Position numbers and translations under genes: made by a program
The notes under the pieces: model-generated
Databases searched by the model: none
What the model was told of the DNA's origin: nothing
Seen by the model: only the letters and a program-made list of their open reading frames with translations
Part shown: piece by piece, positions 1 to 13,175 of the stretch
Position numbering within the stretch: the stretch's first letter is position 1
Layout of the letters: every line of letters starts with the position of its first letter
NCBI GenBank assembly: GCA_016235455.1
Contig: JACRKZ010000046.1
Coordinates: 1 to 13,175 of the forward strand
From: Armatimonadota bacterium
GTDB lineage: Bacteria > Armatimonadota > UBA10988
Direction of reading: 5' to 3'
DNA: 13,175 bases

Positions 1-1
1 C

Positions 2-142
2 GCCGACTGGACCGTGCTGTGGCGCGTGCTCGACACGCTGCACCGGCCCGAATGGTACGTGGTGGAAGAGGGCGGTCCAGACGGCACCGACTTCGACATC
101 CCCGCGCGGTCGCTGGCTGCCCTGCGCGCCATGGGGCGCTAG
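2..142 (+). CDS. 3' end of a gene entering from the left edge; probable sugar phosphate isomerase/epimerase (AP-endonuclease-2/IolE-like TIM barrel)
   Basis: Not in the ORF track. The frame starting at base 2 reads ADWTVLWRVLDTLHRPEWYVVEEGGPDGTDFDIPARSLAALRAMGR* with GC-rich third positions and TAG at 140-142. The DW...WYVVE-E...SL..L..MG pattern resembles C-termini of this family. Only 46 codons are visible. Confidence 0.6.
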   Translation, partial: ADWTVLWRVLDTLHRPEWYVVEEGGPDGTDFDIPARSLAALRAMGR

Positions 143-226
143 CAGAAACGGTGTCAGAGCAGAAACGGTGTCAGGACCCTTTTTCAGCGATGCTGAAAAA
201 GGGTCCTGACACCGTTTCTGCTAGCG
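137..226. repeat. Perfect 31-bp inverted repeat (158-188 / 192-222, 3-nt loop GAT) with a 17-bp tandem duplication (141-157 = 158-174); REP/REPIN- or MITE-like element, possibly a bidirectional terminator
   Basis: AGCAGAAACGGTGTCAGGACCCTTTTTCAGC-GAT-GCTGAAAAAGGGTCCTGACACCGTTTCTGCT read directly. AGCAGAAACGGTGTCAG occurs twice in tandem. 137-157 is also the exact reverse complement of 206-226. CTAG lies at both ends (139-142, 221-224). Confidence 0.9.
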
Positions 227-1282
227 GCGCTTGAGCTTGCCGCCGAACAGGTGCACCAGCTTCTGCCGCGTGCGCCGGTCCTCGATGTCGGCAAAACGCC
301 GGTGCAGGCCCGCCAGCCCGGCCGCTTCCTGCTGCAAATGATGGTAGCTGGCCAGCCGCGCGGGGGACAGGTCGCCGCGGCTCAAGGCCGCCTTGACCGC
401 GCAGCCGGGCTCGCTCTCGTGGCTGCAGTCAGCGAATCGGCAGTCCTCGGCCAGGGCTTCGATGTCGGCGAAGGTCTCGGCGACGCCGTCGTCGGTCTGC
501 CACAGGCCCAGTTCGCGCATGCCCGGCGTGTCGATGACCAGCGCGCCGCTGGCCAGCGCGAACAGCTCGCGGTGGGTGGTGGTGTGGCGGCCCTTGCTGT
601 CGTCCTCGCGCACCTCGGTCACGCGTTGCCGGCCATCGCCCAGCCAGGCGTTGAGCAGTGTCGACTTGCCCACGCCCGACGAGCCGATCAGCGCCAGCGT
701 CGTGCCCGGCTGCTGGTAGGCGGCGAGCTCGTCCACACCCCAGCCGGTGTGGACGCTGATCGCGTGGACCGGCGCGCCGGCGGCCAGCGCCGACACTTCG
801 CGCTGACGCGCCACGGGGTCGGGGTCGCAGTCGGCCTTGGTCAGCACCACCACCGGCTGCGCCCCGCTGTCCCAGGCGATGGTCAGGTAGCGCTCCACGC
901 GGCTGGGCCGGTAGTTGCCATCCAACCCGACCACCAGCAGCAGCGTGTCGACGTTGCCGGCGATCGGCTGCGGCCGCGGTGTGCCCGGCCCCGGCTGACG
1001 GCGCACGACGCAGGTGCGCCGGGGTAGCACACCCAGCACTACGCCGTCCGGCTGGCAGACGACCCAGTCGCCCACCACGGGATGCGCGGCGGGGTCGATA
1101 TCGCCGCGGCGCAGCAGGCCACACGCCGTGGCGTCGGTCTCGCCGTCGGCGGTCCACAAGACAAAGCGGTCACGGTGGACCGCCACAACTCGGCCCGGCC
1201 GGCAGTCGGCCGTCACGGCCGCGGCGGCCGCGTTCCACGACTGGTCCCAGTGCGGGTCCCAGCCCAGTGCATGCAAGTTCAT
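221..1282 (-). CDS. rsgA: Ribosome small subunit-dependent GTPase A (RsgA/YjeQ/EngC family, circularly permuted GTPase)
   Basis: Motifs: OB-fold region (PVVGDWV), G4 TKAD placed before G1 GSSGVGKST, GRHTTT, G3 DTPG, and Zn finger CRFADCSHESEPGC. Start placed at ATG 1282 (MNLHALGW, preceded by GGGA) rather than the GTG at 1321 in the ORF track. Confidence 0.96.
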   Translation of the reverse strand: MNLHALGWDPHWDQSWNAAAAAVTADCRPGRVVAVHRDRFVLWTADGETDATACGLLRRGDIDPAAHPVVGDWVVCQPDGVVLGVLPRRTCVVRRQPGPGTPRPQPIAGNVDTLLLVVGLDGNYRPSRVERYLTIAWDSGAQPVVVLTKADCDPDPVARQREVSALAAGAPVHAISVHTGWGVDELAAYQQPGTTLALIGSSGVGKSTLLNAWLGDGRQRVTEVREDDSKGRHTTTHRELFALASGALVIDTPGMRELGLWQTDDGVAETFADIEALAEDCRFADCSHESEPGCAVKAALSRGDLSPARLASYHHLQQEAAGLAGLHRRFADIEDRRTRQKLVHLFGGKLKRR

Positions 1283-1470
1283 CGTCGTCCCAATCGGGAT
1301 GCCAACCCAACCGGTCGCCACACGTTCAGCGTGTCTGCGACAGGTAAGGACATGGCGAGCGGTCGCACGAGCGCGCTCGATCCGCGGTGAGGGTCGCTAC
1401 CGACGAGGCCCAGCGCCGGTCGTCGGAGCGGTGGTGACAAGGGTCGTGGCAGCCATTGGTTCCATCTCCT
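1283..1470 (-). promoter_or_regulatory. Structured 5' leader of rsgA; candidate translational attenuator
   Basis: Minus-strand stems seen by eye: CCGACGA/UCGUCGG within the uORF; GUCGC..ACACG-CUGAA-CGUGU..GCGAC; CCGGUUGGG/CCCGAUUGG and UCCC-GAUU-GGGA over the rsgA RBS. UCGUCG can alternatively pair with CGACGA overlapping the rsgA AUG. Confidence 0.45.
1397..1456 (-). CDS. Putative 19-aa leader peptide (uORF) MAATTLVTTAPTTGAGPRR upstream of rsgA
   Basis: Strong SD AGGAG (1470-1466) lies 9 nt before ATG 1456, with another in-frame ATG at 1465 and TAG at 1399-1397. It sits between the predicted promoter and rsgA. 6 of 19 residues are Thr, arranged as three TT pairs. Confidence 0.6.
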   Translation of the reverse strand: MAATTLVTTAPTTGAGPRR

Positions 1471-1531
1471 AACCGGCCGTGGGCCGAGGCAAGTGCCGCA
1501 CGAGGCAGCGGGGAGCCTGAACACTGCAGGC

Positions 1532-1560
1532 AGTATAGAAGGCGGGCCGGCGCGTGGTAA
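1532..1560 (-). promoter_or_regulatory. Sigma70-like promoter for the leader-rsgA transcript
   Basis: -35 TTACCA (1560-1555), 17-nt spacer, -10 TATACT (1537-1532). These are AT-rich hexamers in otherwise very GC-rich intergenic DNA. Confidence 0.6.
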
Positions 1561-1598
1561 GCGTCAGCCCGAGAGATTCACAAGGGAGCACTGCCCGG

Positions 1599-3059
1599 TC
1601 ATCGGCGCATGATGGCTGCCACCACGGGCTTGACGTCCTTGGGCGCCAGTGGGTAGTGCCCTTCGCCGTCCCTGGTGAACAGCGTCACCGCCCCGCCCAG
1701 CGCGCGGTAGCGCTGCTCGATGACCTGCGCCTGCGTGGCGAACGCGGGGTCGAGGCTGCCACACGCTACCACCAGCCGCACACCCGCCTTGGCCAAGGCG
1801 GCCAGGTCGTCCAGCGGCGGCGTCTTGGCGGTCAGACTGCGCAGCACGGGGTTCTCGGCATAGGCGCAGGCCACCTTGTCGGGGTTGGCGATGGCCCAGG
1901 CCCACGCCTCGCCCGCCGCGCGACCGGCGCCCTCGACCACCACCTTGGCCGCGAAGCCGTGGCCGACCATGTGGCGATAGACCGCGTCCCAGTCGCGCCA
2001 CAGCGGGTTGTCCGCGTTGTACGAGATCGGCGCGGTGACGATGTGGTAGCCGGCGGCCAGCAGCGTCAGGTCGACGGCAGCGTCGCGCTCGACCAGCCCG
2101 GCATGATAGACCCATGGCTGGCCCGGCGCGGCGGCCTTGGGGGCGATCACGCTGATCGTGCCCTCGACCCCGTCGAGCCCGAACGCGTAGCGGTCGTAGC
2201 ACGCGGCGAAGACCGGGCCGCGGCAGGTGACCTGCGTGCCCTCGCGCGGCTCATAGGCGCTGTGGCTGCCGTAGAAGGCGGTCCGCGTGGCCTTGGCCGT
2301 GACGTAGTCAGGTGTCGGCGCGGGCGTCTCGCTCGTTGCCTGTTCGATGAAGTCGGCCAGTAGCCGCGGATCCTGCAGGCTGTGCGGATGATGCCCGGCG
2401 CCATCCTTGATCAGCATCGAGACGCGCCCGCCAAACGCCTGGTAGATGCTCTCCACGGCCAGCGCGTGGCCGCCCAGGAGCGGGTCGAGGCTGCCGCAGA
2501 CCTGCAGGATCGGTACATCGGCACCGGCCAGGTCGCCCAGTCGGGCCAAGGACTCGCGCTCGACCGCCGGGTTGTCGACGTAGATGGCCGAGACGCTCCG
2601 CGGGTGCGTCGTGGCCCACCGGTAGGCGAACATGCCGCCCCGGCTCATGCCGATGAAGGCTGGCCGGCGCGACAGGCCGTGCTGGGTCGTCAGGAACTCA
2701 TACCAGGCATCCCACTTGCGGTCGGGCGCAAGTTCGGCGTTGGCCGTGATGTAGGCGATGTGAAAGCCGCGCCGCAGCAGCTCGATCTCGGTCTGCGGCT
2801 GGTGGTCCCAGTAGCAGCCGCGCCACGACCACGGCCGGCCCGGCGCCGCGATGCGCGGCGCGACCACGATGCAGCGGCGCTGCCCCGGCACATCGCCGGT
2901 CGCTGCCGGATCGGCCGGCTTGACGGCAAGGGTGGTTTCGTCCAGCTGGTAGTCGAAGCGGTCGAAACCTTGCCAGGAGGACTTCGCGCCGTCCAAGGGC
3001 GGGGCCTCCTGACCGGCGACCAGGGCGAGGAAGGTGACGAGCAGACTGGACGATGTCAT
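1599..3059 (-). CDS. Secreted tandem alpha/beta-hydrolase-fold protein (esterase-like); N-terminal domain catalytic, C-terminal domain lacks the nucleophile Ser
   Basis: Hydrophobic N-terminus and SD GGAGG (3069-3065). Domain 1 has GMSRGG (nucleophile elbow), CGSLDP (acid) and GHHPHS (His). Domain 2 repeats APxxAAPGxPW, GYHI, YAENP, CGSLDP and GHYP, but has GAGRAAG at the elbow. Confidence 0.85.
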   Translation of the reverse strand: MTSSSLLVTFLALVAGQEAPPLDGAKSSWQGFDRFDYQLDETTLAVKPADPAATGDVPGQRRCIVVAPRIAAPGRPWSWRGCYWDHQPQTEIELLRRGFHIAYITANAELAPDRKWDAWYEFLTTQHGLSRRPAFIGMSRGGMFAYRWATTHPRSVSAIYVDNPAVERESLARLGDLAGADVPILQVCGSLDPLLGGHALAVESIYQAFGGRVSMLIKDGAGHHPHSLQDPRLLADFIEQATSETPAPTPDYVTAKATRTAFYGSHSAYEPREGTQVTCRGPVFAACYDRYAFGLDGVEGTISVIAPKAAAPGQPWVYHAGLVERDAAVDLTLLAAGYHIVTAPISYNADNPLWRDWDAVYRHMVGHGFAAKVVVEGAGRAAGEAWAWAIANPDKVACAYAENPVLRSLTAKTPPLDDLAALAKAGVRLVVACGSLDPAFATQAQVIEQRYRALGGAVTLFTRDGEGHYPLAPKDVKPVVAAIMRR

Positions 3060-3082
3060 GGCGGCCTCCGTTGCCGGCAGGG

Positions 3083-3111
3083 AGTCTAGGTCGGCGCGGC
3101 GCGCGCGTCAA
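3083..3111 (-). promoter_or_regulatory. Sigma70-like promoter for the alpha/beta-hydrolase gene
   Basis: -35 TTGACG (3111-3106), 17-nt spacer, -10 TAGACT (3088-3083), immediately upstream of SD GGAGG and ATG 3059. Confidence 0.7.
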
Positions 3112-3203
3112 AACATCGCAACCCGTCCAGGTTGGCGCCAGCCGACGCCACGGCGGGAAGGTGGCTGGCCGGCGATGGCGAATCGGTCGACCTGGAGTAG
3201 TCC

Positions 3204-6200
3204 ATGAGACGAGTGATCGCGTGTGTGGCGTGCGGCGTGTTGCTGGCGCTGTGCCAGGCGTCGGCGGCCATCAGGGTGGCGTCGACGCGAACGGAGTACG
3301 AGGCCCGACCGCTGGGCATCGGCCCGCGGGTGCCGCGGCTGTCGTGGTCGGCCGCGGGTGACCGGCGCGGCGAGCGGCAGAGCGCCTACCAGGTGACGGC
3401 CGCCGCCAGCGAGACGGCCCTGGGCGCGGGACGCGACCTGCTGTGGGACAGCGGCAAAGTGGCCAGCGATCAGTCGCAGTTCGTCGACTACGGCGGACCC
3501 GCGTTGACTTCGCGCCAGCGCGTCTGGTGGCGGGTGCGGGTGTGGGACGAGCGCGACGCGGCCTCGCCCTGGAGCGAATCGGCCTGGTTCGAGACCGGCC
3601 TGCTGAAGCCCGCGGACTGGCAGGCCAAGTGGGTCACCACGCCGCGCGAGACCGCCGATCCCACCTGGCAGGGCGCCAAGTGGATTTGGACGCCGGGCGA
3701 CAACGAGGCCACCGGCCATCGCTACTTCCGCACCACGGTCAATCTGCCGGCCGATGTCGGCATCCAGGAGGCCGCGCTGAGCATCACCGTGGACGACCAG
3801 TTCACCGCGTTCCTCAATGGTGAGCAGGTGGGCAAGAGCAGCGGCCAGGGCGATGCCTGGCGCTCACCGATCAAGATCGACCTGCGCGGCAAGCTGAAGA
3901 CCGGCCCCAATGTGTTGGCCATCGACGGCGAGAACGGCGGCAGCGCCGCGGGCCTGTTGGCGCGGCTGGCGCTCAGTTTCAACGGCACCAAGGCGCCGGT
4001 GGTTTCCGGTCCGGCCTGGAAGTGCAGCACCGTGGCGGCGCCGGAGTGGAACACCGTGTCCTTCGACGACAAGGGCTGGACTAACGCCAAGGTCATCGCC
4101 GACTACGGCCTGGGCCCCTGGGGTCAACTCGGCCCGGCGGGCACCGGTGGCGGGCTGCCGCCGGTCACCTACCTGCGCCGCGGCTTCGACCTGACCAAGC
4201 AGGTCAGCCGCGCGCGACTCTATGTGACCGCGCTCGGCCTGTACCGCTGCCGCCTGAACGGCCAGAACGTGGGCGATGCCATCCTGGCGCCCGACTGGAC
4301 CGATTACCGCAAGCGCGTCGAGGCGCAGACCTACGATGTGACCAGCCTGGTCAAGCCTGGCGCCAACGTGCTGGGCGCGCTGTTGGGTGACGGCTGGTAT
4401 GCCGGCCACGTCGGCCTCGGCGGCCGGCAGCGCTACGGCCAGCAGGCGTGGTTCCTGGCGCAGTTGATGATCGACCATCCTGATGGCACGACCACGGTGG
4501 TGGCCAGCGGTGACAACTGGAAGGCGCGCTCCGGGCCGATCCTCTTCTCGGACCTGCTCATGGGCGAGGGCTACGATGCCCGCGCCGAGCTCGGTGCGTG
4601 GGACAAGGCCGGCTACGACGACGCCACCTGGCAAGCCGCCAAGGCCGACGTGCCCAACACGGTGAGTGCAGTCGAGTGGCCCATGGGTCCCCCGGTGCGC
4701 CGACTGACCGAGCTCCCGGCCAAGACGCTGGCCGAGCCCAAGCCTGGGCGCTGGACATTCGACCTGGGCCAGAACATGGTGGGCTATGCGCGGCTCAAGG
4801 TGAACGCTGCCGCCGGCACCAAGCTGACGCTGCGCTTCGCCGAGATGCTCAATCCCGACGGCACGGTCTACACCACCAACTACCGCGGCGCGCGCTGCAC
4901 CGATGAGTACACCTGCCGCGGCGGTGGCGTGGAGACCTGGGAACCGACCTTCACCTTCCGCGGCTACCGCTACGTGGAGTTGACCGGCCTGACCGCGAAG
5001 CCCGCGCTCGACGCCGTGACCGGTGTGGTCATCGGGTCCGATGCGCCCGAGAGCGGCACGTTCGAGTGCTCTGATCCACTGCTGAACCAGCTCCAGCGCA
5101 ACATCGTCTGGGGCCAGCGCGGCAACTTCGTCTCCGTCCCCACCGACTGCCCGCAGCGCGATGAGCGCCTGGGCTGGACCGGTGACGCGCAGATCTTCGT
5201 GCGCACGGCCACGTTCAACAACCAGGTCGGCGGGTTCTTCACCAAGTGGCTGGTGGACCTGGACGACGCGCAGGCGGCCAACGGCGCTTACCCCGACGTC
5301 GCGCCGCGCGTGGCCGCCGGTGACGGCACCGCCGCCTGGGGCGACGCCGGCGTGGTCTGCCCGTGGACCGTCTATCAGGCCTACGGCGACCGGCGCCTGC
5401 TGGCCGACCACTACCCGAACATGGTGCGCTGGGTCGAGTATTGCCGCGAGCACTCGAACAAGCTGCTGCGGCCGGCGTCGGGCTATGGCGACTGGCTGTC
5501 CATCGGTGCCAACACGCCCACCGACGTGCTGGCCACGGCCTACTTCGCGCGCAGCACCGAACTGACCGCACGCGCGGCGACCGTGCTGGGCAAGACCGAG
5601 GATGCGGCCAAGTACAAGGCGCTGTGGGACGACATCGCCAAGGCCTTCCAGGCCGCCTATGTGCAGCCTGATGCGCGCATCAAGGGCAACACGCAGACCT
5701 GCTACCTGCTGGCGCTGCGCTTTGGCCTGCTGCCCGAGGCGCAGCGTGCTCAGGCGGCGACCTACCTGGCCACCGACATCGAGCAGCGCGGCTGGCGGCT
5801 GTCCACGGGCTTCGTGGGAGTTGGTCACCTGCTGCCCACGCTGACGCAGGTCGGCCGGACTGACGTGGCCTGGAAGCTGTTGCTCCAGGACGCCTTCCCG
5901 AGCTGGCTGTTCTCGGTCAAGCACGGCGCGACGACCATCTGGGAGCGCTGGGACGGCTGGACGCCCGACAAGGGCTTCCAGGACGCCGGCATGAACTCGT
6001 TCAACCACTACTCGTTCGGCAGTTGCGGCGAGTGGATGTACGCCAACATCCTGGGCATCGCGCCCGACGTGGAGGGCGAGGTCGGCATCGGCTACCGGCG
6101 CATCGTGGTGGAGCCGCGGCCCGGCGGCGGAGTCACCTCGGCCAAGGGCAGCTATCGCAGCGGCTACGGGCTGATTACCACCGATTGGCGTCTCGACGAT

Positions 6201-6383
6201 GGTAAGCTGACACTGTCGGTGACGGTGCCCGTGGGCGTGACCGCCCGCGTGGTGCTGCCGCCGAGCGTGGCCAAGGAGAGCGGCAAGCCGCTGGCCAAGG
6301 CCGACGGCGTGAAGGTCGTGTCGACCAGCGCCGATGGCTCGGTGTGTGAAGTGGGTAGTGGCACCTGGCGGTTCACGCCGTAA
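3204..6383 (+). CDS. Secreted glycoside hydrolase family 78 protein (alpha-L-rhamnosidase) with an extra beta-sandwich domain
   Basis: Signal peptide and SD GGAG (3194-3197). N-terminal PRLSW..QSAYQV..LWDSGKV domain, ARLYVTALGLY/DWTDY domain, FDLGQNMVG..FTFRGYRYVE domain, and catalytic (alpha/alpha)6 motifs PTDCPQRDERLGWTGD, GATTIWERWD and MNSFNHY. Confidence 0.95.
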   Translation: MRRVIACVACGVLLALCQASAAIRVASTRTEYEARPLGIGPRVPRLSWSAAGDRRGERQSAYQVTAAASETALGAGRDLLWDSGKVASDQSQFVDYGGPALTSRQRVWWRVRVWDERDAASPWSESAWFETGLLKPADWQAKWVTTPRETADPTWQGAKWIWTPGDNEATGHRYFRTTVNLPADVGIQEAALSITVDDQFTAFLNGEQVGKSSGQGDAWRSPIKIDLRGKLKTGPNVLAIDGENGGSAAGLLARLALSFNGTKAPVVSGPAWKCSTVAAPEWNTVSFDDKGWTNAKVIADYGLGPWGQLGPAGTGGGLPPVTYLRRGFDLTKQVSRARLYVTALGLYRCRLNGQNVGDAILAPDWTDYRKRVEAQTYDVTSLVKPGANVLGALLGDGWYAGHVGLGGRQRYGQQAWFLAQLMIDHPDGTTTVVASGDNWKARSGPILFSDLLMGEGYDARAELGAWDKAGYDDATWQAAKADVPNTVSAVEWPMGPPVRRLTELPAKTLAEPKPGRWTFDLGQNMVGYARLKVNAAAGTKLTLRFAEMLNPDGTVYTTNYRGARCTDEYTCRGGGVETWEPTFTFRGYRYVELTGLTAKPALDAVTGVVIGSDAPESGTFECSDPLLNQLQRNIVWGQRGNFVSVPTDCPQRDERLGWTGDAQIFVRTATFNNQVGGFFTKWLVDLDDAQAANGAYPDVAPRVAAGDGTAAWGDAGVVCPWTVYQAYGDRRLLADHYPNMVRWVEYCREHSNKLLRPASGYGDWLSIGANTPTDVLATAYFARSTELTARAATVLGKTEDAAKYKALWDDIAKAFQAAYVQPDARIKGNTQTCYLLALRFGLLPEAQRAQAATYLATDIEQRGWRLSTGFVGVGHLLPTLTQVGRTDVAWKLLLQDAFPSWLFSVKHGATTIWERWDGWTPDKGFQDAGMNSFNHYSFGSCGEWMYANILGIAPDVEGEVGIGYRRIVVEPRPGGGVTSAKGSYRSGYGLITTDWRLDDGKLTLSVTVPVGVTARVVLPPSVAKESGKPLAKADGVKVVSTSADGSVCEVGSGTWRFTP

Positions 6384-6427
6384 GGGCGAACCGCCGTGGA
6401 CACCCGGTTGTGCCACGGAGGAACATG

Positions 6428-9400
6428 ATGCGGCGCATCGTTGCCTGGGTCTTTGTGCTGGTGGCTATCGCGGCTCACGCCGACGCTCTGTCCGACGCGC
6501 GACCGATGCTCGATGCGCCGCTCCTCTTCGTGAAGCGGCACTCGTACACCGGCATCCACATCTACGACACGTACTACAAATGGCCGCCCGGCGGCGGCGG
6601 CATCTACGTGCTGGAGAATCCCGCCGATCCGCCCGCGCAGCATCGCATCCGACCGATCATCGACGCCACCACGCCCGGCACGCTGGGCAACGGCGTCTAC
6701 ACCCATCCCGAGCTGTCGTTCGATGCGACCAGGCTGCTGTTCTGCTACAAGGGCGAGCCGACCGGCAACACTTCCATCTATGAGATCGGCGTCGACGGCA
6801 AGGGACTACGGCGGCTCAGCGATCCAGGCCCGACCTGCTCGGACTACCACGGCAGCCAGGCCGGCCAGCACGACGTCGCACCGTGCTACCTGCCCGACGG
6901 GCGCATTGCCTGCCTGTCCACGCGGCCCAGCGGGCTGGTGCCGTGCAACAACACCGGCGTGGCCGTGCTGCATGTGATGAACGCCGACGGCAGCGACCTG
7001 CATCCCATCTCGGTCAACTTCGTCAACGAGTTCGATCCGGTGGTGATGCCGGACGGCCGGCTGTTGTTCGGCCGCTGGGAGTATGTGGACAAGAACGCGC
7101 TGACCATCCAGTCGCTGTGGACCAGCCGGCCCGACGGCAGCGAGGAGACGGCCTACTACGCGAACAACATGGTGCTACCGGAGGCCATTCTGGACGTGCG
7201 GCCGGTGCCGGGCACCGCGCTCGTGGTGGGCACCTTCGCCAAGCACAACAGCACGCCGCGCGGCTCCATCGCCATGGTCGATGCCCGCCTGGGCAAGAAC
7301 AACGTCAAGGCCATCACCAACTTCGAGCATCCCGACCAGCCCACCTTCGACACCGGCGACTCGTGCGAGCCGTGGCCGCTCGACCGGGACACGGTGCTGT
7401 TCAGTGGCCGGCCCGCGGGCAGCGCGCGCAACGTGCTGCAAATCCTCACGCGCTCGGGCGAGCGGCAGACGCTGCTGGCCGATCCGGCCATCTGCCTGCA
7501 CTCGCCCATGCTGATCAAGCCGCGGCCCGTGCCGCCGGTGTTGCCGGCGGTGGCCAACCGCGACGCCGACATGGGCCGCTTCGTGGTCAAGGACATCTAC
7601 CGCGGGCTCGACGGCATCAAGCGCGGTGAGGTGAAGTCGCTGCGCGTGCTCGAGGAGACCTCGCGGGTCTCCGAGCGCAGCGGCGCCAATCCGTTCAACC
7701 AGGTGTTCCTGGTCTCGGCGGCGCTGGCCTTCAGCGTGAAGAACGTGCTGGGCGTGGTGCCTGTGGACGCCGACGGAGCGGCCTCGTTCGACGTGCCCGC
7801 CGGCCGCGCCGTGTTCTTCCAGGCACTCGATGCCGATGGCCGGCTGGTGCGGTCCATGCGCACCTTCATCCAGGCCGTGCCCGGCGCAACGCGCTCGTGC
7901 GTGGGCTGCCACGAGGACCGCAACACTGCGCCGTCCAACGACGCCGCCTCGCGGAGCCTGCTGCCCAAGCTCGAGGCGCCCGCCGCCAGGCTGGTCGACG
8001 AGTCATGGGGCAGCGGCTACCTCGACTACCCGAGCCAGGTGCAGCCGGTGCTCGACCGGCATTGCGCGTCGTGTCACGGCGGTGACAAGGACATCGCCGC
8101 CGGCCTCGACCTGTCGGGCGGCTGGACAGAGTTCTTCAGCATCTCGTATGAGAACCTGGTCAATCGCCGCCGCTCGCAACTCACCGCCGATCTCATTGCC
8201 GGCATCGACTGCATGAATGGCACGGCCTGGTGGTCGAGCCAGATCTTCGGCCCGCGCGGCCACGGCTCCGGCGCGGCGCCACTGGCAGCGCTGCTGGTGG
8301 ACGGCCATGGCGGGCGAATCCCCGACCTGACGCGGCGCGAGCGCGACCTGCTCATGGCTTGGATCGACACCAACGGCCAGTACCATGGTACCTGGGACAT
8401 GGCGCCCGGCGGCCAGTGCGACACCAACGGCTGGACTGCCACGCGCGCCGCGCTGAGCCAGCAGATGAACGTCGCCGGCTGCGTCAAGTGCCATGGCGGC
8501 CGCTTCGAGGACGACTGGTTCAACCTCGAGCAGCCCGAACAGAGCCGCATTCTGCGCGCACCGATGGCCGCGGGCCAGCCCGGCGCGCTGACCTGGTGCC
8601 GGCAGCGGGCCGTCGGCCAGGACCCGCGCGTGCGGCTGCTGGTCAGTGGCTACGCGCACGCGGTCATGCCCGCCGAGCAGTTCCCCCGGCGCGAGTGGCA
8701 GCCGGCCGACCGCTCTGGCGAACCGGTGGCCAGCTTCGCCTCCAGCGCCGACCCGAACTACCAGGCCATGCTGGCCACCATTCGCCGTGGCCGCGAGATG
8801 GCTTTGGCCAAGCCGCGGGTCGATCAGCCCGGCGTCCAGGTCGTTGCCGGCGCACAGCGCATGTACCGGCCGCCCATGCCGCCCGAGACCGCGCCGCCGT
8901 TGTCGGCCAGTGTGGACGACGACGGCGTGGTGACGCTGGCCTGGGAGCGCTCGGCGCGCACCATCGGTCTGGAGGCCGTCGTGGCACGCGGTGACAAGAC
9001 CATTGCCGACACCCCGCTGTTCGCCTGCGCCGACGCGGCCGCGCCCACGGGGCGCGCCGAGTACTCGCTGGTCGTGTCCGCGCGTGGCCGGCGCAGCCAG
9101 CCGAGCCACGTGACGCTGGAGGTGCCCGCGGCCAAACCGCCGGCCGCGCCGACCGGGTTGACCGCTGGTGCGCAACCGAACGCCGTGCGACTGAGCTGGT
9201 CAGCGGTGGAGCGCGCCGCGGGCTACGTGGTGGACCGCGCGCTCGAGGGCCAGCCGCCGGTGCGGCTGACGGCCGAGCCCATCGCGCTGCCGACCTACAC
9301 CGATGGCAGCGGCGAGGCCGGCCGCGCCTATCGCTACACGGTGAGCGCGGTGAGCCGGCGGGCGGTGGCGGGCCCGCCGTCGGCGCCCGTGACCGGCACG

Positions 9401-9982
9401 GCAGTGGCACTGAAGGGGCCGGTCCTCGACCTGCCGCTGACCAGCCTGGCCGACGGTCGGCTGTGGGACGGCTCGGCGCTGACCGGGCGGCTGGCGGGTG
9501 GGGCGCAGATCACCGCCGACGGTCTGAAGATCGGGCCGACCGGCTCGCTGACTTTGCCGCACCACGAGCAGTTCGACCTGACAGGGCCGTTCAGCGTCGA
9601 CTTCCGCGTGTTCATCGAGCAGGCGGGCGATATGCCGGTGCTCGTCAGTTGCGGGCTGTGGCAACAAGCGGGCTGGTTCGTGCAACGGCTGGGCGGCGCC
9701 TGGCGCTGGCATGTGGGCGGCCTCGATTGCGACGGTGGCCAGCCGGCGGTGGCCAAGTGGATCCGGCTCACCGGCGTGTGGGACGGTCAGGAGGCGCGCC
9801 TCTACCAGGATGGCCAGCTCGTCGGCAAGGTCGCGGGCCGGGTCAACTCGGCGCCGTTCGGCGGACCGCTGATGGTCGGCCAGTACAGCGGTGGACCGGC
9901 ACCGTCGTTCCAGGTGGTCGGCCGCATCAAGGCTGTCGGCCTGCATCGGCGGGCGCTGACCCCTGAGGAGATCAAGCCGTGA
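6428..9982 (+). CDS. Secreted HzsA-related (hydrazine synthase alpha-like) protein: TolB-like beta-propeller + HZS-alpha middle domain + three CxxCH heme c motifs + FN3-like + LamG/ConA-like domain
   Basis: SD GGAGG (6417-6421) before ATG 6428 (alternative ATG 6425), and a signal peptide. Propeller motifs PCYLPDGRI, PVVMPDGRLLFGRWEYVD and LWTSRPDGS; middle domain LGVVPVDADGAASFDVPA..FFQALDADG..MRTF. CVGCH 7898-7912, CASCH 8063-8077, CVKCH 8480-8494. FN3-like PAAPTGL..LSW..GYVV..YRYTVSAV; LamG-like WIRLTGVWDG..LYQDG..RALTPEEI. Confidence 0.85.
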   Translation: MRRIVAWVFVLVAIAAHADALSDARPMLDAPLLFVKRHSYTGIHIYDTYYKWPPGGGGIYVLENPADPPAQHRIRPIIDATTPGTLGNGVYTHPELSFDATRLLFCYKGEPTGNTSIYEIGVDGKGLRRLSDPGPTCSDYHGSQAGQHDVAPCYLPDGRIACLSTRPSGLVPCNNTGVAVLHVMNADGSDLHPISVNFVNEFDPVVMPDGRLLFGRWEYVDKNALTIQSLWTSRPDGSEETAYYANNMVLPEAILDVRPVPGTALVVGTFAKHNSTPRGSIAMVDARLGKNNVKAITNFEHPDQPTFDTGDSCEPWPLDRDTVLFSGRPAGSARNVLQILTRSGERQTLLADPAICLHSPMLIKPRPVPPVLPAVANRDADMGRFVVKDIYRGLDGIKRGEVKSLRVLEETSRVSERSGANPFNQVFLVSAALAFSVKNVLGVVPVDADGAASFDVPAGRAVFFQALDADGRLVRSMRTFIQAVPGATRSCVGCHEDRNTAPSNDAASRSLLPKLEAPAARLVDESWGSGYLDYPSQVQPVLDRHCASCHGGDKDIAAGLDLSGGWTEFFSISYENLVNRRRSQLTADLIAGIDCMNGTAWWSSQIFGPRGHGSGAAPLAALLVDGHGGRIPDLTRRERDLLMAWIDTNGQYHGTWDMAPGGQCDTNGWTATRAALSQQMNVAGCVKCHGGRFEDDWFNLEQPEQSRILRAPMAAGQPGALTWCRQRAVGQDPRVRLLVSGYAHAVMPAEQFPRREWQPADRSGEPVASFASSADPNYQAMLATIRRGREMALAKPRVDQPGVQVVAGAQRMYRPPMPPETAPPLSASVDDDGVVTLAWERSARTIGLEAVVARGDKTIADTPLFACADAAAPTGRAEYSLVVSARGRRSQPSHVTLEVPAAKPPAAPTGLTAGAQPNAVRLSWSAVERAAGYVVDRALEGQPPVRLTAEPIALPTYTDGSGEAGRAYRYTVSAVSRRAVAGPPSAPVTGTAVALKGPVLDLPLTSLADGRLWDGSALTGRLAGGAQITADGLKIGPTGSLTLPHHEQFDLTGPFSVDFRVFIEQAGDMPVLVSCGLWQQAGWFVQRLGGAWRWHVGGLDCDGGQPAVAKWIRLTGVWDGQEARLYQDGQLVGKVAGRVNSAPFGGPLMVGQYSGGPAPSFQVVGRIKAVGLHRRALTPEEIKP

Positions 9983-11001
9983 CCTTCGCCTTCATGCTGC
10001 TGAGCACGCTGAGCCTGGCCGAGCCGAACTGGGTGGAGGCGCACACACTGCTGCTCGAGGGACGCGGCTGGACCGATGTGGCGGCGCCGTATGACCGGCT
10101 GCCGGCCCGCGCCGAGAAGCTGGTGCGGCCGGACGTGTGGAATCTGTCGCGCAACTCCGCGGGGCTCTGCGCGCGGTTCGTGACCGGCGCGCACAGCCTG
10201 CGCTGCCAGTGGACGCTGCTGAGCACCAACCTGGACATGCCGCACATGCCGGCCACCGGGGTCAGCGGCGTCGACCTGTACGCCCGGCTGCAGGGCGGCT
10301 GGCGGTTCGTGGCCAACGGCCGGCCCACGGCGCAGACCAACGAAGCCGAGTGGGGCCTGCCCGCCGGCGCCAGCGAGTACCGGCTCTACCTGCCGCTCTA
10401 CAACGGCGTGTCGAGCGTGAAGCTGGCTGTGCCCGAAGGGCAGACGCTGTCCGCTGCCCAGCCCTCGGCGACGCGGCCCGTGGTGGTCTATGGCACCTCC
10501 ATCGCCCAAGGCGGATGCGCCTCGCGACCCGGCCTGGCCGCGGTGGCCATGGCCGGCCGCCGGCTGGATGTGCCGACCATCAACCTGGGCTTCTCGGGCA
10601 ACGGCCGGAGTGAGCCCGAGGTCGCGGATCTGCTGGCCGAACTCAACCCGTCGGTGTTCGTGCTCGACCCGCTCTGGAACATGTCGCCCGACGAGGTGAG
10701 CGCGCGCATTCCGCCGTTCGTGCGCCGGCTGCGCGCGGCGCGCCCGGCGACGCCCATCCTGCTGGTCGAGGACAGCCAGGTCTACAACCAGGTGCCCACA
10801 GGCAAGGGCCGGCTGCTGCGCGGCATCATGGACACCCTCAAAGCCGAAGGCCTGACCGGCCTCTACTTCCTGTCGGCCGAGGGCATGTTGGGCATCGACG
10901 GCGAGGGCACGGTCGATGGCTGCCACCCCAACGACCTGGGCTTCGCGCGGCAGGCCGAGGCCTACATCAAGGCGCTGGCGCCGTTGCTGCCGCAGCCGTA
11001 G
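9979..11001 (+). CDS. SGNH/GDSL hydrolase with N-terminal GxDLY domain (probable carbohydrate esterase)
   Basis: GVDLY motif; block I YGTSIAQG, block II NLGFSGNG and block V DGCHPNDLG; short hydrophobic N-terminus. The GTG start overlaps the upstream TGA (GTGA 9979-9982). Confidence 0.92.
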   Translation: MTFAFMLLSTLSLAEPNWVEAHTLLLEGRGWTDVAAPYDRLPARAEKLVRPDVWNLSRNSAGLCARFVTGAHSLRCQWTLLSTNLDMPHMPATGVSGVDLYARLQGGWRFVANGRPTAQTNEAEWGLPAGASEYRLYLPLYNGVSSVKLAVPEGQTLSAAQPSATRPVVVYGTSIAQGGCASRPGLAAVAMAGRRLDVPTINLGFSGNGRSEPEVADLLAELNPSVFVLDPLWNMSPDEVSARIPPFVRRLRAARPATPILLVEDSQVYNQVPTGKGRLLRGIMDTLKAEGLTGLYFLSAEGMLGIDGEGTVDGCHPNDLGFARQAEAYIKALAPLLPQP

Positions 11002-13174
11002 GCGCCGCCAGCACGCCGAGCCCGTAAGCCACGTCCGCCATGGGCGACTGCACCGTGTACTCGCACATCGACGGCCACCAGAAGACGTCGAAGTACGCCT
11101 CCAGCGACGGCCAGCCGGCCAAGGCGGGATAGGCCTTGGGCGCGACCAGCTTGAAGGCGAAGTTGTCGGTCTGATCGGCCAGATACTGCGGGCCGAAGAC
11201 CGTCAGGCCCGGTGGCGGTGCCTGGCCAGTGTGCCGCGAGTCCAAGTGCAGCGGGTTCTGGGGCGAACGCTGGCCGAGGCCGGTGGTGTAGCTGAAGTTC
11301 AGCGGGTTGGCGCCGAACTGCTGTTGCACCGAGCGCAGCAGCGCCGTGTGGTACTTGGCATCGCCCGTCAGCAGCCAGGCGCGGGCGATGTTCTTCGGCG
11401 GCGCGGTCAGGCCGCCATAGGCCATCGGCGCCCAGGGATTCTTGGTCCAGCCAAAGGCGCTACGCTGGCCCCACATCAGCCAGAAGTCGGCCTCGCGCAG
11501 CAGCGCGGCACGGCAGTTGGCCAGCAGTGTGGCATCGACCCCAGGCTGGCGGCAGTGCAGGTAGCTCCAGGCGGCGTCGCGCTGGTTGTGCTTGCCCCAC
11601 GACTCCATCTCGTTCTTGGGGTCGGCGAAGACCGTGGTCTGCCGGAACAACTCGTGCCAGGCGGCCTCGCCGGTGGCGCTGTAGAGCTCCAGCGCGGCCA
11701 GGTTCCGCTCGTCGTTGACCTGGTGCGGGTCGTTCTTGCCGGCGCGCTCGGGCAGCGCCGCCTCGGCCCAGCGCATGGCGCGCAGCGCGCTCTGCAGGTA
11801 GACATCGGCCAGCCTGGCATCGCGTCCGAGCAGCACCCGCGCCGCCAGCGCCGCGGTTCCGGCGTAGCTGTAGCTCGACCACGGGTCCGGCGCATAGGCC
11901 ATCACCGTGAGCGTCTCCTGCCACGAAGCCTCGCCCTGGTTGGGGTGCTCGGCGCTCTCGATACCGCCACGGATGCCGCCCTCGGGCGTCTGCATGCGGC
12001 GGTAACCGTCTAGGTTGTACAGCGCCTCATCGATCACGTCGGGCAGGGCGTTGGTGCTCTCGGGCAGGTTGAGGTTCAGCCCGTCCACCAGCCCGGGCCG
12101 CTGCTCGGCCAGATCCAGCAGATTGCGCGACGCGATCAGGTGCTGGATGCGCCGGTCCCAGTCGCCAGCGTCCATGTAGGCGCCCCAGGCGTTGGCCACG
12201 ATCTGGTCGGTCTTGCCCTTGACCAGGTTGCCGAAGTTGCCAGCCTCCTTGCCCAGGCCATTGCCGCTGTCGAGCAGCCCGCAGGTGCTGTGGTAGACGA
12301 CCAGCCCGTCCTCGGGGTTGAAGCAGCGCGGCCGCCGGAACTCGGTGTAGGGTGGACCCAGCGCGATGCCGCTGCGCTGATGGTAGAAGCCGCGAGTGGC
12401 CAGCGCGAAGGCATCGCGCCACGCGGTCTGGGCGATCTTGAAGGGGAACGAGCAGCCGATACCGTCCACCACGACCCGGTACTCGCCGGGCGCCTGGACC
12501 TGCGCGAAGTCCATGCGCCACACGTCGACGCCGTTGTGGTTGCGCTTGTAGGCATCCTCATCGGCGACATCGGCGGCCTTGGCCAGGACGACCTGGCCTG
12601 AGGCGGCAACGGAGCCAGTCGCGGCGTTGACCACTCGGAAGGTCTGGCCCGCGGGGTACTTGAGCGCGCCGCCATCGCCAAGCCAGCAGGAGAGGAAGGC
12701 CACCTTGAGCGGGTCGCTCGGCGCGAACCCGACCTGGCTGACATGAACAGCCTCGCTGCGCAGTTGGGTCGGATCGAAGGTGAAGGTCGGCGCCGCGGGC
12801 CCGATCTCGCCCAGCCTCAGCGAGTAATGACGGCCCACGGTCAGCGGCGCCGGTAGATGCAGAAAGAGATGGTGCTCCAGCGGGCTGTCGAAGGCCCAGC
12901 CCGCGGTGCGGCAGAGGTCGGTCGGCTTGGTCTTGCGCGACAGCCGGGTGGGCGACTGCGCCGTGGCGTAGGCCGCGTCGTCGGGCGACTGTAGCCGGTA
13001 GTCGACGAGCCGGTCCACGGGCCGCTCGCGACCGCTGCCGACCACGGCGTCGTAGGGTGTGAAGACGTCGGCCTTGGGCCCGACGATGTTGCCTACGGGC
13101 TTGCCGCCGCGCAGCAGGACGCGGCCGCGGCCGTCGGGCCGGACCTCGTCCCCGGGCTGCGCCACGTAGGGCTG
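10967..13174 (-). CDS. Glycoside hydrolase family 9-like protein with N-terminal Ig-like domain; 5'-truncated by the window edge
   Basis: VHVSQVGF..K Ig-like start, PGEYRV..GIGCSFPFKI, FYHQRSG, DAGDWD (12172-12161 for DAGD), GANPLNFSYTTGLG..P..PLH and C-terminal EYT (Glu 11062-11060). The frame stays open (..QPYV) to the window end, so GTG 13165 is probably not the true start. Confidence 0.88.
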   Translation of the reverse strand, partial: QPYVAQPGDEVRPDGRGRVLLRGGKPVGNIVGPKADVFTPYDAVVGSGRERPVDRLVDYRLQSPDDAAYATAQSPTRLSRKTKPTDLCRTAGWAFDSPLEHHLFLHLPAPLTVGRHYSLRLGEIGPAAPTFTFDPTQLRSEAVHVSQVGFAPSDPLKVAFLSCWLGDGGALKYPAGQTFRVVNAATGSVAASGQVVLAKAADVADEDAYKRNHNGVDVWRMDFAQVQAPGEYRVVVDGIGCSFPFKIAQTAWRDAFALATRGFYHQRSGIALGPPYTEFRRPRCFNPEDGLVVYHSTCGLLDSGNGLGKEAGNFGNLVKGKTDQIVANAWGAYMDAGDWDRRIQHLIASRNLLDLAEQRPGLVDGLNLNLPESTNALPDVIDEALYNLDGYRRMQTPEGGIRGGIESAEHPNQGEASWQETLTVMAYAPDPWSSYSYAGTAALAARVLLGRDARLADVYLQSALRAMRWAEAALPERAGKNDPHQVNDERNLAALELYSATGEAAWHELFRQTTVFADPKNEMESWGKHNQRDAAWSYLHCRQPGVDATLLANCRAALLREADFWLMWGQRSAFGWTKNPWAPMAYGGLTAPPKNIARAWLLTGDAKYHTALLRSVQQQFGANPLNFSYTTGLGQRSPQNPLHLDSRHTGQAPPPGLTVFGPQYLADQTDNFAFKLVAPKAYPALAGWPSLEAYFDVFWWPSMCEYTVQSPMADVAYGLGVLAAPTAAAATAPAP

Positions 13175-13175
13175 C

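Follow-up and report, generated by a model that had tools for sequence, protein, structure and literature searches.

The closest described relatives of the protein reported here belong to the HzsA-related proteins. The accessible part of PMC12758564 lists more than 600 structural homologues, none of them there with a tested function, and reports that non-anammox homologues are devoid of the residues of the haem alpha-I Tyr ligand and the zinc site (alphaTyr591, alphaCys303). A broad HzsA-related family with alternative substrates has also been proposed (PMC10732223, in the text available to us). Another group of cytochromes, PSCyt1-3, is described in the available portion of He et al. 2017 (PMC5615132) as planctomycete-specific and fused to carbohydrate-binding modules, and a role in carbohydrate metabolism was proposed for it. 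The HzsA-related protein described here, which we call X, is encoded on a contig of 13,175 bases with six genes; the window that was analysed is this whole contig (Table 1).

Table 1. Genes, domains and haem motifs in the window, as predicted from sequence and model
Feature	Position	Strand	Remarks
Alpha/beta-hydrolase-like protein, 486 aa	1599..3059	-	Divergent from the trio; sub-threshold Abhydrolase_1 match (E 0.0024); signal-like N-terminus
Divergent intergenic region, 144 nt	3060..3203	.	Likely promoter region of the trio
Predicted GH78 alpha-L-rhamnosidase, 1059 aa, with signal peptide	3204..6383	+	Five GH78 Pfam domains; PDB 3w5m_A
X, predicted HzsA-related tri-haem c-type cytochrome, 1185 aa from ATG 6425	6425..9982	+	ORF open from GTG 6410
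X: Sec-type signal peptide (MMRRIVAWVFVLVAIAAHA/DALS)	6425..6493	+	From translation; cleavage site inferred
X: TolB-like beta-propeller	6494..7609	+	Most conserved part of X; all-beta in model; Foldseek TolB E 1.5e-9, also 5c2v_A
X: HZS_alpha middle domain (PF18582)	7625..7915	+	E 2.6e-21; ends in haem motif 1
X: haem motif 1, CVGCH	7898-7912	+	Aligns with HzsA CSGCH
X: haem motif 2, CASCH	8063..8077	+	Aligns with CAMCH of 5c2v_A, the second HzsA CxxCH
X: haem motif 3, CVKCH	8480..8494	+	Extra site; invariant in 51/51 orthologues
X: Fn3-like beta-sandwich	9137..9358	+	PDB 3mpc_A, Fn3-like, E 1.5e-5; beta strands at model residues 827-992
X: Laminin_G_3 (PF13385), concanavalin-A-like lectin-type module	9539..9976	+	E 4.6e-13; pLDDT about 90
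Putative GxDLY + SGNH (Lipase_GDSL_3) esterase, 340 aa	9979..11001	+	GxDLY E 2.4e-40, Lipase_GDSL_3 E 1.7e-50; start overlaps stop of X
GH9-like glycosidase (CelD_N + Glyco_hydro_9)	10967..13165/13174	-	Glyco_hydro_9 E 3.3e-21; convergent with the trio

Domain structure and family of X

X is predicted to be a Sec-exported c-type cytochrome with three haems and belongs to the HzsA-related family, which is very large and uncharacterised. Its HZS_alpha domain spans profile positions 1-98 of 98 and scores 76.4 bits against a Pfam gathering cut-off of 26.6. A phmmer comparison with 5c2v_A aligned haem motifs 1 and 2 (E 1e-7), and in a Foldseek search the AF2 model of X (pLDDT 78.6, pTM 0.71) had 5c2v_A as its top match (E 2.2e-20, TM 0.62 on the target, 793 columns). 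The domain score, the modelled propeller and haem-c fold and a CxxCH pair about 55 residues apart place X among the HzsA-related/HZS_alpha proteins.

From the N- to the C-terminus the protein consists of the signal peptide, the TolB-like propeller, the HZS_alpha domain, which holds haem 1, then a helical region with the other two haems (2 and 3), a pair of Fn3-like sandwiches (the model shows one upstream of that in Table 1) and LamG. The Pfam matches comprise only HZS_alpha, Laminin_G_3 and weak cytochrome matches, and none of the PSCyt1-3 or PSD1-5 Pfam domains was found in X. A PSCyt2/PSD1 protein is encoded elsewhere in the genome (L042:15355-18654). Among 51 orthologues the mean identity to the window's sequence is 70% in the propeller and 49% in the Laminin_G_3 module. 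Haem motif 1 is invariant in these 51 orthologues and in all 26 paralogues of this genome; motif 2 is invariant in the orthologues and present in 25-26 of the 26 paralogues, and motif 3 was found in 6 of the 24 called paralogues. Residues R217, W218, Y220, C174, D237, M478 and H628 as well as haems 1 and 2 are conserved in 23 or more of the 26 paralogues.

X is unexceptional within its family, which is large, catalogued and uncharacterised. The HzsA-related proteins comprise 8254 representative clusters at E<=1e-3, and ESM Atlas clusters named 'HzsA-related protein' or HZS_alpha domain-containing were matched with scores of 0.95-0.98. The genome itself harbors 26 PF18582 paralogues, X included. 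The orthogroup of X is PVC-wide, with 83 further loci (46-66% identity to X) in MAGs of Planctomycetota, Verrucomicrobiota and Lentisphaerota; in the tree it forms a clade of 79 rows with a support of 100, and the other 25 paralogues of the genome fall outside it.

Gene arrangement

The genes for the GH78 protein, X and the esterase have the same orientation. The GH78 stop at 6383 is separated by 41-44 nt from the ATG of X at 6425 or 6428, upstream of which a GGAGG occurs at 6417-6421, and the TGA stop of X and the esterase's GTG start overlap in the sequence GTGA at 9979-9982. No terminator-like sites were found on the + strand between the three genes. The intergenic region in front of them has one promoter-like site, located on the - strand (3111-3083) and scoring at chance level. 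In this genome X is thus probably co-transcribed with the GH78 rhamnosidase and translationally coupled to the SGNH esterase. Signal-peptide-like N-termini occur on all three proteins, that of the esterase being short and without a charged n-region, and on the hydrolase-like protein.

The GH78 protein is predicted to be an alpha-L-rhamnosidase on the basis of a full domain set (Bac_rhamnosid6H, E 2.9e-126) and similarity to a solved rhamnosidase (3w5m_A, E 0); with the NCBIfam model rhamnosid_Stmyc it scores 1202 bits, under the cut-off of 1720 of that model. The esterase is the sole GxDLY copy in the genome and resembles an uncharacterised protein of known structure (PDB 4lhs_A, E 2e-54). The GH9-like gene overlaps the esterase by 35 nt at its 3' end and is cut at its 5' end by the end of the contig.

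A reading made from the sequence alone had described the co-oriented, tightly spaced trio with its GTGA overlap and exported-type N-termini, the GH9-like neighbor and the absence of visible transporter or regulator genes, and all of this agrees with the present analysis, although the contig ends may hide transporters or regulators beyond the six genes. It had also counted the gene at 1599-3059 as a second secreted esterase-like gene. Here the signal-like N-terminus stands, but the esterase-like label is weak, with a sub-threshold Pfam match and no relative in a PDB search; this gene has one paralogue in the genome (C59_10).

Neighborhoods of related loci

About 150 related loci were compared overall. 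CAZymes account for 20 of 203 random genes in this genome (ca. 10%) and for 16 of 244 neighbors of the 26 paralogues, which is no enrichment; directly at ±1 the count is 9/47, a weak trend (p 0.08). At least one CAZyme flank is present at 7/24 paralogue loci vs 25/152 random non-CAZyme genes (p 0.15), and both flanks are CAZymes at 2/24 vs 2/152 (p 0.09). At 39 loci of other genomes in the phylum CAZymes were found in 8 of 136 near and 6 of 88 distal genes (p 0.78), and the genes at ±1 of 80 orthologues (10 CAZymes among 133) are no richer than background. Enrichment of CAZymes near PF18582 homologues, which the sequence-only reading had named beforehand as decisive, was therefore not found.

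GH78 genes occur at ±1 in 0/80 orthologue loci and only once at +5, behind a sugar ABC transporter (L161), GxDLY esterases in 0/80, and GDSL-type genes lie five to six genes from the orthologue in two loci only. No conserved partner emerged among 610 orthologue neighbor genes, the largest recurrent neighbor being another HzsA-like paralogue, and none of the 13 GH78-type matches in the genome adjoins another paralogue. With no conserved co-localisation above background, and no transporter or regulator among the six contig genes, the locus does not qualify as a conserved, PUL-like CAZyme gene cluster. The comparison indicates that the neighborhood of the trio is peculiar to this CAZyme-rich genome, so that a shared role in glycan breakdown is a plausible idea only; the GH78-X-esterase arrangement appears to be local and no conserved system.

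Links to glycans

Carbohydrate-binding-type modules are present in 14 of the 26 paralogues vs 6 of 203 random genes (p 3e-11). These lectin-type modules vary, with LamG in X and discoidin, NPCBM and others in paralogues; they are no proof of a glycan substrate, since they are common on secreted PVC proteins generally. Other paralogues form operon-like pairs with genes for GH20, GH35, GH28, a sulfatase or a 3-keto-disaccharide hydrolase. Additionally, a non-homologous GH-X-SGNH arrangement (GH141-X-GDSL, gaps of 0-31 nt) is found in one distant lineage (G386 and G336), and according to the accessible part of PMC10154630 the GH141 family includes fucosidases. A link between the protein family and glycans is plausible.

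Within the window's own six-row subclade, an RGL11_C-like gene sits at -1 in one locus (L174), and RhaT (+4) and FGGY (+2) accompany the orthologue in another (L123). RhaT accounts for 3/610 orthologue neighbors vs 1/4494 own genes (p 0.006) and five sugar-catabolic families for 19/610 vs 13/4494; both comparisons are post hoc, use one genome as background and rest on related loci, of which L177 and L179 are near-identical. These observations hint faintly that the orthogroup could possibly be tied to deoxy-sugar (rhamnose/fucose) glycans.

Possible roles of X

A glycan-linked redox role of X is plausible. In the working model that we favour, and to which we give an even chance, X would act as a redox protein in the periplasm or at the surface. 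Its reactive site would be the strongly conserved pocket formed by the propeller and haem 1, the other two haems (2 and 3) would exchange electrons with further carriers of the periplasm, and the variable lectin-type module would keep X on a glycan or on a substrate derived from sugar.

The sequence-only reading had proposed a redox-assisted glycan-degradation system, which in its strict form is a dedicated unit: the esterase deacylates, GH78 removes rhamnose and X oxidises, or transfers electrons on, the same glycan, which would make X a new auxiliary-activity type. The anatomy, the likely operon and the plausible link of the family to glycans stand, and the operon-like trio, the GH141-X-GDSL trio with its fucosidase-containing GH family and the neighbors of L174, L123 and L161 fit a dedicated unit. 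The partnership, however, is not conserved, with neither a GH78 gene at ±1 nor a GxDLY esterase at any of the 80 orthologue loci, GDSL-type genes only at a distance and no second GH78-paralogue pair in the genome, and, with the window taken as given, background rates lead us to estimate a chance of about 1 in 10 that a second, independent trio would turn up among 83 loci. Moreover, we know of no haem-c enzyme that oxidises glycans. Because the enrichment test fails and the partnership is unconserved, an oxidative or electron-transfer step dedicated to rhamnose-containing, acylated glycans is unsupported, and we consider such a unit improbable.

If X had nothing to do with glycan degradation and served, for instance, in electron transfer within the periplasm or in turning over small nitrogen, sulfur or oxygen compounds, its GH78 and esterase flanks would simply reflect the CAZyme density of the genome, and the lectin-type modules would then anchor X to the cell envelope. 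The background counts (20/203 and 25/152), the lack of enrichment in all three neighborhood designs and the strongly varying contexts of the orthologues agree with this, and the pairing of other subfamilies with HzsBC-like propeller/CCP_MauG genes (10/39 loci within ±2) and RidA-like genes (5/39 loci) indicates small-molecule chemistry. Yet the tight spacing and start/stop overlap favour co-expression with two glycan enzymes, and the modules on 14 of the 26 paralogues, the doubly flanked loci (2/24 vs 2/152) and the recurrence of a non-homologous trio in a distant lineage also argue against chance neighbors. We regard this explanation as rather unlikely. The HzsA fold and haem-motif homology could further suggest a genuine nitrogen enzyme akin to hydrazine synthase, with hydrazine or hydroxylamine as its product or substrate. 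However, X scores 40.7 bits with the NCBIfam equivalog hydrazine_alpha (NF052339, cut-off 800), the domain search found no HzsB/C-like (beta/gamma) genes in the window, as the sequence-only reading had stated, and the one weak CCP_MauG match genome-wide adjoins another paralogue on C183. Together with the ligand and zinc-site residues reported missing in non-anammox homologues, this makes such chemistry extremely improbable. Judged by a score far below the cut-off and by the absence of adjacent beta/gamma genes, X is no hydrazine synthase.

Comparison with known systems

HzsA of Kuenenia stuttgartiensis (PDB 5C2V chain A) has the propeller, the middle domain and the haem-domain fold in common with X, but the two are only 16% identical. 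X adds a third haem site and the C-terminal Fn3-like and LamG modules and is without a beta/gamma partner, and whereas HzsA is an anammox protein, the host of X is a CAZyme-rich heterotroph. The N-terminal six-bladed propeller also matches TolB, the periplasmic propeller of the Tol-Pal system (TM about 0.52 on the target; E value in Table 1), which is without haem domains or a lectin module and differs from X in function.

The catalogued HzsA-related proteins of Planctomycetota, Verrucomicrobiota and others, which have no known function, belong to the same family as X. The available parts of PMC12758564 and PMC10732223 centre on members paired with HzsBC-like genes, unlike X, and the present work adds to this catalogue the neighborhood statistics and an orthogroup with a C-terminal LamG module. 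Like X, the PSCyt proteins are c-type cytochromes that PVC bacteria export, and fusion to Laminin_G_3, NPCBM and Bac_rhamnosid_N-like modules, often near sulfatases, is a further likeness (PMC5615132, accessible part). They represent a cytochrome family unrelated to that of X, and in the text available their carbohydrate role is likewise a proposal; the concept of a carbohydrate-linked cytochrome has its precedent there.

Gene organization of the window

The window is the complete contig C146 of a 6.5-Mb genome of ca. 70% G+C in 185 contigs, and six genes occupy its 13,175 bases. The GH78 rhamnosidase, the HzsA-related haem protein (here called X) and the GxDLY/SGNH esterase are all encoded on the forward strand. 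After the GH78 stop codon (6383), a GGAGG sequence at 6417-6421 is followed by ATG 6425/6428 of X, while the GTG start codon of the esterase overlaps the TGA stop codon of X, and the N-termini appear signal-peptide-like on inspection. This agrees with the trio described in the sequence-only reading of the window. A promoter and terminator scan of the window gave results at chance level, with no terminator-like sites between the three forward genes. Judged by this layout, the trio is probably co-transcribed. At their 3′ ends (10967-11001) the esterase and GH9 genes, which are convergent, share 35 nt. Concerning the flanking genes, the predicted GH9 was recovered with CelD_N and GH9 domains, whereas the supposed second esterase-like protein of 486 amino acids matches α/β-hydrolases below threshold only; it belongs to no family above threshold, and a PDB search gave no relative. 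Its sole paralogue in the genome (gene 10 of contig C59, E 4e-36) lies five genes away from a tandem pair of HzsA-like genes.

Coordinates of genes in the window and of features near HzsA-like genes (C, contigs of the source genome G000; L, loci with HzsA-like genes in other genomes)
Feature	Contig or locus	Position	Strand	Remarks
RsgA	C146	221-1321	-	
Signal-bearing 486-aa protein	C146	1599-3059	-	α/β-hydrolase match sub-threshold only
GH78 α-L-rhamnosidase	C146	3204-6383	+	five Pfam domains; PDB 3w5m_A, E 0
Haem protein X	C146	6425-9982	+	
GxDLY + Lipase_GDSL_3 esterase	C146	9979-11001	+	PDB 4lhs_A, E 2e-54
CelD_N + GH9 gene	C146	10967-13174	-	truncated by contig end
FGE-sulfatase paralogue	C77	94176-98444		
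FGE-sulfatase paralogue	C151	73452-77195		
FGE-sulfatase paralogue	C167	12492-16664		
FGE-sulfatase paralogue	C169	14038-17745		
Separate FGE-sulfatase gene	L099	6560-7495		adjoins HzsA-like gene
Separate FGE-sulfatase gene	L103	7791-8732		adjoins HzsA-like gene
Separate FGE-sulfatase gene	L121	2664-3956		adjoins HzsA-like gene
Separate FGE-sulfatase gene	L174	7977-9554		adjoins HzsA-like gene
Block beside X orthologue	L123	7273-13257		
Block beside X orthologue	L177	1458-7319		
Block beside X orthologue	L179	3-3250		
Block beside X orthologue	L161	12952-21332		
URO-D-family gene	L123	1560-2966		
URO-D-family gene	L126	222-1481		
URO-D-family gene	L137	7603-8775		
URO-D-family gene	L179	1144-2202		
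AP_endonuc_2 (xylose-isomerase-like TIM barrel)	L124, L130, L136, L138, L142, L143, L149	-1 of X		290-415 aa
HzsBC-like and/or RidA-like neighbours	L093, L099, L103, L104, L109, L115, L117, L118, L119, L120			

Identity and structure of X

X is genuine: an exported and well-conserved protein with three haems, related to HzsA, the α subunit of hydrazine synthase. It contains the Pfam domains HZS_alpha (E 2.6e-21) and Laminin_G_3 (E 4.6e-13) as well as three CxxCH motifs, and its sequence matches the hydrazine synthase α subunit (PDB 5c2v_A) at E 1e-7, with CVGCH of X aligned to CSGCH and CASCH to CAMCH of HzsA. All three haem motifs are invariant in 51/51 aligned orthologues, and mean orthologue identity to the window sequence is 70% for the propeller and 49% for the LamG domain. 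The propeller residues R217, W218, Y220, D237 and C174 are conserved as well, in at least 23 of the 26 paralogues of the source genome. An AlphaFold2 model based on the alignment of 51 orthologues (pLDDT 78.6, pTM 0.71) comprises a propeller and a β-rich middle domain, then a helical region for the haems, followed by a pair of Fn3-like sandwiches and a LamG domain; the last is confidently modelled and the haem region, which lacks its cofactor in the model, has low confidence. The top Foldseek hit of the model was again 5c2v_A (E 2.2e-20, TM 0.62 on target, 793 columns, 16% identity), followed by TolB propellers.

Identity of X as a hydrazine synthase was rejected. Its score with the NCBIfam equivalog is 40.7 bits against a cut-off of 800. 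No gene for a β/γ subunit was found in the window, as the sequence-only reading had stated, and the whole genome gave a single weak CCP_MauG match (C183:6822-6959), adjoining another HzsA-like paralogue. In the available excerpts of Hagglund et al. (PMC12758564), non-anammox homologues are described as devoid of the special haem αI ligation, and function had been tested for none of >600 structural homologues.

Family size and phylogeny

The HzsA-related family is huge and confined mostly to polymer-degrading PVC bacteria. A search against 1.84 billion representatives gave thousands of sequence clusters (8254 at E ≤ 1e-3, 1298 at E ≤ 1e-30), the source genome alone carries 26 PF18582 genes, and the ESM Atlas neighbours of X are clusters labelled 'HzsA-related protein'. 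Many DUF1559/N_methyl proteins in the source genome mark it as PVC-type and Planctomycetota-like. PF18582 was also detected above cut-off in a control genome, that of Bacteroides thetaiotaomicron, an organism with tractable genetics and rich PUL expression data.

A locus search gave 129 relatives of X, the best 80 of which share 47-66% identity, mostly over full length, and come from MAGs of Planctomycetota, Verrucomicrobiota, Victivallales and Hydrogenedentota, along with a few whose labels look odd. Three further orthologues were found in a phylum sample of 401 genomes. In a FastTree phylogeny of 104 rows, X falls within a clade of 79 sequences (support 100), with the other 25 paralogues of its genome outside. 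X has as its sister a protein from a Victivallales MAG, and the gene tree therefore departs from taxonomy. The orthogroup tree mingles Planctomycetota, Verrucomicrobiota, Lentisphaerota and Hydrogenedentota with a few implausible MAG labels (Bifidobacteriaceae, Nealsonbacteria, Acidiferrobacteraceae), and this mixture suggests horizontal transfer within PVC bacteria, some binning errors, or both.

Carbohydrate-active enzymes near HzsA-like genes

The sequence-only reading had placed the cytochrome in a candidate redox-assisted glycan-degradation system, proposing CAZyme-richness near homologues as its yardstick; by that yardstick the neighbourhoods are not above background. A gene counted as a strict CAZyme if it matched, at E ≤ 1e-5, a Pfam family named as GH, PL or CE; the assignment was made by eye, on gene calls from a simple GC3/length caller (4494 genes in the source genome). 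Around the 26 paralogues, which form 24 locus groups, 16/244 genes (6.6%) up to ca. 8 kb away were strict CAZymes, compared to 20/203 (9.9%) in 17 random 20-kb regions of the same genome drawn with a fixed seed; the difference runs against enrichment (Fisher p 0.22). Immediate neighbours reached 9/47 (19%, p 0.08 against background) and positions from 2 onwards 7/197. At least one CAZyme flank was present at 7/24 paralogue and 25/152 background loci (p 0.15), CAZymes on both flanks at 2/24 and 2/152 (p 0.09). The genome is unusually CAZyme-dense, with about one gene in ten encoding a GH, PL or CE in random regions, and yields 13 GH78-type, 25 GH141/β-helix-LamG-type, 5 GH9 and 47 sulfatase-type matches.

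Among 39 usable loci of 40 in the phylum sample (L090 was dropped since no HzsA-like gene was called), strict CAZymes numbered 5/72 at ±1, 3/64 at ±2 and 6/88 at five or more genes away (near versus distal p 0.78), the 54 and 46 genes at ±3 and ±4 lying outside these counts. At the orthologue loci (best 80 of 129 relatives), 10/133 non-paralogue ±1 genes were strict CAZymes. Enrichment was thus rejected in all three designs.

Conservation of the trio and its partners

The trio arrangement is local to the source genome. A tblastn search of the 40 phylum loci with the GH78, esterase, GH9 and hydrolase of the window gave nothing at E ≤ 1e-5. With phmmer against the gene calls of the 80 orthologue loci, GH78 was found at one locus (position +5), GH141 at three and GDSL_L084-like genes at two, with homologues of the GxDLY esterase and GH9 at 0/80. 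Clustering of the 610 neighbour genes at these loci gave no conserved partner; the biggest cluster, with 35 genes spread over 20 loci, consists of further HzsA-like paralogues. The commoner partners in the phylum sample were HzsBC-like genes (propeller plus CCP_MauG, within ±2 at 10/39 loci), RidA-like genes (Ribonuc_L-PSP, 320-385 aa, five loci, three of them also HzsBC-like) and FGE-sulfatase genes (at ±1 in three loci).

In two genomes of the phylum sample, G386 and G336, the orthologue sits in a tight GH141_M/β-helix/LamG - X - Lipase_GDSL_2 trio, in G336 split over two contigs, and forms the first branch of the orthogroup. This mirrors the trio of the window, but the component enzymes are non-homologous. 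The signal is weak because the chance expectation of one more independent trio in 83 loci, given the window, is estimated at ca. 0.1.

Sugar-related neighbours and fused modules

Operon-like pairing with a GH20, GH35, GH28, sulfatase or 3-keto-disaccharide hydrolase gene is seen for several paralogues. Post hoc, a co-oriented AP_endonuc_2 gene was noticed directly upstream in seven orthologue loci that make up two clades of the X tree; such genes are 9/128 of the scanned ±1 orthologue neighbours and 2/203 of the own-genome background (p 0.004). RhaT, likewise a post hoc observation, occurs near X orthologues in three loci (L123, L177, L179), and rhamnose-type catabolic/transport blocks beside X orthologues contain RhaT, FGGY kinase, DAO-type FAD oxidoreductase and SDRs. 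At L161 a CUT2-like sugar ABC transporter is followed by a 1126-aa GH78. RhaT, FGGY, MR_MLE, Fe-ADH and class-II aldolase together account for 19/610 orthologue neighbours versus 13/4494 own genes, a post hoc comparison of partly related loci with one genome as background. URO-D-family genes (uroporphyrinogen decarboxylase/MtaA-like) lie directly upstream of several X orthologues, and the family is expanded in the source genome (34 phmmer matches among 4494 genes).

Carbohydrate-binding-type modules (Laminin_G_3, F5_F8_type_C, NPCBM, CBM-like, Bac_rhamnosid_N) are present in 14/26 paralogues versus 6/203 random genes (p 3e-11), although a comparison with large secreted proteins would be fairer. 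The remaining paralogues carry only DUF7402 (two), only a C-terminal FGE-sulfatase domain (three) or none (seven). Altogether, this formylglycine-generating-enzyme-like domain is C-terminal in 4/26 paralogues, and separate FGE-sulfatase genes adjoin HzsA-like genes in other genomes. Such fusion or adjacency, seen repeatedly, hints at a possible redox-partner role of the cytochrome.

Functional implications and comparison with known systems

A glycan-tethered redox function is our best guess for X, at about even chances. The more specific proposal of the sequence-only reading, in which X would be a new type of auxiliary activity on rhamnose-containing, acylated glycans, we consider unlikely. 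It is also unlikely, if conceivable, that HzsA-related cytochromes with exchangeable lectin-type modules are widespread, unrecognised periplasmic redox auxiliaries for glycan or sugar use by PVC bacteria, with the LamG orthogroup serving 6-deoxy-sugar (rhamnose/fucose) glycans. Such a 6-deoxy-sugar role, if true, would account for the neighbours of X: GH78 in the window, GH141 in a distant lineage and RhaT/FGGY clusters elsewhere. If the family contributes a haem-based redox step to carbohydrate use, this would be a novel kind of enzyme chemistry by which glycans are turned over in soils, lakes and oceans, and would place the evolutionary origin of hydrazine synthase in a functional setting. 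The window alone is insufficient to make that case; its value lies in the clear negative on CAZyme enrichment and in a few leads, namely the RhaT neighbourhoods and the fusions to lectin-type modules and FGE-sulfatase domains.

We found no literature tying HZS_alpha proteins to glycan degradation; the supplements of PMC12758564 and PMC5615132 may list neighbourhoods. As far as the excerpts of PMC10732223 go, hydrazine-synthase-like proteins were proposed to be a broad family with other substrates. The concept of a cytochrome joined to a CBM and acting in carbohydrate metabolism has precedent: in the excerpted text of He et al. 2017 (PMC5615132) a carbohydrate role was proposed for PSCyt cytochromes fused to CBMs, and the CBM types in those fusions are the same as in the HzsA-related paralogues.
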